Part shown: piece after piece, positions 1-64,000 of the stretch
How the letters are laid out: each line of letters opens with the position of its first letter
How positions within the stretch are numbered: the stretch's first letter is position 1
Source: an uncultured Verrucomicrobiota bacterium
GTDB taxonomy: Bacteria > Verrucomicrobiota > Verrucomicrobiia > Limisphaerales > UBA1319
DNA length: 64,000 nt
Assembly: GCA_903845125.1 (NCBI GenBank)
Contig: CAIMWS010000526.1
Location: 429 to 64,428 of the forward strand
Direction: 5' to 3'
Translations under genes and position numbers: made by a program
The notes under the pieces: generated by a model
What the model was told of the DNA's origin: nothing
The model's input: only the letters and a program-made list of their open reading frames with translations
The model's database searches: none

Positions 1-323
1 GTGTCCATTTATTGGACACATTTGCCGGATGGAATAACGACATGATATGTCGTTGATCAGCCGTTTTGAATCAGTAAAAAATGCCCGTATCAATTGGGTT
101 CAAAGCCTGCCTTGAAAGTCGTTTGAGCCGAAACAGCCTCATTTTATTATTCATAAACTACTCAACTACAATATATTATGGATATACATTCGAGTGGGAA
201 AGGCTCCCACGGCAGGCGGGCTTGCTGAAGCCAAAAAAACGACTGGCCACAAATGGCGGTTTTAAAAGAACTCCTGGTGATCTGGATGGATCGGTTGGCA
301 TTCCCAATGCTTCACGAGACAGC

Positions 324-527
324 ATGACATTGGCAATATGCATAGTCGGCGGAGTCTGGGTAACTGTGGCGAGCGGCTTTTCCATGGCGCTGGCGCTGGC
401 AACTCGGAAACCGATGCCCCAATTTGGCGGCACGGAGGTGGATTCCACCGCTGAACAAACGATGTCTCACGAATCGGCGACACCAAGTTTTGCGGTGCTT
501 ACTCCGGCAGGAGCCCAGACGCACTAA
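324..527 (+). CDS. small hydrophobic protein (67 aa), paralog of 719..913, function unknown
   Basis: ATG at 324 inside ORF 81..527. The first 32 aa align without gaps to the 719..913 product, sharing G-F-S-x-A-L-A-x-A-x-x-x-P-M-P. Conserved residues use different codons (tcc vs agc for Ser, ggc vs gga for Gly, ccg vs cca for Pro). Confidence 0.35.
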   Translation: MTLAICIVGGVWVTVASGFSMALALATRKPMPQFGGTEVDSTAEQTMSHESATPSFAVLTPAGAQTH

Positions 528-612
528 TCGGTTATTATCTCCTCTAAAATCAGGGTCTAAAGGGACGGTTTCTTACTTCGGGACGGTTCTTTTGAATGGG
601 TTGGTCTTCGCG

Positions 613-639
613 ATTCGGAAATTCATTCGGAAATTCATT
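613..639. repeat. tandem 12-nt direct repeat attcggaaattc x2.25
   Basis: Read directly: attcggaaattc attcggaaattc att. It lies about 80 nt upstream of the ATG at 719. A second direct repeat, GGGACGGTT, occurs at 562..570 and 580..588. Confidence 0.8.
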
Positions 640-718
640 TGGTAACAAGGTGGCTGTGGTTTCTTATGGATTCACGGCTCAAGTATTCCCCATTTCTGCC
701 GATATTATCCAGTAGCGT

Positions 719-913
719 ATGATTACCACGGTTTATGTCATGATTGCGATTGGGATGCTGTCCGGGCTCGGATTCAGCCTCGCGCTGGCTGCGGCAGCCA
801 AATTCCCAATGCCGATCATGGCGCCGGACAATCAACCTTCCGGCATAAAGCGGACTCCATTAACGAGCAATTGGCGCCCAAGGGCCGGTTTGAAGATCAC
901 GGCCTCCCATTAA
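719..913 (+). CDS. small hydrophobic protein (64 aa), paralog of 324..527, function unknown
   Basis: ATG-initiated ORF. The N-terminal hydrophobic segment MITTVYVMIAIGMLSGLGFSLALAAAAKFPMP is collinear with the 324..527 product. Both products end in (T/S)-H. Confidence 0.35.
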   Translation: MITTVYVMIAIGMLSGLGFSLALAAAAKFPMPIMAPDNQPSGIKRTPLTSNWRPRAGLKITASH

Positions 914-1004
914 AACCGGTTAACGGCACTCAGCCAAAATGAGGTGAGCATTTCAGGGGATCTTATTCCTCTAATCCGGGAATGCCAGACATTCGAAAGC
1001 TACA

Positions 1005-2732
1005 TTAAAAAATGGCAAATTCTCCCAAGGGGACATTTTTGCGGACCAATTCAAAATTGCAGAGGCGGGCTTCGGGCAGGCCAGAAGGATCGACGACCAG
1101 GTGTTTATCGGCAGTCAGTGAGAGCAGAAGGTGATCCGGCTTGAGGTTGCCGTCGAGAAAACCAGCGGCGAGGAGTTTCCGGCGCGTCCCGTCAAGCAGT
1201 TCCACCAGAGTGGTTTCGGTAATCAGCTTGCGGTGGAGCGCCCATTCAGCATTGAGCGGGTAATGGGCCGGCGCAGAGGGTGAGGTGAATAATTCATCGG
1301 GGCCGTTCCAATAGCCCCAAATGGTAAGGTATTCGTGATCGGGGCGCAGGATGGGTTCGTTTTCAGAGGTGCGCAAGGATTGGAATTGTTCATACCGCCG
1401 CCGATCGACCGTTTCCGGCCGGGGACTGACTTGCTGACTGGTCATGTAGATGGCCCGAGGGTTGACTACCGGCAGGCCAGCGGCGGCCAATTCCCGGGTC
1501 CAGGCGAATTCCTCGAACGGGCTGTTGTAACCATGGTCCCGGATGGTTTCGGCCAGGGAACTGCGGTCAGTCCGTTGGGGGAACTCCCCCATGCGCGACA
1601 CTTTCCATACCAGGAGTATGTTGTCTTTGGTGCGGGTGCAATAGATCAGGCTGCCGCAAGACAGCCGGATATGGGGCGTGCGGCGCCAGCGTTCCGGCAG
1701 GAAATAATCAAACAGTTCCGCATCCCGGCCAGCCACCCACAGCCAGCCACCAGTGCTCTCCGCCCGGCCCACGAGGTAATCCACGCCCAGCAGATTAACC
1801 AGAGCCAGATGCGAAGGGATGGGCGGCAATTCGGCGCCCGGCGCCCGGCGCGTGATGTGCTGGAGGTAATGGCGGCGGTGGCGGAACCGCACATCCGCCT
1901 CATGGTCCGGGGTGCGGGTCATCAATTCATAATCCACCAACGCGCAGGCCACCCGCCCATCGCGGCCTTTCATCAGGGAACCGTCCGGCTTGAAACGCAC
2001 GATCACGTGCGCCGGTTTCATATCCATGACTTGGTAGCCTTTGGCTTCCAGCTCCCCGGTGACACGGTCGGTGTGCTCGCGCAGGAAAGCTTCCCGTTCG
2101 GACGATTTCAGCGCCAGGCGAGCAGCGGCTTGAACCAGGTCGTAACCCTTGATCCAGCCATAAATCACGATATATTGGCGTAGAATGTCCAATTCCACGC
2201 TGGGATGTTGCCTGAGCTTGGCGGCGATCTTATCCTGCGACCGGCCGGTTTGCCAAAGCTGCAGGCGTTGGGCGGGCACATAAATGGCCAAAGGCTTTTG
2301 CGCGAGGATGCGGATCTGGCGCGATCCATAGGCTCCACTGCGCATCTCCATCACCAGGGAAAATTCCTCAAATGGGCTGTTAAATTCTGCGTTGACGAAC
2401 TGATCCAGCGTCACCGTATCGACGGGCACATCCTCCCCTATCCGGGACCACTTGACCACGAGATCCAAGCTGGCATCCCGCACCGGCTGGGTGGGCACTT
2501 TATACACGGTGGCAGTGCCCACGAGGCGCTCGCGCTTCTGCTCGAACCACTCCCGGTTGAACCAGTTATCAGGTCGCAAATGCTCCCAAAACGAAGCCCC
2601 ATACGCAGTGAGAAAGAGGTCGCCGCCGTCGGTTGTCTTCAGATGCGTATAGGCCACCCCCAGCAAAACCACCGGGGTGCCCTGGGACAAGCTAGCGAAA
2701 TTCAGCGAGCCGGTTAGCAAGGAATTTTTCAT
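1005..2732 (-). CDS. tandem protein-kinase-like protein (active-looking module plus degenerate module)
   Basis: 575-aa ORF with an internal duplication. Paired segments are VVKWSRIGE..NSPFEEFSL vs LVWKVSRMGE..NSPFEEFAW, YIVIYGWIKGYDL vs YLTIWGYWNGPDEL, MDMKPAHVIV vs GNLKPDHLLL, and LVDYELM vs LCNFELV. The K-P-x-H and D-Y-E motifs resemble the catalytic loop and DFG of Kdo/WaaP/RIO-type kinases. The start overlaps the upstream gene by 41 nt; GTG at 2672 is an alternative start. Confidence 0.6.
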   Translation of the reverse strand: MKNSLLTGSLNFASLSQGTPVVLLGVAYTHLKTTDGGDLFLTAYGASFWEHLRPDNWFNREWFEQKRERLVGTATVYKVPTQPVRDASLDLVVKWSRIGEDVPVDTVTLDQFVNAEFNSPFEEFSLVMEMRSGAYGSRQIRILAQKPLAIYVPAQRLQLWQTGRSQDKIAAKLRQHPSVELDILRQYIVIYGWIKGYDLVQAAARLALKSSEREAFLREHTDRVTGELEAKGYQVMDMKPAHVIVRFKPDGSLMKGRDGRVACALVDYELMTRTPDHEADVRFRHRRHYLQHITRRAPGAELPPIPSHLALVNLLGVDYLVGRAESTGGWLWVAGRDAELFDYFLPERWRRTPHIRLSCGSLIYCTRTKDNILLVWKVSRMGEFPQRTDRSSLAETIRDHGYNSPFEEFAWTRELAAAGLPVVNPRAIYMTSQQVSPRPETVDRRRYEQFQSLRTSENEPILRPDHEYLTIWGYWNGPDELFTSPSAPAHYPLNAEWALHRKLITETTLVELLDGTRRKLLAAGFLDGNLKPDHLLLSLTADKHLVVDPSGLPEARLCNFELVRKNVPLGEFAIF

Positions 2733-3678
2733 AAGCGGACTGGTCGAGCCAACGGGTGGCGGTGTGCATCACCTTGGCCCCGGGATCAAGGCGTGTGAAA
2801 CCGGCGTTGTCCACCCGGATTCCCAAGTCCTCCATTTTCAGCCAGCGCTGCGAAAAAGCCAGGTAAACGGCCACCGTATCGAACAGCGTGGAGCTATGTG
2901 TTTGGGCAATGTTTAAATTGCTGCGCTGGGCGGCCAGCCAGGCGCGATAATTTTCCATGATGGCCACCGCTACGGGATTTTGGGCATCGCGAACTTGTCG
3001 ATAAGCCTCGCCTTTGAGCGACACCAGCCCGCAGGTATCCAGCGGGGTGATGGTGATATCCCACACGGCGGACAAGACCTTCTGGCAGGCTTTGGCATCC
3101 TCCTTCACATTGTATTCGGCGGCCACGTTGGAGCTGCCATCGTACCCCACCCGCACGCTGCCGTGCATGCCCACCAAACGGGCTTTGGCGGCTATTTTGG
3201 GTTCGCGCTCCAAGGCGACCGCGAGGTTGGGCAGAGGGCCGATGGCGATCACCGTGACCGGCTCTGACGATTGCATAATGAGGTCAATCATCGCCCGCAC
3301 CCCATCCGGGTGGACCTTGCCCGGATAGGATTTCAGATCGTAGCCTTTGATCCATTCTGCTTGGGCGCCTTCGCCTTTGGCGTTGATTTCGAGTCCGATC
3401 CCCACCGGGACGTCCGTCCTTCCGGCCCGTTCCAGGAACTTGGCCAGCAACCGCGCACGGTATTGGGCTTTTCCCTGGTCGCCCACGACGAGTTTTAGAT
3501 CCAGTTCGGGGCTCTTGAGCAGCAAGCCGAGTGCCCAGGTATCGTCGATATCATCGCCGATATCGGTATCGAGAATCACCGGGATTCTGGCGCGGGGCGG
3601 CTCCCCGGCCGCGGTTGGGCCGGGATGCAGGATGATCAAGGCGGTGAGGAAAGCGGTAAAAATGGTGATCCTTTTCAT
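2692..3678 (-). CDS. nucleoside hydrolase (inosine-uridine preferring family), secreted
   Basis: ILDTDIGDDIDDTWALGLLL matches the N-terminal Asp cluster of IU-nucleoside hydrolases. I moved the start to ATG 3678 (MKRITIFTAFLTALIILHPGPTAAG, signal-peptide-like), which removes the overlap with gmd. Confidence 0.85.
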   Translation of the reverse strand: MKRITIFTAFLTALIILHPGPTAAGEPPRARIPVILDTDIGDDIDDTWALGLLLKSPELDLKLVVGDQGKAQYRARLLAKFLERAGRTDVPVGIGLEINAKGEGAQAEWIKGYDLKSYPGKVHPDGVRAMIDLIMQSSEPVTVIAIGPLPNLAVALEREPKIAAKARLVGMHGSVRVGYDGSSNVAAEYNVKEDAKACQKVLSAVWDITITPLDTCGLVSLKGEAYRQVRDAQNPVAVAIMENYRAWLAAQRSNLNIAQTHSSTLFDTVAVYLAFSQRWLKMEDLGIRVDNAGFTRLDPGAKVMHTATRWLDQSAYEKFLANRLAEFR

Positions 3679-3763
3679 TGGGCACCATCTTACCCAGTAA
3701 TAAAAGATTTTCAACGCCGGTGTTCTCGGGCAAATTCGGCGGTCGTAAAATGGTTTGAACATT

Positions 3764-4771
3764 ATGGTCAAGAAAGCGCTAATCACAGGCATCACCGGGC
3801 AGGATGGTTCATACTTGGCGGAGTTGCTATTGTCCAAAGGCTACGAAGTGCACGGCCTGATCCGCCGGGCCAGTTCGTTCAACACCTCGCGGATCGATCA
3901 TCTTCTGCAGGGTTCGGACGCCGGCCAGGACCGGCTGAAGCTGCATTTCGGGGATCTGGCCGACACGGCGGCTTTGGCGCATCTGGTTGCCAGCATCCAT
4001 CCGGATGAAGTTTACAACCTCGCGGCCCAGAGCCATGTGCGGGTGAGTTTCGACAGCCCGGAATACACAGTGGACGTCACGGCCACCGGAGTGACGCGCC
4101 TTTTAGAGGCTATCCGGCTGGCGGGCCTGAAGCCCCGCTTTTACCAGGCATCGTCCAGCGAAATGTATGGCAAGGTGCAAGAAATCCCGCAGACGGAGCT
4201 GACCCCGTTCCACCCGCGCAGCCCGTATGCCTGCGCCAAGGTGTTCGGGTATTGGATCACGGTCAATTACCGGGAATCCTACGGATTGCATGCCAGCAAC
4301 GGCATCTTGTTCAACCACGAATCGCCGCGGCGCGGGGAAACGTTTGTCACCCGCAAAATCACCCGGGCGGTGGCGCGCATCAAGGCCGGGCTGCAGGACA
4401 AGCTGTTCATGGGCAACCTGGACGCCCGGCGGGATTGGGGCTACGCGCCGGAATTTGTGGAAGCCATGTGGCTGATGCTCCAGCAGGATGAGCCGGGGGA
4501 TTATGTGATCGCGACCCACCAAACCCATTCCGTGCGCGATTTCCTGGAAATGGCTTTCGACCGCGTTGAGCTGGACTGGCGAAAATACGTGGAGGTGGAT
4601 TCCCGGAATTTCCGGCCGGCCGAGGTGGATGTGCTGACCGGCGATTACTCCAAAGCCCGCCAGCGGCTGGCCTGGGAGCCAAAAACCAAACTGCCCGAAC
4701 TCGTGCGGCTGATGGTGGATGCCGACCTGGAGCTTTTGAAAAACCCTGCTTATTGCCACCGGGTCTTTTAG
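3764..4771 (+). CDS. gmd: GDP-mannose 4,6-dehydratase
   Basis: [17 protein letters not shown] Rossmann motif, SSSEMYG, YACAK (YxxxK) and [17 protein letters not shown], all hallmarks of Gmd. ATG at 3764 is preferred over TTG at 3755. Confidence 0.95.
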
Positions 4772-4799
4772 TGGGGCGCCGCTCCCGAAAGGATTAGGC

Positions 4800-5783
4800 A
4801 TGCCTCGCGCATTCATCACCGGCATCACGGGCCAGGATGGCTCATACCTGGCTGAGTTCCTGCTGGAGCGGGGCTACGAGGTCCACGGCCTCGTGCGCCA
4901 CACCAGCCGGCTGGAAACCGGCTGGCTGGCCCCGTTGACTGGCGATGCCGGGATATGGGGGCGCCGGCTGGTGGCGCATTATGGAAGCTTGGACGACCTG
5001 GCGCCCTTGCAGAAAGCCCTGGCCGCAGCACCGCCGGATGAATTTTACCACCTGGCCGGCCAAAGCCATGTGGGGCGGAGCCTGGAAATCCCGGAAGCCA
5101 CTTGCGAAACAACCGGCATGGCGACGGTGCGCCTGCTGGAGATCCTGCGCGGATTGCCCCGGCCACCGCGGGTATTCCATGCCTCCTCCAGTGAGATATT
5201 CGGCCAGCCCGCCACCTCGCCTCAGGACGAAGATACCCCCCTGACACCGGTGAATCCCTATGGCTGTGCCAAAGCCTTTGCCACCCAGATGACCGGGATT
5301 TACCGGCGTATTTACGGACTGTTCGCCTGCAACGGCATTTTTTTCAACCATGAATCCCCGCGGCGGGGCGAGAATTTTGTCACGCGCAAAATCTGCCGGG
5401 CCGCCGCCGCCATCAAAGTCGGACGGCAAAAAGAATTGATCCTCGGCGACACCTCCGCCCGGCGGGATTGGGGACATGCGCGGGATTACGTGCGCGGCGC
5501 ATGGCTGGCCCTGCAACGGGCCGAAGCGGACGATTACGTGTTTGCCACCGGGGTGCTGCACACGGTGGCGGACGTAGTGGAACAAGCCTTCGCCGCCGTG
5601 CAACTGGACTGGCGCGATTATGTCAAACAGGATGCGGGCCTTTTCCGCTGCGTGGAACCCGCCGAGCGGGTGGGTTCATTTGCCAAAGCCAGGCGCCTGT
5701 TGGATTGGGAGCCGCAGATCCCGTTCGCCGACCTGATCCGGGAAATGGTCCAGTCAGAACTGGCGTGGTCCGCCAAACGGTAG
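4800..5783 (+). CDS. GDP-mannose 4,6-dehydratase paralog (second tandem copy)
   Basis: [29 protein letters not shown] and [16 protein letters not shown]. It is Gmd-type rather than Fcl- or Rmd-type. It lies 28 nt downstream of gmd. Confidence 0.85.
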   Translation: MPRAFITGITGQDGSYLAEFLLERGYEVHGLVRHTSRLETGWLAPLTGDAGIWGRRLVAHYGSLDDLAPLQKALAAAPPDEFYHLAGQSHVGRSLEIPEATCETTGMATVRLLEILRGLPRPPRVFHASSSEIFGQPATSPQDEDTPLTPVNPYGCAKAFATQMTGIYRRIYGLFACNGIFFNHESPRRGENFVTRKICRAAAAIKVGRQKELILGDTSARRDWGHARDYVRGAWLALQRAEADDYVFATGVLHTVADVVEQAFAAVQLDWRDYVKQDAGLFRCVEPAERVGSFAKARRLLDWEPQIPFADLIREMVQSELAWSAKR

Positions 5784-5819
5784 AACGGCTCCCGCTCGGG
5801 CCTTCCGGCCAGGGGTGAA

Positions 5820-6686
5820 TCACTTCCCGCCAGCGGCCATGTCCGGCTTGAAGAGGCCCAGCACGGCGCCCTGCGGATCCTTCATGATGGCAATGCGGCC
5901 CACAGTGGGGATGTCGAACGCAGGGCTGATCACCTGCCCCCCCAGGGCGGACACTTTTTGGACCAGGGCATCGACATCGGTTACATGCACGTAAGCCAGC
6001 CAGTGCGGGGGCACATCGGACATGGGGCAGGCCATCATGCCGCCGACATCCTGATTTTTCATTTTAAACACGGTGTAATGGCCGATGGGTGGCGGGCCAC
6101 TCACCGCCTGCCAGCCCAGCAACTGGGTGTAGAAAGCGCCAGCGGCGGGGACATCGTTGGTCAGCAATTCGTTCCAGCAAATGTGGCCCAGGCCGAATTT
6201 TGCGGGCGGCTCCCCCACTCCCAGGTGGCACTGCAATTTGTCGAGGCAACCGTTCCAGCCAATGGTGTGATGATCGCGCGCCTCGGCATTGGGCAACAGT
6301 TCGTGGGTGAGGTGGATATCGGTGCCGCCCTCCACCGCCAGCAAGTCCACCGCCACAGTAGAGGGGCCAAATTCCAGCTGCGGATTGCCCGCCCATTGCC
6401 AGGTGAAAACCAGGCGGGAAGGGCGGGTCAATTCGCGGTATTGGCCGTGGACCTCAACCTCTCCGACCACCTCACTGCTGACGCGCAGCCGGTATTTCCC
6501 TCCCACCTGGGCCTGGACACTGGCGGAGGTGATGCGGCAGGTGGCCGGCCCAAACCATTTGGGGAGTTCATCGGCGCTGGTCCAGGCGGCAAAAATGCGC
6601 TCGGGGGGCGCTTTGACAAATCGTTTTACGACCAGGGTGTTGGCTGGGAGGGTTGCTGAATCACACATATTGTTCTCTTGGATCAT
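5820..6686 (-). CDS. SRPBCC (AHSA1-like) domain fused to a VOC/glyoxalase-fold domain
   Basis: The N-terminal half (LVVKRFVKAPPERIFAAWTSADELPKWFGP) is typical of the SRPBCC/Aha1 family. The C-terminal half (ICWNELLTNDVPAAGAFYTQLLGW...AIMKDPQGAVLGLFKP) is typical of VOC proteins. The start is trimmed to ATG 6686, or possibly 6668. Confidence 0.8.
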   Translation of the reverse strand: MIQENNMCDSATLPANTLVVKRFVKAPPERIFAAWTSADELPKWFGPATCRITSASVQAQVGGKYRLRVSSEVVGEVEVHGQYRELTRPSRLVFTWQWAGNPQLEFGPSTVAVDLLAVEGGTDIHLTHELLPNAEARDHHTIGWNGCLDKLQCHLGVGEPPAKFGLGHICWNELLTNDVPAAGAFYTQLLGWQAVSGPPPIGHYTVFKMKNQDVGGMMACPMSDVPPHWLAYVHVTDVDALVQKVSALGGQVISPAFDIPTVGRIAIMKDPQGAVLGLFKPDMAAGGK

Positions 6687-7161
6687 GGTTGTTTTAAAAA
6701 AGCCGCTGAACCAAACGGCCCGCGGCCCGGCTCCGCCAGGATCGCCCATGCTTATAGGAGGCAGCATCCTGTATCCAAGACACCTAAACCACTTCCGCCA
6801 AAACGCAAATATTGGCGAAGCTGCCAGGGGCTGGAAATCTGGCCGCGGGCAATTCCAGGCCGGCGACCGGGAGTGGCCAGCCAATCTGGCCGGGCCGGAG
6901 GACCTGCCAGAAAAAAAGCCCCGAACCGCTCACTCAAGCGGCCGGGACGGTTTTGGTGTCAATTGGCGGTGCTTACCCTAACGGCATCCCGATTCCACGC
7001 AACCCATAGTTATAAATACTTTTCCCAAACATAATTTTCCCGAATAGAACCCGGCCTAAAAAAGCCAGCGGAGCAGCCAGAGTTATCGGCCGTGCTGGAT
7101 CTGCCCGGACCGGGCGGGAGTTTCAACTTGTATCCCGGATGGGTTGGTTTACCTTGGCCAT

Positions 7162-10100
7162 ATGTTCAGCCAACCGAGACATTTTGACCGGCCACAAATC
7201 ATATTCCCACCGGCCATCCCCGGCTTTGTCCTGAAGCCAAAACCGAAAAAAAACAACCTGGGCACGGGAAAGGCCATCTTTCGATTATGCAGGCTCTTTC
7301 CGCTGGTGTTGCTGGCGTTCGGATGGGCCACCGGGGCCGCACCCGCGCCAAGTTCAGGCCCGGCGCCGGGCACCCCAGTCACCCGCGCGCTGGCCCCGGA
7401 TGAAGCACGGCAGCGGATGGAGAAAGACTGGTTGTTCCAAGCCATGGGCGAGCCGCTGTTGCCAAGGACAATCAAGGAAATCGGCTGGAGCCGCGACCTG
7501 GTCCGGCGGCTGTCTCTCGCCCGGGCGGATTCCGCCTGGAAAGGTTTCCTGCGGGAACTGGAAGGCCTGGAGCAGCAAGCGGCCGCCCTGGCCGGCAAGC
7601 CGGCCGCCGGACGGGTGGCAATCCCAACCCAGGTGACGCCGAGCTGGATCTGGTTTCCGGAAGGCCAGCCCGCTCAGGATGCTCCCGCCGCCGCCCGGTT
7701 TTTCCGGTGCCAATTTGAAATCCCCGGGGAGGTCCGCTCCGCGGAGCTGCGCCTGGCAGCAGACGACATGGGCGAAGCTTTCCTCAATGGTACCCGGGTG
7801 GGTTTGCAGGAAACCTGGCAGCGGGCGGCGGTCTTCCCCGCCGGCGGATTAGTACGCTCCGGCCGCAATGTGCTGGCCGTGCGGGCGGAGAACCGGCCCG
7901 CGCCCAGCAAAAACCCGGCTGGCCTGATCGTCCGGCTGACGGTGAAGCTGGCCGGAGGCGGCCTGCTGGATTTTGTATCCGGAACCAACTGGCGGGCGGA
8001 AAAGGTGGAAATCCCCCAGTGGCAGGAGCCTGGTTTCGATGATGCCGCGTGGTCGCCAGCGGCCATCGCCGCCCCTTTCGGCGCGGGACCTTGGGGAAAA
8101 ATCGCCGGGTTGCAGGGGCCCGTCTTCGAGGACGATCCCGAGAGTTTCTATGCCGAGACCACCCCGGCGGTGCGGGACCTTTATTTTACCGTGAACCGCC
8201 TCAAGCGGGAGATCATGATGAAAAATCCGGCCCTGAATTTCAGCCAGATCCTGTTGATCGACCAACCGCTCCCGCAAGGGCCTGAATCCCTCCATGAGGC
8301 CATCCACCGGATGGGCATCATGGCGGTGCCTGGCGGGAGGCTGCTGGTGCTGGACGGCCTGCATCCAGGCGGGCAGGTGCGCCAGCTGGCGCCGGAGAAG
8401 CCGGGCAGTTTTTGGCGGCCGGACCTCTCCTTCGACACGCGCCGGGTGGTGTTCTGCTTCAAGCCGCACGATGAAAAGAGTTTCCACCTTTACGAGCTGA
8501 ACCTGGATGGCACCGGGCTGAAACAACTCACGGATAGCGAGTATGACGACATCGACCCGATCTACCTGCCCGACGGCCATATCCTGTTCACCACCACCCG
8601 GGGCAACTCTTACGTGCGCTGCGGCCCGTTCATCTACTCTTATATCCTGGCCCGCTGCGACGCCGATGGCAGCAATGTTTACCTGGTCAGCTACAACGGG
8701 GAGCCGGATTTTGTCCCCTCGCTGCTGGCGGATGGCCGCGTGATCTACTCGCGCTGGGAATATTCGGACAAGCCGCTCTGGCGTTTGCAGAAGCTGTGGA
8801 CCACCCGCCAGGATGGCACCGGCACGGCCCATTTCTGGGGCAACCAATCCGTCTGGCCCGACCACTTGTCCGAGCCCCGGCAGATACCCGGCAGCCGCCG
8901 GGTGATGTTCTCGGGCGTGGGGCACCACGATTGGTGGTCCGGGTCCATCGGAATTGTGGATCCGGATCAGGGCCGGGATTTCCCGCACGGACTGACCAAG
9001 GTCACCGCCGACCTGCCCTGGCCGGAAGTAACCCAGCCCCCGCAAGATCCCAGGGAGTCCGCCGATTACCACGCCTCCGGTAAATTCACCGGGTATAAAA
9101 CAGCTTACCCCCTGTCGGCGGAAGATTTCCTGGTTTCAGCCCGCGGCTCGGGTAACAAATTCCGGCTCTACCTGATGGATGTGCACGGGAACCGGACGCT
9201 GGTTTACGATGGCGCCTACAACACCTGGCACGCCCTGCCGGTGGTGGCCCGGGCCACGCCTCCCGTGCAGCCGGATCGCGTGGCCTGGCCGGGCACCGGC
9301 AAAAACCGCAAGCCGGTGGAGCCGGGCGTGTTCTACAGCGGGGACATCTGCCAGGGCGTGCCCGACCTGCCGCGGGAGCGCGTGAAGTATCTGCGGGTTT
9401 TCCAGCTGGACTACAAGACCTATTCCACCTGGAACAAAAGCTACCGGCATTCCGGCCCGGCGGTTTCCATCGTGCAGGAGGAGGGGGTAAAGCGGATCCT
9501 GTCGGAGGTGCCGGTGGAGGCTGATGGCTCGGTCTATTTCAAAGCCCCGGCGGGGCGGGCGCTATTTTTCCAGCTCCTGGACGCGGACCGGCGCTGCCTG
9601 CAGACCATGCGCAGTTTCACGGGGCTCCTGCCCGGCGAGCAGCGTGGCTGCGTGGGCTGCCACGAGATGCACAGCACCGCCCCGTCGCCCGCGGCGGGCC
9701 TGGCCTTGCGCCGCCCCCCCACCGAGCTATCGCCGCCGCCCTGGGGCGAGGAGAGCATCAGTTATGAACGCTTCGCACAGCCGGTTCTGGACCGGTATTG
9801 CATCAGCTGCCACCGGAGCCAGGCCGGGGAATCGGCGGAGCCGAACCTCGTGCTGCGGCCAGGGGTGAATGTGTTCAAGGAACCGTACCTCACTTTAGTG
9901 GGCCACGCTGGCTGGGGCAACCCGGTGGGCAAAGGGCGGCCAGGTTATGGCATCGCCGGGGCGATCCCGGTGGAAAGCGCCTACGACCAGAATGATCCCA
10001 AGGCCTTGGTTACGCTGCGACCTCTGCAATACCTGGCGGGCGCCAGCCACCTGGTGGACCTGGCGGCCAGCGGAAAGCACCACGGGGTGAAGGCGGATCC

Positions 10101-10257
10101 GCTCAGCTTGCACCGGCTGATCGCCTGGGTGGATGCCTGCTGCCCCTTCATGGGGGAGGAGGAACTGCGCGGATTGGGTGATCCGGAGTTCGCGGGCATC
10201 GACCGGCTGCCAATCCACCCGCGGGTAGCCTCGGCGCCGATCATTGAACGCCCGTGA
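7162..10257 (+). CDS. secreted multidomain protein: galactose-binding-like domain, TolB/PD40-like beta-propeller, two CxxCH heme motifs (HzsA-related type)
   Basis: Hydrophobic signal LFPLVLLAFGWATGAAP. FRCQFEIPGEVRSAELRLAADD..GRNVLAVRAEN is a GH2/rhamnosidase-N-like sugar-binding fold. LNLDGTGLKQLTDSEYDDIDPIYLPDGHILF is a PD40-like repeat. CVGCH lies at 9649..9663 and CISCH at 9799..9813. Confidence 0.7.
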   Translation: MFSQPRHFDRPQIIFPPAIPGFVLKPKPKKNNLGTGKAIFRLCRLFPLVLLAFGWATGAAPAPSSGPAPGTPVTRALAPDEARQRMEKDWLFQAMGEPLLPRTIKEIGWSRDLVRRLSLARADSAWKGFLRELEGLEQQAAALAGKPAAGRVAIPTQVTPSWIWFPEGQPAQDAPAAARFFRCQFEIPGEVRSAELRLAADDMGEAFLNGTRVGLQETWQRAAVFPAGGLVRSGRNVLAVRAENRPAPSKNPAGLIVRLTVKLAGGGLLDFVSGTNWRAEKVEIPQWQEPGFDDAAWSPAAIAAPFGAGPWGKIAGLQGPVFEDDPESFYAETTPAVRDLYFTVNRLKREIMMKNPALNFSQILLIDQPLPQGPESLHEAIHRMGIMAVPGGRLLVLDGLHPGGQVRQLAPEKPGSFWRPDLSFDTRRVVFCFKPHDEKSFHLYELNLDGTGLKQLTDSEYDDIDPIYLPDGHILFTTTRGNSYVRCGPFIYSYILARCDADGSNVYLVSYNGEPDFVPSLLADGRVIYSRWEYSDKPLWRLQKLWTTRQDGTGTAHFWGNQSVWPDHLSEPRQIPGSRRVMFSGVGHHDWWSGSIGIVDPDQGRDFPHGLTKVTADLPWPEVTQPPQDPRESADYHASGKFTGYKTAYPLSAEDFLVSARGSGNKFRLYLMDVHGNRTLVYDGAYNTWHALPVVARATPPVQPDRVAWPGTGKNRKPVEPGVFYSGDICQGVPDLPRERVKYLRVFQLDYKTYSTWNKSYRHSGPAVSIVQEEGVKRILSEVPVEADGSVYFKAPAGRALFFQLLDADRRCLQTMRSFTGLLPGEQRGCVGCHEMHSTAPSPAAGLALRRPPTELSPPPWGEESISYERFAQPVLDRYCISCHRSQAGESAEPNLVLRPGVNVFKEPYLTLVGHAGWGNPVGKGRPGYGIAGAIPVESAYDQNDPKALVTLRPLQYLAGASHLVDLAASGKHHGVKADPLSLHRLIAWVDACCPFMGEEELRGLGDPEFAGIDRLPIHPRVASAPIIERP

Positions 10258-12234
10258 TTACCTGGCTTCCCGGACCAGCACTTGCCGCTGGCCGGCGTAT
10301 TCGTAAACGACTTGGGCCGGATTGATGGCCAGGATAACGATCCCGTCCACTTTTTCGCCCCGGCCCACAATCTGCCCATTGATGATCGCCCGCGGATTAT
10401 TGCGGTTATACATGATGGCTTGCAGTTTAAGCGGTGGAGGAGTGGCGCGGGAGATGGCCGGCGCCACGGCTGGGCCGGAGGCCGGGGCTGCAACCCGGGA
10501 AACCGGATCGACTGCCGCCACATTCCCGGTTCCCGGGGATGGATCCCGGACGGAACTGGCGATACGGGCGGGAGTCGCTGGTGGCAGTGGAGCCGCCGGG
10601 ATCGCCTGGTTCGTGGCCGGAGCGGCCACCTGCAGATTCGTGGAGGCGGTATTGGCGCCGGGCGGCCCGCCATTGGTACTAGTGGCAGCCACATTGGTGG
10701 CGGCCGCAGCGTTGGAGACCACCAGGGAAACCGCCTGCCCAGACGTGGTGGATTTCTGGGTGGGAGCCACGGCCGATGCCGGCCGTTTTAATTTCAGGGG
10801 AGATTTGGAAGCCCCAGCCGGTTGGTTTTCCACGGTCGGCCTCGCCGGCCAATAAAACCACGCCAAGGCGGCGGTGACCAGCAGCAACGGCAAAAAAATC
10901 AGATGCCACCGGGCGTCTTTGACTTGGCCGGGGCTCTCCAGGCGGAGGTTGGGTAAATCCATAGCACCGGCTTTTGGCGGAGGGGCCGACTCCGAGGGCT
11001 CGGTGGCCGGAGGCGCCGGTTTGGGAACCGGCTTGGGGGCTGGCGTCTGGCCCGCCAATTCCCGCCATTCGGTGAGCCGGTGCAGCAAGCCGAGTCCGTC
11101 CAGGTAATTTTCATCCACCGGGCTTTGCGGCACGGCTTGGTCCTTTTGGCTTTCGGCCTCCAAGGCATTGGCGACGTGCAGTGCGGTCAGAACGCCAAAA
11201 TGGTGGTTGGGCGATTTGTCAGGGGTGTGATGGTAAGCCACCGCCTCAACCACCTCGAATGGCAGGCCCCACAAGCCCAGTAGATAGGCCCCGAGTTCGG
11301 CATGGGAGGCGCCAAATATTTCCTGCTCCAAATCCACCTGGGACATCCCGGTCTTGCCCACCAGGCGCCGCACACCGTCGTATTGCTCCTCGAAGTTATT
11401 AGCCAGGATCAACTGGCCGACGTCGTGCAGGAGCCCGGCCGTGAACGTCAGCTGGGCCTGGCCGGATTCGGACTGCTCCACCTTGATGATTTTGAGGGCG
11501 GTCTGGGCCACCGCGGTGCTGTGCTTCCACAGCCGGTCGATCGAAAAATAAAGCGGCTTTATCTTGTCGAATTGCGAATAAAGCTGGATGCCCAGCACCA
11601 GGGAGTTGATGGTCTGTAGGCCCAGCAATCCCACCGCCTCCTTTAAATCCGTGATTTCCCTCGGCAGGCCGTAGAACGCCGAGTTGATGACATGCAGGAT
11701 TTTGGTGGTCATCGACATATCCCGCGCCAGGGCTTCACCCAACTCGTCGGTGGAGGTGTTGGGCGAACGCAGCAGTTTCATGACCTCCAGGTAAAGGCTG
11801 GGGATGGTGGGGAAACTGCGGACCTGGGCGGCCAGTTTTTTCAGGCGCGCACTCTTCAAGAGCGAACTCAGATTCACTGAACGCTGGATGGCAGCGAGCA
11901 AGGTGGATGGTTCGCAAGGCTTGGAAAGGAACTGGTGGGATCCCATCACACAGTTGACCAACTGGTTGCGGTCGCTGCCATCAGCGATGATCAGCCGCAG
12001 GATATGCGGGTGTTTATCCCCCACCTCGGTCAAAAGCAAAACCCCATCGGCGGAGGGTTCGAACAAGTCGGCCACCAGGATGTCGACCGACGGTTCCTGG
12101 CTGACGATTTCCAGGGCCTCGGAAACGCTTCCGGCGGAAACCGTTTCCCAATCCGGCCCCAAAGCAAGGAGGGACTTCTGCATCAGCTCCAACTGGGCCG
12201 GCATGTCGCTGACCACCAGCAATCGATTACCCAT
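10258..12234 (-). CDS. response-regulator receiver + HDOD domain + TM segment + GspB-like C-terminal domain
   Basis: REC domain: LLVVSDMP..ILVADLFEP..LSKP. HDOD domain: FPTIPSLYLEVMKLL...ILHVINSAFYGLPREI..AGLLHDVG. TM segment WHLIFLPLLLVTAALAWFYW at 10849..10908, followed by an Ala/Pro/Thr-rich linker. C-terminus LKLQAIMYNRNNPRAIINGQIVGRGEKVDGIVILAINPAQVVYEYAGQ at 10261..10434. Start at ATG 12234. Confidence 0.8.
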   Translation of the reverse strand: MGNRLLVVSDMPAQLELMQKSLLALGPDWETVSAGSVSEALEIVSQEPSVDILVADLFEPSADGVLLLTEVGDKHPHILRLIIADGSDRNQLVNCVMGSHQFLSKPCEPSTLLAAIQRSVNLSSLLKSARLKKLAAQVRSFPTIPSLYLEVMKLLRSPNTSTDELGEALARDMSMTTKILHVINSAFYGLPREITDLKEAVGLLGLQTINSLVLGIQLYSQFDKIKPLYFSIDRLWKHSTAVAQTALKIIKVEQSESGQAQLTFTAGLLHDVGQLILANNFEEQYDGVRRLVGKTGMSQVDLEQEIFGASHAELGAYLLGLWGLPFEVVEAVAYHHTPDKSPNHHFGVLTALHVANALEAESQKDQAVPQSPVDENYLDGLGLLHRLTEWRELAGQTPAPKPVPKPAPPATEPSESAPPPKAGAMDLPNLRLESPGQVKDARWHLIFLPLLLVTAALAWFYWPARPTVENQPAGASKSPLKLKRPASAVAPTQKSTTSGQAVSLVVSNAAAATNVAATSTNGGPPGANTASTNLQVAAPATNQAIPAAPLPPATPARIASSVRDPSPGTGNVAAVDPVSRVAAPASGPAVAPAISRATPPPLKLQAIMYNRNNPRAIINGQIVGRGEKVDGIVILAINPAQVVYEYAGQRQVLVREAR

Positions 12235-12636
12235 ATCTGTATTCTTTCGGTTACTTGAACGGGCTAGCCTGCTTAAGCGTGTTCCGCTGCCGGGCATTAT
12301 GGCTTTATCAATGGCCAAAAGCGAGGTATTTCTGCGCGGCTTTTGGAACTGGCGGGCCGGCGTTTAAAGCCTGATCGAGGTGAGAAAAATCGCCGGTTCA
12401 GGGAGTGGGCCTGCCTAGGCCGTGTCCAGGGCATCAGCTCCGGCGTGCTGGCGGGAGCTTGTTGTACAAGACATTCACCATTTGACACTTACAGATCTGC
12501 CAATGAGCGGCGCCTTGATGCATGCGTCCACCTAAATCCGCATAACGGGCCGGCCAATCTTGGACCCATGGGGCCTGGCGTATAATTCGCCAGCGGCAAC
12601 CGTTTGGGATCTGGCCACAAACCCAATGAGACGATT

Positions 12637-14766
12637 TCAATCCTTGGCTGGCCGGATTTTGATGGTCCACCCAATGGATTCCCCGGCTTTCACCCGGACG
12701 GGAAGACCCGTGAGGAGGTCATGGCCGCCGTGGATGGTTTCGGTGCCGCCGGGCAGAGCCTGGATGGCGAAGCGCGCCTCAGGCGCGATGGTGAACCATT
12801 CCGGGAACTGGTTGATGCGCGGATAGTCCAGGGGCAGGTGGAGGTAATCGCGGTGGCGGGCACGGTCAAAAACCAACCGGCCTTCCCAAGGTTGGTCTGC
12901 CGCCAAAAAGAGGCGCAGGCTGCCGTCGGGGTCCCGGACCGCCCCGAAACGGACATCCAGGCGCCAGGGATCGATGGTGATGCCCTGGGTTTTCCACAGG
13001 GCATACATGAGGGAGGTGCGGGCGAAATTGCCATCTCCGTGCCAGCCTTCAATGATCCCATTGGATTTCTGCTTGGACCACATGACGCGCATTTCGCTGT
13101 CGATCCAGACGGCAGCCGGGAGGATCGGCTCGCGGTTGAATAAATTGATGCCGCCTTCGATCGAATCGGCGTAGCCATCGGCGCTTTCACCCTCCCAGGG
13201 ATAATTCCGGTAAAAGGCATCGAGATTGCCCAGCGCTTTCCGGGTGGCATCGCGGTAGACAATCGTGTGGTCCAGCAGATACATGGTATAAAAACCGTCG
13301 TAATCGTAACCCCAAGTATCCGCCAGGCTGCGGGAATGGGCGCCGGTTTGCGGTTGGACCCAGTCGTAAAGCAGGCCGTGCTCGTTGCGCCCCACTTCCA
13401 GGATGCGGTCGAACATTTCGTGCAGCAACGGTTGGTAGGCGGCGGCCTTGGCGGGACGCGCGGAGCGCGCCGCCAGGTAAAGCTCGGTCAGGCCGTTGAT
13501 GACTTCACAGCCGTGGTCCCGCAACCGCAGTTCCTTCAGGTGGCGCGTGGGATGGTTGGTGCCCAGCAGGTAGTAATCGCCCAAGCGCAAGGTCCAATCC
13601 AGATACTTGGGATCCCCGGTAAACCAGTAGAGCCTGGCCCCGGCTTGGAGGAGGTCGCCATTGACCTCAAAATTCAGGGTGGCGATCCGGCCAAAGGGAG
13701 TGTCGATGCGGGCATTTTTCCAGATGTCATCGACGATGCCGGTCATTCGTTCCGACCAGGGGCTTGGCCCCAGCCATTCGGTCACCGGCAACAGCCCGTC
13801 TTTGACGTATTCGGCGCCGTCGAAAATGATTTCGTCCAGATCCAGCTTTTCGCGGCGCCAACCTTGCTTGCTGAAGGAGTAATCGTCCGGGAGGCGGTCG
13901 ATCCGGCTGGTGAGGCGCTGTTCCGTGCGGAGGATGGTGAGTAATCGCCCGGCGAGCAGGGGGCGATCGATCATCGCCGCCGTCAGCACCATGAAGGGGT
14001 AATTATCGGCCCCGCTATCGCGGCCATTCCAATAATCACGGCTCACGGTCAGGTTGCGGGGAATCAGGCCGGAGACCGGGTCGGCCTCGGCGAGCCAGGC
14101 ATCCATATACCGCCGGCAGCGGTAAAAGGCCTCATTGGCGTGACGTGCGTTTTGCTCCGCCTGGCGGAAACGGAGGTCTTCCGGGCTGGCCAGGTCAAGG
14201 CTTATGGAAGGACGATCCCACACGGTGCGCAGGGCTGGGAAAGCTTCATTGGCCAGGATTGTGGCTTTTTGGGCTGGTTGCGACAAGGCGGCGGGAGCGG
14301 TGTTTGTGGCCGGGGAAGTCAGCCGGATCTCCGCCAAAAAGGCGGCGTTCTTGTGGGCGTTGAGGGTGAGCCTATGGCGGTCCCCCGGGAGCCCCTCGGG
14401 CACTGGCACCCGCAGCCAGCGGAAGCCACGGTAACCGCCGCCGGCGAGGGGGATCGTGTGGCCGTTGATCTCGAGGATGGCTTCGCGTGCATCGTCCTTG
14501 GATCCCCACCTGAGCTCCAGGGCGCAGCCGGGCTGGGGCGGCACGGCGAACTCCAGCCGCAAACCGCCCCGGCCAAGCCAATAATAGGGGATGCCGGTGT
14601 AAGACTCGCCACCGTGGGCGAACCGCACCCAAGCCGCCGCGTGAGCGGAGTCGGGTTGGTCAAGCCATTGGGTGGCAGCGGGGAGCAGGGCCGCCGATAA
14701 TAAGAAAAGGCTGGGGATGGCTCCGAGCCAGCGGGGCCTCGCGGCAAGGGAATAGTGGGGGCTCAT
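12637..14766 (-). CDS. secreted protein of unknown family, probably an alpha/alpha-toroid carbohydrate-active enzyme
   Basis: 709-aa ORF with signal peptide (LGAIPSLFLLSAALLPAAT), coding-like composition and no recognisable catalytic motif. Its start is 9 nt downstream of the stop of 14776..16959. Confidence 0.55.
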   Translation of the reverse strand: MSPHYSLAARPRWLGAIPSLFLLSAALLPAATQWLDQPDSAHAAAWVRFAHGGESYTGIPYYWLGRGGLRLEFAVPPQPGCALELRWGSKDDAREAILEINGHTIPLAGGGYRGFRWLRVPVPEGLPGDRHRLTLNAHKNAAFLAEIRLTSPATNTAPAALSQPAQKATILANEAFPALRTVWDRPSISLDLASPEDLRFRQAEQNARHANEAFYRCRRYMDAWLAEADPVSGLIPRNLTVSRDYWNGRDSGADNYPFMVLTAAMIDRPLLAGRLLTILRTEQRLTSRIDRLPDDYSFSKQGWRREKLDLDEIIFDGAEYVKDGLLPVTEWLGPSPWSERMTGIVDDIWKNARIDTPFGRIATLNFEVNGDLLQAGARLYWFTGDPKYLDWTLRLGDYYLLGTNHPTRHLKELRLRDHGCEVINGLTELYLAARSARPAKAAAYQPLLHEMFDRILEVGRNEHGLLYDWVQPQTGAHSRSLADTWGYDYDGFYTMYLLDHTIVYRDATRKALGNLDAFYRNYPWEGESADGYADSIEGGINLFNREPILPAAVWIDSEMRVMWSKQKSNGIIEGWHGDGNFARTSLMYALWKTQGITIDPWRLDVRFGAVRDPDGSLRLFLAADQPWEGRLVFDRARHRDYLHLPLDYPRINQFPEWFTIAPEARFAIQALPGGTETIHGGHDLLTGLPVRVKAGESIGWTIKIRPAKD

Positions 14767-14775
14767 AGTATGATA

Positions 14776-16959
14776 TCAATAGGTTATTTCCAAGGCCAAG
14801 GCTTGCCGGGCTGGCAAGTTTTGGGTCCAGGTGAAGGATCCTTCATGGCGGACGGGGCCGGCCACGGCGCCAGTGGCATTGCAGGTGGTCACGGACACGG
14901 GCGCGTTACCCAGGCCGTAAACGGCCGGAGCGAAGCGCCAGACCGTGTCCACCGGAGCTTCGCTGACGTTGACGAAGAAGCAAACCAGGCGTTTTTCCGC
15001 CGGGATTTGCCAGGCTCCCGTGAGGACGGCACTGGTGGTCACCCACCAATCCTTGGACCACTGCCAGTCGGCTTTCACGGTGGGCAGGGTTCCTTCCAGG
15101 CCGGGCGGACGGGCCATTTGGCCAGTGTTGAAGAAACGGTTGAACAAGGCCCGCAGCCGGACCATTTGGCGGAAAAACTCCTTTTCCGGATCCTGGACCA
15201 GGCCGGGATCCAGCCAGCCGAGCTGCTCGCCGAAAACCAACTGCTGGCCCGCCTTCATGCGCAGGGCGGCGGCTGGGGTGGGGCCGCCGCGGTAGGCGCG
15301 GCCGAACATTTGGATAGTCCCCCCGTAAACCGCCGGGAAGGCGGGCACCTGGCCGTCGTGCTGCCAGTGCCAGGTCAGGTAGCCATCGAACCAGCGGATG
15401 AATGGCTCGCCATTGCACTCGGTGGTGAGCATGGCCCCGGGTGGCATGGCGTGGCGGATGCCCGCAAGCATATTCCAATAGCCCTCATTCCACCAATGCC
15501 CGCCGCCCAGGGGATGGCCATGGGTGGGGTCCATGCAGGCCACCGGCGTGGCGGCGGCCACCTGGTCGATGTAAACCGCCTTGGTGCCCGCTTCCTGCAA
15601 CAGCCGCAGCACAATATTACTGACCGTGGCCTGCCAGAGAGCGGTGGCCGGGCACATCACGGCCAGGGTCACCGGCTCGCCGTTGGTTTCCTTGCTTCCG
15701 TAACGTTCCACGATCGGTTTTCCAGCCAGGTCTTTGGCCGCTGCCGCCAAAGCTTTGGCGGCAAACTCGAAATCCCCGGCACCCCGGTCGTGGGTGTCCC
15801 ACAATCGGCCGTTGATATAGGGCATCGCGAATACGCGGGCAGCCTGCAGGTTGGCCACCCCCTCGGGAAAACCATCCTTGGCGGGAAAGTAGTGGGGGTA
15901 GTCGTTATCGAACGGGATCTGATGCCAGTTATACCAATGGTAGCCCACGGGCACCCCCAGGAATTCCTGGAAGGTTTTTACCGCGGGCACACAGCTGGCG
16001 GGGGGGCCGCCGCTCATGCCCCAGGCGTTCAGCTCGCGCATCCAGGCCGGGGTGTCCATCCGCCCTTCCGGCCCTAAACGCGGCCACCAGCGGGCCTCCG
16101 TGGAGGCCCATTCCCGGTAGATCCGGGCGGCATCAAACCAATCTCCACGCAGGATCCGCCAGACCGCCTCGCCGCACAATTCAAACCCGGTTCCCGGCTG
16201 GCCCAGGCCAGGGGTGGGATGCTCAAAGCCGAGGCGCAGGCTGCGGGTGGCGGGATCGCTGGCCAGGAGGAGATGCTTGAAACTGCCCCACGGATCGTGC
16301 ATGGCCGCGTAAAGGCCGGTGGGCCTGGCGGGGGAACCGTAAACCGCCATATATTGCATGGCGCACCAGGCATCGGTGTAATTGCCCCGGTAGGCGAATG
16401 GCCGGCCCCAGACGCCGCGCTGCACTTCCCCGGGACCCCGCGGGAAAAAGGCGGCGCCCGATTCGCCGAGGTCCGCGATGGCCAATTGCGGGAAGTTGGC
16501 CCGGGTGAGGCCCCAGGCCTGGCTGGTGTTGTTCACCCGCAGGCGCCAGTGCCAGGCGTTCAACCGGGGCTGCGCGGTGGCGGTGGCCGCCACTGAAATG
16601 CCAGCCATGGCCTCGTCCAGAGGCTGCTCCCAGCGCAGGGTGAATCCGTTCGAGCCGGCCGCCAGCGCGACGCTGCTCCAGCCGGCATCCGCGGCCAAGG
16701 CAGCTTCCCGGCCGTCGGTAGCCCGCCGCAGCTTCAGTTCAAACAATGGGGGGCCGCTGGCGGCGAGCAAATCCACCTTTTCGCGCCGGTCGAACAGGTG
16801 CGTAACCCGGATTCCGTTGGTGACCGAACGGAGCCCGATTTCCAGATCCCCTGCGGCCGATTGGAAGTCGGGCGGAGGCGAGGCCGCCGGGACTGCTTGC
16901 GCAGGGAAAAACAACATGCCCAGCAGCCAGCCAAAAGTCATGAAACAGTGTGATCGCAT
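14776..16959 (-). CDS. secreted protein of unknown family, possible glycoside hydrolase
   Basis: Start trimmed to ATG 16959 (MRSHCFMTFGWLLGMLFFPAQAVPAAS, signal peptide). The Trp/Tyr-rich core YHWYNWHQIPFDNDYPHYFPAKDGFPEGV resembles TIM-barrel GH-like DUFs. The function is not established. Confidence 0.55.
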   Translation of the reverse strand: MRSHCFMTFGWLLGMLFFPAQAVPAASPPPDFQSAAGDLEIGLRSVTNGIRVTHLFDRREKVDLLAASGPPLFELKLRRATDGREAALAADAGWSSVALAAGSNGFTLRWEQPLDEAMAGISVAATATAQPRLNAWHWRLRVNNTSQAWGLTRANFPQLAIADLGESGAAFFPRGPGEVQRGVWGRPFAYRGNYTDAWCAMQYMAVYGSPARPTGLYAAMHDPWGSFKHLLLASDPATRSLRLGFEHPTPGLGQPGTGFELCGEAVWRILRGDWFDAARIYREWASTEARWWPRLGPEGRMDTPAWMRELNAWGMSGGPPASCVPAVKTFQEFLGVPVGYHWYNWHQIPFDNDYPHYFPAKDGFPEGVANLQAARVFAMPYINGRLWDTHDRGAGDFEFAAKALAAAAKDLAGKPIVERYGSKETNGEPVTLAVMCPATALWQATVSNIVLRLLQEAGTKAVYIDQVAAATPVACMDPTHGHPLGGGHWWNEGYWNMLAGIRHAMPPGAMLTTECNGEPFIRWFDGYLTWHWQHDGQVPAFPAVYGGTIQMFGRAYRGGPTPAAALRMKAGQQLVFGEQLGWLDPGLVQDPEKEFFRQMVRLRALFNRFFNTGQMARPPGLEGTLPTVKADWQWSKDWWVTTSAVLTGAWQIPAEKRLVCFFVNVSEAPVDTVWRFAPAVYGLGNAPVSVTTCNATGAVAGPVRHEGSFTWTQNLPARQALALEITY

Positions 16960-17250
16960 GGGGGGAATTATGACGGAAAGCAAATGGTCCCGCAACCAGT
17001 AAGGAGGCGCCGGGCAGTATGGCGCGCTCGTTACGATCACACGGGATAGGCGCCGTTATGCGCCGTCCGCATAAGCGCCTCGGGTGCGCCTTGCCAGCCA
17101 TCAAAATTCCTGCCCCATATTGGAATGGTTTTTTCCCTGTGGGGCTCCTGACTGGCAACGGCCTCAACGCTTCCCCCCGGCGGAAAAACACCGGCTATGG
17201 CAGCGGTAAAAAAGCCTTTTTGCCGCTGCTTGGAGGCGGACAGGTGCGGT

Positions 17251-17490
17251 TCAGTGGCAATGAGGGCCACCGCCGCAACAGGTGCCGGTCGTTTTGGCGG
17301 AACAGGAGGCCGCGTCCGGGCAGCACTCACCACCCGGACTGGCAGCAACCGAGGAGGCGAACAGGGACAGTTTTTTCTCCAGCTTTTTCGAGCCGCAATG
17401 CGGACAAGCCGTGCCCTCCCAGCGGGAGGACCGGACCAGGATTTCGCTTTCCTTACTGCACTTTTGACAAACAAATTCGTAAATCGGCAT
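17251..17490 (-). CDS. FmdB-family zinc-ribbon protein
   Basis: MPIYEFVCQKCSKESEILV...CPHCGSKKLEKKLS is the CxxC..CxxC FmdB signature. It has a Cys/Gly-rich tail. Confidence 0.85.
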   Translation of the reverse strand: MPIYEFVCQKCSKESEILVRSSRWEGTACPHCGSKKLEKKLSLFASSVAASPGGECCPDAASCSAKTTGTCCGGGPHCH

Positions 17491-17583
17491 AGGCTCAAGA
17501 TAGGCAAAGCAGGGAAAAGCTCAAGTGCGGAGGCGGCGGGAAAATTCCAGTTCCCAACCGCGCCGCCCAAACGCAAGGATGGA

Positions 17584-19560
17584 TCACGGGGTGGCCACCC
17601 GGAAAAAACGCCGGGGCAAAGCCCGCGGATTTTCCTCAATCCAACTGGCGGTTTCGTTGGTAACCGTCAGATCAGCCACCTTGGTCCATTGGAGCAGGTT
17701 GGTGGAAGCTTCCAGCTGCCAGGCGCCGCTGGCGGCCTGGGTGACCACAATTTCGAGGCGGCCCCCGGCCAGGCGGTTGGGAGTGGCGAGCCTCGGTGGG
17801 GCTGGTGGGGCATCGGGCATTTGCGAGGCCGTATGGCGCAGATCGCGCCGGTGCATGGGCCAGTTGCCGGAGGCCAGCGTGCCGCTGGCTTGCAGGGCAT
17901 GCAGCTTGCCGGTGGTGGTGGCAAAATAAATTACGCCATTGGTGGCCAGGGCGGGCGAGGAGACGATGATGTTGGCCGCGTCGTATTCCCAGCGCGAGGT
18001 GCCATCCGCCCGCAAGGCGTAAAATTTGGCATCGTGAGCGCCGAAATAGACCGTCCCATCGCTGCCGATCGCCGCGGAGGACTGGATGGGCTGGCCGACC
18101 AGGAAATCCCATTTCGGGGTGCCACCCGGATTCAACGCATAAAAGTGGCCGTCATTCGAGCCAAAATAAATGACACCGTCCGGCCCGATCACCGGGGAGG
18201 CGTAGATTTCACCCCCAGTGGCGAAAGACCAAAGCGTATCCCCGGCGCTGCTCAGGGCGTAGAGGTTCCGGTCATTGGCGCCGAAGTAAATATTGCCATT
18301 GGTGCCAATGGCCGGGCTGGAAAAAATGGAAGCCTGGGCGGAAAAGATCCAGGATTTTTCCCCCTTGGGCGTGAAGGTGTAAAACCGCTTGTCGGTCGCC
18401 CCGCAGTATATCGTCCCATCCGGGCCAACCGAGGGGGAGGACTGGAGCAGCCCGGTGGTGCGGGTGGACCAGGTGTTGGCGCCGAGGGAGTCGAAGGCAA
18501 ACAGGTAGCCGCTGTCCGAGCCGATGTAGATCGCGCCCGACCGGGTGACCGCGGGCGACACCTCAATGGCGCCGGTGGTGGCGGCCACCCATTTTTCAGA
18601 GCCGTCCGGGTTCACGGCATAGAGCATCTGATCGAACGCCCCGAAATAAATCGTGCCATCCGGACCGATGGCCGGGTCGCCAATGATCCGGTCCCCGGCG
18701 GCATACTCCCATTTTTTGGATCCATCGGGCCGCAAGGCGTATAAATGGTTATTCCCGGCCCCGATATAAATGGTGCCATCCGGGCCGATGGCAGGGCTGC
18801 CGGTGACCTCCGCCCCGGTATCGAAACTCCATAAAAACTCGCCGGGGGCCGGGGGGGTGACCACTTTCAGGGTCGCATCCTGGGAGATGGTGGAACCCGC
18901 CAGGTTGGTGACCACGAGGCGGTAAACGCCAGCCTGGTTGGGGGTGACGGCACTCAAAGTCAGCGTGGTGTTGGTCGCACCAGCCAAATCTGCCTGGTTG
19001 AACTGCCATTGCATAAACAACGGCTGCATCCCGCCAACCGTGGCCGAGAAAGTCACGGACTGGCCGTTGGAAACGGACTGGCTGGCGGGTTGGTTGATGA
19101 TGAAGGGCGCATCCGCCAGCCGGAGGGCATCGACGATGAGATTCTGGAACTGCTCCGCGGTGCCCGCACCCGACCGGAGGACCAGCGGCAGGCCGGTGGG
19201 GGTGGTGATCACCACGATCGGGTAGGAAAGCACAGCCGGGTTGAAAGTGGTCAAAAAGAGCGGCCCATTCACGGGATCATCGGCACTGATTTTCCCGATC
19301 ACGAACCGCTCAGCCGGCAGGGTGAGCAGGCCGTTGGTGATGTAGCTGTTTAGATCCTGGCAGTGGGAACAGGAATCCAGCCCATATTCCAGGAAGGCGA
19401 ACTTGTTCTGGCTGCGGGCCATGTTCAAAGCGTTCGTCAAAACGGTGATCGGCTTGGCAGTTTGCGCCAGGCCGGAAACCAGGCTGGCGGGGAACAGCAA
19501 AAACGAGAGCAGCCAAACCTGCCGGCTAACCATGAACCTTCTGGCGGACGAATATTTCAT
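17584..19560 (-). CDS. secreted thioredoxin-like + Ig-like + PQQ/BamB-like beta-propeller repeat protein
   Basis: Signal peptide. CSHC (CxxC) in a Trx-like N-terminal domain. I-set-like Ig domain (QSVSNGQSVTFSATV..AGVYRLVVTNLAGS). Repeated motifs: GSPAIGPDGTIYIGA, LYAL..DGS.KWE. C-terminal tail with an FFRV motif. Confidence 0.8.
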   Translation of the reverse strand: MKYSSARRFMVSRQVWLLSFLLFPASLVSGLAQTAKPITVLTNALNMARSQNKFAFLEYGLDSCSHCQDLNSYITNGLLTLPAERFVIGKISADDPVNGPLFLTTFNPAVLSYPIVVITTPTGLPLVLRSGAGTAEQFQNLIVDALRLADAPFIINQPASQSVSNGQSVTFSATVGGMQPLFMQWQFNQADLAGATNTTLTLSAVTPNQAGVYRLVVTNLAGSTISQDATLKVVTPPAPGEFLWSFDTGAEVTGSPAIGPDGTIYIGAGNNHLYALRPDGSKKWEYAAGDRIIGDPAIGPDGTIYFGAFDQMLYAVNPDGSEKWVAATTGAIEVSPAVTRSGAIYIGSDSGYLFAFDSLGANTWSTRTTGLLQSSPSVGPDGTIYCGATDKRFYTFTPKGEKSWIFSAQASIFSSPAIGTNGNIYFGANDRNLYALSSAGDTLWSFATGGEIYASPVIGPDGVIYFGSNDGHFYALNPGGTPKWDFLVGQPIQSSAAIGSDGTVYFGAHDAKFYALRADGTSRWEYDAANIIVSSPALATNGVIYFATTTGKLHALQASGTLASGNWPMHRRDLRHTASQMPDAPPAPPRLATPNRLAGGRLEIVVTQAASGAWQLEASTNLLQWTKVADLTVTNETASWIEENPRALPRRFFRVATP

Positions 19561-19785
19561 ATTGCGTGGCTTTCATAACATTCCCCGGAAGAGGGTGCAA
19601 CCAGTTAATCCCGTTGGTTACCTCCAGGGATCCAAGCCGGGGGCGAGGTGCTGGCAACGGCGGCCGGGGCCGGCGTGGAGGAGGGCCTGGTCAAATAGGC
19701 GCTTGTCTCAAGCCAGACGCTTTGGATAATTGGCAGGCTGGCCCAGGTGCAGGAAACAGGTTGGGTGGCTACTATTACAAAAAGA

Positions 19786-22179
19786 ATGAACCATAACTCA
19801 GGCAGCGTTCAAGCGACGGGCTTTTGCCGGGGGGCAACGCGGGGATTCCACTGCCCCGCCGGCGGGTTCGGCGGCAGGCAACCACTGGCTCAATGCTGCT
19901 GGGCTTGGTGGTTCCTTTGGGTTGGGTTAAGCCTGGGCTGGCAGGCGCAAGGCCAGGTGGGGGTGAAAAGCGCGATCCGCTATGACCCCACGGCGGGCAC
20001 CAACCCCGTCGTGCTCAGCTGGCCCGCCAACCCGGGCCGCGCCTACCAGGTGAAAGCCGCGCCCCGAGTGGATGCCGCCTGGGAAATCGTGACGCCGGCG
20101 CCTTTGCTGGCCACCTCCAACCTCTGGTCCTGGCGGGACGCCGCGGGCCAGGGCGCGCGGTTTTACCAGGTGGTGATGCTGGCGGGTGGCGCGGAATTAA
20201 ACGGCCAGATCACCGACGCCGTCAGCGGCCAGCCCGTGGCCGGAGTGACGGTGGCGGCCGGGGGGCTCAGCACCACCACGGACAACGCCGGTTTTTACGC
20301 GCTGAGGGGCTTGGTGGCGGGTGCGGTGGTGGCCGATTTCAAAGCGGATGCCGCGGCGGGCCAACCGCCCCTGACGGTCCATTTCCAAAACCTCACCCGA
20401 ATGAATCCGCAGCCGGTCCTGGTGCGGGGTGCCCGGCCGGGTTACCAAGCCTACACCAATAGCCAGGTGCAGCTGGTGGGAAACGTGCCGACGCGGCTCG
20501 ATTTTTCGCTGTCCCCCACCAACGTGGCCGGGCTGCGGCTGGTGCTCAACTGGGATGCCATGCCCAAGGATTTGGACGCGCACCTGGTGACGCCCGCCAT
20601 TGACGGGACCGTGTATGAGGTCTCCTATCTAACCAGCCAGAAGGGCCGCACGAATGCGCCGCCCTATGCCCTGTTCGATGTGGACCGCAAGGATGGGTTT
20701 GGCCCCGAAACGATCACGATTGCCCGGCTCTTCCCCGGCACCTACCGGTATTATGCCCACAATTTCATGGACGAACAGGGGGACACCGGACCATTGCGCA
20801 GTTCCAAGGCGGTGGTGCAGATCTACGGGGACCAGGGCTTGCTGCAGACGCTCCGGGTGCCCACCACGGGGGAAGGCGAGTATTGGGATGTGTGCACCAT
20901 TGATGGCGCAACCGGCAAAATCACGGCCAACGACCGGATCGTGGGGGTCCGGCCCAGCTCGGTGGGCAGACCGGCGGGAGGGACTAATGGCACGGGTGGG
21001 ATAACGCGCACCATCCGGGCCTCCTCCAGCCCGCCGGCGGTGGACTATTGGTGGGACTTTGGGGACGGAACGATCAGCCGGGAGGAGCATCCGGTAAAGA
21101 TATACTCCCAACCGGGAGTTTATTCGGTGCAATTGACCGCCAGCGTTCCCGGGTATCAAAGCGGTGCAGAATACAAGACGAATTACATCCAAGTGGCGGA
21201 AAAGCTGGCGATCACCGCCCAGCCGCAGAGTGTCACGGCCACCAACGGGGCCACGGTGACCTTGCAGGTGGCGGCGGTGGGCTCCGCCGGGCTGCGCTAC
21301 CAATGGCGGAAGGACGGGGTGGATATGGCCGGGCAGACCAACGCCGTGTTTACCATCCAGGAGGCGAAAACCTCCGACTCCGGCAATTACGTGGTGGTGG
21401 TGAGTGGAGCGAATGGCTCGGTGACCAGCCAGGCGGCGGTGGTGGCGGTCTTTATGCTGGTGCCCTTGACGGGGATGGTGGGGATTCCGCCCGGCACCTT
21501 TGTGCTGGGCAGCCCCGTCACCGAGAAAGACCGATCGATCTGGGAAGGGCCGCAGGTGACGGTCACTTTGACGCGGGCCTTCTGGATGGGGAAATGCGAA
21601 GTGACGCAAGGGGAATACCAGGCGGTGATGGGCAACAATCCCAGTTTCTTCAAAGGGGATACGAATCTGCCCGTCGAATCGGTCAGCTGGCGTGATGCCA
21701 CCAACTATTGCGGCAAACTGACCCAGCAGGAGCGCCAGGCAGGGCGTTTGCCACCCGGCTTTGTTTACCGGCTGCCCACGGAAGCGGAGTGGGAGTATGC
21801 CTGCCGGGCGGGAACGACGACACGGTTCAGCTATGGGGATGACCTCAATTACACCAACCTGGGCCAGTATGCCTGGTATGGCGCCAATAGCGGGAACACC
21901 ACCCACCCGGTGGGGCAGAAAAAGCCAAATCCCTGGGGATTAAATGACCTGCATGGGAATGTCTGGGAATGGTGCCTGGATTGGTGGAAGGATAGTTTGC
22001 CGGAAGGACCCGTGACCGATCCCAAAGGGCCATCCACCGGCTCCTCCCGGGTGGATCGCGGAGGCGGCTTCGCCGATTTGGGCGGGATTTGCCGATCGGC
22101 CAGCCGCGATAGCTGCGCGCCGCAGAACTTCGTTTATAAATTCCTGGGCTTCCGGGTTGTTTTGGCTCCCAGCCCGTGA
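19786..22179 (+). CDS. secreted carboxypeptidase-regulatory-like + PKD + Ig + formylglycine-generating-enzyme (SUMF1/FGE-sulfatase) domain protein
   Basis: FGE domain: FWMGKCEVTQGEYQAVMGNNPS..VESVSWRDATNYC..RLPTEAEWEYACRAG..HPVGQKKPNPWGLNDLHGNVWEW. PKD-like WWDFGDGT. Ig domain GATVTLQVAAVG..SGNYVVVVSG. ATG at 19786 is preferred over GTG at 19747. Confidence 0.8.
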   Translation: MNHNSGSVQATGFCRGATRGFHCPAGGFGGRQPLAQCCWAWWFLWVGLSLGWQAQGQVGVKSAIRYDPTAGTNPVVLSWPANPGRAYQVKAAPRVDAAWEIVTPAPLLATSNLWSWRDAAGQGARFYQVVMLAGGAELNGQITDAVSGQPVAGVTVAAGGLSTTTDNAGFYALRGLVAGAVVADFKADAAAGQPPLTVHFQNLTRMNPQPVLVRGARPGYQAYTNSQVQLVGNVPTRLDFSLSPTNVAGLRLVLNWDAMPKDLDAHLVTPAIDGTVYEVSYLTSQKGRTNAPPYALFDVDRKDGFGPETITIARLFPGTYRYYAHNFMDEQGDTGPLRSSKAVVQIYGDQGLLQTLRVPTTGEGEYWDVCTIDGATGKITANDRIVGVRPSSVGRPAGGTNGTGGITRTIRASSSPPAVDYWWDFGDGTISREEHPVKIYSQPGVYSVQLTASVPGYQSGAEYKTNYIQVAEKLAITAQPQSVTATNGATVTLQVAAVGSAGLRYQWRKDGVDMAGQTNAVFTIQEAKTSDSGNYVVVVSGANGSVTSQAAVVAVFMLVPLTGMVGIPPGTFVLGSPVTEKDRSIWEGPQVTVTLTRAFWMGKCEVTQGEYQAVMGNNPSFFKGDTNLPVESVSWRDATNYCGKLTQQERQAGRLPPGFVYRLPTEAEWEYACRAGTTTRFSYGDDLNYTNLGQYAWYGANSGNTTHPVGQKKPNPWGLNDLHGNVWEWCLDWWKDSLPEGPVTDPKGPSTGSSRVDRGGGFADLGGICRSASRDSCAPQNFVYKFLGFRVVLAPSP

Positions 22180-22323
22180 GCCGGGCCATCGATCGCGCCA
22201 GGCGCTCAAGCCCTTGAACCAGATGGCCGCCCATAATATCTGCCGGGAGGTGGATGGGGGCGCGCCCGACAATGCTTGCATATGCGAAAGGGATTGTGTA
22301 AAGAATAGGGAGGAATATTACGT

Positions 22324-23529
22324 ATGCCCTCCTATACATATACAGCAAGAGAAGCCGGCAGTGGACGGGAGCAGCAAGGCTCAATCGATGCCAACAGCGA
22401 AGAAGCCGCCATCGCCAAACTCTTGAGCAGCAATTACTTGGTGATCAGCATCAAGGAAAAGACCGTCAAGGGAGGAAAGTCCGCCGGCGGCAAAGTCACC
22501 CTCCAGGACCTGGTGGTTTTCACCCGCCAGCTGGCGACCATGATCGACGCCGGTCTGGCCATTGTCCAATCCTTGCAAGCCTTGGCGGATCAGACCTCCA
22601 GCAAGGTCATGAAGGATGTCATCCGCGATGTCTGCAGCCGGGTGGAAGGGGGGGAGAATTTTTCCGCCGCCCTGCACCGGCACCCCAAGGCCTTTTCCAA
22701 GCTTTATGTCCGCATGGTGGATGCCGGCGAAAAAGGCGGTTTGCTGGCGGAAATCCTGGCCCGGCTGGCGACCTTCATGGAAAACATGGCGCGGCTGCGC
22801 AAAAAGGTGAAATCGGCCGTGATGTATCCCACCGCCGTCACCATCGTGGCGATCGGCATCACCGTCTTCCTTCTGACCTATGTGGTGCCCGTTTTCAAGG
22901 AGATCTTCGCCGGGTTCAAAGTCGACCTGCCCGGCCCCACCTTGTTCCTGCTGAGCTTGAGCGAACTGGTTAAAAAGTATTTCTTCGTGGGCCTGGGAGT
23001 GGCCGCGGGCGCGGGGTATGGGTGGTGGTTCTTAATCAATAAAACCAAGGGGGGCCGGGAATTCTGGGATGCCACCCTGGTCAAGCTGCCCATCGTGGGC
23101 CCCATCGCGCATAAGATCTGCCTGGCGCGGTTCACGCGCACTTTCGCCTCCCTGGTCCGCTCTGGCGTGCCGATCCTGGAGGTGCTGAACATCGTGGCGG
23201 GCACTTGCGGGAATGTGATCATGGAAAAAGCCATCCGTTCCGCCTGCCAGGATATTGAAAAGGGCGATGGCATTTCCGTCTCCCTCGGCAAGCACCCCAT
23301 CTTTCCGGTGATGATCATCCGGATGCTGACCGCCGGCGAGCAGACCGGCAAAATGGACTCCATGCTGGAGCGCGTGGCGGATTTTTTGGATGAGGAAGTG
23401 GAAACCACCTTGTCGGGTTTGACCTCCTTGATCGAGCCGCTGTTGATCGTGTTCCTGGGCGTGGTGGTGGGCGGCATGGTGGTGGCCATGTTCATGCCCA
23501 TGTTCAAGCTCATCCAGGCGGTCATGTAG
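22324..23529 (+). CDS. type II secretion system F family / type IV pilus PilC-like platform protein
   Basis: 401 aa, with the duplicated T2SS-F domain architecture, three TM segments, and typical motifs FTRQLATMIDAGLAIVQSL and FTRTFASLVRSGVPILEVL. GGAGG lies upstream of the ATG. Confidence 0.9.
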   Translation: MPSYTYTAREAGSGREQQGSIDANSEEAAIAKLLSSNYLVISIKEKTVKGGKSAGGKVTLQDLVVFTRQLATMIDAGLAIVQSLQALADQTSSKVMKDVIRDVCSRVEGGENFSAALHRHPKAFSKLYVRMVDAGEKGGLLAEILARLATFMENMARLRKKVKSAVMYPTAVTIVAIGITVFLLTYVVPVFKEIFAGFKVDLPGPTLFLLSLSELVKKYFFVGLGVAAGAGYGWWFLINKTKGGREFWDATLVKLPIVGPIAHKICLARFTRTFASLVRSGVPILEVLNIVAGTCGNVIMEKAIRSACQDIEKGDGISVSLGKHPIFPVMIIRMLTAGEQTGKMDSMLERVADFLDEEVETTLSGLTSLIEPLLIVFLGVVVGGMVVAMFMPMFKLIQAVM

Positions 23530-23585
23530 AAAAAACCGGCCGGCCGGATTCCCGGCCAGGTCCCATTTAAAATGATAAGGGTGTA

Positions 23586-25052
23586 ATGGCCAAAGTACTC
23601 GTCGTGGATGACGAAGCGACCATGGTGCAAATGGTCACCGAGATGATGCGTGCCCAGAAGCACGAGGTGCATCCTTTCACCCATGGCCAGACCGCCCTCG
23701 ACGCCCTGGAGTCCATCGCTCCGGAACTGGTGATCACCGACCTCTACCTGGAAAAATCCCGGGCCTTGGGCCTGGAGATCCTGCAGAAAGCGCGGGCCAT
23801 GAATCCCCCGCCCCTGGTGATCATGATCACCGCCTTTGGCTCGATCGAAACCGCGGTCGAAGCCATGAAAAAGGGGGCTTACGATTACCTGGAAAAGCCC
23901 TTCAAGCTGGACAACCTGCAGTTGTGCGTGCAGCGGGCCTTATCGTATAACAACGCCATCACGGAGAATCTCTACCTCCGCAAGCAGCTCAAAACGAAAT
24001 ACCAAATCAGCCAGATCATCGGGAATTCGCTCCGGATGCAGGAGGTGTTCAAGATGATCGAAAAAGTGGCGGATACGGATTCGACCATCCTGATCCTGGG
24101 GGAGAGCGGAACCGGCAAGGAACTGGCGGCGCGGGCGCTGCACTTCAACAGCCGGCGCCAGTTTGCCCCCTTCATCCCGGTCAATTGCTGCGCCTTGCCC
24201 GAGACCTTGCTGGAATCCGAATTGTTCGGCCACCGCAAAGGCTCGTTCACCGGGGCCGTGGCGGATAAAAACGGCTTGTTCCAGGAGGCCGATGGGGGGA
24301 CGATCTTCCTGGACGAGGTGGCCTCCATGTCCGCCATGCTGCAAAGCCGGCTGCTGCGGTTTTTGCAGGAGCGGGAGGTGCGCCGGGTGGGAGACAACGT
24401 GCCGCAGTATGTCAACGTGCGCGTATTGGCCGCCACCAACGAACCGCTCGAGGAAAAGATCAAGAAGGGAACCTTCCGCGAGGATCTGTATTACCGTTTG
24501 AACGTCATCTCGGTGGTGCTGCCGCCCCTGCGCGAGCGCCGGGACGATATTCCCCTGCTGGCGGCCCATTTCCTGAAGCACAAGCTCAGTGGGCGGACCG
24601 GCAAGCGCTGCCAGATCACCCGGCAGGCCATGGCGGCGATGGAGGCCCATGATTGGCCGGGCAATGTCCGCGAGCTGGAAAATGCGGTCGAACGGGCCTG
24701 CGCCCTGTGTGATGGCTGCGTGATCCAATTGACCGACCTGCCCCCGGTTTTGCATCACTACGCCGCCCAGGTAACCTCCAGCCTGGAACTGGATACCCGG
24801 ATCGGCGACTTGTCGACCGCACCCGCCACCGTGCCGGCGGCGGCCGCCACCGCGGCCGAAACCCATCCGCAGCGCCCCCCCGCAGCGGGTGCGGATTCCG
24901 TGAGTTCCCTCAAAACCTTCCTGCGCGACCAGGAGCTGAGCCATATCAACCGCGCCCTGGCCCTGGCCGGCGGGGACAAGGAAAAAGCGGCCGGATTGCT
25001 GGGCATCAGCCTGGCCACCCTGTACCGCAAGCTCGTGGAAAACGAGCAGTGA
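23586..25052 (+). CDS. sigma-54-dependent response regulator (NtrC/PilR type)
   Basis: REC (VLVVDDE..LVITDLYL). AAA+ sigma54-interaction domain (GESGTGKELAARALH, ESELFGHRKGSFTGA, GTIFLDEV). C-terminal Fis-type HTH (KEKAAGLLGISLATLYRKL). Confidence 0.92.
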   Translation: MAKVLVVDDEATMVQMVTEMMRAQKHEVHPFTHGQTALDALESIAPELVITDLYLEKSRALGLEILQKARAMNPPPLVIMITAFGSIETAVEAMKKGAYDYLEKPFKLDNLQLCVQRALSYNNAITENLYLRKQLKTKYQISQIIGNSLRMQEVFKMIEKVADTDSTILILGESGTGKELAARALHFNSRRQFAPFIPVNCCALPETLLESELFGHRKGSFTGAVADKNGLFQEADGGTIFLDEVASMSAMLQSRLLRFLQEREVRRVGDNVPQYVNVRVLAATNEPLEEKIKKGTFREDLYYRLNVISVVLPPLRERRDDIPLLAAHFLKHKLSGRTGKRCQITRQAMAAMEAHDWPGNVRELENAVERACALCDGCVIQLTDLPPVLHHYAAQVTSSLELDTRIGDLSTAPATVPAAAATAAETHPQRPPAAGADSVSSLKTFLRDQELSHINRALALAGGDKEKAAGLLGISLATLYRKLVENEQ

Positions 25053-25110
25053 CCACTGAACAGCCAGCCCCAGGCCCGCCCCGGTTTTGGGTGAATCCTC
25101 CCCTACCTGC

Positions 25111-25686
25111 ATGAATCAATTGGGTTTCTTAAAAAACTTCCTTTCCAACCCGCAAGCCACCGGGGCCATCGCGGCCAGCTCCCCGCACCTGGCGGAACTC
25201 ATCACCAGCCTGGCGGATTTGGCCTCCGCTTCGATGGTGGTCGAATTTGGCCCGGGGACCGGGGTGTTCACCGAATGCATCCTGCGCAAAGCCGCCCGCC
25301 GGACCCGGTTTTTTGCGATGGAGATCAATCCCGAATTCGTGCGGCAAACGCGGCAGCGCTGCCCGAGGGCGGTGGTCCACCACGATTCGGCAGTCAACAC
25401 CCTCAAATACCTCCAGGAGGTTGGGGAAACCCAGTGCGACCGCATCATCAGCGGCCTGCCTTGGGCGGGTTTTTCCGAGGCGCTGCAGAACGATCTGCTC
25501 GGCGCCATCGATACCGTGCTCAAACCGGGCGGCTTGTTCCTGACGTTTGCCTATGTGCATGGCACCTGTTTGCCGGCCGGATTGCGTTTCCGACGCAAGT
25601 TGCGGCAGCATTTCACCCGGGTGACACGCTCCCGCGTGGTATGGCGCAACCTGCCCCCCGCGTTCGTCTATCGGGCGGAAAAATAG
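25111..25686 (+). CDS. class I SAM-dependent methyltransferase (phospholipid N-methyltransferase-like, COG3963-type)
   Basis: FLKNFLSNPQATGAIAASSPHLAE plus the SAM motif VVEFGPGTGVFT. ATG at 25111 is preferred over TTG at 25087. Confidence 0.75.
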   Translation: MNQLGFLKNFLSNPQATGAIAASSPHLAELITSLADLASASMVVEFGPGTGVFTECILRKAARRTRFFAMEINPEFVRQTRQRCPRAVVHHDSAVNTLKYLQEVGETQCDRIISGLPWAGFSEALQNDLLGAIDTVLKPGGLFLTFAYVHGTCLPAGLRFRRKLRQHFTRVTRSRVVWRNLPPAFVYRAEK

Positions 25687-26015
25687 TTTCCGAAAGGCGC
25701 TCAAGTTTTCAGGCATCCGTCCGATGTTATGAGTGTAAGTCGGATGCTCTTTGAAACCCTGTTGGACTCGCGCCGCCGCTGCTGCCACGAACTCGAAATA
25801 ATCAAAAAAAAAGCCCCGATCCGAGGCCGCCATCAACCTGCCTTCAATGGACGTTGCCGGCTCTTCGCCGCGGCTATATTTAAAACCAGGTTCCGATGGA
25901 CAGACCGGCGCGAGTCCAGCAGGGTTTTATTTTTTCCGGAGGCCGCCCCCGCCCTTCACGTCCACCCCCATGTGCGGCGGGATGCTGTTGACCCTGCCCG
26001 GCGCCGGGTGTTAGG

Positions 26016-26453
26016 ATGTTCCCAATGAAAGCCCAAGTGAGTTTGATTATTCTCGGTTGTTTTGCCTGCTTGTGCTGGTCCGGCTGCGGTCCCAGCGCCC
26101 CGGGCATCCCGCTGCACCAAGCCGTGGAAAAAGGCGGCCTCAAGGAGGTGCAGCAGCACATTGCCGCTAAAACCGACTTGAACAAACCGGATCTCGCCGG
26201 CTGGACACCGCTGCACCTGGCCGCCATGAAAGGGAACCTGGAAATTGTCAAAGCGCTGGTCAAAGCCGGCGCCGACACCCAAAAACCAGGCAAGGAAGGC
26301 AAAACCCCTTTGGATGTGGCGCGCGATAAAGGCCACAAGGAGGTGGTCGAGTTCCTCTCCGGTGCCGGGGTGCCCGCGCCAAAGGGCAAATCCGGGGGCC
26401 GGCGCCTGATGGATGGCGGCTTGGGAGTGCAGGAAACCATGGATAACATGTGA
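26016..26453 (+). CDS. ankyrin-repeat lipoprotein
   Basis: Lipobox-like LCWSGC followed by ankyrin repeats (GWTPLHLAAMKGNLEIVKALVKAGAD, GKTPLDVARDKGHKEVVEFL). Confidence 0.85.
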   Translation: MFPMKAQVSLIILGCFACLCWSGCGPSAPGIPLHQAVEKGGLKEVQQHIAAKTDLNKPDLAGWTPLHLAAMKGNLEIVKALVKAGADTQKPGKEGKTPLDVARDKGHKEVVEFLSGAGVPAPKGKSGGRRLMDGGLGVQETMDNM

Positions 26454-26640
26454 TCCCGGCGGCGTTCCCGCCTGGGGGGCAGGGAACCAGCGTCCTGGTT
26501 GGTCATCCCCCATGATTTGGCGGCCGCTCTGGCGCACCGCCGGCAGGTGGCCGGGCGCGGCGGCGCGGACGGGAAGGAATTTGGCTGGCGCCGCGGATTG
26601 GCTTATGCGATGATGCCCACCCGTGCATAAACAGCGGGCC

Positions 26641-27528
26641 ATGTTCATGGAGGTAAAGACGGGCCGCATCCGGCCGATGCATCCTCGCGCCCTGCGGCAA
26701 TCCAGCGCCTCCAAGCCTTGGAGCGGTTATTTCATCGAAGAACATGCGCCCCTGGAAACCAGCCTGGCCAATATCCACCTGACGAACAGCGCTGTGCATC
26801 TGGTCCTGGACAGCCACACGGACATCGAATGGGCGAGCGGCGGCCATTCCGTCAGCCGGCGCCTGGCGCCAGGGCAGATCAGCATTCTGCCCGCCAACCA
26901 ACCTTATTCGGTCAAGCTGAGATCCTCCGGCGCGATCGTGATGGTATTCCTGGAGCAGAAACTGCTCTCCAGCGCCGCCGCTGAACAAGGGATATTCAAC
27001 CAGGTGGAACCGGTTTGGACCCATGGGGTGGAGGACCATCTCGTGCGCGAACTGGTGATGGGGCTGCGGGTGGAAATGCAGCGGCCGGACAGCACCCACC
27101 CCGGGTATTCCCGCTCGCTGGCGGCCACTTTGGCGGCCCGCCTGGTCCGGCACTATGCCACGGACCACCGCCAAACCGCGGAACAGCCGGGCGGCCTGGC
27201 GATACCCATCCTGCGCGCCACCATCCAATTCATCGAGGAACACCTGGCCGAGGACCTGCCGATCGAGCGCCTGGCCGCGCAGGCGCACTTGAGCCCGGCC
27301 CATTTCGCGCGCAGGTTCAAGCAAACCACTGGCCTGCCGCCTCATCAATACGTCCTGGACCACCGCCTGGCGCTCGCCCGGCTGCTGCTGGCGAAAAAAT
27401 CCGCTACCCTGGCCGAAGTGGCCGCGCAGGCCGGCTTTTGTGACCAGGGCCACCTGACCCGCTGCTTCCGCCAGTTCCTGGGCACCACCCCGGGCGCCTA
27501 TGCGAAAAACCTGGCCTCCCTTGGCTGA
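26641..27528 (+). CDS. AraC-family transcriptional regulator
   Basis: C-terminal AraC HTH: LAAQAHLSPAHFARRFKQTTGLPPHQYVLDHRLALARLLL...AGFCDQGHLTRCFRQFLGTTPGAY. Start could be ATG 26641 or GTG 26623. Confidence 0.85.
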   Translation: MFMEVKTGRIRPMHPRALRQSSASKPWSGYFIEEHAPLETSLANIHLTNSAVHLVLDSHTDIEWASGGHSVSRRLAPGQISILPANQPYSVKLRSSGAIVMVFLEQKLLSSAAAEQGIFNQVEPVWTHGVEDHLVRELVMGLRVEMQRPDSTHPGYSRSLAATLAARLVRHYATDHRQTAEQPGGLAIPILRATIQFIEEHLAEDLPIERLAAQAHLSPAHFARRFKQTTGLPPHQYVLDHRLALARLLLAKKSATLAEVAAQAGFCDQGHLTRCFRQFLGTTPGAYAKNLASLG

Positions 27529-27565
27529 ACCCAAGCAACCCGCCCGCGCCCCCGGGCAAGGCGGG

Positions 27566-29404
27566 TCATGGCTTGGTGATCTTTTCAGGCTCCCCGCTGG
27601 GGCCATGGCCCGCCCCGCCGGGACGCTGCGCAAACGCGGTCAAAGCGCCCACCAGGAACACCAGGGGATAGGCCTCCTCGTGATACCAAAGCGAGGCGAA
27701 GTAAAGGCCGATGGGGGCGGGCAGCAGGGCCGTTCCCAGGCGGGTCCGCTCCAGCAACCAGGCCAGGCCGCGCTCCGCCGCCTGGGCATACCGGGGACCG
27801 GCCAGGGCCAGGGCGCGGGTGGCCAGGGCCGTTTCCTCGACCGAAGCCGGCACGCCCTGGCTGCCGCCCCAGCCCCCGTCCTGGTTTTGCGCCGACTCCA
27901 GCCACTGGCATCCCTTGGCGATCAGGGGCGGGAGGGTGGCGAACTCCACCGGATCCAGCGCGCCCAGCGCCAGCACCACCTGGGCCGTGCCGTAAACCGG
28001 ATTGAGGTGGTCGGGCGCTGCCTGGTTGCCGAACCATAGCGGAACCCAGGCGCCTTCCGGAGCCTGGCTTTTGGCCAGGTAATCGAGGCCGCGCCTCAAG
28101 GCGGCTCCGATCCGCCGTTGCAGGCCGGCCCCGACCTCTTCCCGCCAGGCCACCCAAGCCCGCAGGGCATGGGCGGTGAGATCGGGGCAACTGCGGTCGA
28201 AAGGCAATTTGCCCCAGCCACGGCAGAAGGTCGGCAGGCCGCCGTCGCGGTTTTGCAGAGCCAGCAGCCACCGGATGCCGGCCACGGCCGCCCGCCGCGT
28301 GCCGGCCGGGGCGCCCAGTTTTTTCAAAGCCAGCAGGGCGCCGGAGGTGTCATCGGCGTCGGGAACCCCACCGGAAAGGTCCGTCCAGGCCCAGCCGCCG
28401 GGAGCGGCCCGGGTGAACGGATGTGGCCGCTGGTGCTGCTGGCCGAGCAGCCATTGGAGCACCGCCTGGCGCTGGGTGGAGGAGAGGCTTTGATCCACCT
28501 CCGCATCCAGGTTGTTGATGGCCAGGGTGGTGACCCAGGTGGCCAGATTGGTGTCGATCGGCCAGCTGCCATCGGGGCGGACCGAGGCCTCGAGGAACCG
28601 GACCCCATCCCGGGCGGCCGGGTGGCCGGCATGGCCGGCAGCCGCCAGCCCCAAGGCCACAAACGCGGTCAGGGGCGTCGCTTCCAGGAACCCGCCGGAA
28701 GCGGGCTGCATGCGCCGCAGGATTCCCAGGGCGCGCCGCCGCTGCCACTCCCGCAGCCAACCCAGGATGGACCAGCGGCGGCGGGCATGATGGTGGCGGA
28801 CCAGCCCGATGGCGATCAGCGCCGGGATGGCATAACTGACCACCGACAACCGCAGCCAGCGAAACAAGGCCCCGGGCAGCAGCGCCAGTTCAAAGGGCAA
28901 CTGGGGCACCCGCGCCCAGGCCTGGCCCGCCTCGCCCAGGCGGCCCGCCAGGGCGCACACGGTGAGGATGGGCGCGGAGAACGTACGATCCTGGCCATAA
29001 AACCGGAGGACCGCCGCCGCGATCGTGGCCGGGTCCAGCCCGCCCAGGCGCTGGCGCAGCCAATCCTCCGTCTTTTGAAGCACCGGCGCGAACCGGCCGG
29101 GCACGGCTTGGGATAACGCCGCCCACGCCAGCAGCGTGGTGCTCAGGTTGGCCGGGCTGGCAGGGGTGTCGCCCCACCCGCCACCGGGATTGAGGTGATC
29201 CGCCAGCCACTGGCAACCCTGGTCCACCAGCCGGGCGTGGTGCTGGCGATCGATCGTCCCCAAGGCCAGCACGGCGACGGCGGTCGAGAGCGCGCTGCTC
29301 GCCAGCCGCCCCTCCCAACACCCCGCGGGATTGAAGGTGGCCAGGAGCTTTTGCCGGGCATTGGCCAGCGCCTGGTGGGCTTGTGGGTGGAGCGACCGGC
29401 TCAT
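27566..29404 (-). CDS. class II terpene cyclase, squalene-hopene-cyclase-like (612 aa)
   Basis: GGWAWTDLSGGVPDADDTSGALLAL carries a DxDD(T) protonation motif (D-A-D-D at 28349..28360). QW-like repeats: LQNRDGGL, AQNQDGGWGG, VRPDGSWP, LNPGGGWG. The start is trimmed to ATG 29404, 7 nt after the upstream stop. The 794-aa ORF extension overlaps gene 29412..30362 in another frame. Confidence 0.8.
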   Translation of the reverse strand: MSRSLHPQAHQALANARQKLLATFNPAGCWEGRLASSALSTAVAVLALGTIDRQHHARLVDQGCQWLADHLNPGGGWGDTPASPANLSTTLLAWAALSQAVPGRFAPVLQKTEDWLRQRLGGLDPATIAAAVLRFYGQDRTFSAPILTVCALAGRLGEAGQAWARVPQLPFELALLPGALFRWLRLSVVSYAIPALIAIGLVRHHHARRRWSILGWLREWQRRRALGILRRMQPASGGFLEATPLTAFVALGLAAAGHAGHPAARDGVRFLEASVRPDGSWPIDTNLATWVTTLAINNLDAEVDQSLSSTQRQAVLQWLLGQQHQRPHPFTRAAPGGWAWTDLSGGVPDADDTSGALLALKKLGAPAGTRRAAVAGIRWLLALQNRDGGLPTFCRGWGKLPFDRSCPDLTAHALRAWVAWREEVGAGLQRRIGAALRRGLDYLAKSQAPEGAWVPLWFGNQAAPDHLNPVYGTAQVVLALGALDPVEFATLPPLIAKGCQWLESAQNQDGGWGGSQGVPASVEETALATRALALAGPRYAQAAERGLAWLLERTRLGTALLPAPIGLYFASLWYHEEAYPLVFLVGALTAFAQRPGGAGHGPSGEPEKITKP

Positions 29405-29411
29405 GCGCGGG

Positions 29412-30362
29412 TCAGGCCAGCAGGTGCCCCAGGGCCAGCAGCCCGTAAAAGGTGTATTCGCTGTCCACCTCGTGGTCGGCCAGGTGGCCGCCAAAGCCGC
29501 CCCCCTCCGCCCAGAGCGATTCCACGAATTCCAGGCAGGCCTGGCGGCCCTCCGCCAGCGGCTGTCCCATGGCCGCCAAAGCGTGCAGGGCGGTGGCCGT
29601 GGAGAGGAGGTCCGGCATGGGGGTTCCCGCCGCCGCCAGGAATCCGCCGCAGGGATGCAGCCGGTCCCGCAAGAATCCGGCGGCGGCCGCGGGCACCGGG
29701 CATCCCAGGCGGGACCACAGCACCAGACCGGCGGCGGCCACCGGCGTGGCGCCGGCCCACACTTCGGATCCGGCCGGGGAGTGGCCTCCCCCAGCCGCCA
29801 ACTGGCCCGCCCAGCGCTGGAAATCCCCAAGCCGGGGCATCGCCAAGCCCGATTCCTCGTAGGCCAGCAGCGCCAGGAATCCGTCGTAGATGGATCCGCT
29901 GCGCGCCGGGGGGGCAGCCGGAGCGCCCGCGCCCACCGCGCTCCGCTCATAACCGCCGTCCGGGCAGCGGAATTGTTCCAAACCGTGGAAGACCTGCTGG
30001 TTCACCGCCGTCTCCCCACGGGTTTCCGGCAGCAAGCCCCGGCAGCGGGCCAGGCAGATCCGGTGGACGAAATCCAACCCCGCGCCCGTGGCGAATCCGC
30101 GCAGGTATCCGGCCGTGAGCGGTGCGGCGGGCAGGCCCAAGCCCTGGCAGCAGGCCAGCTGGAACACCGAATAATAGAGATCGGCCGCCCCCCCCCGCCC
30201 CCGGGCAGCTCCCTCCGGAAGCCATTGGCGCCGGAGAAAATCGGCCAACTGGCCGCGCAGGGCGGGATCCAGGCTCCCGGCCGCCCGGTGGATGACGGCC
30301 AGCATTTCCTGGCTGATGGTCTGGCTCACCGTTGGGGGGACTGGCGCGCTGTCAGCCGGCAT
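29412..30362 (-). CDS. prenyltransferase / terpene-cyclase alpha-alpha-toroid repeat protein (no DxDD motif)
   Basis: Repeats of the prenyltransferase beta-subunit type: CPDGGYE, HPCGGFLAA, AEGGGFGGHLADHEVDSEYTFYGLLALGHL. ATG at 30362 overlaps the last 11 nt of the upstream gene. Confidence 0.7.
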   Translation of the reverse strand: MPADSAPVPPTVSQTISQEMLAVIHRAAGSLDPALRGQLADFLRRQWLPEGAARGRGGAADLYYSVFQLACCQGLGLPAAPLTAGYLRGFATGAGLDFVHRICLARCRGLLPETRGETAVNQQVFHGLEQFRCPDGGYERSAVGAGAPAAPPARSGSIYDGFLALLAYEESGLAMPRLGDFQRWAGQLAAGGGHSPAGSEVWAGATPVAAAGLVLWSRLGCPVPAAAAGFLRDRLHPCGGFLAAAGTPMPDLLSTATALHALAAMGQPLAEGRQACLEFVESLWAEGGGFGGHLADHEVDSEYTFYGLLALGHLLA

Positions 30363-32052
30363 CGACAATCCTTCCGACCAGCCGCCGCAGCAGGCCTTTG
30401 AGCTGCGCGTTGCGCAGGGGGCTGAGGGAACGGATGGCCTCGTTTTTGTAATGCTCCAGCAGCTGCTGGGCCTTTTCCTCCACGCGCTGGGCGGCCATCG
30501 CGGACCGGATCAAGGCGGGCAGCTGGCGATCCCGGGCCGCGGATTTCCAGGCCTCCACCATGGCGGCCTGCATATCCCCGGCGGCATTTTCGTAGGCCAG
30601 GGCCTGCAGGATGGAAGGCTGCAGCGCGGGCAGGCCGGTGGCCTGGGTGTTCAGGTCATCGAGGTCGTCGCGGATCTGAAAGGCGATCCCCAGGGATTCG
30701 CTGAAGGTCTTGAGCACCGGGTGCACCTCGCTCCCGGCCTGGCCGCAGAGGGCGCCGATCCGCAGGGCCACCTCGAAGGCCGGTGCGGTTTTCCGCCGGA
30801 ACAGCTCGAGCACCTTGCGGGGGGAGAGGGCCCCGGGGTCGCGCATCCAGCACAACTCCTCGCCCTGGCCCAGGCAAAGGTTGTGGTGGGCCTCCGCCAC
30901 CACCGCCAGCATGTCCGCCACCTGGGCCGGAGGCGCGCCGCTGGCGGCCACCAGCCGGTATCCTTCACCCAGCAGGAAATCGCCGATGTTCACCGCGATG
31001 GGGATGCCGTGGCTCTGGTGAACCGTCGGGCTGCCGTAGCGGAAGCTGTCCTCGTCCTCGATGTCGTCGTGGACCAGCGAAGCTTTGTGGAAGCATTCCA
31101 TGGCCACCGCCAGTTTCCGCACGGAATCCGGCAGGGGGCCCTCTTCCAGGCCGGTCACCGCCCGGTAAACGCAGGCCGCCAGCACCGGCCGCCAGCGCTT
31201 GCCCGCTCCGGAGAGCCAGCCCAGCGCGATTTCCCCGGTCTGGGTGTTTTCCAGGGCCAGGATGGCGCGCAGCGCCTCCGGCTGGAACCACGTCTCCACC
31301 TCCAGCTTGAGCCGGTCGATATCCACCCGGCCCAGCCAGGAGGCGTTGGATTTCAGCTGGATCGCCTCCACCACCCAATCCAGGTCCACCGCGGTGTTCT
31401 CGCAGCCGTCCCGCACCAGCGGCAGGGCCAGGCCCGGGATGGCGTGGGCCGCCATGTGCGGAAAGGCGCGCTCCAGCACCGGGAGGCAGCTGACGCCGAT
31501 CACGGCATCCACCGTGCCCTGCTCGAGCAGCCGGGTGACCACCGTGGTGCCCTCCGCCACCAGCACCACGTAGCCGAGCTGCTCGGCCCGGGCCTGGATG
31601 CCGCCGGTCGGACATTGCCCGCACTGTTCGCAAAGCAGCCCGAGTTTGTCCATGGGGGCCGGGCAGGTTTTTTTGTCGCGCAGGCATTGGGGCAGCATCA
31701 ATACCCGGCGGTCGTACGGGATGCCCGCCATGGTGTCCCACCACACCGCGTTGGCGGTGAGGACCGTGATGAAATCGCGGTAGTCCGCGCGAAAGCCGGT
31801 GGCTGCCAGGATCGCATCCGCATGCCCCCGCAGCTCTTCGATGGAGAGGGGGGGCACCAGCTCCCGCTGCACCACATATTGGCGCACCGCCGTCCGGACG
31901 GCCTCCCGCTCCGCCTTCTGCGGGGGGACCTTGATCCCCTGGCCGGCGGAGCTGGCGTGCCCATGCACCGAGGGATCGGCCAGGGCGTGGGCGAGGCTGC
32001 TCCGGGCGGCAGCGGGCTGGAATTCGGGTTTCATGCGGTTCAGTGTTGCCAA
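30352..32052 (-). CDS. fusion of a Cys-rich DUF116-like domain with a trans-polyprenyl diphosphate synthase
   Basis: The C-terminal half has both Asp-rich motifs: DDIED at 31054..31068 and DDLDD at 30655..30669. The N-terminal half (RRVLMLPQCLRDKKTCPAP..LCEQCGQCP..VLVAEGTTVV..VIGVSCLP..DGCENT) resembles DUF116. Start is TTG 32052 or ATG 32034. Confidence 0.8.
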   Translation of the reverse strand: MATLNRMKPEFQPAAARSSLAHALADPSVHGHASSAGQGIKVPPQKAEREAVRTAVRQYVVQRELVPPLSIEELRGHADAILAATGFRADYRDFITVLTANAVWWDTMAGIPYDRRVLMLPQCLRDKKTCPAPMDKLGLLCEQCGQCPTGGIQARAEQLGYVVLVAEGTTVVTRLLEQGTVDAVIGVSCLPVLERAFPHMAAHAIPGLALPLVRDGCENTAVDLDWVVEAIQLKSNASWLGRVDIDRLKLEVETWFQPEALRAILALENTQTGEIALGWLSGAGKRWRPVLAACVYRAVTGLEEGPLPDSVRKLAVAMECFHKASLVHDDIEDEDSFRYGSPTVHQSHGIPIAVNIGDFLLGEGYRLVAASGAPPAQVADMLAVVAEAHHNLCLGQGEELCWMRDPGALSPRKVLELFRRKTAPAFEVALRIGALCGQAGSEVHPVLKTFSESLGIAFQIRDDLDDLNTQATGLPALQPSILQALAYENAAGDMQAAMVEAWKSAARDRQLPALIRSAMAAQRVEEKAQQLLEHYKNEAIRSLSPLRNAQLKGLLRRLVGRIVDAG

Positions 32053-32062
32053 TGCCGGCGCC

Positions 32063-33256
32063 TCAACCGTAAGCCCCGAAGCCGAAAAACCAATGTTTTT
32101 TGGCGAAGCGGTAAACCCAGCTGCGCTCGGGTATTTCCTGGCCGGGCACGTGGTGGCTGGGCCGCGGCCGCAGGGCGGCCAGCTCGGCGAGGCCCGTGTT
32201 CCGGCCGGTCGTATCCGCGGCGCCCTCCCGCTCCAGGAACTGGCGGAGTTCCGCGGGGTGGTCCATGATCACACAGCCGCGGGTGGTGCGGGCGGAGAAT
32301 TCCCGGAACCGGGCGAGGTATTCTGAATGGGATATTTTTTCCACCAACCCGCGGCCATCCCCAATGTTTTCCTTCGCGAATTGAATGACCGGGCACGGCT
32401 CGATATCCCCGCCCGGGCCGATGTGGTGGCTGATGCCGGTGGCCGCGGGGCAGAGCGCCCGGCCCGCGTGGTCCCAGTAGGCATCCACCAGGATCAGGGG
32501 CGCGTGGCACCGGGTGTCCACCATGAACCGCCGCAACTGGAGGATCTCCGCCGTCTCCAGCGCCAACTCCGGGGCGGGGGTGGCCCCCACCGGCCGGTAA
32601 ATATAATACCACAGGTAATGCGCGCCCCGCCGCACCAGGTCATTCACAAAATCCTGGCTGGCGAGATCGGCAAAATTGGAGCGGCAGACGCTGGTGGCCA
32701 CGCCGATGAACAATCCCTGGCGGCGGCAGTGCTCCAGCCCTTCCATGGCCCGTCGGTAAACCTCGCGGCCGCCCCGGCGTTCGTCGCTCACCCGCTCCCG
32801 GCCCTCGATGCTGATCAAAGGGGTTACGTTGCCCAGCCGGCGCATTTCGCGGGCATGGTCTTCGGTTAGGAGGGTGCCGTTGGTGAACACCTGGAAATAG
32901 CAGTCCGGGTGCCGGCCGATCACCTCGAACAACCCTGCGTGCAGCAGCGGTTCGCCGCCGAGGATCCCGAAAAAGGAGGCCCCCATCTGTTGACACTCGA
33001 CGATGGTCTGCTCCAGCGTGGCGCTGTCCAGGGCACGGGCGGGCCGGTCCACGCTCACCCAGCAGCCCTGGCAACGCAGGTTGCAGGCGCTGGTCACGGA
33101 GAGAAACACGAACGCCGGGAAGGGGCGGCCTTGCTTGAGCCGCCGGTTGAAGGCGCCGATGGCCCGCATGCCTTTCCAGCCGCAATTCCACGCCAGCTTG
33201 GCCAGCAGGCGGGTATCACACTCCTTCAGCAGCCGGTAAGTTAATCGGGCCAGCAT
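32063..33256 (-). CDS. radical SAM enzyme (no B12-binding or SPASM domain evident)
   Basis: CNLRCQGC (CxxxCxxC) at 33062..33085, followed by GGEPLLH and a TIM-barrel-like core. ATG at 33256 is preceded by GAGGA. Confidence 0.85.
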   Translation of the reverse strand: MLARLTYRLLKECDTRLLAKLAWNCGWKGMRAIGAFNRRLKQGRPFPAFVFLSVTSACNLRCQGCWVSVDRPARALDSATLEQTIVECQQMGASFFGILGGEPLLHAGLFEVIGRHPDCYFQVFTNGTLLTEDHAREMRRLGNVTPLISIEGRERVSDERRGGREVYRRAMEGLEHCRRQGLFIGVATSVCRSNFADLASQDFVNDLVRRGAHYLWYYIYRPVGATPAPELALETAEILQLRRFMVDTRCHAPLILVDAYWDHAGRALCPAATGISHHIGPGGDIEPCPVIQFAKENIGDGRGLVEKISHSEYLARFREFSARTTRGCVIMDHPAELRQFLEREGAADTTGRNTGLAELAALRPRPSHHVPGQEIPERSWVYRFAKKHWFFGFGAYG

Positions 33257-33260
33257 GATT

Positions 33261-33265
33261 TCCTC
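33261..33265 (-). promoter_or_regulatory. Shine-Dalgarno-like GAGGA for the radical SAM gene
   Basis: The minus strand reads TGA GAGGAAATC ATG between the ferredoxin stop (33266..33268) and the radical SAM start (33256). Confidence 0.45.
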
Positions 33266-33997
33266 TCAACTTTCATCCACGACCGGGTCTTTGACAAGCC
33301 GGGTCCGCGACTGCTTCCGGCGCGCGGCCAAGGCCGCATAGGCATCGGTCCCCAGCACCTCCGCCAGGTTGATCTTCACGCGGCCCTTCTCCACGCTCTG
33401 TTCATCCACCGGCGATCCATCCACCGGGGCCTGATTGAACTTCGGGAACATGATGGCCGCCTCGGGGCAGACCCGGGCGCAGGCGGGGCAGTTGTTTTTG
33501 CAGCTTTGGGGATCCGCCACGGTGATCCAGCCCCGCTCATCTCTTGCGTAAACGCCAAACAGGCAAAAGCTCAAGCATTGCCGGCAGTTGTTGCACCGGT
33601 CGAAGTCAATCACCGGGAACCATGGCGCCCAGCTTTCCGGGGGCGCTGGCGAAGGGGTGCCCGGGCCGGGGCTGGGCGGTTCCGCCACCGGCGGCACGGA
33701 GGCCGGGGCGATTCCTTCCCGCATTTCCCCTCCGGCAGCCAGGGCCACGAGGCGGGCGGCCACCGTGTCCGCTGATTCCACGCGCAGGTTGGAGCAATCC
33801 ACGCCGGCCGCCCATGTGTGCCCCGCGGCGTGGAGCAGCCATTTCACCGCCCGCGGATGACAGGCCACGATCCGCAGGGGGTTGCCGGCCAGCATTTCGC
33901 GCAATGCCGGGCTTCTCCGGCCCACCAAGCCGCACAGGTCCGGCACCGCCAGGTGGGGAATCCGCGCTTGTTCCAGCGCGGCCAGAACCTGGCCCAC
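33266..33997 (-). CDS. 4Fe-4S dicluster ferredoxin-domain protein (N-terminus uncertain)
   Basis: CNNCRQCLSFC and CKNNCPACARVCP lie at 33467..33595. The annotated start is GTG 33997. In-frame sequence upstream (GPTILLCRCSDREPAFSAA) still looks coding; see the findings. Confidence 0.7.
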   Translation of the reverse strand: MGQVLAALEQARIPHLAVPDLCGLVGRRSPALREMLAGNPLRIVACHPRAVKWLLHAAGHTWAAGVDCSNLRVESADTVAARLVALAAGGEMREGIAPASVPPVAEPPSPGPGTPSPAPPESWAPWFPVIDFDRCNNCRQCLSFCLFGVYARDERGWITVADPQSCKNNCPACARVCPEAAIMFPKFNQAPVDGSPVDEQSVEKGRVKINLAEVLGTDAYAALAARRKQSRTRLVKDPVVDES

Positions 33998-34527
33998 CGC
34001 CGCGGAAAAAGCCGGCTCCCGATCCGAGCATCGGCAGAGCAGGATCGTCGGGCCTCACGTTTCACAATATTCTCCGTGGCGGACATGGTCATCAATTCCA
34101 GCACATGAATTAAACCCAGGCTTCGGCAAGCGTCAAATAGGAATCCAGCGGGGCACCGGCCGGGAATGAGGCCCGCCCCCAGCCAGTCTGCGGCGCCCCC
34201 GGCAGATCCCGGGAACCGGCCACGGCCAAACTGAAAATGCATAACGAACAACCCCGAGCGCCGGACGGCCCGGAACTCAAGCCAGCCGCCGGGCGCCGCC
34301 AATCCCGGGCCGTTTATTACCCGCGGGGCGCGGCAGGCGGATTGGCGCCCCCGATGGGTTGGCCGATGGATTTGCCTTGTTTAGTCTTCCTAAAACAGGG
34401 AGCATGATGCCCAAGCAGTGGTGATTATCGAGCATTATGATCGCCAAGGGTCCGGCGCAGCGGCGGCAGGCTTGGCCAGCCCCTCAGCGCCGGCCACCGG
34501 AGTTTAAACTGGCAGTTGAATACCTAT

Positions 34528-35364
34528 ATGAACCTGAAACTCTATACGAACCGCCTGGCGGTTTGCAGCTGGTCGCTGCAGCCCAAATCCCCGGACGACC
34601 TGGCCGACCAACTGGACGCCATCGGCATCCACCGCGTGCAACTGGCCCTGGACCCGATCCGCGAAAACCCGGCCACCTGGGGCGCCTGCTTTGAGGTGCT
34701 GAAAAAACGGGGGGTGGAAACGGCCTCCGGGATGATGACCTGCGTGGGCGAGGATTATTCCACCCTGGAATCCATCCGCCTCACCGGCGGGCTGACGCCG
34801 GACCATACGTGGGAGCAAAACCTGAAGAATTTCACCGAGAACGCGGATCTCATGCGGAAAAACGGGCTGGCCATGACCATGTTCCACGCCGGCTTCCTGC
34901 CCCACGAGGAGCGCGATCCCAATTTCGCCAAAATGCTCCACCGCCTGGAGACGGTGGCGGACGTGTTCGCCGTGCGGGGCCTGAACCTGATCCTGGAAAC
35001 CGGCCAGGAATCCGGACCGGCGCTGCTGGCCTTCCTGAAACATCTGAACCGGCCCAACGTGGCCGCCAATTTCGACCCGGCCAACATGATCCTTTACAAC
35101 AACGGCAACCCCATCGACACCTTGCGGATCCTCGGCCAATACGTCCGCAACGTCCACATCAAGGACGCCAACGTGACGAAGGTTCCGGGCACCTGGGGGG
35201 AGGAAGTGGTGACCGGCACCGGCCAGGTGGAGTGGCCGCGGTTCTTCGCGGCGCTCAACGAAATCGGCTTCAGCGGCGATCTGTGCATCGAACGCGAAGC
35301 GGGGAACCAGCGCGTGGCGGATATCCGGGCGGCCCGTGCCTATCTCACCAAACTACTGGCCTGA
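34528..35364 (+). CDS. sugar phosphate isomerase/epimerase (xylose-isomerase-like TIM barrel)
   Basis: Family-typical pattern: LILETGQESG, NVAANFDPANMILY, VHIKDA, LCIERE. ATG at 34528 is preferred over TTG at 34516. Confidence 0.8.
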   Translation: MNLKLYTNRLAVCSWSLQPKSPDDLADQLDAIGIHRVQLALDPIRENPATWGACFEVLKKRGVETASGMMTCVGEDYSTLESIRLTGGLTPDHTWEQNLKNFTENADLMRKNGLAMTMFHAGFLPHEERDPNFAKMLHRLETVADVFAVRGLNLILETGQESGPALLAFLKHLNRPNVAANFDPANMILYNNGNPIDTLRILGQYVRNVHIKDANVTKVPGTWGEEVVTGTGQVEWPRFFAALNEIGFSGDLCIEREAGNQRVADIRAARAYLTKLLA

Positions 35365-35386
35365 ACCAAACCTGATTCAATATCCA

Positions 35387-36424
35387 ATGAGTGCTGAAAA
35401 AACCATCAATGTTGGCGTCGTGGGCTGCGGCTTCATGGGCCATACCCACATCAAAGCCTACCGCAAACTGCCCGGGGCCCGCATCGCCGCCATCTGCGAT
35501 GCCTTCCGGCTGCCGCCGGACGGGGATTTCTCCGCCATCAGCGGCAACGTGGGAGACAAGGAATCGGTGAAGCTGGACATGGCCACCGTCAAAGCCTACT
35601 CGGATTACCGCGAGCTGCTGGCAAACCCGGAAATCGACCTGGTGGACGTCTGCGTCCACACCCTGCTGCATCCCGAGGTGGTGCAGGCCGCGCTGCAGGC
35701 GGGCAAGCATGTGCTGTGCGAAAAACCGATGTCCCGCACCAGCGCGCTGGGCCGGGAGATGGTGGCCGCCAGCCGCGCCAGCCGCGGTTTCCTCATGCCC
35801 GCCATGTGCATGCGTTTCTGGCCGGGCTGGTCCTGGCTGAAAACGGCCATCGCCGAAAACACCTACGGCCGGGTCTTCTCCGCGCGCTTCCGCCGCGTGG
35901 CCGAACCGCCGGGCTGGAGCAAGCAGACGTTCATGGACGGCAGCAAATCCGGTGGCGCCCTGCTGGACCTGCACATCCACGACACCGATTTCGTGCAGTT
36001 TTGCTTCGGCCGCCCCCAGGCGGTGTTCTCCCAGGGCTATACCAAGATCAGCGGCGCCATCGACCATGTGGTGACCCAATACGAGGTCGCTTCCGGCGCC
36101 ATTGTCCATGCCGAGGGATCCTGGGCCATGACCCCCGGCTTCGGCTTCAACATGTCCTACACGGTCAACTTCGAGCGGGCCACCGCCGATTTCGATTCCT
36201 CCCGCGGCGCCGACGCCCTGCGGCTGTGCGTGCTCGATCAACCGGCCCAGACCATCCGCTGCGAGGAGGGCGATGGCTACCTGGGCGAACTGCGGCACTT
36301 GTTGGAAGCCATCCGCTCGGGTCAGGCGCCCACCGCGGTCACCGCCCAGGATGGCCTGAGCGCGGTGGAAATCTGCGAGGCCGAGGAAAAGTCGATCCAA
36401 ACCGGCCAGCGGGTGGCCCTGTAA
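35387..36424 (+). CDS. Gfo/Idh/MocA-family oxidoreductase
   Basis: INVGVVGCGFMGHTH Rossmann motif and the VLCEKPM motif. The start is trimmed to ATG 35387. Confidence 0.9.
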   Translation: MSAEKTINVGVVGCGFMGHTHIKAYRKLPGARIAAICDAFRLPPDGDFSAISGNVGDKESVKLDMATVKAYSDYRELLANPEIDLVDVCVHTLLHPEVVQAALQAGKHVLCEKPMSRTSALGREMVAASRASRGFLMPAMCMRFWPGWSWLKTAIAENTYGRVFSARFRRVAEPPGWSKQTFMDGSKSGGALLDLHIHDTDFVQFCFGRPQAVFSQGYTKISGAIDHVVTQYEVASGAIVHAEGSWAMTPGFGFNMSYTVNFERATADFDSSRGADALRLCVLDQPAQTIRCEEGDGYLGELRHLLEAIRSGQAPTAVTAQDGLSAVEICEAEEKSIQTGQRVAL

Positions 36425-36434
36425 ATTCCCCGCG

Positions 36435-36458
36435 CCGGGCAGGCTGCACTCTGCCCGG
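36435..36458 (+). terminator. GC-rich hairpin downstream of the oxidoreductase gene
   Basis: CCGGGCAG gctgcact CTGCCCGG forms an 8-bp stem 11 nt after the stop. Only a weak T-rich tail (tctcggtt) follows. Confidence 0.35.
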
Positions 36459-36850
36459 TCTCGGTTGCAGCGTGGATAAAGGGTGGCGGCGGGGAAAGAT
36501 GGGGCCATCCCCTTTCTCCCCCACCCCATTACCCAGCGTGCGGAACGCTGCCTTTTGGTACCACCGGGGACGGTTCCGGCTGCTTGGGGATGGCCTCCGG
36601 AACCCCGGCCCACAAGGGCGTGATGGCCAAGCCGTGTCCAGGCCATGGGCTCCATCGAGCCAAAAGCCGGGCACTTTTTGGGCACGGCATTTGTGGTTAG
36701 CTACTCGTCCCGATCCGATCGCAACGCCTCGTTCCTGGCTCGCCTGGCTCAAAAACCTGCGGTGCAGTCACTTCCCTCCCGATTTCCAAGGAACGGCCCC
36801 GGTGGTGGAAAATCGTTGACCCCCGCCAGCCGCCGGATAAGGGTAGGGGC

Positions 36851-38539
36851 ATGCGCCTCACAAATCACTGGGCACGGTTGTGCGCCGGCCTGGCTGGGCT
36901 GGCCGGGATGATGGTGGCTGACCTCCACGCCGTGGACCTGACCCCTCCCAAAACCGTTGGGGAGCGATGGTGGCTGCGGGTTGAAACCCCGGAGGAGGAC
37001 ATCAACGAGGGGGCGCGACTGGCGGTGCTGGCGCTCTGGAACGGGGCGCGGCCCAAGGCGGGGATTGTGGTGCCGACCGTGTGCGGGGCAGGCAGTTCCT
37101 ACCCGGACTGGATCCATCCCTACGATAATTTCTGGATCAACCGGGTATCCGGCTACCTGTTCGAGCGGGAGTCCACGGAGTGGCCCATCCGCCTGTTCGC
37201 GGCGTACCAGGCCCCTTCCGGGGAGATTGGCGGTGGCATTTATGGGATACCGGACCAGGACTGGGCGGGTGGCTTCGTGGCCGCAGGAGGACTCAAAGGC
37301 TGGCAGGGCAAGATCGCGCGGCCGCTGGCGGATCACCAGGCGCTGCTGGCGAAAACCGCGGACCGGGCGAACTACGGAATCTACGTCCGCGACCATTTAT
37401 ACGTGCTCCAGGTTTACGACCAGTGGCGGATGCGCGGCCACCGGCCCTTCCTCATCGAGCTTTACCCGTCGTGCCGGCGGGCCCTTAAATATCTCGAACA
37501 AATGCGCGACCTGGACCACAACCAGCTGATTGAAACGACGGCGGTGCTTTCCGACCTGGTGGTGGCGGGGGACCAGGACATCCACTCCACCGAGCGGTCC
37601 GAAGACCAGGTGCTGGTTTACGGAGCGTTGCGGGCGTTTGCGGAAATGGCCACCGAACTGGGCGGCGCGGAGGACACCGCCTGGGCCCTCGGCTGGGCGG
37701 AAAAGATCCGGACCCGCCTGCCGGGGTTGTTCTGGCGGGAGGAGGGTCGGTTCATGTTCGGCGTCCGGCGCACGGACAAGCAGCCGGTGCTGGAGTATGT
37801 CACCACCACCTACGCCAACGGCTATGCCATCCTGTTCGGCCTCACCACCGCCGGCCAAACCCGGGCCATCCTCGATTTCATGGCCCGGCAGGAATTCGTG
37901 GTGCCCGGGCCGTACCACATCCCCCCGGTGCGCCAGGCGGATAAACCCCAAAACCCGCCCGGAGTTTACTGCAACGGGGGATGCGGCTGGGGCCGGGGCA
38001 TCATGCCTTCCGTGGCGCTGGCGGCCTTTGCGAATGGCCGCGCCGGCCTGGCCACGGGCTACCTGAAGGCCCAGGGAGCCGCCGCCCGCCAGGCGGGTTC
38101 CTTCCACGAATATTGGACCTGGGAGAAATATGCCGGCCAAACCACCCCGGGTGGCGCCCCGTGGTACGGGGAGACTTCGGCCGGTTTCCTGGATGCGCTA
38201 TTCCACGGCCTGCTGGGCTTGGAGGCCGCCGCGCCCGGCTACCGCCGCGTGCGGCTGGAGCCCCATTTCCCGGCCAGCTGGCCCCGGGCGGCCTTTTCCC
38301 TCTGCCTGCCGAATGGCTCGCGGCTGAATATCCAATACCGGTCCGAGGCGGGCCAGGCCACCCTGGAAGTCGCCGGCCCGGCGGGCCTGCCGATCACCGT
38401 GGCCCTGCCGTGGACGGGACCGGGGGAGCCGAAGATCGAAGGCGACGGGGTGCAGTCCCCCCGCCTGGAGGATGCGGCGGTGGGCCGGCGCGTGTGCGCG
38501 GAGCTCACCGGCCAGGGACGGCTTACCCTGCGGCCTTGA
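36851..38539 (+). CDS. secreted six-hairpin (alpha/alpha)6 glycosidase-like protein, family unresolved
   Basis: Signal peptide LCAGLAGLAGMMVADLHA. The C-terminal half (VYCNGGCGWGRGIM..FHEYWTW..GAPWYGETSAGFLDALFHGLLGL) resembles GH63/GH78/GDE-type toroids. Confidence 0.55.
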   Translation: MRLTNHWARLCAGLAGLAGMMVADLHAVDLTPPKTVGERWWLRVETPEEDINEGARLAVLALWNGARPKAGIVVPTVCGAGSSYPDWIHPYDNFWINRVSGYLFERESTEWPIRLFAAYQAPSGEIGGGIYGIPDQDWAGGFVAAGGLKGWQGKIARPLADHQALLAKTADRANYGIYVRDHLYVLQVYDQWRMRGHRPFLIELYPSCRRALKYLEQMRDLDHNQLIETTAVLSDLVVAGDQDIHSTERSEDQVLVYGALRAFAEMATELGGAEDTAWALGWAEKIRTRLPGLFWREEGRFMFGVRRTDKQPVLEYVTTTYANGYAILFGLTTAGQTRAILDFMARQEFVVPGPYHIPPVRQADKPQNPPGVYCNGGCGWGRGIMPSVALAAFANGRAGLATGYLKAQGAAARQAGSFHEYWTWEKYAGQTTPGGAPWYGETSAGFLDALFHGLLGLEAAAPGYRRVRLEPHFPASWPRAAFSLCLPNGSRLNIQYRSEAGQATLEVAGPAGLPITVALPWTGPGEPKIEGDGVQSPRLEDAAVGRRVCAELTGQGRLTLRP

Positions 38540-38650
38540 AGGGAAAGGACCCGCACCGGATGGCCCCGCCGCCGGCGGGAAGCCCGTGCGCCGCGCCCCC
38601 GCCAGCCACAAATGACTTGGAAAGAAAACGGGAAGAGCTAAAGTGAACTT

Positions 38651-39016
38651 ATGAAGAAGATCCTGTGTGGGATGTGCATTCTGATTGGTGGATTGGCCGG
38701 CTGCGGACAGAAGCAAGCCGCCCAGCCAGCCCCGGCCACCAATGCGCCAGCCAAGTCCAGCGTCGGCAATCCGCTGACGGCGCCGGTGGATTACATCGGT
38801 GTGATGGGCAAGGCCCAGAAGGCCGCCGTGAAAACCGTGGACCTCAGCGCGCTGAAGCAGGGGATCCAGGCTTTCAAGGCCGGCGAGGATCGCCTGCCGA
38901 AAGATTTAAACGAGCTGGTCACCTCCGGGTATTTGCCCCGCATGCCAGAGGCGCCCCGGGGCACCAAATTCACTTATAATCCCAGCACCGGCCAAGTGGG
39001 CCTGGTTCAAGAATAA
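38651..39016 (+). CDS. small lipoprotein, function unknown
   Basis: [21 protein letters not shown] contains a lipobox. The stop overlaps the guaA start (TAATG). Confidence 0.6.
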
Positions 39017-40554
39017 TGGAACAGATCGTCATCCTGGATTTCGGATCGCAATACACGCAGGTCATTGCCCGCCGCATTCGCGAGTGCAAGGTTTATTGCG
39101 CCATTGTGCCCTGCCAGACGCCGGCGGCGGAGATCGCCAGGCTCCGGCCCAAGGGCCTGATTTTGTCGGGCGGGCCGGCCAGCGTTTACGCGCCCAGGGC
39201 GCCGCTGCCCGACGCGGGGATTTTTACGCTCGGGGCGCCGGTGCTCGGCATCTGCTACGGGCTGCAGCTGCTGGCCCAGTTCCTCGAAGGCAAGGTGGAG
39301 CCCGGCACCAAGCGTGAATACGGCAAGGGCCAGCTCACGGTGAAGGATCCCGCCTGCCCGTTGTTCAAGGGCGTGCCGGAGACCTCCCAGGTCTGGAATT
39401 CCCATGGCGACCAGCTGACGCGCCTGCCCAAGGGCTTCAAGGCGGTGGCGGTGACCGAAAACTCGCGCTACGCCGCGGTGGAGCACCGGGGCCGGAAAAT
39501 GTATGGCCTGCAATTCCACCCGGAGGTGGTGCATACCCCGAGCGGCCGGGAAATCCTGGCCAATTTTGTGCACGGCATCTGCGGCTGCGGCGGCGAGTGG
39601 ACCATGCGGCATTTCATCGACCAGGCCGTGGACGATATCCGGAGCCAGGTGGGCCCGGAAAAGGTCATTTTAGGCCTCAGCGGCGGGGTGGACTCCAGCG
39701 TGGCCGCAGCGCTCCTGCACAAGGCCCTCGGCGACCAGCTGACCTGCATTTTTGTCAACAACGGCCTGCTCCGCGCCCGGGAGGCCGAGACGGTCCAGGA
39801 AGTTTTCGGGCGCCATTTCAAGATCCACCTGGTTTACGAGGACGCCTCCCGCAAGTTCCTCCAGCGGCTCAAGGGGGTCACGGACCCGGAGCGCAAGCGC
39901 AAGATCATCGGCACGACCTTCATCGAGGTGTTCCAGGACGCCACCCACGAGGTGGGCCAGCCGCAGTTCCTGGCCCAGGGCACGCTTTACCCGGACATCA
40001 TCGAGTCCATCCCCATCGCCGGCAACCCGGCGGCCAAGATCAAGAGCCACCACAACGTGGGCGGCCTGCCCAAGAAGATGAAGCTGAAGCTGGTGGAGCC
40101 GCTCAAGTGCCTCTTCAAGGATGAGGTCCGCCAGCTCGGCCTGGAGCTGGGCCTGCCGAAGGAAATGGTTTACCGGCAGCCGTTCCCCGGGCCCGGCCTG
40201 GCCGTGCGCATCCTGGGCGAGGTGACCGCCAGCCGGCTCGAAATCCTCCGCAATGCGGATTGGGTGGTCATCGAGGAAATGAAGAAAAGCGGCTGGTATT
40301 ATAAAATCTGGCAAAGCTTCGCGGTGCTCCTGCCCGTGCGCAGCGTCGGGGTGATGGGCGATGAGCGCACGTATGATTATACCATCGCGCTGCGCGTGGT
40401 CGATTCCCAGGACGGCATGACCGCCGACTGGGTCAAGCTACCCTACGAGCTGCTCGAGACCATGTCGAACCGGATCATCAACGAGGTCAAAGGCGTCAAC
40501 CGCGTCTGCCTGGATATCTCCAGCAAGCCGCCGGCCACGATCGAGTGGGAATAG
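39016..40554 (+). CDS. guaA: GMP synthase (glutamine-hydrolysing)
   Basis: GATase domain ([23 protein letters not shown]), ATP-PPase P-loop (SGGVDSSV) and the C-terminal dimerisation domain ending KPPATIEWE. Confidence 0.97.
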
Positions 40555-40685
40555 GTCTCGCAACCGGCCAGGCCTAATCGGCAGCAAACCGTCCCGCGGT
40601 GGGGCATTCCCATTTTTCCCCCCAGCCAAGGCCGGCGCAGCCGGGCCGGCCTCCCTGCCAAGCCTGTTCAAGGCCAATCACGACC

Positions 40686-43481
40686 TCACTGGCGGTCCAG
40701 GCAATCCCGGACTGCCGTGCACAACACCCTTTCGTCGTATGGCTTGGCCAGGAAATGGACGCCGGGGCCCGTGGGTTTGGTGAGGCCGGTGGTTTCCCAG
40801 TTGTAACCGCTGGTCAGGATCACCTTCAAGCCCGGCTTTTCCCTGCGCAACCGGTCCACCAAGCCTACGCCGGACAGGCCGCCGGGCATGACCACATCGG
40901 TCAACAGCAGGTCGATCGCCGACGCCTCCTGCGCCCAGGTGGCCAGGGCTTCCGGGCCATTGGCGGCCTCGAGGACCCGGTAGCCCAGCAACCGCAGCCG
41001 CTGGGCGGCGTTGCGCCGGAACGTTGAATAATCCTCCACCAGGAGGATGGTCTCCGGACCGCCGCGGATGGCCCCTGCTTCGGAGGCTTCGTCAGGTTCC
41101 ACCTCCAAGCCGGCTTCCGCGGGAATAAAGATCCGGAAGGTGGTGCCCTGGCCGGGCTGGCTTTCCACCTCCACCCAGCCCTGGTGCTGGGCCACAATCC
41201 CGTATATGGTGGCCAGGCCCAGGCCCGTACCCTTGCCCGCCTCCTTGGTGGTGAAAAACGGCTCAAAGATCCGCTTCAAGGTGGCCGCATCCATCCCGCA
41301 GCCCGTGTCCGCCGCCGAGAAACAGGCAAACTGGCCCGACCGGCGGCCGGGGTGGGATCCGGCCGGTTCTTCGCCGAAGCAAACCAGCTGGGTGCGGATG
41401 ACCAGCCGTCCGCCAAGGGGCATGGCGTCGCGGGCGTTCACCGCCAGGTTCATCAGGATCTGCTCCATCATGCCCGGGTCCACCGCCACCGGGGGCAGAT
41501 GATCGCAGGCTTCGAAGGCGAGGTCGATATGCTCCCCGATCAGCCGCCGCAGCATCTTCAGCACCTGCTCGATCACCTCGTTCAAATCCACCACTTTGAT
41601 CTCCAGCACCGACCGCCGGCTGAAGATCAGCAGCTGCCGGGTTAGCGCCGCCGAGCGCCTGGCCTCCGACTCCACCTCCTGGACGGCCTGCCGGGCTTCC
41701 TCGTCCAGGCCGGGGTGATGGATCAGCAGGCTCAGGTTCATCATCATCGCCGAGAGGATGTTGTTGAAATCGTGCGCCACCCCGCCGGCCAGCTGGCCCA
41801 CCGCCTCCATCTTCTGGGCCTGCCGCAGCCGCTCCTCCAGCTCCCGGCGCCCGGTGATGTCCGTGGCCGTAAAGATGGCCGACTCCGCCTGCCCGTTGAT
41901 CATCACCGGGCGCACCCGCACGCCATAGGAACGCACCTGGTCATCGGGCCGGAGCCCCTGGCATTCGTATTCCTGGGGCTGGCCGGTCTCAAAAACCGCC
42001 TGCAGCACCCGGTCCAACAGCCCGTGCTGCTCCGGCAACACCCACCCATGGATCCGCGTGCCCAGGATTTTTTCCCGCTCCGCACCCGCGGTCGGGCGGT
42101 TGAGGAACAGGATGGTGCCCTGGCGATCCGTCTGCAGGATCGTATCCGGGGCGTTCTCCATCACGGTCCGCAGCTTCTGCTCGGCCTGTTTGCGCGCCGT
42201 GATGTCCTCCACCAGCGCCACGAAGTAATCGGCGGCGCCGCTGGCGCCGCGCACGCCGCGCACCGCCAGGCCGGCCTGGATCACCGTCCCGTCCGGGCGG
42301 AGGAACCGCTTTTCCAGGGCATAGCCCTCCTGCCGGCCCGCGAGCACCTGGTGGAACTGCGCCAGCTCCGCCTCCAGGTCGTCCGGGTGGGTGAGTTCCG
42401 CCCAAGTCAGCCGGCGCAGCTCGGCCCGCCCATAGCCCAGGATTTCGCACAGCCGGTCGTTGACCTCCAGCCAGCCTTTTTCCGGGGAGGTGATGCAGAT
42501 GCCGATCAAGGGCAGCTCGAACCAGCTCCGGAACCGCTGCTCGCTCCGGCGCAGGGATTCCTCCGCCGCGGCCCGCTGCCGCTCCGTCTCGTATTGATCC
42601 AGCGCGTAGGAGATATCCATCGCCACCTCCTCCAGCAGGTTGATCTCCCTGGCCTGGAAAAAGCCCGGTGCGCGCACGCACAGGCAGAGCGCCCCCTGGA
42701 CCTCGCCTTGAAAGCGCAGCGGGAAGGCGCCCCAGGAGCCGCATTTCCAACCGCCGGCGGCAGCGGCCGCGCAGAGGCACGGCTCCGGGCTGGGTTCATT
42801 GCAGAATTGGGGCCGCCCGGCCAGCAGCGCCGCCAGCAGTGGACCGGGATTCCCCGGCCCCTCTCCGGGGCAAAGCCGCGCCGCGCACGGCAGGCCCCCC
42901 CCCTCCGCCCCAAATTGGCCGGCCGGCTCCAGGCAGCCCGTGGCGGGGTCCCGCCAGGCAATCCACGCCACGTTAATCTCCCCGCGCTTCACCATCAACT
43001 GGCAAACCGCCGGGAACAGCTCCTCCCGGCTCCGGGTGCGGACAATGGCCTGGTTGACCTGGCTGAGCACATCGTAGATGCGGGTCAGGCGCCGGATTTC
43101 CTCATCCAAGGCGTGCCGGTGCAGGGCGATCTCCAGGGCGGAGCGCAGTTCGCGATCCTCGAAGGGCTTCAGGAGGTAGCCGTAAGGCTCGGCTTGCTTG
43201 GCCCGCTCGAGGGTGGAATCCTCGGAATAAGCAGTAAGGAAAACTGCGGGTATCCGGAATTGCCGGCGCAACTCCAGCGCCACCACGATGCCGTCCAGCT
43301 CCCCCTGGAGGTGAATGTCCATCAACACCAGGTCCGGCCGGGATTGCCGGGCCAGCGCCAGGGCTTGTTCCCCGGAGGCGGCCAGGCCCGCCGGCTGATA
43401 GCCCAGGGCCTCCAGCCGGTCGCCCAGATCCCGGGCCACCAGGACCTCGTCTTCGACGATCAGAATGCGCCGGCCATTCAC
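40686..43481 (-). CDS. hybrid sensor histidine kinase/response regulator (REC-GAF-PAS-PAS-HisKA-HATPase-REC)
   Basis: N-terminal REC ([15 protein letters not shown]), H-box [12 protein letters not shown]-box DTGCGM..GTGLGL, C-terminal REC ([17 protein letters not shown]). The GTG start at 43481 overlaps the upstream stop (GTGA). Confidence 0.9.
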
Positions 43482-46400
43482 GGTTGGGGCTCCATTTCAG
43501 TGCCTTTTGGCGGGGGGAAGGCCACTTGGAAAACCGTCCCGCCCGGCTGGCCCGGGCCGGCCTCCGTGGCCGGTGCTCCGGCCCCCGGGCTGGCCAGGGT
43601 CCACTCGCCGTCCAGCTGGCTGGCGAGGTCGGTCACGAGCCGCATTCCCAGGGAAGCGGCCCGCTCGATTTTGAAATCGGGCGGCAAGCCGGCGCCGTCG
43701 TCGCTCACGCGCAGCACCAGCCGGTGGTCCGCGCCGGAATCCAGCTCCACCACCACCCGGCCGGCGCGCCCGTCCGGGAACGCATGCTTCAGCGCGTTGG
43801 AGACCAGCTCGGTGATGATCAGCCCGCAGGGCATCGACTGGTCCAGGGGCAGCCCGATACGGGCGATCCGCCGCTCCACTTGAACCCGTGCGGCCGCCGG
43901 GCCGAAGGAGCGCAGCAGCGTGTTGCACAGCTGCTCCACATAGGCCGGGAAATTGATCCGCGCCAGGTTCTCCGACCGGTAAAGGGCCTCGTGCAGCAGC
44001 GCCATCGACGACACCCGGTTCCGCGTGTCCTGCAGCGCCTCGACCGCCTCCCGGTTTTGCAGCCGGCGGCTTTGCAGGCTCAACAGGCTGTTCACAATCT
44101 GCAGGTTGTTTTTCACCCGGTGATGCACCTCCTTGAGCAGGGACACCTTCTCCTCCAGCGAACTCCGGAGCGACGCCTCCACCCGCTTCCGTTCGGTGAT
44201 GTCCTGGATCTGGGAGATGAAATGGCGGGGCTGGCCGCGCTCATCACGCACCAGCGACACGCTCAACAGCGCCCACACCACCGCGCCGGACCGGTGGAAA
44301 TACCGCTTCTCCATCTGATAGCTCTCCAGCTCCCCGGCCAGCACCCGGCTCACCAGGTCCACATCCGCCTGCAGGTCGTCCGGGTGGGTGAGCTCCTGGA
44401 AGGTCACGGCCTGCAATTCTCTTTCGGAATAACCCAGCAGCCGGCCGGCCGCAGGGTTGACCTTGAGCCAGCGGCCGTCGGGCGCCACCAGGGCCATGCC
44501 GATGGGCGCATGGCGGAAGGCGGTCTGGAAGCGTTCCTCGCTTTCCCGCAGCGCCTCCTCGGACCGCTTGCGCTCGGTGATGTCCATCACCACCCCAAGG
44601 TAACGTTCCACCCGGCCCCCGGCTCCCCGGACCGGCTGCCCGCGCGAAAGGAGCCACCGCTCGGTGCCGGCCACGCGCCATTCGAGGTTGAGCTCGGCGC
44701 CCTGCCGCACCGCCTCCTGCAGGATTGCCGTGGTGCGGGACCGGTCCTCCGGGTGCATGGTTTGCAGCCAGATTTCGTAGGAGGGTTGAACGGCGTCCCG
44801 TTCCAATCCGTAAAGGGGCCAGATCTCCTCCGACCAGTAGTTTTCGTTGCTCGCGAGTTTCCACTCCCAGGAGCCGGATTTGGCGGCCGCCTGGGCCTGG
44901 TGCAGGCGCTCCTCGCTGGCGCGGAGGGCATCCTCGGACCGCTTGCGCTCCGTGATGTCCATCACCACCCCAAGGTAGCGGTCCACCCGGCCCCCGGCCC
45001 CCGGCATGGGCTGCCCGCGTGAAAGGAGCCATCGCCCGGTGGCCGCCACCCGCCACTCGACGTTCAGCCCGGCGCCCTGCTCCACCGCCTCCCGCAGGAT
45101 TGCCGTGGTGCGGGGCTGGTCCTCCGGGTGCACGGTCTGCAGCCAGTTATCGTAAGAGGGTTGGACGGCGTGCGGTTTCAGGCCGTAAAGGGGCCAGATT
45201 TCCTCCGACCAGAAGTTTTCGTTGGTGAGCAGGTTCCATTCCCAGGATCCGGATTTGGCGGCGGCCAGCGCCTGGTGCAGGCGCTCCTCGCTGGCGCGGA
45301 GGGCTTGTTCGGTTTGTTTGCGGGCGGTGATGTCGACAAAAGACCCCAGCACACATAAGGGCTGCTGCCAGTTGTCCACCACCTGGGAACCGCTCAGCTG
45401 GACCTCGAAATGGGTGCCGTCCTTCCGGCGGCCGGACAGTTCTCCTTCCCAACCGCCCTGGGTCTGCAACGCCGAAAACACCACGCCGGCCTGTTCGGGA
45501 ACGAGCCAAAAATCCAGCACGGAACGGCCGAGCACCTCCTCCCGCCGTTCATAGCCCCACATCCGCAGAAAGGCGGTATTGACATAGGTCAGGCGGCCTT
45601 GCAGGTCCGCCATGGCGATGCCGTTGATGGAGGATTCCACCGCGCGGTCTTTCATGCGCAGGTCCGCCTCCGCCCGCTTGCGCTCGGTCACGTCCCGGTG
45701 GGCCACGAGCACCGTGCCCGGCTCGTTGGCCACCGGCGTCACCTGCATGGCGCACCAGCCTTCCCCTTGGGGCATCCGGCACATGTATTCCCGGTGGAAG
45801 GCGGGCAGCAGCCCGCGCTGGACCTGGCGGATGCCGGCATAGGCGTCGGCACTGGAAGGATCGGACTCCGCGCCGGGATCCGCCGGGAAATATGGCTCCC
45901 CCACCCCCCACGCCGTTTCGACGCGCGCCCCATTCTCCTGGCCAAACTGCCGCCAGACGGCGTTCACCTCGATGATTTTGCCGGTGGCGTCCACCACGGC
46001 CATGCTGGCCCCGGTGGAATCGAATATGCTCCGCGTAAAGGCGGCCTGCCGGCTGAGCTTCGCTTCCGCCGCCTGGCGTTCAGCGATCTCGGTCCGCAGT
46101 TGGGCATTGGCGGTTTGCAGCTCTGCTGTCCGGTCCGCCACGGCTTGTTCCAAGCCAACCTGGATCCGGCCCAACGCCGCATTTTTTTCCGCCAGCTCCC
46201 GGGTGCTTTTCCGCACGAGCCGCTGCAGCGCGGCCAGCCAGGCGGCCACCACCAGGAGCGCGGCCAGCAGGCCCAGCGCGGCGGGCCGCCAATAAAGCTT
46301 CAAATGCTCCCATGGCAGCTCCTCATCCAGCCACCGGTCGTAGATTCGTTGGTATTCCCCATTCGCCTTGATGATCATCAGGCCTTGGTTGAGCCGCTCC

Positions 46401-47200
46401 AGCAGCTCCGCCTCCCCTTTTTTCACGCCGAACGCAAACTCCCGCTTGTAATCGGCAATCACCGGACCAGCCGCCAGGCCGTGCACTTCATGGCGCCGCA
46501 GGGCCAGGGAACCGATCAGTTTCGAACCGAGAAAGGCGTCGTGCCGGCCGGAGGCCACCAGCTTCAGGCCGGCCGGGATGGTATCGGCCAGGATGATTCG
46601 GCCGGGGAAATTCCGCTCCTCCAGGATGTGGTGGGCGGCGTCTGAGCGCATCACCACGATCTCCTTGCCGGCGGCCCCGTCCAGGCTGCGGATGGGCGGC
46701 GCCCCCCGGCGCACGAAAAAGGCGTCGTACGTCTCGGTGTGCGGCAGGCTGAAATCCGCGGACTGGAGGCGCCCGGGCAGCTTCGCCACCATGGGCAGAA
46801 CCTCCAATTGACCGGCGGCGAGCTGGTTCCACAACGCATCCCAGGTTCCCGTTGTAATGGCGATGGGCAAACCCATGGCGCCGGCCACCGCCCGGATCAG
46901 GTCCACCCCGAAACCGGCTGGTTGCCCATCCTGGCCCACAAAGGAATAAGGACTAAATTCCAGCTCGCTGCCCACCCGGATGGGGGCCACACCGGGCGCC
47001 GCCCAGCCCAAGGTCCCGGCCAAAAACAGGATGGCCAGGACCGTCCAGGAGAACCCCCGCCGACCGCCGGGCCGCCCCAGACTGGATCCTAAGAAGCTCA
47101 AGCTGCCGCTGGAAAATCCCACCGGAGTGTAGCTGCCTCCTTGGCCCGCTTTCCGGCGGCGGTGCCAGAGGCGCTGCCTCAATATCGATGTACCGGACAT
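43478..47200 (-). CDS. sensor histidine kinase: periplasmic solute-binding (SBP family 3-like) domain, TM, multiple PAS domains, HisKA_2/HWE-type kinase
   Basis: SBP-like IRVGSELEFSPYSF..GFGVDLIRAV. TM LLAALLVVAAWLAAL. At least five PAS modules. H-box EVHHRVKNNLQIVNSLLSLQ. ATPase domain ELVSNALKHAF..DDGAGLP. Confidence 0.9.
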   Translation of the reverse strand: MSGTSILRQRLWHRRRKAGQGGSYTPVGFSSGSLSFLGSSLGRPGGRRGFSWTVLAILFLAGTLGWAAPGVAPIRVGSELEFSPYSFVGQDGQPAGFGVDLIRAVAGAMGLPIAITTGTWDALWNQLAAGQLEVLPMVAKLPGRLQSADFSLPHTETYDAFFVRRGAPPIRSLDGAAGKEIVVMRSDAAHHILEERNFPGRIILADTIPAGLKLVASGRHDAFLGSKLIGSLALRRHEVHGLAAGPVIADYKREFAFGVKKGEAELLERLNQGLMIIKANGEYQRIYDRWLDEELPWEHLKLYWRPAALGLLAALLVVAAWLAALQRLVRKSTRELAEKNAALGRIQVGLEQAVADRTAELQTANAQLRTEIAERQAAEAKLSRQAAFTRSIFDSTGASMAVVDATGKIIEVNAVWRQFGQENGARVETAWGVGEPYFPADPGAESDPSSADAYAGIRQVQRGLLPAFHREYMCRMPQGEGWCAMQVTPVANEPGTVLVAHRDVTERKRAEADLRMKDRAVESSINGIAMADLQGRLTYVNTAFLRMWGYERREEVLGRSVLDFWLVPEQAGVVFSALQTQGGWEGELSGRRKDGTHFEVQLSGSQVVDNWQQPLCVLGSFVDITARKQTEQALRASEERLHQALAAAKSGSWEWNLLTNENFWSEEIWPLYGLKPHAVQPSYDNWLQTVHPEDQPRTTAILREAVEQGAGLNVEWRVAATGRWLLSRGQPMPGAGGRVDRYLGVVMDITERKRSEDALRASEERLHQAQAAAKSGSWEWKLASNENYWSEEIWPLYGLERDAVQPSYEIWLQTMHPEDRSRTTAILQEAVRQGAELNLEWRVAGTERWLLSRGQPVRGAGGRVERYLGVVMDITERKRSEEALRESEERFQTAFRHAPIGMALVAPDGRWLKVNPAAGRLLGYSERELQAVTFQELTHPDDLQADVDLVSRVLAGELESYQMEKRYFHRSGAVVWALLSVSLVRDERGQPRHFISQIQDITERKRVEASLRSSLEEKVSLLKEVHHRVKNNLQIVNSLLSLQSRRLQNREAVEALQDTRNRVSSMALLHEALYRSENLARINFPAYVEQLCNTLLRSFGPAAARVQVERRIARIGLPLDQSMPCGLIITELVSNALKHAFPDGRAGRVVVELDSGADHRLVLRVSDDGAGLPPDFKIERAASLGMRLVTDLASQLDGEWTLASPGAGAPATEAGPGQPGGTVFQVAFPPPKGTEMEPQP
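44561..45310. repeat. tandem 375-nt duplication (two PAS modules) inside the kinase gene
   Basis: ggaccgcttgcgctc(g/c)gtgatgtccatcaccacccc starts at both 44561 and 44936, exactly 375 nt apart. The encoded copies share AAKSGSWEW, WSEEIWPLYGL, AVQPSY, WLLSRGQP and YLGVVMDITERKRSE. Confidence 0.85.
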
Positions 47201-47251
47201 TTATTCTCTTACACCGGGACCAATAATACACTGGTGCGCCATCATTGTCGC

Positions 47252-47277
47252 CAGAAAAATGGGCAGAAAAATGGGCA
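47252..47277. repeat. tandem 12-nt direct repeat cagaaaaatggg x2
   Basis: Read directly, 52-77 nt upstream (minus-strand sense) of the kinase start at 47200. Confidence 0.8.
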
Positions 47278-47406
47278 TGGCGAGTCTGGCCGGATGCGCT
47301 TGCCGGCCGGGCGCAGGAACGCCAGCCCAGCGGTGGAACCACGATGGCCATTGCCCCAAGCGTATGGGCCTGGTGCAGCCGGGCAGGAACGCCATACACA
47401 CGAAAA

Positions 47407-47435
47407 GCCGGTGTTCCTGAGACAGGAACACCGGC
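47407..47435 (-). terminator. intrinsic terminator of the 47475..51029 gene
   Basis: Perfect 13-bp stem GCCGGTGTTCCTG / CAGGAACACCGGC with a 3-nt loop, 40 nt after the stop. On the minus strand it is followed by TTTTCGTGTG. Confidence 0.7.
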
Positions 47436-47474
47436 CCCAAAGAAAGCCAGGTTAAAACCTGGATTTGATGCCGT

Positions 47475-50400
47475 TTACCGGGAGATCACCGTATAGGTCA
47501 GTTCCACTTTCTGGCCGCTCACGGTGATGCTCTTGATGGTGACCACCGGCGTCACGCCCGGAGTGGCGGTGTACTTCAAACGGTAGAATTTGGGCGAGCC
47601 AGCGAGACTGGTAGTGATCTTTTTGGCGGAATCGTCCACGGCGGCCGCGGTCTCCGCCACAAACGGGCCACTGGCAGCGGAAGCCGACTCCAGCACCACG
47701 GATGGTGCGGAAATGGTGGCATAGGCCTTGATGGCGCCCGAAGTGGCCGGATCATTGATCAAGGTCCGCGTTGGGGTGGCGGCGAAGTCGGTGGAAAACC
47801 ATTCGACGTTCGCGCCGCCGCCACGCTCGTACCACACCATCCGGAACCGGTACAGGCCGCCTTGGGCGACCACGAACTCGTAGGTTTCATCCGCGGTCCC
47901 GCCATTGTGGAAAGCCAGGGGCGTGGCCGAGCGGTTGCTGAAGTCATCGACCACCTGGACTTTATAGCCGTCGTCGCTCCGGGTGCCAAACCGGTAGGTG
48001 CCCGCCGGGAGATCCAGGTAGGTGGTGATTTCCATCGCGAGGTCGTCGTTAACCCCGGTTTCGGCAAGGCCGGGGATGCCGGCATCCTCGGGGAAATAGC
48101 CATCGGCGGAACCGGGTCCCGTCTGGGAATAATTGATCACCTGCGCCACTTCGTTGGTTTCCATCAATTTCACCAACGCGGTGGCGGGATTGAGAAGCGC
48201 TTCGGCAAAAGCCAGGCTGTTGTCCGTATTCACACCTTGGACTTCCTGCACCACCCGGACATTGAACCCGCGGTCTTTACCGGTGCCGCTGACCCGCAAG
48301 GCGGGATCGAGCGACTTGTAGCTGATCACGAAATCCCAGGCGGAGGAGACTTCCACCCCCTGGTTATCCTTGAAGGTCACCACCGCATGGTTGGTGGCGC
48401 CGGAGGCAGGCAGCGGAGTGATCTTGTAAGTGAGACCCGCCCCGGTGGCCTCGGCGGATACGGTGGCCGTCACCTGGGCGCCGTTTAATTGGAGCTTGAT
48501 GGTGGCCGTGTCCACCGAGGTGTCGCGATTCTGGATGGTGGCCGAGAGGACCGGCGCCGTGGTTTCCAGCGTCGTTCCGGCCGCTGGCGAAATGGAGCTG
48601 ACCGTGGCCCGCTGGACGCCGGCGGCGGCCACGGGGACGAAAATCAGGTAGTTTTGGAGCCGCGCGCCATCGCTGGAGTCGGCGGTGACCTGCCGCAAAC
48701 GCAGGGTGGTTTTGCCGTCCAGGCGCAGGACAATTTTATTCAGGCCGGCGCCATCGGTGAGCGGGAAGTTCCGGTATTGGAATCCGGTGAGGGAGCCGAG
48801 GAAGGAGCCGAGCACCTTGGTGGCGGGAGCGGGCTGGGTGGGATCGCCCGTGACTTGCTCCAGGACGCTTTCGCCGGAGGCCATGTTGGCCAGGGATTCC
48901 CGCAGATAGACTTCGTAGGACCCAGCGGGGAAAGTGCGGGTGTAATTGAGCCATTCGCCCGTCGCGATGTCGCCCACGTCATAATCAAACACCCCGCCCG
49001 CGCTGCCGCCAAGACTCGCGAATTTGGCGCGGGTGAAGTCCCGGGAATGAATCATCCGGATGGGATCCGAAGGCCGGTACATGGTGTCGTTGCCATTGGG
49101 GGAGGTGCGCGTCTCCGAGTAATCGACATCCACCACGCCGACCTGCCCGTAGTAGGTGTCCGCGGCTGGCGCGCCCTCGACGGAGGGGGCGGGATTGTTG
49201 ATGAAGTTGCCGCCTTCGAAGTTGTAGTCCTCGATTTCGATGGTCGGATTGCCGGCCAGGAACGTGTCGAAATAAATGGTGTGCCGGGTCACCAAACCTT
49301 CCGAGTCTTCCGCCTGCAGGATGGCCGTGTAATTGGTATTGGCGATCAATCCGCCCAAGGTGACGGTTTTGGCGCCACCGGTGCCGGTTACGACGACCCC
49401 GTTGTTGGTGGAATAAAGGGTGCCATTGAGCAGGATGGTCAGCTTGTCGTTGCCCAGCGCCTTGTCGTCAGTGGCCTTGAAGGAGATCTGGGTTGAAGCG
49501 GGCAGGAAATTCGAGAAATCGGCGGGCAGCGTATCCAAAAGGATGGGCGCGGTATTCGCGGCGGCTGGTGGCGCCGCCACCACGGCGTTATCGAACACCA
49601 CCTGGTAGGGATCCTCCACCGCATTGCGGTCATAATCGGCATACAGATACAGCACAAAATTGCCGCTGCCGTAGAACGGCGCCGCCGGATTGTCGGTGCC
49701 ATCCGCCATGACATCGGCCGCCGGGGTATCCACGACCGTTTTCTGCCACAGGACCGCATTGTCGGCGTCTTTATCCAAGGCCTTTGCTTCAATGACCACG
49801 CTGCCGTTTTTTCCGGTCAGCGAAAGCACCAGGGTGATGTTTTCCTGCTTCAGATTGGCCGCCGGGCCGGCATCGGCCACGAAATACTGGTTGATCCCTT
49901 TGACAACCAGGATGTCCGTGGTGGATTTGGCCAGGCTGTAACCTTTCAGCTGGCCGGGACCGCCCGAGGCTGACGGAATGAAGCTGAGCACCGCAAAGGA
50001 GTCCTTGGCGCCGCCTTTGATCACGTCCACGCTGAAAACGATCCGCTCACCCTCGACAATATCGAAGGTGCGGGTGGTTTTGGTGCTGGCCGAGAACAGC
50101 CCGCTGTTGGCCGCCTGGAGGACGGCGCCGGGCATGGCGAAGGTGAACTGGCCGTTCTGCTGCACGGGCAGGCCCATGCCGGGGACAAAGGTGAAATCGG
50201 TCCAGCCGGTTTTAGTGGCACCGTTGAAGTCATCCAGTACCGCGGTCTCCGTGACATAGACCTCCGCGTTGTCATAGGTGGCCTGGTAGGGGTCTTCCAC
50301 CGCCGAAGCTTTGTATTGGGCATACAGGTAAAGGCCGAAATTCCCGCTCTCCACGTAGGGTTTGGCCGGGTCATCCTTGCCGCCCGCCATCACGTCGGCG

Positions 50401-51029
50401 TTCGGGGAATCCACCACGGTGCGTTCCCACAGCACGGCATCCGCGGCGCTTTTATCGAGGACTTTGGCATTGATGATCACGCCACCGTTTTTTACGGTCA
50501 GGGACAGCACCAGGGTAATGTTGTCGTTCTTGACCGTGCCCGTGGGGGTATCGTCATCCACGAAGTATTGGTTGATCCCTTTGGCGATGAGGATTTCGTT
50601 GGCCGATTTGGCAAGGCTATAGCCTTTGAGCTGGCCCGGCCCCCCCGCCGAAGAGGGGACAAAACCGAGGATCGCGAACGAATTGGGCCCTCCGCCCTGC
50701 ACGACATCCGCGCGGAATTCGACGGTTCGCCCTTCCTGCAGGGTGAAAGTCTCCGAGGACTTGGTGCTGGCCCAAAAAAGCGAGGAGTTGGCCGCCTGCA
50801 GGATCTGGCCAGGAACGGCAAAGGTGAAACGCCCGCCTTGCTGAACCGGCAGGCCGATCTCCTGGTATGGGGTTCCCGCCAGGAAGGTGAAGTCGGCCCA
50901 ACCGGTCTTGGTGGCGCCATCGAAATTATCCAGGACGCGCCCCTGCGATCCGGCTGAGCAGGCCAGCCAGAAGCCCAGCGCCAAGCCCGGCAACGCGCTG
51001 CCAATTAACTTTGCATGATTCTGTTTCAT
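47475..51029 (-). CDS. large secreted surface protein: two LamG/jelly-roll-like modules, Ig-like domains, PA14-like domain
   Basis: Signal peptide LPGLALGFWLACSAG. Internal duplication of about 225 aa. PA14-like segment TYLDLPAGTYRFGTRSDDGYKVQV..LYRFRMVWYERGGGANVEWF. AAGGAG lies 6 nt upstream of the ATG. Confidence 0.8.
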   Translation of the reverse strand: MKQNHAKLIGSALPGLALGFWLACSAGSQGRVLDNFDGATKTGWADFTFLAGTPYQEIGLPVQQGGRFTFAVPGQILQAANSSLFWASTKSSETFTLQEGRTVEFRADVVQGGGPNSFAILGFVPSSAGGPGQLKGYSLAKSANEILIAKGINQYFVDDDTPTGTVKNDNITLVLSLTVKNGGVIINAKVLDKSAADAVLWERTVVDSPNADVMAGGKDDPAKPYVESGNFGLYLYAQYKASAVEDPYQATYDNAEVYVTETAVLDDFNGATKTGWTDFTFVPGMGLPVQQNGQFTFAMPGAVLQAANSGLFSASTKTTRTFDIVEGERIVFSVDVIKGGAKDSFAVLSFIPSASGGPGQLKGYSLAKSTTDILVVKGINQYFVADAGPAANLKQENITLVLSLTGKNGSVVIEAKALDKDADNAVLWQKTVVDTPAADVMADGTDNPAAPFYGSGNFVLYLYADYDRNAVEDPYQVVFDNAVVAAPPAAANTAPILLDTLPADFSNFLPASTQISFKATDDKALGNDKLTILLNGTLYSTNNGVVVTGTGGAKTVTLGGLIANTNYTAILQAEDSEGLVTRHTIYFDTFLAGNPTIEIEDYNFEGGNFINNPAPSVEGAPAADTYYGQVGVVDVDYSETRTSPNGNDTMYRPSDPIRMIHSRDFTRAKFASLGGSAGGVFDYDVGDIATGEWLNYTRTFPAGSYEVYLRESLANMASGESVLEQVTGDPTQPAPATKVLGSFLGSLTGFQYRNFPLTDGAGLNKIVLRLDGKTTLRLRQVTADSSDGARLQNYLIFVPVAAAGVQRATVSSISPAAGTTLETTAPVLSATIQNRDTSVDTATIKLQLNGAQVTATVSAEATGAGLTYKITPLPASGATNHAVVTFKDNQGVEVSSAWDFVISYKSLDPALRVSGTGKDRGFNVRVVQEVQGVNTDNSLAFAEALLNPATALVKLMETNEVAQVINYSQTGPGSADGYFPEDAGIPGLAETGVNDDLAMEITTYLDLPAGTYRFGTRSDDGYKVQVVDDFSNRSATPLAFHNGGTADETYEFVVAQGGLYRFRMVWYERGGGANVEWFSTDFAATPTRTLINDPATSGAIKAYATISAPSVVLESASAASGPFVAETAAAVDDSAKKITTSLAGSPKFYRLKYTATPGVTPVVTIKSITVSGQKVELTYTVISR
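49578..50939. repeat. internal tandem duplication of a ~225-aa module (aa 31-258 and 263-484)
   Basis: The copies share LD.F.GATKTGW.DFTF, LPVQQ.G.FTFA.PG..LQAANS.LF.ASTK, GGPGQLKGYSLAKS, KGINQYFV, ENITLVLSLT, AVLW..TVVD.P.ADVMA and AVEDPYQ. Confidence 0.8.
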
Positions 51030-51035
51030 GGAGAA

Positions 51036-51041
51036 CTCCTT
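51036..51041 (-). promoter_or_regulatory. Shine-Dalgarno AAGGAG for the large surface protein gene
   Basis: The minus strand reads TAAGGAGTTCTCC ATG. Confidence 0.5.
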
Positions 51042-51371
51042 ATCTTGCGACGGGTGGCAAATACAGTTTGTCGAAACCCTTCGTATTCACGGCATTTGTG
51101 CAGTTTTTCCCTCACAACCACAGGCCACAGACTGTGACTCGCAACGACCCGGTTGCGGTATTGGCCCATAACACGGATTAAAGAGTAGCATAAGCCCAGC
51201 GCTTTCGCCGTGTCAAACATGGAAATTTTTTTCGCGGCGCGGGGGGGGCCGCTGGAAAAAGGGGATTCAACGGGGTAACCCGTGCGGGTTGCTTTGGGGT
51301 TGCCTGGGGAAAAGGTGCGGCGTAGAGTCTGAACCGTTCCGAAATACTAAATTCTGTCCGCGCGGAGATAT

Positions 51372-51728
51372 ATGAGAATGTTCAGTTGCCTGGCCATGAC
51401 GTGGCTGGCCTTGGTGCTATCGGCGGGTGGCTGCGCCCAAAAACCGCCCATGGATGCGGCCGTCCTGGAGCAAGCGTTCACCACGGCCCCCCCGGCGGAT
51501 CAGAATTCGCTGGCCCAGGTGGTGTCAGCGGTTCAAAGAAAGGATTACGCGGGAGCGCTGGCGATGCTCCAGCTGATGCAGACGCAGCCGCAATTTTCCC
51601 CCGGTCAAAAAGAGGCCATGGCCCGGGCGATCCAGCAACTGCAAGCCTTCCTGGGTGCAGCCACAAGCCCGGCCGCCGACGCGCCCGCCAGTCCGCCCCC
51701 GGCGCCCGCCGCCAAACCGGGCGAATGA
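51372..51728 (+). CDS. small lipoprotein, function unknown
   Basis: MRMFSCLAMTWLALVLSAGGCAQK contains a lipobox, and GGAGA lies upstream of the ATG. Helical body and Ala/Pro-rich tail. Confidence 0.55.
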   Translation: MRMFSCLAMTWLALVLSAGGCAQKPPMDAAVLEQAFTTAPPADQNSLAQVVSAVQRKDYAGALAMLQLMQTQPQFSPGQKEAMARAIQQLQAFLGAATSPAADAPASPPPAPAAKPGE

Positions 51729-51762
51729 CCGCCACCCCTTAATACGCTGCCTGGATTTTTTT

Positions 51763-53325
51763 ATGACCCTCGAAGATATCCGCCTCCGGCTGCAGGAAAT
51801 GGCGCTGGCCACCCCGGTGATCGATGCCCACACGCACATCCAGGATGACCTCACCGGGTTTACCCGCGAGCTGGCGGCCGGCAACCTGGCCGGCACCCAG
51901 GCCTCCGTGAACAAACCGCCGGCCAGCCTGGTGGAGGCGGGGATCCGCCAGGGCCGGCTGGTGCGGCGCACGATGATGGACGCCACCCACGGACTGTTCT
52001 ATTCCTGGTTTTCCCAGATTGTCGAAGGCGCGGGCAACCGGCTGGACGAGGGGATCCGGAAGATCGGGGCGAACACCGACGCGGAACGGCGCGCCGCGGG
52101 CCGGTTCATGGTGGAGCAGCTGCAGGGAAGCCGTTATTCCGAATACGCCGAGTGGCTCCGGTATATGTACCGGCTGTATCCCGGCCTCCCCCAGGATGTG
52201 GATCCGCTGGACCCGGCGCATTTCCACCGGGTGGCCGAGGCCGTAGCGAGCCGGCGGAACCAGCCGGAATTCGCCGGGGAGGTGCTCCGGAACCACCAGG
52301 TGCGGGCCTACGTGACGAGCATCGAAAACCGGGACCAGGTGCCGCTGCAGCCGCCGGTGCGCCCGGGGGCGGTGGATCTCTCCCACAGCACGCATGCCGA
52401 GGCGTGGAACATGTTCGACATCAACGGCTTCATCTGGCCGGAACGGGCGACCGATTTCGGCCTGTTCACCGCGGGGCACAAATTCGAGGCGGAGCGGTAT
52501 ATCCTGCATTTGGAGGAGTATTTCGAGCGGGAAATCCGCAATGTGGCCACCTTGCAGGACGCCACGCAGGCCTTTTTCTGGCGCATCCTCCGCAGCCCCA
52601 AGGCCAACCCGCACAGCCGCATCCTTTACGTGGATGGCTTCCACGCCCAAAATTGGCGCTTCAGCCAGCCGTGGTCCAAAACGACCGTGGACTGGTCCCT
52701 GGCGCACGCCCGCACCCAGTTGGATGGGGAGCACCGGCGGCAGGTCATCGCCTGCGTGGCGGAAGGGATGCTGGCGGCGCTGGAGGATATTGGGCGCGAG
52801 CGGCGGCAGGCGGGGGCGCCCTACGGGGTTTGCCTCCAGCTGTGCGGGGGCGCCCGGCATTTCCTGGATTGGGCCCGGGAGATCCAATCCCTGCCCGAAT
52901 ACATCCCCAACCTGCCGCAGGACGAATACCCGGTCTGGAGCCGTTATCCGAACGTCCATTTCGAGTATCTGGCCGCGCATGAGTTGCTCTACAACGACCT
53001 CGCCAATGCCGCCAAACAGGTGGGCAACCTCTCCGTCGGGCCGTGGTGGCACTATTTCCGCCGGCATAAGATCGCCCGGATGGTGCGGGACCAGATCAGC
53101 ATGGGCCCGCTAAAATCCATTGCTTGCGGCTTCACGGACGCCCGGTTCGTGGAGATGGTGGCCGCCAAGTATCAGACCCTGCGCCGGGGCGTGGCGGACG
53201 CCCTGGCGGAGCTGGTGGCGGACCAATATTCCGCCCTGTATCACGATTTTGAAGCCGCCGGCGGGGTGATGAAGGAACTGCTCTTCACCAATCCCGCCGC
53301 GGTGCATTACATACCGATCGATTAA
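51763..53325 (+). CDS. amidohydrolase-fold / uronate-isomerase-like protein (family uncertain)
   Basis: The start is trimmed to ATG 51763 (MTLEDIRLRLQEMALATPVIDAHTHIQD). The N-terminal xIDAHTH metal-binding-like motif is the only specific clue. Confidence 0.5.
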   Translation: MTLEDIRLRLQEMALATPVIDAHTHIQDDLTGFTRELAAGNLAGTQASVNKPPASLVEAGIRQGRLVRRTMMDATHGLFYSWFSQIVEGAGNRLDEGIRKIGANTDAERRAAGRFMVEQLQGSRYSEYAEWLRYMYRLYPGLPQDVDPLDPAHFHRVAEAVASRRNQPEFAGEVLRNHQVRAYVTSIENRDQVPLQPPVRPGAVDLSHSTHAEAWNMFDINGFIWPERATDFGLFTAGHKFEAERYILHLEEYFEREIRNVATLQDATQAFFWRILRSPKANPHSRILYVDGFHAQNWRFSQPWSKTTVDWSLAHARTQLDGEHRRQVIACVAEGMLAALEDIGRERRQAGAPYGVCLQLCGGARHFLDWAREIQSLPEYIPNLPQDEYPVWSRYPNVHFEYLAAHELLYNDLANAAKQVGNLSVGPWWHYFRRHKIARMVRDQISMGPLKSIACGFTDARFVEMVAAKYQTLRRGVADALAELVADQYSALYHDFEAAGGVMKELLFTNPAAVHYIPID

Positions 53326-53336
53326 CCCCTACCCCT

Positions 53337-55421
53337 ATGCCATCAAAAACCACCCTGCTCCTGGCCACCCTGCTCGCCGTCCCCTTGCTGGGGATTGCCC
53401 AGGATGCCCAAACCGTCACCACCGCCACCCTCCTCGAGGAAATGACCGATTTAGGCCGCCTGGCCCAATGGCCCAAACCCGCCTATCGCACCCTCCAGTT
53501 TTCCAGCTACGACCGCCGTTCAACCACCAGCGAGGCGCCCGGCTGGTTTGCCAACGCGGACGGTTTCGGAGGGGAGCCGATCCCCGGCTTCCTGAAAGTC
53601 CTGCGGCCGCCGGCTGGCGGCCAGGCGGGATTGTTCCTGGTGGCGGAGGCCGAAGGGCCGGGGGCTATCGTGCGGGGCTGGTCGGCGGGCATGGCGGGCA
53701 TCCTGCGGGTTTATCTGGATCCGCCGGCGGCGGGTTCCGGCGATGGCCAGCCCGTCTGGCAGGGTCCGGCCTACGAATTCCTGGCGCGGCGCTCGGGGCA
53801 ATACTGCGGGCAGGCCGGCCTCAAGCTGGACGCCAAAAATGCCTTCAGCCAGGAGGATGCCGATTACCTGCCCATTCCCTTCGCCCGCGGGCTGCGGGTG
53901 ACCTGGGAGGGAAAGCTCAATGAGCTGCACTTTTACCATCTCCAAGTCCGCCTTTACCAAAAGGGCACCGCGGTGCGGACCTTCAACCCGGCCACCGATT
54001 TACGGGATGCCCAGGAATTGCTGAAAACCGCCGCCACCCGGCTGACCCAGCCGGAGGCCGGGGCCGGGGAACGCCTCCCTTTGGAGGGCGCCCTGGAGCC
54101 GGGCCGCGCCTGGTCGTGGTCGCCACCCGCCAAAGGGCCAGGGGCCGTGCGCGAACTGAAGCTGCGCCTCCAGGGGGAGCCGTTGGACACCGTGCTGCGC
54201 GGCTGCCTGCTGCGCATTTCCTTCGACGGTTCCCAGCGGCCGCAGGTGGAGGCGCCGGTGGGGGATTTCTTCGCCTCCGGCCCCGGGGTGAACCCGTTTT
54301 CCAGCCTGCCCTTCACGGTCGAGCCAGGGGGCGCCATGGTCTGCCGGTTTGTGATGCCCTACGAAAAATCGGTGCGGATCGAAGTCCTGAACCATACGCT
54401 GATCCCGGCCCGCCTCACCGGCTCGGTTTTTTTGTCCCCCTGGGCCTGGGACGAAAGCTCCCTCTATTTCCGGGCCAAGTGGCGCGCGGACCACGACCTG
54501 CTGGCCGGGGCCGGGGCCATCGACCTGCCTTATCTGCTGGCGATCGGCAAGGGCGTGTTCGCCGGGTGCGCCGCCATGATCATGAATCCCACCGGGGTCC
54601 CCACCGCCGGCGGCAATTGGTGGGGCGAGGGGGATGAAAAAATCCTGGTTGATGGCGAGCTGCGGCCATCCACCTTTGGCACCGGGTCGGAAGATTATTT
54701 CAATTATTCCTGGAGCCGGCCCGACCTGTTTGACCACCCGTATTGCGGTCAGCCGCTCGATTCCGGCCCGGACACCGCCGGTTATGTGTCCAATCATCGG
54801 TTCCAGGTCACGGACGCCATTCCGTTCGAGAGATCGCTGGCGGTCTGCCTGGAGTTATGGGCCCACAACCGCACGCCGGGTTTAAGCTACGCCCGGATCG
54901 CCTATCATTATGCCCGGCCCGGAGCGATCGATGACCACCGCGGCTTGATGCCCGCGGACCTGGTGGTGCCCCCCCTGCCCAGGCGGGAGCCCAAGGCTTT
55001 GGGCGGCGCCACCGGCGCCCGGTTCCTTTACGCCGACCAAATGCAGCCCGAAGCGGTGGGCAGCCGGCTGGAATCCGCTCCGGAGCGCCTCGCCACCCGG
55101 CTGAAAACCGACCTCTGGCACGCCGAAAAAGGGGGCCGGCTCAAGCTCACCCTGCCGTTGGAGAAAGCCGGCCGCCTCGGCCTCCACCTGGTGGCGATCC
55201 ACCGTCCGGAGGGCGCCACCGTGCGCCTGCTGTTGGACGGCCAGCCCCTGGCGGCGGCCGACGGCAAAACGGAGATCCCTTTGCGCACCCGGCACGTCCC
55301 CCGCGACTTGAATGTCCATTTCAAACCGGTGCCGGTGGCGGCGGGGAGCCGGTCGCTCGTGTTGGAATGCGTGGAGCCGGGGCCGGTGGGTTTGGATTAT
55401 TTCTGGATCAAGACCGAGTAA
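53337..55421 (+). CDS. DUF2961 / glycoside hydrolase family 172-like protein, secreted
   Basis: Signal peptide LLLATLLAVPLLGIAQ. Hallmark motif GGNWWGEGDEKILVDGE..PSTFGTGSEDYFNYSW. Confidence 0.8.
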   Translation: MPSKTTLLLATLLAVPLLGIAQDAQTVTTATLLEEMTDLGRLAQWPKPAYRTLQFSSYDRRSTTSEAPGWFANADGFGGEPIPGFLKVLRPPAGGQAGLFLVAEAEGPGAIVRGWSAGMAGILRVYLDPPAAGSGDGQPVWQGPAYEFLARRSGQYCGQAGLKLDAKNAFSQEDADYLPIPFARGLRVTWEGKLNELHFYHLQVRLYQKGTAVRTFNPATDLRDAQELLKTAATRLTQPEAGAGERLPLEGALEPGRAWSWSPPAKGPGAVRELKLRLQGEPLDTVLRGCLLRISFDGSQRPQVEAPVGDFFASGPGVNPFSSLPFTVEPGGAMVCRFVMPYEKSVRIEVLNHTLIPARLTGSVFLSPWAWDESSLYFRAKWRADHDLLAGAGAIDLPYLLAIGKGVFAGCAAMIMNPTGVPTAGGNWWGEGDEKILVDGELRPSTFGTGSEDYFNYSWSRPDLFDHPYCGQPLDSGPDTAGYVSNHRFQVTDAIPFERSLAVCLELWAHNRTPGLSYARIAYHYARPGAIDDHRGLMPADLVVPPLPRREPKALGGATGARFLYADQMQPEAVGSRLESAPERLATRLKTDLWHAEKGGRLKLTLPLEKAGRLGLHLVAIHRPEGATVRLLLDGQPLAAADGKTEIPLRTRHVPRDLNVHFKPVPVAAGSRSLVLECVEPGPVGLDYFWIKTE

Positions 55422-55660
55422 GCGTGGGCGCTGGAGGTTGGGTGGATCCCCCGGTCCCGGCCGGCGGGAGGCGGGTGCGCATCCCCGGGCCTTACTGAAC
55501 ATTTGGCCGGCGGCCCGGGAATCCCAAAAAAGGCCAACTGCCGGGTTGCCGAAAGGGGCGGGCTCCGCATAGGATGGCCACCGGTCCGGCGAAGCCGCCG
55601 AGGCCGGCCGCCAATCCCCGGACGGCCGCGGGGGCCGGGAGCAATTTAAGTGATGAATTT

Positions 55661-58600
55661 ATGACACAAAACAAGCGAATCTTATGGGCAGCCGCCCTCG
55701 GCGGCGCCTGCGTCAGCCTGTTGCTGGCCCGGCCGCTCGCGGCCGCCACCGAATGGCAGCCGGCCAAAGGGCCGCTTTCCACCCGGTGGACGCGGGACGT
55801 TAATCCGGAGCACGCGCACCCGGAGTATCCGCGCCCCCAGCTGGTGCGGAGCGCCTGGCAGAACCTCAATGGGCTGTGGGATTACGCCATCCGCCCGAAA
55901 GGGGAGGAGCGCCCGGGCCAATTCGACGGCCAGATCCTGGTTCCCTTTGCGGTGGAATCGGCCTTGTCCGGCGTGATGAAGCAGGTCGGGGAGACCAACC
56001 GGCTGTGGTACCGGCGTTCGTTCCACATCCCGGACACCTGGAGCCACCAAACCATCCTGCTGCATTTCGGCGCGGTGGATTGGGAGGCCACGGTATACGT
56101 CAACGGGAAGGCCCTGGGGGTGCACCGGGGGGGCTATGATGCCTTCAGCCTCGACATCACCAGCGCGCTCAAGCCGGCGGGCGACCAGGAATTGGTGGTG
56201 GCGGTTTTCGATCCCTCCGACGCCGGGAACCAGCCGCGCGGCAAACAGGTCCGGCGGCCCGGCGGCATCTTCTACACCCCCACCAGCGGCATCTGGCAGA
56301 CCGCCTGGCTGGAGCCGGTGCCCGCCACTTCCATCAGCGAGCTGAAAATGGTCCCGGACATCGACGCGGGCGTGCTTAAATTGACCGTGCAGACCCGGGG
56401 CGAGACCGCCGGGGTCACCTTCAAAGCCATGGTCCTGGAGGATCAGGAAGCGGTTTCCACGACCCAGTGGAAGACCGGGGAGACGGTTGCGCTGCCCGTG
56501 CCCAAAGCCAAACTGTGGTCGCCGGCCAGCCCTTACCTGTACCAGCTGAAGGTGAGCGTGCTGAAAGAGGGGCAGGCCACCGACGAGATCCGCTCCTATT
56601 TCGGCATGCGGAAGATTGCCTTGGGCAAGGATGACCAGGGCCGGCTTCGCTTGTTCCTGAACCACCAGGCCCTGTTCCAACTCGGGCCGCTGGACCAGGG
56701 ATTCTGGCCGGACGGGCTATACACCGCGCCCACGGACGAAGCGCTGCGCTACGACATCGAAATGACCCGGAAACTGGGCTTCAACATGGCGCGCAAGCAC
56801 GTGAAGGTTGAGCCGGACCGCTGGTATTACTGGTGCGACAAGCTGGGCCTCCTGGTCTGGCAGGACATGCCGAGCGCCAACCGCCGGGGCAACACCCAGG
56901 AGTCCGACCTGCAATTTGAAACCGAGCTGAAGCAGCTGATCGTGGGGCGCTTCAACCATCCGAGCATCGTCATGTGGGTGCCCTTCAACGAAGGCTGGGG
57001 ACAGTATGACACCGAGCGGATCACCGCCTGGGTCAAAAGCTTCGATCCCTCGCGCCTCGTCAACAACGCCAGCGGCTGGACCGACAAGGGCGTGGGCGAT
57101 GTCAACGACATCCACGCGTATCCGGGGCCGGGCGCGCCCAAGCCGGAGGCCAGCCGCGCGGGCGTGCTGGGCGAATTCGGCGGCCTGGGCCTGCCGGTGC
57201 CCGGGCACACCTGGCAGGCGGAGAAAAACTGGGGCTACCGCAGTTTCAACAACGCGGACACCCTGGGCGTGGCTTACCTGGGCCTCATCAAGAAATTGTG
57301 CCCGCTGATCGCCAACCAGGGGCTCGCCGCCGCCGTCTACACCCAGACCACCGACGTCGAGGTGGAAGTCAACGGCCTGATGACCTACGACCGCGCCCAG
57401 GTGAAAATGGACGCCGACGCCCTGACCATGGGCAACCTGAAGGTTTACGCCCCGCCCGCGGAGATGGGCCGCAGCGAGCCGGGCGCCGGATTGGGCACGC
57501 CGAAGGAACTGGCCGCCCAAGCCCGGGGCGGCCTGCAGACGCCCAGCCGCGAGCCCTTGCGCCCCAGCCCCCTGTTGAAGCTGCCCATCGGCAGCATCAC
57601 CCCCAAAGGCTGGCTGCGCCGGATGCTCGAGCTGGAGGCCGAAGGCATGACCGGCCAGCTCAAGGAGATCTCGCCCTGGGTGAAATTCGAGTCCAATGCC
57701 TGGTCCGACCCCGAAGGCAAAGGCCACAGCGGCTGGGAGGAGATGCCCTACTGGCTGAAAGGCTACGGCGACCTCGGCTATGTCCTGAAGGATGAATCCA
57801 TCATTCGCGAGGCCCGCCGCTGGATCGACGCCGCCCTGGCCGGCCAGATCGAGAGCGGCTGGTTCGGTCCGCGCGAGCTGCAGAAGTCGCTGGGGGGCAA
57901 GCCGGACATGTGGCCGCACATGGTCATGCTCAATGTGTTCCAATCCTTTTACGAGGCCACGGGCGACGCCCGGGTGATCCCGTTCATGACCCGCTATTTC
58001 CGCTGGCAGAACCAGCTGCCGCCCGAATATTTCGGCGCCGGTTACTGGCCCAAGATCCGCGCCGGCGACAATATCGAAAGCATCTATTGGCTCTATAACC
58101 GCACCGGGGACGCCTGGCTGCTGGACCTGGCCAAAAAAATCCACGAGCACATGGCGAACTGGGCTTCGGATGTGTGCGACTGGCACAACGTGAACATCGC
58201 GCAAGGGTTCCGCGAGCCGGGTGTTTATTTCCAGCAGGCCAATGACCTCCAGCTCCTGGCGGCCGCCGAGCGCAATTACCAGAAGGTCATGGGCCTGTAT
58301 GGCCAGTTCCCGGGCGGCGGTTTCGCGGGCGACGAGAACTGCCGCCCCGGCTACGACGATCCCCGCCAGGGCTTTGAAACCTGCGGCATCGTGGAGTTCA
58401 TGCACAGCTTCGAGATGCTGGGCCGGATCTCCGGCAACCCGGTCTGGGCGGACCGCTGCGAAGAGATCGCCTTCAACACCTTCCCGGCCTCGATGACGCC
58501 CGATCTCAAGGGCCTGCATTACCTCACCGGGGCGAACATGATCCAGCTCGACCGCAAGAACAAGGCGCCCGCCCTCCAGAATGGCGGCAACATGCTTTCC

Positions 58601-59887
58601 TACAGCCCCTTCCAGGCTTACCGCTGCTGCCAGCATAATGTGTCCCATGGCTGGCCCTATTACGCGGAGGAGCTTTGGCTGGGCACGTGGGACCAGGGCC
58701 TGTGCGCCTCCCTCTACGCGGCTTCGGAAGTGCGGGCCAGCGTGGCGGAGGGGGCGGTGGCCACCCTCGTGGAGGAGACGGATTACCCGTTCGGCGACAC
58801 CATCCGCTTCCACCTGGAGCTGACCAAGCCCGCCACCTTCCCGCTCTATTTCCGCATCCCCAAGTGGTGCGACACCCCGGCCCTGAAAGTCAACGGCAAA
58901 TTGGTGCCGGTCGCCCCCGATCCCCAGGCTTATGTGATGGTCAACCGCCGCTGGGCCGCGGGCGATGCCATCCAGCTTCAGCTGCCGATGCGGGTGGCCG
59001 TGCGGACCTGGAAGCAGAACCACAACGCGGTCTCGGTCGATTACGGCCCACTGACCTTTTCGCTTAAAATCGGTGAAAAATGGCGGCGCTGCGGCGGGGC
59101 CGACCGCTGGCCCGAGTGGGAGGTCTTCCCCACCACGCCCTGGAATTACGGGCTGGCGCTGAACCCCCGCAACCTCACCCAGAATATCGAGGTGGTGCGC
59201 CGGACCAACCAGTGGGACGGCCTTCCGTTCACCCCGGAGACCGCGCCCATCGAGCTGCGGGTCAAAGCCCGGAAAATCCCGGCCTGGCAGGCGGACCGGT
59301 TCGGTTTGGTCGGTTTGCTTCAGGACAGCCCGGTGCGTTCCACCGAGCCGGAGGAAACGGTCACCTTGATCCCCATGGGCGCCGCGCGCCTGCGCATTTC
59401 CTCCTTCCCGTTGATCGGCGCCGGGGCCGATGCCCGGGAATGGGTGGCCGCGCCGGCAACCCGGCCGCTGCCTTACCAGCCATCCGCCTCGCACGTCCAT
59501 GAGAATGACACTGAGGAGGCCCTGTGCGACGGCCGGGAACCGGCCCATTCCAATGACCAGTCCATCCCCCGGTTCACCTGGTGGAACCGGCTGGGGACGC
59601 GGGAATGGGTGCAATACGATTTCGAGCGCCCCCGCCAAGTGTCCAGCGTGTCGGTTTACTGGTTCGATGACCGCCCCGGTGGCGGCTGCCGGGTGCCGCG
59701 CTCCTGGCGGGTATTATACCGGGACGGGGAGCATTGGAAGCCCGTGGACGCCACCGGGTATGGCGTCCAGCGGGACGCCTACAATACCGTGGCGTTCCCC
59801 ACTGTGGAAACCCGGGCGCTGCGCCTGGATGTGCAGCTCCAGGACGGTTTCTCCGGCGGCATCCTGGAGTGGAAATTGAAGGAATAG
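55661..59887 (+). CDS. fusion protein: GH2 glycosidase + GH127/GH146-like (DUF1680, beta-L-arabinofuranosidase-type) + C-terminal discoidin-like domain
   Basis: Signal peptide at ATG 55661. GH2 elements: sugar-binding domain (RRSFHIP..ILLHFGAVDWEATVYVNG), TIM barrel (NMARKHVK, WQDMP, VPFNEGWGQ with N-E at 56987..56992). Pro/Gly linker at about 57450..57570. GH127 hallmarks: E-T-C at 58376..58384 and CCQHN at 58625..58639. C-terminal WVQYDF..VSVYWFDD. Confidence 0.85.
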   Translation: MTQNKRILWAAALGGACVSLLLARPLAAATEWQPAKGPLSTRWTRDVNPEHAHPEYPRPQLVRSAWQNLNGLWDYAIRPKGEERPGQFDGQILVPFAVESALSGVMKQVGETNRLWYRRSFHIPDTWSHQTILLHFGAVDWEATVYVNGKALGVHRGGYDAFSLDITSALKPAGDQELVVAVFDPSDAGNQPRGKQVRRPGGIFYTPTSGIWQTAWLEPVPATSISELKMVPDIDAGVLKLTVQTRGETAGVTFKAMVLEDQEAVSTTQWKTGETVALPVPKAKLWSPASPYLYQLKVSVLKEGQATDEIRSYFGMRKIALGKDDQGRLRLFLNHQALFQLGPLDQGFWPDGLYTAPTDEALRYDIEMTRKLGFNMARKHVKVEPDRWYYWCDKLGLLVWQDMPSANRRGNTQESDLQFETELKQLIVGRFNHPSIVMWVPFNEGWGQYDTERITAWVKSFDPSRLVNNASGWTDKGVGDVNDIHAYPGPGAPKPEASRAGVLGEFGGLGLPVPGHTWQAEKNWGYRSFNNADTLGVAYLGLIKKLCPLIANQGLAAAVYTQTTDVEVEVNGLMTYDRAQVKMDADALTMGNLKVYAPPAEMGRSEPGAGLGTPKELAAQARGGLQTPSREPLRPSPLLKLPIGSITPKGWLRRMLELEAEGMTGQLKEISPWVKFESNAWSDPEGKGHSGWEEMPYWLKGYGDLGYVLKDESIIREARRWIDAALAGQIESGWFGPRELQKSLGGKPDMWPHMVMLNVFQSFYEATGDARVIPFMTRYFRWQNQLPPEYFGAGYWPKIRAGDNIESIYWLYNRTGDAWLLDLAKKIHEHMANWASDVCDWHNVNIAQGFREPGVYFQQANDLQLLAAAERNYQKVMGLYGQFPGGGFAGDENCRPGYDDPRQGFETCGIVEFMHSFEMLGRISGNPVWADRCEEIAFNTFPASMTPDLKGLHYLTGANMIQLDRKNKAPALQNGGNMLSYSPFQAYRCCQHNVSHGWPYYAEELWLGTWDQGLCASLYAASEVRASVAEGAVATLVEETDYPFGDTIRFHLELTKPATFPLYFRIPKWCDTPALKVNGKLVPVAPDPQAYVMVNRRWAAGDAIQLQLPMRVAVRTWKQNHNAVSVDYGPLTFSLKIGEKWRRCGGADRWPEWEVFPTTPWNYGLALNPRNLTQNIEVVRRTNQWDGLPFTPETAPIELRVKARKIPAWQADRFGLVGLLQDSPVRSTEPEETVTLIPMGAARLRISSFPLIGAGADAREWVAAPATRPLPYQPSASHVHENDTEEALCDGREPAHSNDQSIPRFTWWNRLGTREWVQYDFERPRQVSSVSVYWFDDRPGGGCRVPRSWRVLYRDGEHWKPVDATGYGVQRDAYNTVAFPTVETRALRLDVQLQDGFSGGILEWKLKE

Positions 59888-59917
59888 CGCCCCCGGGGGA
59901 TCAGCCAGGAAACGACC

Positions 59918-61126
59918 ATGACCGCACAGTATGAAACGAATGTTCCGCTGGCCCAGGTGGCGGCGGAACTGAGCCGGGTATTTGCCCAGCGCTATGGCCG
60001 CCCGCCGCGCTGGATCGCCGCCGCCCCGGGGCGGGTCAACCTCATTGGGGAGCATACGGACTACAACGATGGCTTTGTGTTCCCGATGGCCATCGAGCGC
60101 TACACGGTGGTCGCCGCGGACCTGGCGGCCACGCCGGACCAGATATCCTGGCACTGCACGCGGCTGGACGCCACCGCGGCCATCGATTTGGCCGCGCCGA
60201 TCCAGCGGGGCGAGCCCAGGTGGGCGGACTATATCCGGGGCGTGCTGGTGGGCTTCCAGCGGCTGGGCTGCCGGCTGCCGGGCCTGGAGGTGGCCATGGC
60301 TTCCACCGTGCCGCTCGGCGGCGGGCTCTCCAGCAGCGCGGCCTTGGAAGTGGCCTCGGCCACCCTGCTGGAGGCCGTCACCGGCCGCCGGCTGGAGCCG
60401 GTGGCCAAGGCCCTGCTCTGCCAGCAGGCGGAGCATGAATACGCCGGCATGCCGTGTGGCATCATGGACCAGTTCATCTCCGTGATGGGCCAGCCCAACC
60501 ACCTCCTGCTGCTGGATTGCCGGTCGCGTACGACGGACCTGGTGCCGCTGACGAATCCGGAGCTGGCGGTCCTGATCGTGAACACCAACATCCGGCACGA
60601 GCTGACCGGGGGCGGGTATGCCCAGCGCCGCGCGCAGTGCGAGCAGGCCGCCCGCGGGCTGGGCCTCCCCAGCCTGCGGGAGGCTTCCCCGGCCAGGCTG
60701 GACGCCGCGCAAAGCACCCTCGACCCGGTCGTTTTCCGCCGGGCGCGCCATGTGGTCGGCGAAATCGAGCGGACCGTGCTGGCCGCCCAGGCGATCCGCC
60801 AGGCCGATTGGCCGCAACTGGGCCGCCTGATGTATGCCAGCCATGCCTCCCTGCGGGATGATTACGAGGTCAGCTGTCCGGAGCTGGATATCCTGGTGGA
60901 AATTGCCCAAACCATCGGCCAGGCCGGCGGGGTGGTGGGCAGCCGCATGACCGGCGGCGGATTCGGGGGGTGCACCGTGAGCCTGGTGCAGGCGGGCCGC
61001 CTGGCGGAGATCGCCGGCCGGATCCGGGCCGAATACCAGCGGCGCACGGGCCTTGAGCCGTCCTTGTTTGTGACGCGCCCCGCCAGCGGGGCGGTAATGG
61101 TCCAGGCGGGGCCGGCGGCAAAATGA
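59918..61126 (+). CDS. galK: galactokinase
   Basis: [22 protein letters not shown] signature and the GHMP motif [15 protein letters not shown]. Confidence 0.95.
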
Positions 61127-62187
61127 CCTCTTCCCCTGTTTTGACCATGTTCAACGCGGAGCTTCATCCCCACCGGCGCTTCAATCCGCTGAATGGCGAG
61201 TGGATCCTGGTCTCCCCGCATCGTACCCAGCGCCCCTGGCAGGGCCAGCGGGAGGCGGGCGCCAGCGAGAACCGCCCCACCCACGATCCCGGCTGTTACC
61301 TCTGCCCGGGCAACCGCCGGGCCGGGGACCAGGTCAACCCGGCCTACACCGACACCTTCGTGTTCACCAATGACTTCGCGGCGCTGCTGCCGGATACCCC
61401 CGGGGCGGGCGCCGCGGACCCGGGCGGATTGCTGCAGTGCCAGCCCGTGCAAGGCACCAGCCGCGTGATCTGTTTCTCGCCGCGCCATGATCTCACCCTG
61501 CCGGAAATGCCCGTGGAACAGATCCGGAAAGTCATCCAGGTGTGGCTGGAGCAGACGGCGGACCTGGGCTCCCGTTACCAGTGGGTGCAGCTTTTTGAGA
61601 ACAAGGGCGGCGCCATGGGGTGCTCCAACGCCCACCCGCACGGCCAATTGTGGGCCGGCAACTGGCTGCCGGTATTGGTGGCCCGGGAGGATCTCTGCCA
61701 GCGCGAGTACGCGGCAAAGCAGGGCCGGCCGCTGCTGATCGACTACGCCCAACTGGAGCTGGATCAGGCCCACCGGCTGGTGGAGGCCAACGCCCACTGG
61801 GTCGCCGTGGTGCCCTACTGGGCCACCTGGCCGTTCGAGCTGCTCCTGCTGCCCCGCCGCCATATCCTGCGCCTGCCGGACCTGACCCTCGACGAACGCT
61901 CCGCCCTGGCGGAAATCCTCAAGGCCTGCCTGACCCGCTACGACAATCTGTTCGCGACCAGCTTTCCCTATTCGATGGGCTGGCACGGAGCCCCGTTTGC
62001 CTCCGGGGAGGCTGCCCACTGGCAGCTCCATGCCCATTTTTACCCGCCCCTCCTGCGGTCCGCCCAGGTCCGCAAATTCATGGTCGGCTATGAGATGCTG
62101 GCCGAAGGGCAGCGGGATCTCACGGCCGAGCAGGCCGCCCGCCGCCTGCGCGAACTATCCACCGTGCATTACCGCACCAACCCGTAA
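61123..62187 (+). CDS. galT: galactose-1-phosphate uridylyltransferase
   Basis: Zn-site CYLCPGN and active-site HPHGQLW. The ATG overlaps the galK stop (ATGA). Confidence 0.95.
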
Positions 62188-62198
62188 AGGATCCTCCC

Positions 62199-63323
62199 AT
62201 GATGTTCCCCTCCGCCTGCCTGGCCAGCCTCCTCGCCACCTTCGTGGCCGCCGCCACCGCCACCGCTACCGCCGCCGAACCCCAAGCCCACGCCGCCCCG
62301 GCGCGGACGGTCCTGGCGGCCAAACCAGATCCCGGCCGGCCGGTGCCGGAAACGACCCTGCGGGAAATTTACGAGGAGGTGAAAACGCCCTTCAAATACG
62401 GCATCGTCATCCCGGCTGAAGGCGATAAGAAGATGGATTGCCCCAGCGTTTTCCGCCACGGCTCCCAATGGTACATGGTTTACATCGTTTTCGATGGCAA
62501 CGGCTACGAAACCCTGCTGGCCGTGAGCGAGGATCTCCTCCGCTGGCAGCGGGTGGGCAAAATCCTCTCCCCTCATCCGGGCGCCTGGGACGCCAGCCAA
62601 TCGGCGGGGTATATCGCCTTGCAGGATACCACCTGGGGCGGGACCGGCGAATTGGCCCGGCACGATGGCAAATACTGGATGAGCTATATTGGCGGCGCCC
62701 TGAAAGGCTATGAAACCGATCCCCTGGCGATCGGCATGGCCTGGACCCTCGATCCCGTCCAGCCAGCCGAGTGGACCCGGCTGCCCGGGCCGGTGCTCAC
62801 CCGGGACCAGCCGGATGTGCGCCCTTTTGAGGCGCTCACGCAGTATAAGAGCCAGGTGATCCACGATCCCGAGGCCTCCCTCGGCTGGCCTTTTATCATG
62901 TATTACAACGGCAAGCCCAGCTCCGGCTATGAGCGGATCGGCATGGCGGTCTCCCGCGATATGCGGACCTGGCTGCGCTATGGGCAGGAGCCGGTGATCG
63001 ACAACGGCAAGGGCATTTCCGGGGATCCCCAGGTCACCCGGATCAACGGGGTATGGGTGATGTTTTATTTCGGCGCCTTTTGGAAGCCGAAGGCTTTCGA
63101 TACCTTCGCGGCCTCCCACGACCTTGTGCATTGGACCAAATGGACCGGGCCGGATCTCGTGGCGCCCAGCGAGCCTTGGGACGATACCTTCGCCCACAAA
63201 CCGTGGCTCATCAAACACCACGGCGTGGTTTACCACTTCTATTGCGCGGTGGGGAACCAGGGCCGGGTGATTGCCCTGGCCACCTCCAAAGACCTGCGCG
63301 CGCAGCCGGCGGGCGGACGCTGA
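62199..63323 (+). CDS. secreted five-bladed beta-propeller glycoside hydrolase-like protein (GH43/GH130/GH32 clan-like)
   Basis: Signal peptide. Repeated blade motifs: CPSVFRHGSQWYMVYIVFD, DGKYWMSYIGG, WPFIMYYNG, GDPQVTRINGVWVMFYFG, HKPWLIKHHGVVYHFYCAVG. Confidence 0.65.
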   Translation: MMFPSACLASLLATFVAAATATATAAEPQAHAAPARTVLAAKPDPGRPVPETTLREIYEEVKTPFKYGIVIPAEGDKKMDCPSVFRHGSQWYMVYIVFDGNGYETLLAVSEDLLRWQRVGKILSPHPGAWDASQSAGYIALQDTTWGGTGELARHDGKYWMSYIGGALKGYETDPLAIGMAWTLDPVQPAEWTRLPGPVLTRDQPDVRPFEALTQYKSQVIHDPEASLGWPFIMYYNGKPSSGYERIGMAVSRDMRTWLRYGQEPVIDNGKGISGDPQVTRINGVWVMFYFGAFWKPKAFDTFAASHDLVHWTKWTGPDLVAPSEPWDDTFAHKPWLIKHHGVVYHFYCAVGNQGRVIALATSKDLRAQPAGGR

Positions 63324-64000
63324 GCGGGGCGCTGGCCGGCACGGCCGGGGGGCTTTCCAGGGCCTTCGTGGGGCGCAGTGTGCGAAACCCTGGGTGGAAG
63401 ATCGCGGGGGGATTCGGCTCTTTTGGCATTCGAAAAACCCGCGGAGCAATCACTCCCCTCCCCCCTTCCCAAGGAACCGTCAATTTCCTTTCCCCCTCCG
63501 GCAGGGCAGCATTTGTGCGCTGCGCACTTACTGAATCTGGGTAGCCCTTCACAGGATCCATTATAGGGCCAGGCAGTTTACTCATGTTGATTGTCGCGCG
63601 ATGCTCAACATAGACTTGGGTCCGGTATTGGAGCTGGAGATTATTGGAGGCAAGTCGATGACTACGGCTGATGCAATCGCTCCCATAGTACAAGAGCCAA
63701 CTGCATAGCTCTATGCCATTATTGTACCAGGTTTCCTCCTCCCACTACCGTTTTTCTTCCCGGGGGGGTTTACCTGAAAAATGAATCAATCGAATTTCGG
63801 CCTTGTCTTCAGAGGTGATATATATAATAGTAGAGCGCGATTAGCCGACCGAGAGCCTTGGCGAGACTCCCCGATCGGGCATTTCATTGGCTTCTTCTTT
63901 GGAGAAAAGGCGGTGTTGCTATATGATGCAGATGCTTGGTGCTGGGGTTAAGGTAGGTTCCACGGCGTCCAAAGCCTGGCGGTTTTGGACAGCCGGAGCC

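Follow-up and report, generated by a model that had tools for sequence, protein, structure and literature searches.

A block of five closely packed minus-strand genes in our 64-kb window, by which we mean the whole stretch of DNA analyzed, raises the question of whether a bacterium could make a cyclized polyprenoid by a route that differs from the canonical one from squalene to hopanoids. The original prediction had proposed such a route. The open reading frames (ORFs) and junction sequences bore out the tight packing that it described, all four junction distances matching. The stop codon of a ferredoxin-type gene (TGA 33268–33266) is separated by a 9-nt gap containing GAGGA from the ATG of a radical SAM gene at 33256, and the stop of the latter (32065–32063) precedes the start of a polyprenyl synthase gene by 10 nt (TTG 32052) or 28 nt (ATG 32034). 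The synthase gene, ending with a stop at 30354–30352, overlaps a toroid-repeat gene (ATG 30362) by 11 nt, and the stop of the toroid gene (29414–29412) lies 7 nt ahead of the cyclase ATG at 29404. The codon-position GC agrees with that of the neighboring genes, so the operon is native, and terminator-like sites showed no excess within it. In the ORF map, an intergenic region of ~470 bp (34046–34515) lies between the operon and a divergent gene for a protein that is sugar-isomerase-like by Pfam (34516–35364). This region is the presumed promoter region of the operon; no sigma-70-type consensus was found in it.

The cyclase gene (27566–29404, minus strand) encodes a class II, protonation-initiated terpenoid cyclase. 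Its ORF extends to 29950, and we set the protein at 612 aa because homologues align from ATG 29404. We based domain calls on Pfam and took curated family cut-offs from TIGR01507 and other NCBIfam models. The protein matches SQHop_cyclase_C with 138 bits and SQHop_cyclase_N with 66 bits, and the predicted DxDD and QW-like repeats were confirmed as a DADDT motif at 28346–28360 and five repeats. In alignment with the squalene–hopene cyclase (SHC) of A. acidocaldarius (E=5e-25), PDADDT falls on PDVDDT, TAH on TAH and YGT on YGT. Among homologues no variation is seen at D349, D351, D352, H412, W457, F458 or G472, Y471 is nearly invariant, and the counterparts of SHC H451, W489 and Y495 show full or nearly full conservation.

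With DxDD and QW repeats present, and homologues named "squalene--hopene cyclase" in several databases, the locus might be an ordinary hopanoid one, its cyclase being SHC, its radical SAM enzyme HpnH and its squalene genes lying elsewhere. We consider this very improbable. The cyclase scores 108 bits against the SHC model TIGR01507 (cut-off 431) and 118 bits against the squalene/oxidosqualene cyclase subfamily (cut-off 322), and the radical SAM enzyme scores 47.7 bits against HpnH (cut-off 225), which places both proteins outside the families where an orthodox hopanoid locus would have them. As predicted, hpn genes are absent from the window, hpnC/D/E and hpnG included; nor did we find a squalene or phytoene synthase signature or another isoprenoid gene in it, using Pfam on large ORFs, precomputed Pfam on called genes and six-frame PROSITE-type pattern scans, the last being a weak test for short genes. 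The cluster is moreover found in lineages for which a rarity of true SHC has been reported (10.1101/2025.07.29.667474).

The cyclase fits instead the "SHC-like / unknown function" clade described by Santana-Molina 2020 and McShea 2025. In PMC7306690 and PMC12324236 / PMC12414744, this clade is set apart from SHC, occurs in the same taxa (the PVC group and Acidobacteriota, including Gemmataceae loci) and spans 550–700 aa, a range that the 612-aa cyclase fits; it retains the catalytic residues, its context points to a non-squalene precursor, and its function is given as unknown. The comparison is one of shared properties, and nothing contradicts membership. The main texts contain no description of the radical SAM and Fe-S proteins, of the DUF116 fusion, or of a disabled toroid paralogue.

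A second toroid-repeat protein was correctly foreseen: a stand-alone alpha/alpha-toroid protein of 316 aa is encoded at 29412–30362 on the minus strand, with a Pfam Prenyltrans match of 26.7 bits barely over the cut-off of 26.5. It has no acid motif, carrying PDLLST where the cyclase has PDADDT. In profile alignment with the cyclase (hhalign probability 87%, E=4e-6) its L253 stands opposite the catalytic Asp, and judged by sequence it is a cyclase paralogue with Leu in place of that residue. It also matches RabGGTase beta (E=3e-5), and its family comprises 283 representative clusters at E<=1e-30. Genetic linkage and one natural toroid::cyclase fusion (P0436), which could be a gene-calling artifact, make it more likely to be a partner of the cyclase than a second enzyme. 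According to McShea et al. (PMC12414744), the SHC-type dimer surface gained an unusually large number of substitutions along the stem of the SHC-like clade, and these fit a changed partner.

The third gene (30352–32052 with the TTG start, minus strand) encodes a single protein joining DUF116 (105 bits), a Cys-rich and presumably Fe-S domain, to a trans-polyprenyl diphosphate synthase (polyprenyl_synt, 138 bits). Both domains are present in all of the top 120 homologues. Its AlphaFold2 model has a pLDDT of 81.5, only the Cys loops being of low confidence. The DUF116 domain (aa 83–231; 31360–31806) has invariant C123, C130, C141, C144, C147, C189 and C217; a sequence-profile search of solved structures found no relative, and it has been proposed to adopt a flavodoxin-like fold and to serve in electron transfer (PMC5898192). 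In the synthase domain (30355–31275) we found both of the predicted DDxxD motifs of a chain-elongating enzyme, DDIED (FARM, 31054–31077) and DDLDD, and both are invariant.

The length of the chain bears on another possibility, that the operon is a C20 (diterpenoid) or other specialized-metabolite cluster, in which the synthase would make GGPP, the cyclase would turn it into a bicyclic or tricyclic prenyl diphosphate and the radical SAM enzyme would tailor the product. Class II cyclases acting on polyprenyl diphosphates are well known, the labdane-type enzymes giving such bicyclic and tricyclic products. The nearest solved and profiled synthases are GGPP and FPP synthases, JGI labels the homologues GGPP synthase, and a loosely similar gene set in a Bipolaricaulota isolate was tied by its authors, without genetic proof, to an antibacterial terpenoid (10.1101/2025.11.21.689855). 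The top sequence and profile matches, all under their cut-offs, are to short-chain (FPP/GGPP) enzymes, and the fold neighbors of the domain are a mix of GGPP and C30–C50 synthases. The closest solved sequences, the archaeal GGPP synthases 1wy0 and 5jfq, have Tyr or Phe at position -5 before the FARM, the aromatic residue that stops the chain at C20, whereas our synthase family has an invariant Ala there, together with Ser at -4 and Phe at -8. Because Ala replaces the capping residue, we predict that the product exceeds C20, on the strength of two positions (-5 and -8). The SHC-like clade, furthermore, has a triterpenoid-type gamma domain and falls on the triterpenoid side in the tree of McShea et al. 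(PMC12324236), and neither a class I synthase nor a P450 or any other of the common tailoring genes is encoded in the cluster. We thus regard the C20 reading as unlikely.

The radical SAM enzyme, here called type A (32063–33256, minus strand; 397 aa; Pfam Radical_SAM, 64 bits), is of the SPASM/twitch structural type and reaches the cut-off of no NCBIfam model. Its homologues are 60–71% identical, almost all of them 397 aa long, and share an invariant CNLRCQGC, C177, C191, C269, C288 and C328 as well as an invariant hydrophobic C-terminal tail, FAKKHWFFGFGAYG. The closest solved folds to its AlphaFold2 model (pLDDT 90) are SkfB, SuiB, BlsE, anSME and PqqE, and these closest structural relatives act on peptides or small molecules, not lipids. 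The known lipid radical SAM enzymes (Tes, Mss, GrsA/B, HpnH, HpnJ, HpnP/R and Jaw5; PMC13459092) have in common with type A a genetic tie to isoprenoid lipid synthesis, and a Tes homologue is reported with an adjacent ferredoxin gene, as here. Type A nevertheless exceeds the cut-off for none of them, Tes being a distant structural neighbor at rank 45; it has no B12 domain and is not among the enzymes in that review, which covers work up to 2025. That the proposed polyprenoid is "radical-SAM-modified" is suggested by linkage.

We surveyed conservation in 80 species-level loci. The order ferredoxin-type protein, radical SAM, DUF116::polyprenyl synthase, toroid protein and cyclase recurs on one strand in Verrucomicrobiota, Kiritimatiellae, Lentisphaerae, Planctomycetota and Acidobacteriota; the operon is real and spans several phyla, as co-conservation of the five genes would have it, and its cyclase family had already been noted in the literature. 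With sufficient upstream sequence, 49/58 loci had the iron-sulfur protein and 37/58 the type A enzyme; a different radical SAM occupies the same slot in 9–10 further loci, in some Planctomycetota an enzyme of ~600 aa weakly similar to B12-domain radical SAM proteins. The toroid protein was present in 58/70 loci, and all five genes in 20 of the 42 judgeable on both sides. Since only about half of the judgeable loci (28/55) had the cyclase within 10 kb, it may be optional or encoded elsewhere. The wide, largely phylum-congruent spread and the radical SAM identity of 60–70% suggest a core function rather than a sporadic secondary metabolite, which speaks against the C20 cluster. The AraC regulator is a convergent neighbor here, as described, but not a conserved one in relatives.

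Many relatives have NifS-, GcvH- and CobW-like genes directly upstream of the cluster, and representative GcvH-like sequences retain the lipoyl-Lys position. Such genes do not follow from a simple lipid pathway. They would suit a locus that is mainly a redox or cofactor-maturation module and not a cyclization pathway, in which a cysteine desulfurase, a GcvH-like carrier and a CobW-type GTPase, together with the Fe-S proteins and the radical SAM enzyme, build or modify a prenylated cofactor or a protein and the toroids bind the prenyl group. The electron-transfer role proposed for DUF116, the peptide maturases among the structural neighbors of the radical SAM enzyme, and the likeness of the toroid protein to protein prenyltransferase beta subunits, with a conserved D97-x2-H100-x2-C103 motif, point the same way. 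The cyclase, however, has a complete and invariant acid-catalysis apparatus, for which a protein that only binds would have no use, the three extra genes are absent from the 64-kb window, and neither a precursor peptide nor a prenyltransferase alpha subunit was seen. We give this module a small chance, a little below that of the C20 cluster.

On balance, we lean toward reading the operon as a squalene-independent route to a cyclized isoprenoid, most likely a membrane lipid, in this uncultured bacterium of the Verrucomicrobiota. Cross-phylum conservation, gene packing, domain content and the residues of cyclase, synthase and toroid protein support it, and the sub-threshold SHC and HpnH scores uphold the noncanonical pathway originally proposed. 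By adding IPP to an allylic diphosphate, the synthase half would build an all-trans, head-to-tail polyprenyl diphosphate longer than C20, perhaps ~C25–C30 given Ala at -5 and Phe at -8. The catalytic apparatus of the cyclase is evident, and we infer its substrate: the middle Asp of DxDD, aided by His and Tyr as in SHC, would protonate a terminal C=C, and the chain would fold into fused rings without oxygen. The catalytically disabled toroid protein would probably assist the cyclase in lipid binding or hand-over. The radical SAM enzyme, reduced via the two-domain Fe-S protein and perhaps also by the DUF116 domain, would perform one radical step on the isoprenoid, for which C–C bond formation or adenosyl radical addition to an alkene, as in HpnH, are candidates. 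This step could come before cyclization, making the cyclase substrate, or tailor the product.

Such a route would resemble the SHC/hpn pathway (HpnCDE, HpnF, HpnH) in its oxygen-independent chemistry, in a radical SAM enzyme encoded close by and in its class II cyclase, which has two toroids, a DxDD motif with His and Tyr as helpers, and QW repeats. It differs in that both enzymes miss the curated models widely, squalene synthesis genes are lacking, and a dedicated chain-elongating synthase, DUF116 Fe-S domain, Fe-S protein and extra toroid protein are added. In the Bacillus sporulenol pathway (HepS/HepT, YtpB, SqhC), too, an SHC-family cyclase receives not squalene but a head-to-tail chain made by a dedicated polyprenyl diphosphate synthase; our operon has radical SAM and Fe-S components instead of a YtpB-type class I synthase removing the diphosphate, and the cyclase clade and taxa differ. 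The epoxy-polyprenyl cyclases Lon15, AtoE, Bra4 and PlaT2, reported as sister to the SHC-like clade (McShea et al., PMC12324236 / PMC12414744), cyclize regular head-to-tail C20 to C40 chains. They require oxygen and an epoxidized substrate, however, and belong for the most part to actinomycete secondary metabolism. Our cluster, found in strict anaerobes, encodes no epoxidase, and its cyclase retains the DxDD/His/Tyr set that protonates an alkene.

The iron-sulfur protein (33266–34045, minus strand) is the predicted 2x[4Fe-4S] partner, its C-terminal part being a Pfam Fer4 dicluster. It also has an N-terminal four-Cys domain, without a Pfam match, that had escaped the earlier reader. In 18 homologues the eight ferredoxin Cys are invariant, and so are Cys 7, 9, 41 and 65, numbered in the extended frame. 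The original end coordinate, 34092, was mistaken, as the ATG there sits in another frame. The frame is open only from TGA 34057–34055, and its sole canonical start is GTG 33997. Because two invariant Cys of the N-terminal domain fall upstream of this GTG, the true start is probably a noncanonical codon; homologues align from residues 1–4 of the extended frame, and we tentatively propose ATC 34045, preceded by GAGG at a distance of 7 nt. Many relatives encode the two domains as separate ORFs.

The original prediction of five tightly packed minus-strand genes, running from a two-domain Fe–S protein (hereafter ferredoxin) at about 34045 down to the cyclase at 27566, was borne out by an ORF map and a base-by-base reading of the junctions. 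Read directly, the ferredoxin stop lies 9 nt from the ATG of the radical SAM gene, with GAGGA in between; the gap before the DUF116::polyprenyl synthase fusion gene is 10 nt if translation begins at TTG 32052 or 28 nt if at ATG 32034; the fusion stop overlaps the ATG of the toroid gene (316 aa, 29412–30362) by 11 nt; and the toroid stop is 7 nt from ATG 29404 of the cyclase gene (612 aa, 27566–29404). Pfam searches agreed with the proposed domains, recovering a 4Fe-4S dicluster, Radical_SAM, DUF116 and polyprenyl_synt in a single protein, and both SHC domains. The 5′ end needed correction: the ATG at 34092, taken as the end of the ferredoxin gene, sits in another frame. The TGA at 34057–34055 closes the ferredoxin frame on its upstream side, and the sole canonical start in this frame, GTG 33997, is the choice of gene callers and cuts short a conserved four-cysteine domain. 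The N-terminal domain has four invariant cysteines, and two of them, Cys7 and Cys9 of the frame extended to that TGA, are encoded before GTG 33997; alignments with homologues begin at the first residues past the stop, and no canonical start codon is found upstream of the two cysteines within 33998–34057 on the minus strand. A GAGG stands 7 nt upstream of ATC 34045, and the start region is identical in an independent metagenome contig (L001); from these sequence features, ATC 34045 is the likely start.

A scan of 27000–34700 gave no sigma-70 promoter and no more terminator-like sites than expected from shuffled sequence. The GC content peaks at 28–32 kb, over the operon, with the excess confined to codon positions 1 and 2. 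This peak raised the possibility of horizontal transfer, which we rejected since the GC3 of the operon equals that of its neighbors and the operon thus looks native. Plus-strand antisense ORFs of 332–658 aa (28118–32268; e.g., 30292–32268) were likewise rejected as genes; their recurrence in other loci reflects only the conservation and high GC content of the sense genes, of which they are shadows.

In a scan limited to a single genome for each species, at least 585 genomes held relatives of the fusion gene, and 80 loci were kept. The order ferredoxin, radical SAM, fusion, toroid, and cyclase recurs on one strand in these loci. Among loci with enough flanking sequence for each count, the ferredoxin was present in 49 of 58, the radical SAM of the type found here (type A) in 37 of 58, the toroid protein in 58 of 70, and the cyclase in 28 of 55; all five genes were found in 20 of 42. 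The five genes are co-conserved, with order and strand kept, in PVC phyla and Acidobacteriota. We inspected the genes in the gaps of split loci and found none that was recurrent.

The cyclase aligns with the squalene-hopene cyclase (SHC) of Alicyclobacillus acidocaldarius (E = 5e-25), placing PDADDT on PDVDDT, TAH on TAH, and YGT on YGT. We take D376, H451, and Y495 of the latter to be the DxDD general acid and its His and Tyr partners. Across our homologue sets, D349, D351, D352, and H412 never vary and Y471 almost never does; the acid apparatus of the cyclase is intact. An ordinary hopanoid locus would share this apparatus, but such an assignment is scarcely credible for this operon: the cyclase scored 108.4 bits against a cut-off of 431 for the SHC equivalog model (TIGR01507, NCBIfam) and 118 bits against 322 for the squalene/oxidosqualene cyclase subfamily model, and the radical SAM matched HpnH (TIGR03470) over its core only, with 47.7 bits against a cut-off of 225. 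As anticipated, we found no squalene supply (HpnCDE or Sqs), squalene or phytoene synthase signature, other hpn or hopanoid gene, or further isoprenoid gene within the 64-kb window. With moderate confidence we favor the core idea of the original prediction, which the evidence supports, that the operon encodes a squalene-independent route to a cyclized isoprenoid with a radical step.

Related proteins have been described before. Santana-Molina et al. report that the "SHC-like" members from planctomycetes keep the catalytic residues and that their genomic context suggests a nonsqualene precursor (PMC7306690). McShea et al. label the same clade "unknown function", its role being undemonstrated even in Gemmata and no structure having been solved (PMC12324236). 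Set against these descriptions, the cyclase shares the taxa (PVC, Acidobacteriota, and others), the length (550–700 aa), the catalytic residues, and the nonsqualene context, and by these properties matches the clade. The family and its odd context are thus already in print, and the cyclase does not represent a new one.

The fusion gene provides the operon with its own chain-elongating enzyme. Both domains were present in all of the best 120 homologues, and the fusion was noted in Pirellula staleyi by Makarova et al., who proposed an electron-transfer role for DUF116 (PMC5898192). The synthase half scored 138 bits against PF00348, its DDIED and DDLDD motifs are invariant, and its fold matched many synthases with a Foldseek probability of 1.00; with two DDxxD motifs and an all-helical fold, it qualifies as a trans-polyprenyl diphosphate synthase. 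Mutational work on FPP and GGPP synthases has established that a bulky residue at position −5 of the first Asp-rich motif caps the chain. The closest relatives with solved structures are GGPP synthases from archaea with Tyr or Phe at this position, as would suit a C20 specialized-metabolite pathway. In the family studied here, position −5 is an invariant Ala, and a Phe lies one helical turn deeper, at −8. This suggests a product predicted to be longer than C20, and we consider a C20 pathway unlikely. None of the NCBIfam chain-length equivalogs reached its cut-off for the synthase, and the fold neighbors were mixed; when the whole fusion model was submitted to Foldseek, the hits reflected mainly the synthase half and were uninformative on chain length or DUF116. 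The DUF116 half scored 105.5 bits against a gathering cut-off of 25 (PF01976) and showed the conserved cysteine pattern of the family, with seven invariant cysteines including C141-x2-C144-x2-C147 (CxxCxxC) and four more. The model of the fusion is confident outside the DUF116 cysteine loops, and a search of the DUF116 sequence profile against solved structures gave no relative.

The type A radical SAM protein reached the cut-off of no curated family. Nearly all members are 397 aa long and they are 60–71% identical across phyla, with an invariant CxxxCxxC (C58, C62, and C65) and further invariant cysteines at C177, C191, C269, C288, and C328. Together with a partial TIM barrel, the CxxxCxxC and C-terminal cysteines that may bind an auxiliary cluster place type A among the SPASM/twitch-type enzymes. 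The structure model (pLDDT 90) agreed, its closest folds being the SPASM/twitch enzymes SkfB, SuiB, BlsE, anSME, and PqqE; the lipid enzyme Tes ranked only 45th. The last 14 residues, FAKKHWFFGFGAYG (32063–32104), show little or no variation from phylum to phylum, and the model assigns them low confidence; the tail looks like a membrane- or partner-binding element. No counterpart of type A appears in a review that covers lipid-modifying radical SAM enzymes up to 2025 (PMC13459092).

Nearly all members of the toroid family are stand-alone proteins about 300 aa long, and the family comprises 283 representative clusters at E ≤ 1e-30. The Pfam Prenyltrans match of the toroid protein in the window is borderline (26.7 against a cut-off of 26.5), the similarity to the RabGGTase beta subunit is local only, and no gene for a prenyltransferase alpha subunit is present. 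A profile–profile comparison matched the toroid core to the cyclase core with 87% probability (E = 4e-6), placing PDLLST opposite PDADDT; only this comparison gives a usable alignment, as the BLASTP match (E = 0.2) is not significant and is muddled by internal repeats. The DxDD or DxD acid motif of class II cyclases is absent from the toroid protein, an invariant L253 occupying the acid position. We read it as a disabled cyclase paralogue that would act together with the cyclase. This reading fits the report by McShea et al. that the stem of the cyclase clade has an excess of dimer-surface substitutions (PMC12414744). A single metagenomic protein of 898 aa (P0436) joins a toroid part (22–290) to a cyclase part (316–888) that is 54% identical to the cyclase of the window; the fusion may be a sign of joint action or an artefact of a frameshift or gene calling.

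The Fe–S and radical part of the operon varies between lineages. Nine to 10 Planctomycetota loci without type A carry an unrelated radical SAM protein of about 600 aa in the same slot between the ferredoxin and the fusion (L009, 8104–9927; also L010, L013, L025, L032, L035, L040, L066, and L080). Weak similarity links this protein to the TIGR04013 B12-domain family and MiaB/RimO, and it could be a nonorthologous replacement or perform a different modification. In 25–29 of the loci L002–L081, the operon is extended directly upstream by three genes (e.g., L046, 4321–14371; L011, 4559–14318), often overlapping their neighbors by 4 nt: an IscS/NifS-type cysteine desulfurase, a GcvH-family protein with the lipoyl-lysine position kept in representative sequences, and a CobW/COG0523-type GTPase with GCFCC. 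The extension is seen in many Planctomycetota and Acidobacteriota and in some Verrucomicrobiota; NifS-, GcvH-, and CobW-like genes are absent from our 64-kb window. Within the toroid family, D97-x2-H100-x2-C103 is conserved (residues 97–103; 30054–30074 in the window) and could form a metal site, giving the CobW-type GTPase a client. Such associations would suit a module for redox or cofactor chemistry whose toroid proteins serve for binding only, an explanation that the cyclase's intact acid apparatus speaks against and that we regard as distinctly unlikely. If the operon encodes the squalene-independent route that we favor, electrons would flow from its Fe–S proteins, and the radical step would fall on the isoprenoid.

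A more specific and decidedly improbable version of the squalene-independent route is that the cluster is the long-sought biological origin of polycyclic polyprenoids built on regular head-to-tail chains, such as tricyclohexaprenol-type lipids. Ourisson and co-workers reportedly proposed such lipids as precursors of the tricyclic terpanes (cheilanthanes), which are abundant in oils and sediments. If this were true, these lipids would be produced by PVC bacteria and Acidobacteria of anaerobic and facultative habit with no need for oxygen or squalene, and the Fe–S/radical SAM module would carry out, for example, reductive or radical processing of a polyprenyl diphosphate. We know of no counterpart of such a radical SAM step in terpenoid biosynthesis.

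We found no paper characterizing the cluster, and the main-text passages on the clade that we consulted mention no radical SAM/Fe–S module, radical SAM swap, disabled paralogue, fusion, or extended operon. Hopanoids, sterols, and other cyclic terpenoids make membranes stiffer and are preserved as molecular fossils, and here a whole cyclase clade, spread over several major bacterial phyla, is without an assigned substrate or product. The operon falls among the class II cyclase pathways and, as a compact, complete-looking example of the clade's gene set that can be expressed as is, is a good experimental entry point to this open question. Knowing the product would provide a function for thousands of database proteins mislabeled as squalene-hopene cyclase, test O2-free cyclization of regular polyprenyl chains in bacteria, offer a possible source for orphan terpane biomarkers, and probably uncover a new radical SAM reaction with an isoprenoid as substrate. 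Published scenarios for the evolution of triterpenoid cyclases hinge on the substrate of this clade.

On the opposite strand, a xylose-isomerase-like gene and a Gfo/Idh/MocA oxidoreductase lie upstream of the operon and an AraC-family gene (26623–27528, plus strand) lies downstream. The AraC gene is convergent at the 3′ end, as had been stated, but is not a conserved neighbor: it stands beside the cluster only in this organism (the window and L001), and the 80 other loci gave just two weak AraC-like matches, both far from the cluster. We therefore rejected it as a dedicated regulator. The window contained no tRNA or Rfam family, and its remaining genes encode glycoside hydrolases, galactose-utilization proteins, GMP synthase, sensor kinases, and secretion components. 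The nearest homologues are from Verrucomicrobiota MAGs. A 1037-aa protein encoded at 7144–10257 (plus strand) has as its sole Pfam match the middle domain of the hydrazine synthase alpha subunit (82 bits), which is unexpected outside anammox bacteria; the match is probably to a beta-propeller-associated domain serving another context.

Follow-up and report, generated by a model that had tools for sequence, protein, structure and literature searches.

What a radical SAM enzyme contributes to a terpenoid operon is a question with some precedent, as the radical SAM enzymes known to act on isoprenoid lipids (HpnH, Tes, and Grs) have each opened new lipid biochemistry and new biomarker interpretation. 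In the window analyzed here (the whole stretch of 64,000 nucleotides of DNA from an uncultured Verrucomicrobiota bacterium), such an enzyme is encoded in a tightly packed, minus-strand operon of five genes, in the order ferredoxin-like protein, radical SAM enzyme, DUF116::polyprenyl synthase, small toroid protein, and "SHC-like" cyclase, with gaps of 7 to 10 nt or overlaps between neighbors (Table 1). An earlier note on this DNA had placed the radical SAM enzyme and a ferredoxin at the head of a terpenoid operon. This was borne out: all the motifs it described were recovered at their positions, and the terpenoid context is kept across phyla, with an identical cassette order in Verrucomicrobiota, Planctomycetota, Lentisphaerota, Acidobacteriota, Armatimonadota, Bacteroidota, and Myxococcota. 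Among cultured bacteria, Planctomycetales bacterium ZRK34 (CP050848.1) and Labilibaculum euxinus A4 are carriers, and Gemmata obscuriglobus is a putative one. The 794-aa cyclase ORF of the mechanical ORF list was over-extended upstream, and the cyclase was reassigned as a protein of 612 aa. A scan for promoters and terminators gave nothing useful.

Table 1. Features of the operon and of its radical SAM enzyme, in coordinates of the window
Feature	Position	Strand	Evidence or remark
Radical SAM enzyme, 397 aa (P0001), unnamed cross-phylum family	32063..33256	-	ORF, Pfam, alignment, fold matches
CX3CX2C radical SAM cluster motif (C58, C62, C65)	33062..33085	-	
Twitch-type auxiliary-cluster motif C269-x13-G283-x4-C288, then C328	32273..32452	-	All invariant (32-sequence alignment)
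C191, further invariant Cys in radical SAM core	32684..32686	-	
C-terminal tail WVYRFAKKHWFFGFGAYG, residues 380-397	32066..32119	-	
Ferredoxin-like partner protein	33266..34092	-	True start ATG at 34092; frame broken
Two ferredoxin-type Cys motifs, CX2CX2CX3C and CX3CX2CX3CP	33467..33595	-	Cysteines 135-177
DUF116 (seven-Cys domain) fused to trans-polyprenyl diphosphate synthase	30352..32052	-	Profile and alignment evidence
Single alpha/alpha-toroid protein, 318 aa, prenyltransferase beta subunit-like, without DxDD	29412..30368	-	
"SHC-like" (squalene-hopene-cyclase-like) class II cyclase, 612 aa	27566..29404	-	DADD at 28349..28360

The assignment of the protein as a radical SAM enzyme was confirmed by Pfam, where Radical_SAM (PF04055) scored 64.2 bits against a cut-off of 29.5. 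The motif CNLRCQGC corresponds to residues 58 to 65 (33085..33062), and its three cysteines are invariant in the family alignment. A GGEP motif is also present. The earlier note had further described the enzyme as having neither a cobalamin-binding domain nor a SPASM extension. The first half of this statement stood, as no B12-binding domain of the HpnP/HpnR type (PF02310) was found by profile search. The second half did not: the first SPASM half-motif (CX9-15GX4C) is present as C269-x13-G283-x4-C288, invariant in 32/32 sequences, together with C328. The second half-motif of a full SPASM domain with two auxiliary clusters (CX2CX5CX3C) was not found, and since C328 is the only invariant cysteine thereafter and the Pfam search of the enzyme gave no SPASM match, we describe it as twitch-like rather than full SPASM. 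The enzyme has one SAM cluster and probably one auxiliary [4Fe-4S] cluster.

The hydrophobic C-terminal tail had been taken as a sign of membrane association, a reading that was not supported, as the tail has no transmembrane segment and its helical hydrophobic moment is low. In the alignment of 32 sequences, 12 of the last 16 tail positions are invariant and 15/16 show conservation in 90% or more of the sequences, and the tail is confined to this family. Because its sequence is invariant across phyla, a specific contact would fit better than a generic membrane anchor. Members of the family are usually 396 to 398 aa long and share 50 to 70% identity across at least seven phyla. The family is unnamed, is not covered by a curated model, and lacks an assigned reaction; generic names (e.g., "MoaA/NifB/PqqE/SkfB family") were all that look-ups in the ESM Atlas and in clusters returned, and our literature search found no description of it. 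A second tier of relatives, 30 to 35% identical and 440 to 500 aa long, some of them with a Pfam SPASM domain, is likewise unnamed and distinct from Tes.

The upstream neighbor proved to have the two ferredoxin-type Cys clusters attributed to it, reading CNNCRQCLSFC and CKNNCPACARVCP, with Pfam scores above the cut-off for both Fer4_2 (27.7 against 24.5) and Fer4_6 (27.2 against 25). Its intact ORF (33266..33997, minus strand) reads only from a GTG at 33997. Compared to a 95%-identical region in a genome of the same genus, 1 nt is missing between 34051 and 34052, which breaks the frame, and the N-terminus lost through this break carries a conserved CxC motif. In the full-length protein, a linker joins an N-terminal four-Cys domain (CxC...DLC...AC(H/Y)PRAV) to a 2x[4Fe-4S] domain. 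Two natural ferredoxin::radical SAM fusions (P0127 and P0275) and the tight coupling of the genes, with an intergenic gap of 9 nt in the window and a median overlap of ~10 nt in 54 loci, support the earlier proposal that this ferredoxin is a dedicated partner of the radical SAM enzyme.

The structural model of the radical SAM enzyme (pLDDT 90) was most similar to SkfB, SuiB, anSME, BlsE, and MoaA, with Z-scores of 25.3 for SkfB (rmsd 3.4, 287 residues aligned), 24.4 for SuiB, 23.5 for anSME, and 22.7 for BlsE. With MoaA and BtrN included, these best fold matches covered 276 to 302 residues at Z 19.7 to 25.3, and Foldseek E-values against twitch/SPASM enzymes ranged from 2e-15 to 1e-11. The CX9-15GX4C half-motif, and likely the single auxiliary cluster, are also shared with this group. 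However, identity to these enzymes is only 14 to 20%, the protein lacks a peptide-recognition domain, ~65 extra C-terminal residues end in the invariant aromatic, glycine-rich tail, and its genomic context is terpenoid instead of peptide, sugar, or cofactor. Tetraether synthase (Tes/GDGT-MAS; PDB 7TOL/7TOM), a radical SAM enzyme that modifies lipids, falls into this broad structural class as well (Z 17.6), but it ranked below ten other enzymes in structural match, is longer (526 aa in the 7TOL chain, compared to 397 aa), and was matched by profile in the core only (columns 52 to 179, E 1e-5, 27.8 bits); a single-sequence search against Tes gave no match. Identity with Tes was rejected, as similarity does not extend over the full length and the enzyme resembles Tes no more closely than it does any other twitch/SPASM enzyme.

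HpnH is likewise an isoprenoid-lipid radical SAM enzyme partnered with a class II cyclase pathway, and it shares with the cassette enzyme a homologous core (hhalign probability 96.7% over 173 columns, within columns 36 to 213) and a basic N-terminal helix. Their identity is 19 to 25% and confined to this core, and HpnH carries a C-terminal DUF3463 domain where the cassette enzyme carries the twitch motif. DUF3463 was not found in P0001 by Pfam, whereas the HpnH of the same genome carries it at 125 bits. The cassette enzyme scored 47.7 to 48.2 bits with TIGR03470 against a curated cut-off of 225 bits, and identity with HpnH was rejected, on four tests in all. The genuine HpnH (364 bits), which lies beside other hopanoid-type genes, and a genuine SHC are both encoded elsewhere in the genome, and HpnH occurs in 38/41 relatives, cassette-carrying or not. 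The earlier note had held that orthology to HpnH, or to a housekeeping enzyme, would speak against its reading; what we found instead was an HpnH score below the cut-off and a patchy presence of the gene.

Within the order of the source organism, 26/41 genomes encode the radical SAM enzyme, and DUF116::synthase is present in all 26, including four that have them on separate contigs. In the Acidobacteriota sample, radical SAM enzyme and DUF116 were found in the same 24/41 genomes, so that all 50 positive genomes of the two phylum samples hold a DUF116::polyprenyl synthase, even if unlinked. As the radical SAM gene is absent from ~40% of related genomes, it is not a housekeeping gene. The SHC-like cyclase usually accompanies the radical SAM enzyme. 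Three genomes (91, 87, and 75% complete) were found to hold the radical SAM enzyme and the synthase with no SHC-like cyclase detected, suggesting that the radical SAM enzyme does not need a cyclized product.

In the FARM motif of the synthase, FHKASL(I/V)HDDIED, 10 of 11 positions are invariant. In 56/56 sequences, the residues at -5 and -4 relative to the first Asp-rich motif are small (Ala, Ser), which we take to be the pattern of C30-C45 synthases. The synthase most likely makes a medium-length or long chain of the regular, head-to-tail type. The model of the DUF116 domain (pLDDT 85) matched only generic Rossmann-like folds (Z ≤7.1), and Foldseek gave no match to it at E ≤0.001. In the cyclase, DxDD is kept in 36/38 sequences. 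By description, rather than by tree, this cyclase corresponds to a published clade labeled "SHC-like" or "unknown function", which it matches in taxa, length (550 to 700 aa), kept catalytic motif, and non-squalene context. According to two papers, the function of this clade has not been demonstrated and its context suggests a non-squalene precursor (Santana-Molina 2020, PMC7306690; PMC12324236). In their main text as searched, the cyclase alone is dealt with, and no mention of the radical SAM enzyme, the ferredoxin, or the DUF116 fusion was found.

When the directly observed gene anatomy, conservation, fusions, co-occurrence, and non-membership in HpnH are considered as a whole, the best explanation, to which we assign a probability of roughly 55%, is that the twitch radical SAM enzyme, the ferredoxin, and the synthase belong to a squalene-independent isoprenoid pathway, of which they would form the obligate core. 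The DUF116::synthase would make a regular head-to-tail polyprenyl chain, and the ferredoxin-like partner, with its four-Cys domain and 2x[4Fe-4S] domain, would feed electrons to the radical SAM enzyme. The latter would carry out a radical step on the linear polyprenyl or the corresponding diphosphate, in which it would abstract a hydrogen or add the 5'-deoxyadenosyl radical to a double bond, and the toroid protein and the SHC-like cyclase, where present, would cyclize the product. We consider it likely that the enzyme performs the radical step of an isoprenoid pathway with the neighboring ferredoxin as reductant. That it acts on the linear chain before cyclization is a tentative proposal, in which we infer the substrate, the step order, and the chemistry. 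The earlier note had suggested that the enzyme could form a C-C bond on the prenyl product, which is likewise conjectural. Against the best explanation, the nearest solved structures are mainly peptide-modifying enzymes, and in two genomes (94 and 75% complete) the synthase and the cyclase were found but no radical SAM enzyme was.

It also counts against this explanation that the cassettes of many phyla additionally contain genes for a cysteine desulfurase, a GcvH-like protein, and a CxCC G3E GTPase. These genes are superfluous to a simple lipid-tailoring model, and could hint at sulfur chemistry or cofactor assembly. The latter would apply if the radical SAM enzyme, together with the desulfurase, the GTPase, and the ferredoxin, built or repaired an Fe-S or metal center on the seven-Cys DUF116, in analogy to NifS/NifB/NifEN or HydE/HydG/HydF; that center would then do the prenyl diphosphate chemistry, and the radical SAM enzyme would never touch the isoprenoid. 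Such a maturase role is consistent with the restriction of the accessory genes to cassette-positive genomes (GTPase in 22/28 and GcvH-like protein in 18/28, compared to 0/13 cassette-negative genomes), with the clustering of the trio beside DUF116::synthase even where the radical SAM gene lies elsewhere (G037 and G040), with the strict co-occurrence of radical SAM enzyme and DUF116, and with NifB being among the structural matches (Z 16.2). However, the trio was not found in about one-third of the cassette-positive genomes, the fold matches of DUF116 are only generic, and NifB ranks under many other twitch/SPASM enzymes, leaving this role a small but appreciable chance. If the desulfurase instead supplied sulfur for insertion into the isoprenoid or the GcvH-like carrier, the radical SAM enzyme would form C-S bonds in the manner of lipoyl/biotin synthase or a sactisynthase. 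The desulfurase and a GcvH-like protein with a retained Lys (EGFKAISD) are encoded upstream of the cassette in 19 to 33 of 80 loci, the enzyme has an auxiliary cluster motif, and SkfB, its best structural match, forms a thioether. Yet a search of the source genome found the GcvH-like and GTPase genes unlinked from the operon, both were missing from many cassette-positive genomes in our searches, and LipA, BioB, and MiaB match far less well (Z 10 to 14), and we regard sulfur insertion as quite improbable.

[quoted passage not shown] This is unlikely, given the low HpnH score, a twitch domain in place of DUF3463, and a genome that has its own HpnH; moreover, the invariant HpnH cysteine at the "CTNG" strand aligns to "FTNG" in the cassette enzyme, and no gene for an HpnG-type nucleosidase stood out among the cassette's conserved neighbors. 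Finally, as SkfB, SuiB, CteB, and PqqE, all RiPP maturases, are among the top structural matches, the enzyme could be a peptide maturase, or else a housekeeping enzyme, located beside terpenoid genes by chance. We find this extremely unlikely in view of the strict co-occurrence with the synthase in two phyla and, for a housekeeping role, the absence from many related genomes. A RiPP maturase was rejected, as just two helices (residues 2 to 41) precede the core, too short for a peptide-recognition domain, and no small conserved precursor-peptide ORF stood out among the cassette neighbors.

The cassette might even account for the biosynthesis of regular (head-to-tail) polycyclic polyprenoids, from which orphan sedimentary biomarkers, for instance the extended tricyclic terpanes (cheilanthanes), would derive. 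The twitch radical SAM enzyme and its ferredoxin would then functionalize the polyprenyl chain by an oxygen-independent radical reaction. This is a long shot, and to our knowledge radical functionalization of a polyprenyl chain of this kind has not yet been described for any enzyme. The radical SAM enzyme would mark a single step in an isoprenoid pathway that is widespread among bacteria, and in its near-fixed length and its sequence identity across phyla the family is conserved like a housekeeping enzyme. Of the unassigned steps of the cassette, whose cyclase lacks a known substrate according to two recent papers (PMC7306690; PMC12324236), it is the best defined. The minimal gene set for expression or deletion comprises the ferredoxin, the radical SAM enzyme, and DUF116::synthase, with or without the two toroid proteins, and the natural ferredoxin::radical SAM fusion could be used as a single-chain construct. 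With HpnH removed as an explanation, this gene set and the fusion make the question of what SHC-like cyclases make directly testable.

Five minus-strand genes follow one another in the window, spaced by 7 to 10 nt or overlapping slightly, and their neighbors, encoding an AraC regulator, an ankyrin protein, a sugar-phosphate isomerase-like protein and a GFO oxidoreductase, are unrelated and lie in the opposite orientation. The motifs that the earlier note had read in the radical SAM enzyme (rSAM) and the ferredoxin were each confirmed in place. The 9-nt spacer between the ferredoxin stop and the rSAM gene contains GAGGA, 5 nt ahead of the rSAM start codon. A 794-aa ORF in the mechanical list (27566-29950) extends the cyclase gene too far upstream: residues 1 to 182 are read from toroid-gene sequence in a different frame, and homologues begin near 29404.

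Genes of the operon in the window and accessory genes of related loci
Feature	Position	Strand	Identified by
Ferredoxin-like protein	33266..33997 (open ORF)	-	
Radical SAM enzyme rSAM, 397 aa	32063..33256	-	
DUF116 domain fused to polyprenyl diphosphate synthase	30352..32052	-	
Single alpha/alpha-toroid protein, 318 aa	29412..30368	-	
Squalene-hopene-cyclase-like protein, 612 aa	27566..29404	-	
Class V aminotransferase (cysteine desulfurase type)	upstream		ORF clustering, 80 loci
GcvH-like protein, Lys kept	upstream		ORF clustering, 80 loci
COG0523-type G3E GTPase with CxCC	upstream		ORF clustering, 80 loci

In the window the ferredoxin-like gene is broken at its 5′ end, where 1 base is missing between 34051 and 34052 relative to G001, a genome of the same genus that is 95% identical in this region and served as reference for the 5′ end. 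In G001, the gene is uninterrupted from an ATG equivalent to window position 34092 and encodes 276 aa with the N-terminus MTMSATENIVKREAPTILLCRCS. The stretch cut off by the break (34051-34092) carries a CxC motif conserved among relatives, which together with DLC and AC(H/Y)PRAV makes up a four-Cys N-terminal domain. Either an assembly error or a genuine frameshift could explain the break in this draft genome of 561 contigs. Planctomycetota, Acidobacteriota and others encode the four-Cys domain in a small gene of its own (~129 aa; L055:8727-9116 and 34 further loci) that shares a few bases with the ferredoxin gene, and the window's lineage has the two fused. The ferredoxin-like gene lay immediately upstream of the rSAM gene in 54/80 loci (median overlap ~10 nt), and the entire protein was also found fused to rSAM in two independent natural fusions, P0127 (675 aa) and P0275 (772 aa, from a cluster of five members, one other also of 772 aa), whose ferredoxin portions matched the stand-alone protein with E = 3e-47 and 5e-62, respectively. 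These arrangements supported the earlier proposal that the ferredoxin-like protein is a dedicated partner of rSAM.

A search of 5.8 billion proteins returned thousands of rSAM relatives, and the best 120 of these were 58 to 96% identical, nearly all 396 to 398 aa long, and bore no names beyond generic ones. At least 501 relatives were found in a one-genome-per-species scan, from Verrucomicrobiota, Planctomycetota, Lentisphaerota, Kiritimatiellales, Acidobacteriota (Vicinamibacterales), Armatimonadota, Myxococcota and Bacteroidota, the last represented by Marinifilaceae, including the cultured Labilibaculum euxinus A4. No curated NCBIfam model scored rSAM near its cut-off; the top models (AhbC, NirJ and mycofactocin maturase) gave 58 to 69 bits against cut-offs of 265 to 650. 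Residues invariant across an alignment of 32 sequences included C58/C62/C65, C191, C269, G283, C288, C328 and many Arg/Lys, as well as the aromatic strand YLWYYIYRPVG, while the tail YRFAKKxWFFGFGAYG was nearly all invariant through the final residue. C269-x13-G283-x4-C288 corresponds to the first half-motif of SPASM enzymes and the second is absent, which gives rSAM a twitch arrangement and corrects the earlier reading that no SPASM extension was visible. No transmembrane segment was found in rSAM, nor a strongly amphipathic helix in its C-terminal tail.

In a sample of 41 genomes from the order to which the window belongs, rSAM was found in 26, the DUF116-synthase fusion in 28 and the SHC-like cyclase in 27, with none of the three in eleven. 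All 26 rSAM-positive genomes carried the fusion, including four with the genes on different contigs. Among 41 relatives of a Vicinamibacterales genome, rSAM and the fusion occurred in the same 24, rSAM adjoining DUF116 in every one, and the remaining 17 yielded neither. In three genomes with rSAM and synthase (91, 87 and 75% complete), canonical SHC was present but no SHC-like cyclase was found, and in two (94 and 75% complete) with synthase and cyclase, rSAM was not found. In these counts, which are descriptive only because the samples consist of kin and incomplete genomes, rSAM is linked more tightly to the prenyl synthase than to the cyclase. In one Vicinamibacterales-related genome (G048), the rSAM and fusion pair occurs twice on contig C3 (2580794-2582708 and 6974886-6976800).

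The synthase motif FHKASL(I/V)HDDIED is kept, with Ala and Ser at -5 and -4 in 56/56 sequences, which, from chain-length control in trans-prenyl synthases, we take to fit a product of C30 or longer. A structural search with the DUF116 domain model gave no specific match. The SHC-like cyclase keeps DxDD in 36/38 sequences. SHC-like cyclases were defined in PMC7306690, which reports that those of Planctomycetes retain catalytic residues and that their gene context suggests a non-squalene precursor. PMC12324236 describes substitutions at the SHC-type dimer surface as being in excess; such an excess would fit another partner, e.g., the small toroid protein. In the literature text accessible to our search, no paper was found that deals with rSAM, with its partner ferredoxin or with the fusion of DUF116 to the synthase.

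We consider that rSAM may act on the linear polyprenyl chain ahead of cyclization, with a probability of roughly 30%, a reading favored because the core genes are present without an SHC-like cyclase in some genomes. It is doubtful, though conceivable by analogy with NifB or HydE/G, that rSAM, along with a GTPase and a desulfurase, would instead be a maturase for the Cys-rich DUF116 domain. Clustering of every ORF from 80 loci placed three more genes, among them a GTPase and a desulfurase-type aminotransferase, upstream in 19 to 33 loci from several phyla. In the order-level sample, the GTPase was present in 22/28 and the GcvH-like protein in 18/28 cassette-positive genomes, and both were found in 0/13 cassette-negative ones. 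The window's genome has orthologues of the two, unlinked from the operon (GTPase, C294:10263-11366, 57% identical; GcvH-like, C544:599-1021, 52% identical).

HpnH-like adenosylation by rSAM appears unlikely, and rSAM was rejected as HpnH itself, with 47.7 bits against a model cut-off of 225. The window's genome encodes a genuine HpnH that scores 364 bits and contains DUF3463; rSAM aligned to it by BLASTP over 76 residues at 25% identity, and the profile-profile alignment with HpnH covered the core only (columns 36-213). HpnH occurred in 38/41 related genomes, cassette-positive and cassette-negative alike. In the window's genome it lies in a hopanoid-type row (C148:9000-16500, locus L108) of IspH, an HD-domain protein, HpnH, a B12-binding radical SAM enzyme and an aminotransferase, and a genuine SHC (706 bits) is on a separate contig (C382:22573-24441). 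HpnH proteins of this order (L108:2970-4361 and loci L110-L123) are about 445 to 480 aa long, with a core insertion of ~45 residues that divides the HpnH-model match in two. Sulfur insertion by rSAM is quite improbable, and a role as peptide maturase or housekeeping enzyme is very unlikely. The best matches of the AlphaFold model of rSAM (pLDDT 90) were SkfB (Z 25.3), SuiB, anSME, BlsE, PqqE and MoaA; the tetraether synthase GDGT-MAS came eleventh (Z 17.6), and its sequence similarity to rSAM was confined to the core (E 1e-5).

Most safely stated, rSAM and its ferredoxin probably supply the radical step in an isoprenoid pathway that does not depend on squalene and has the ferredoxin, rSAM and the DUF116-synthase fusion as its obligate core.
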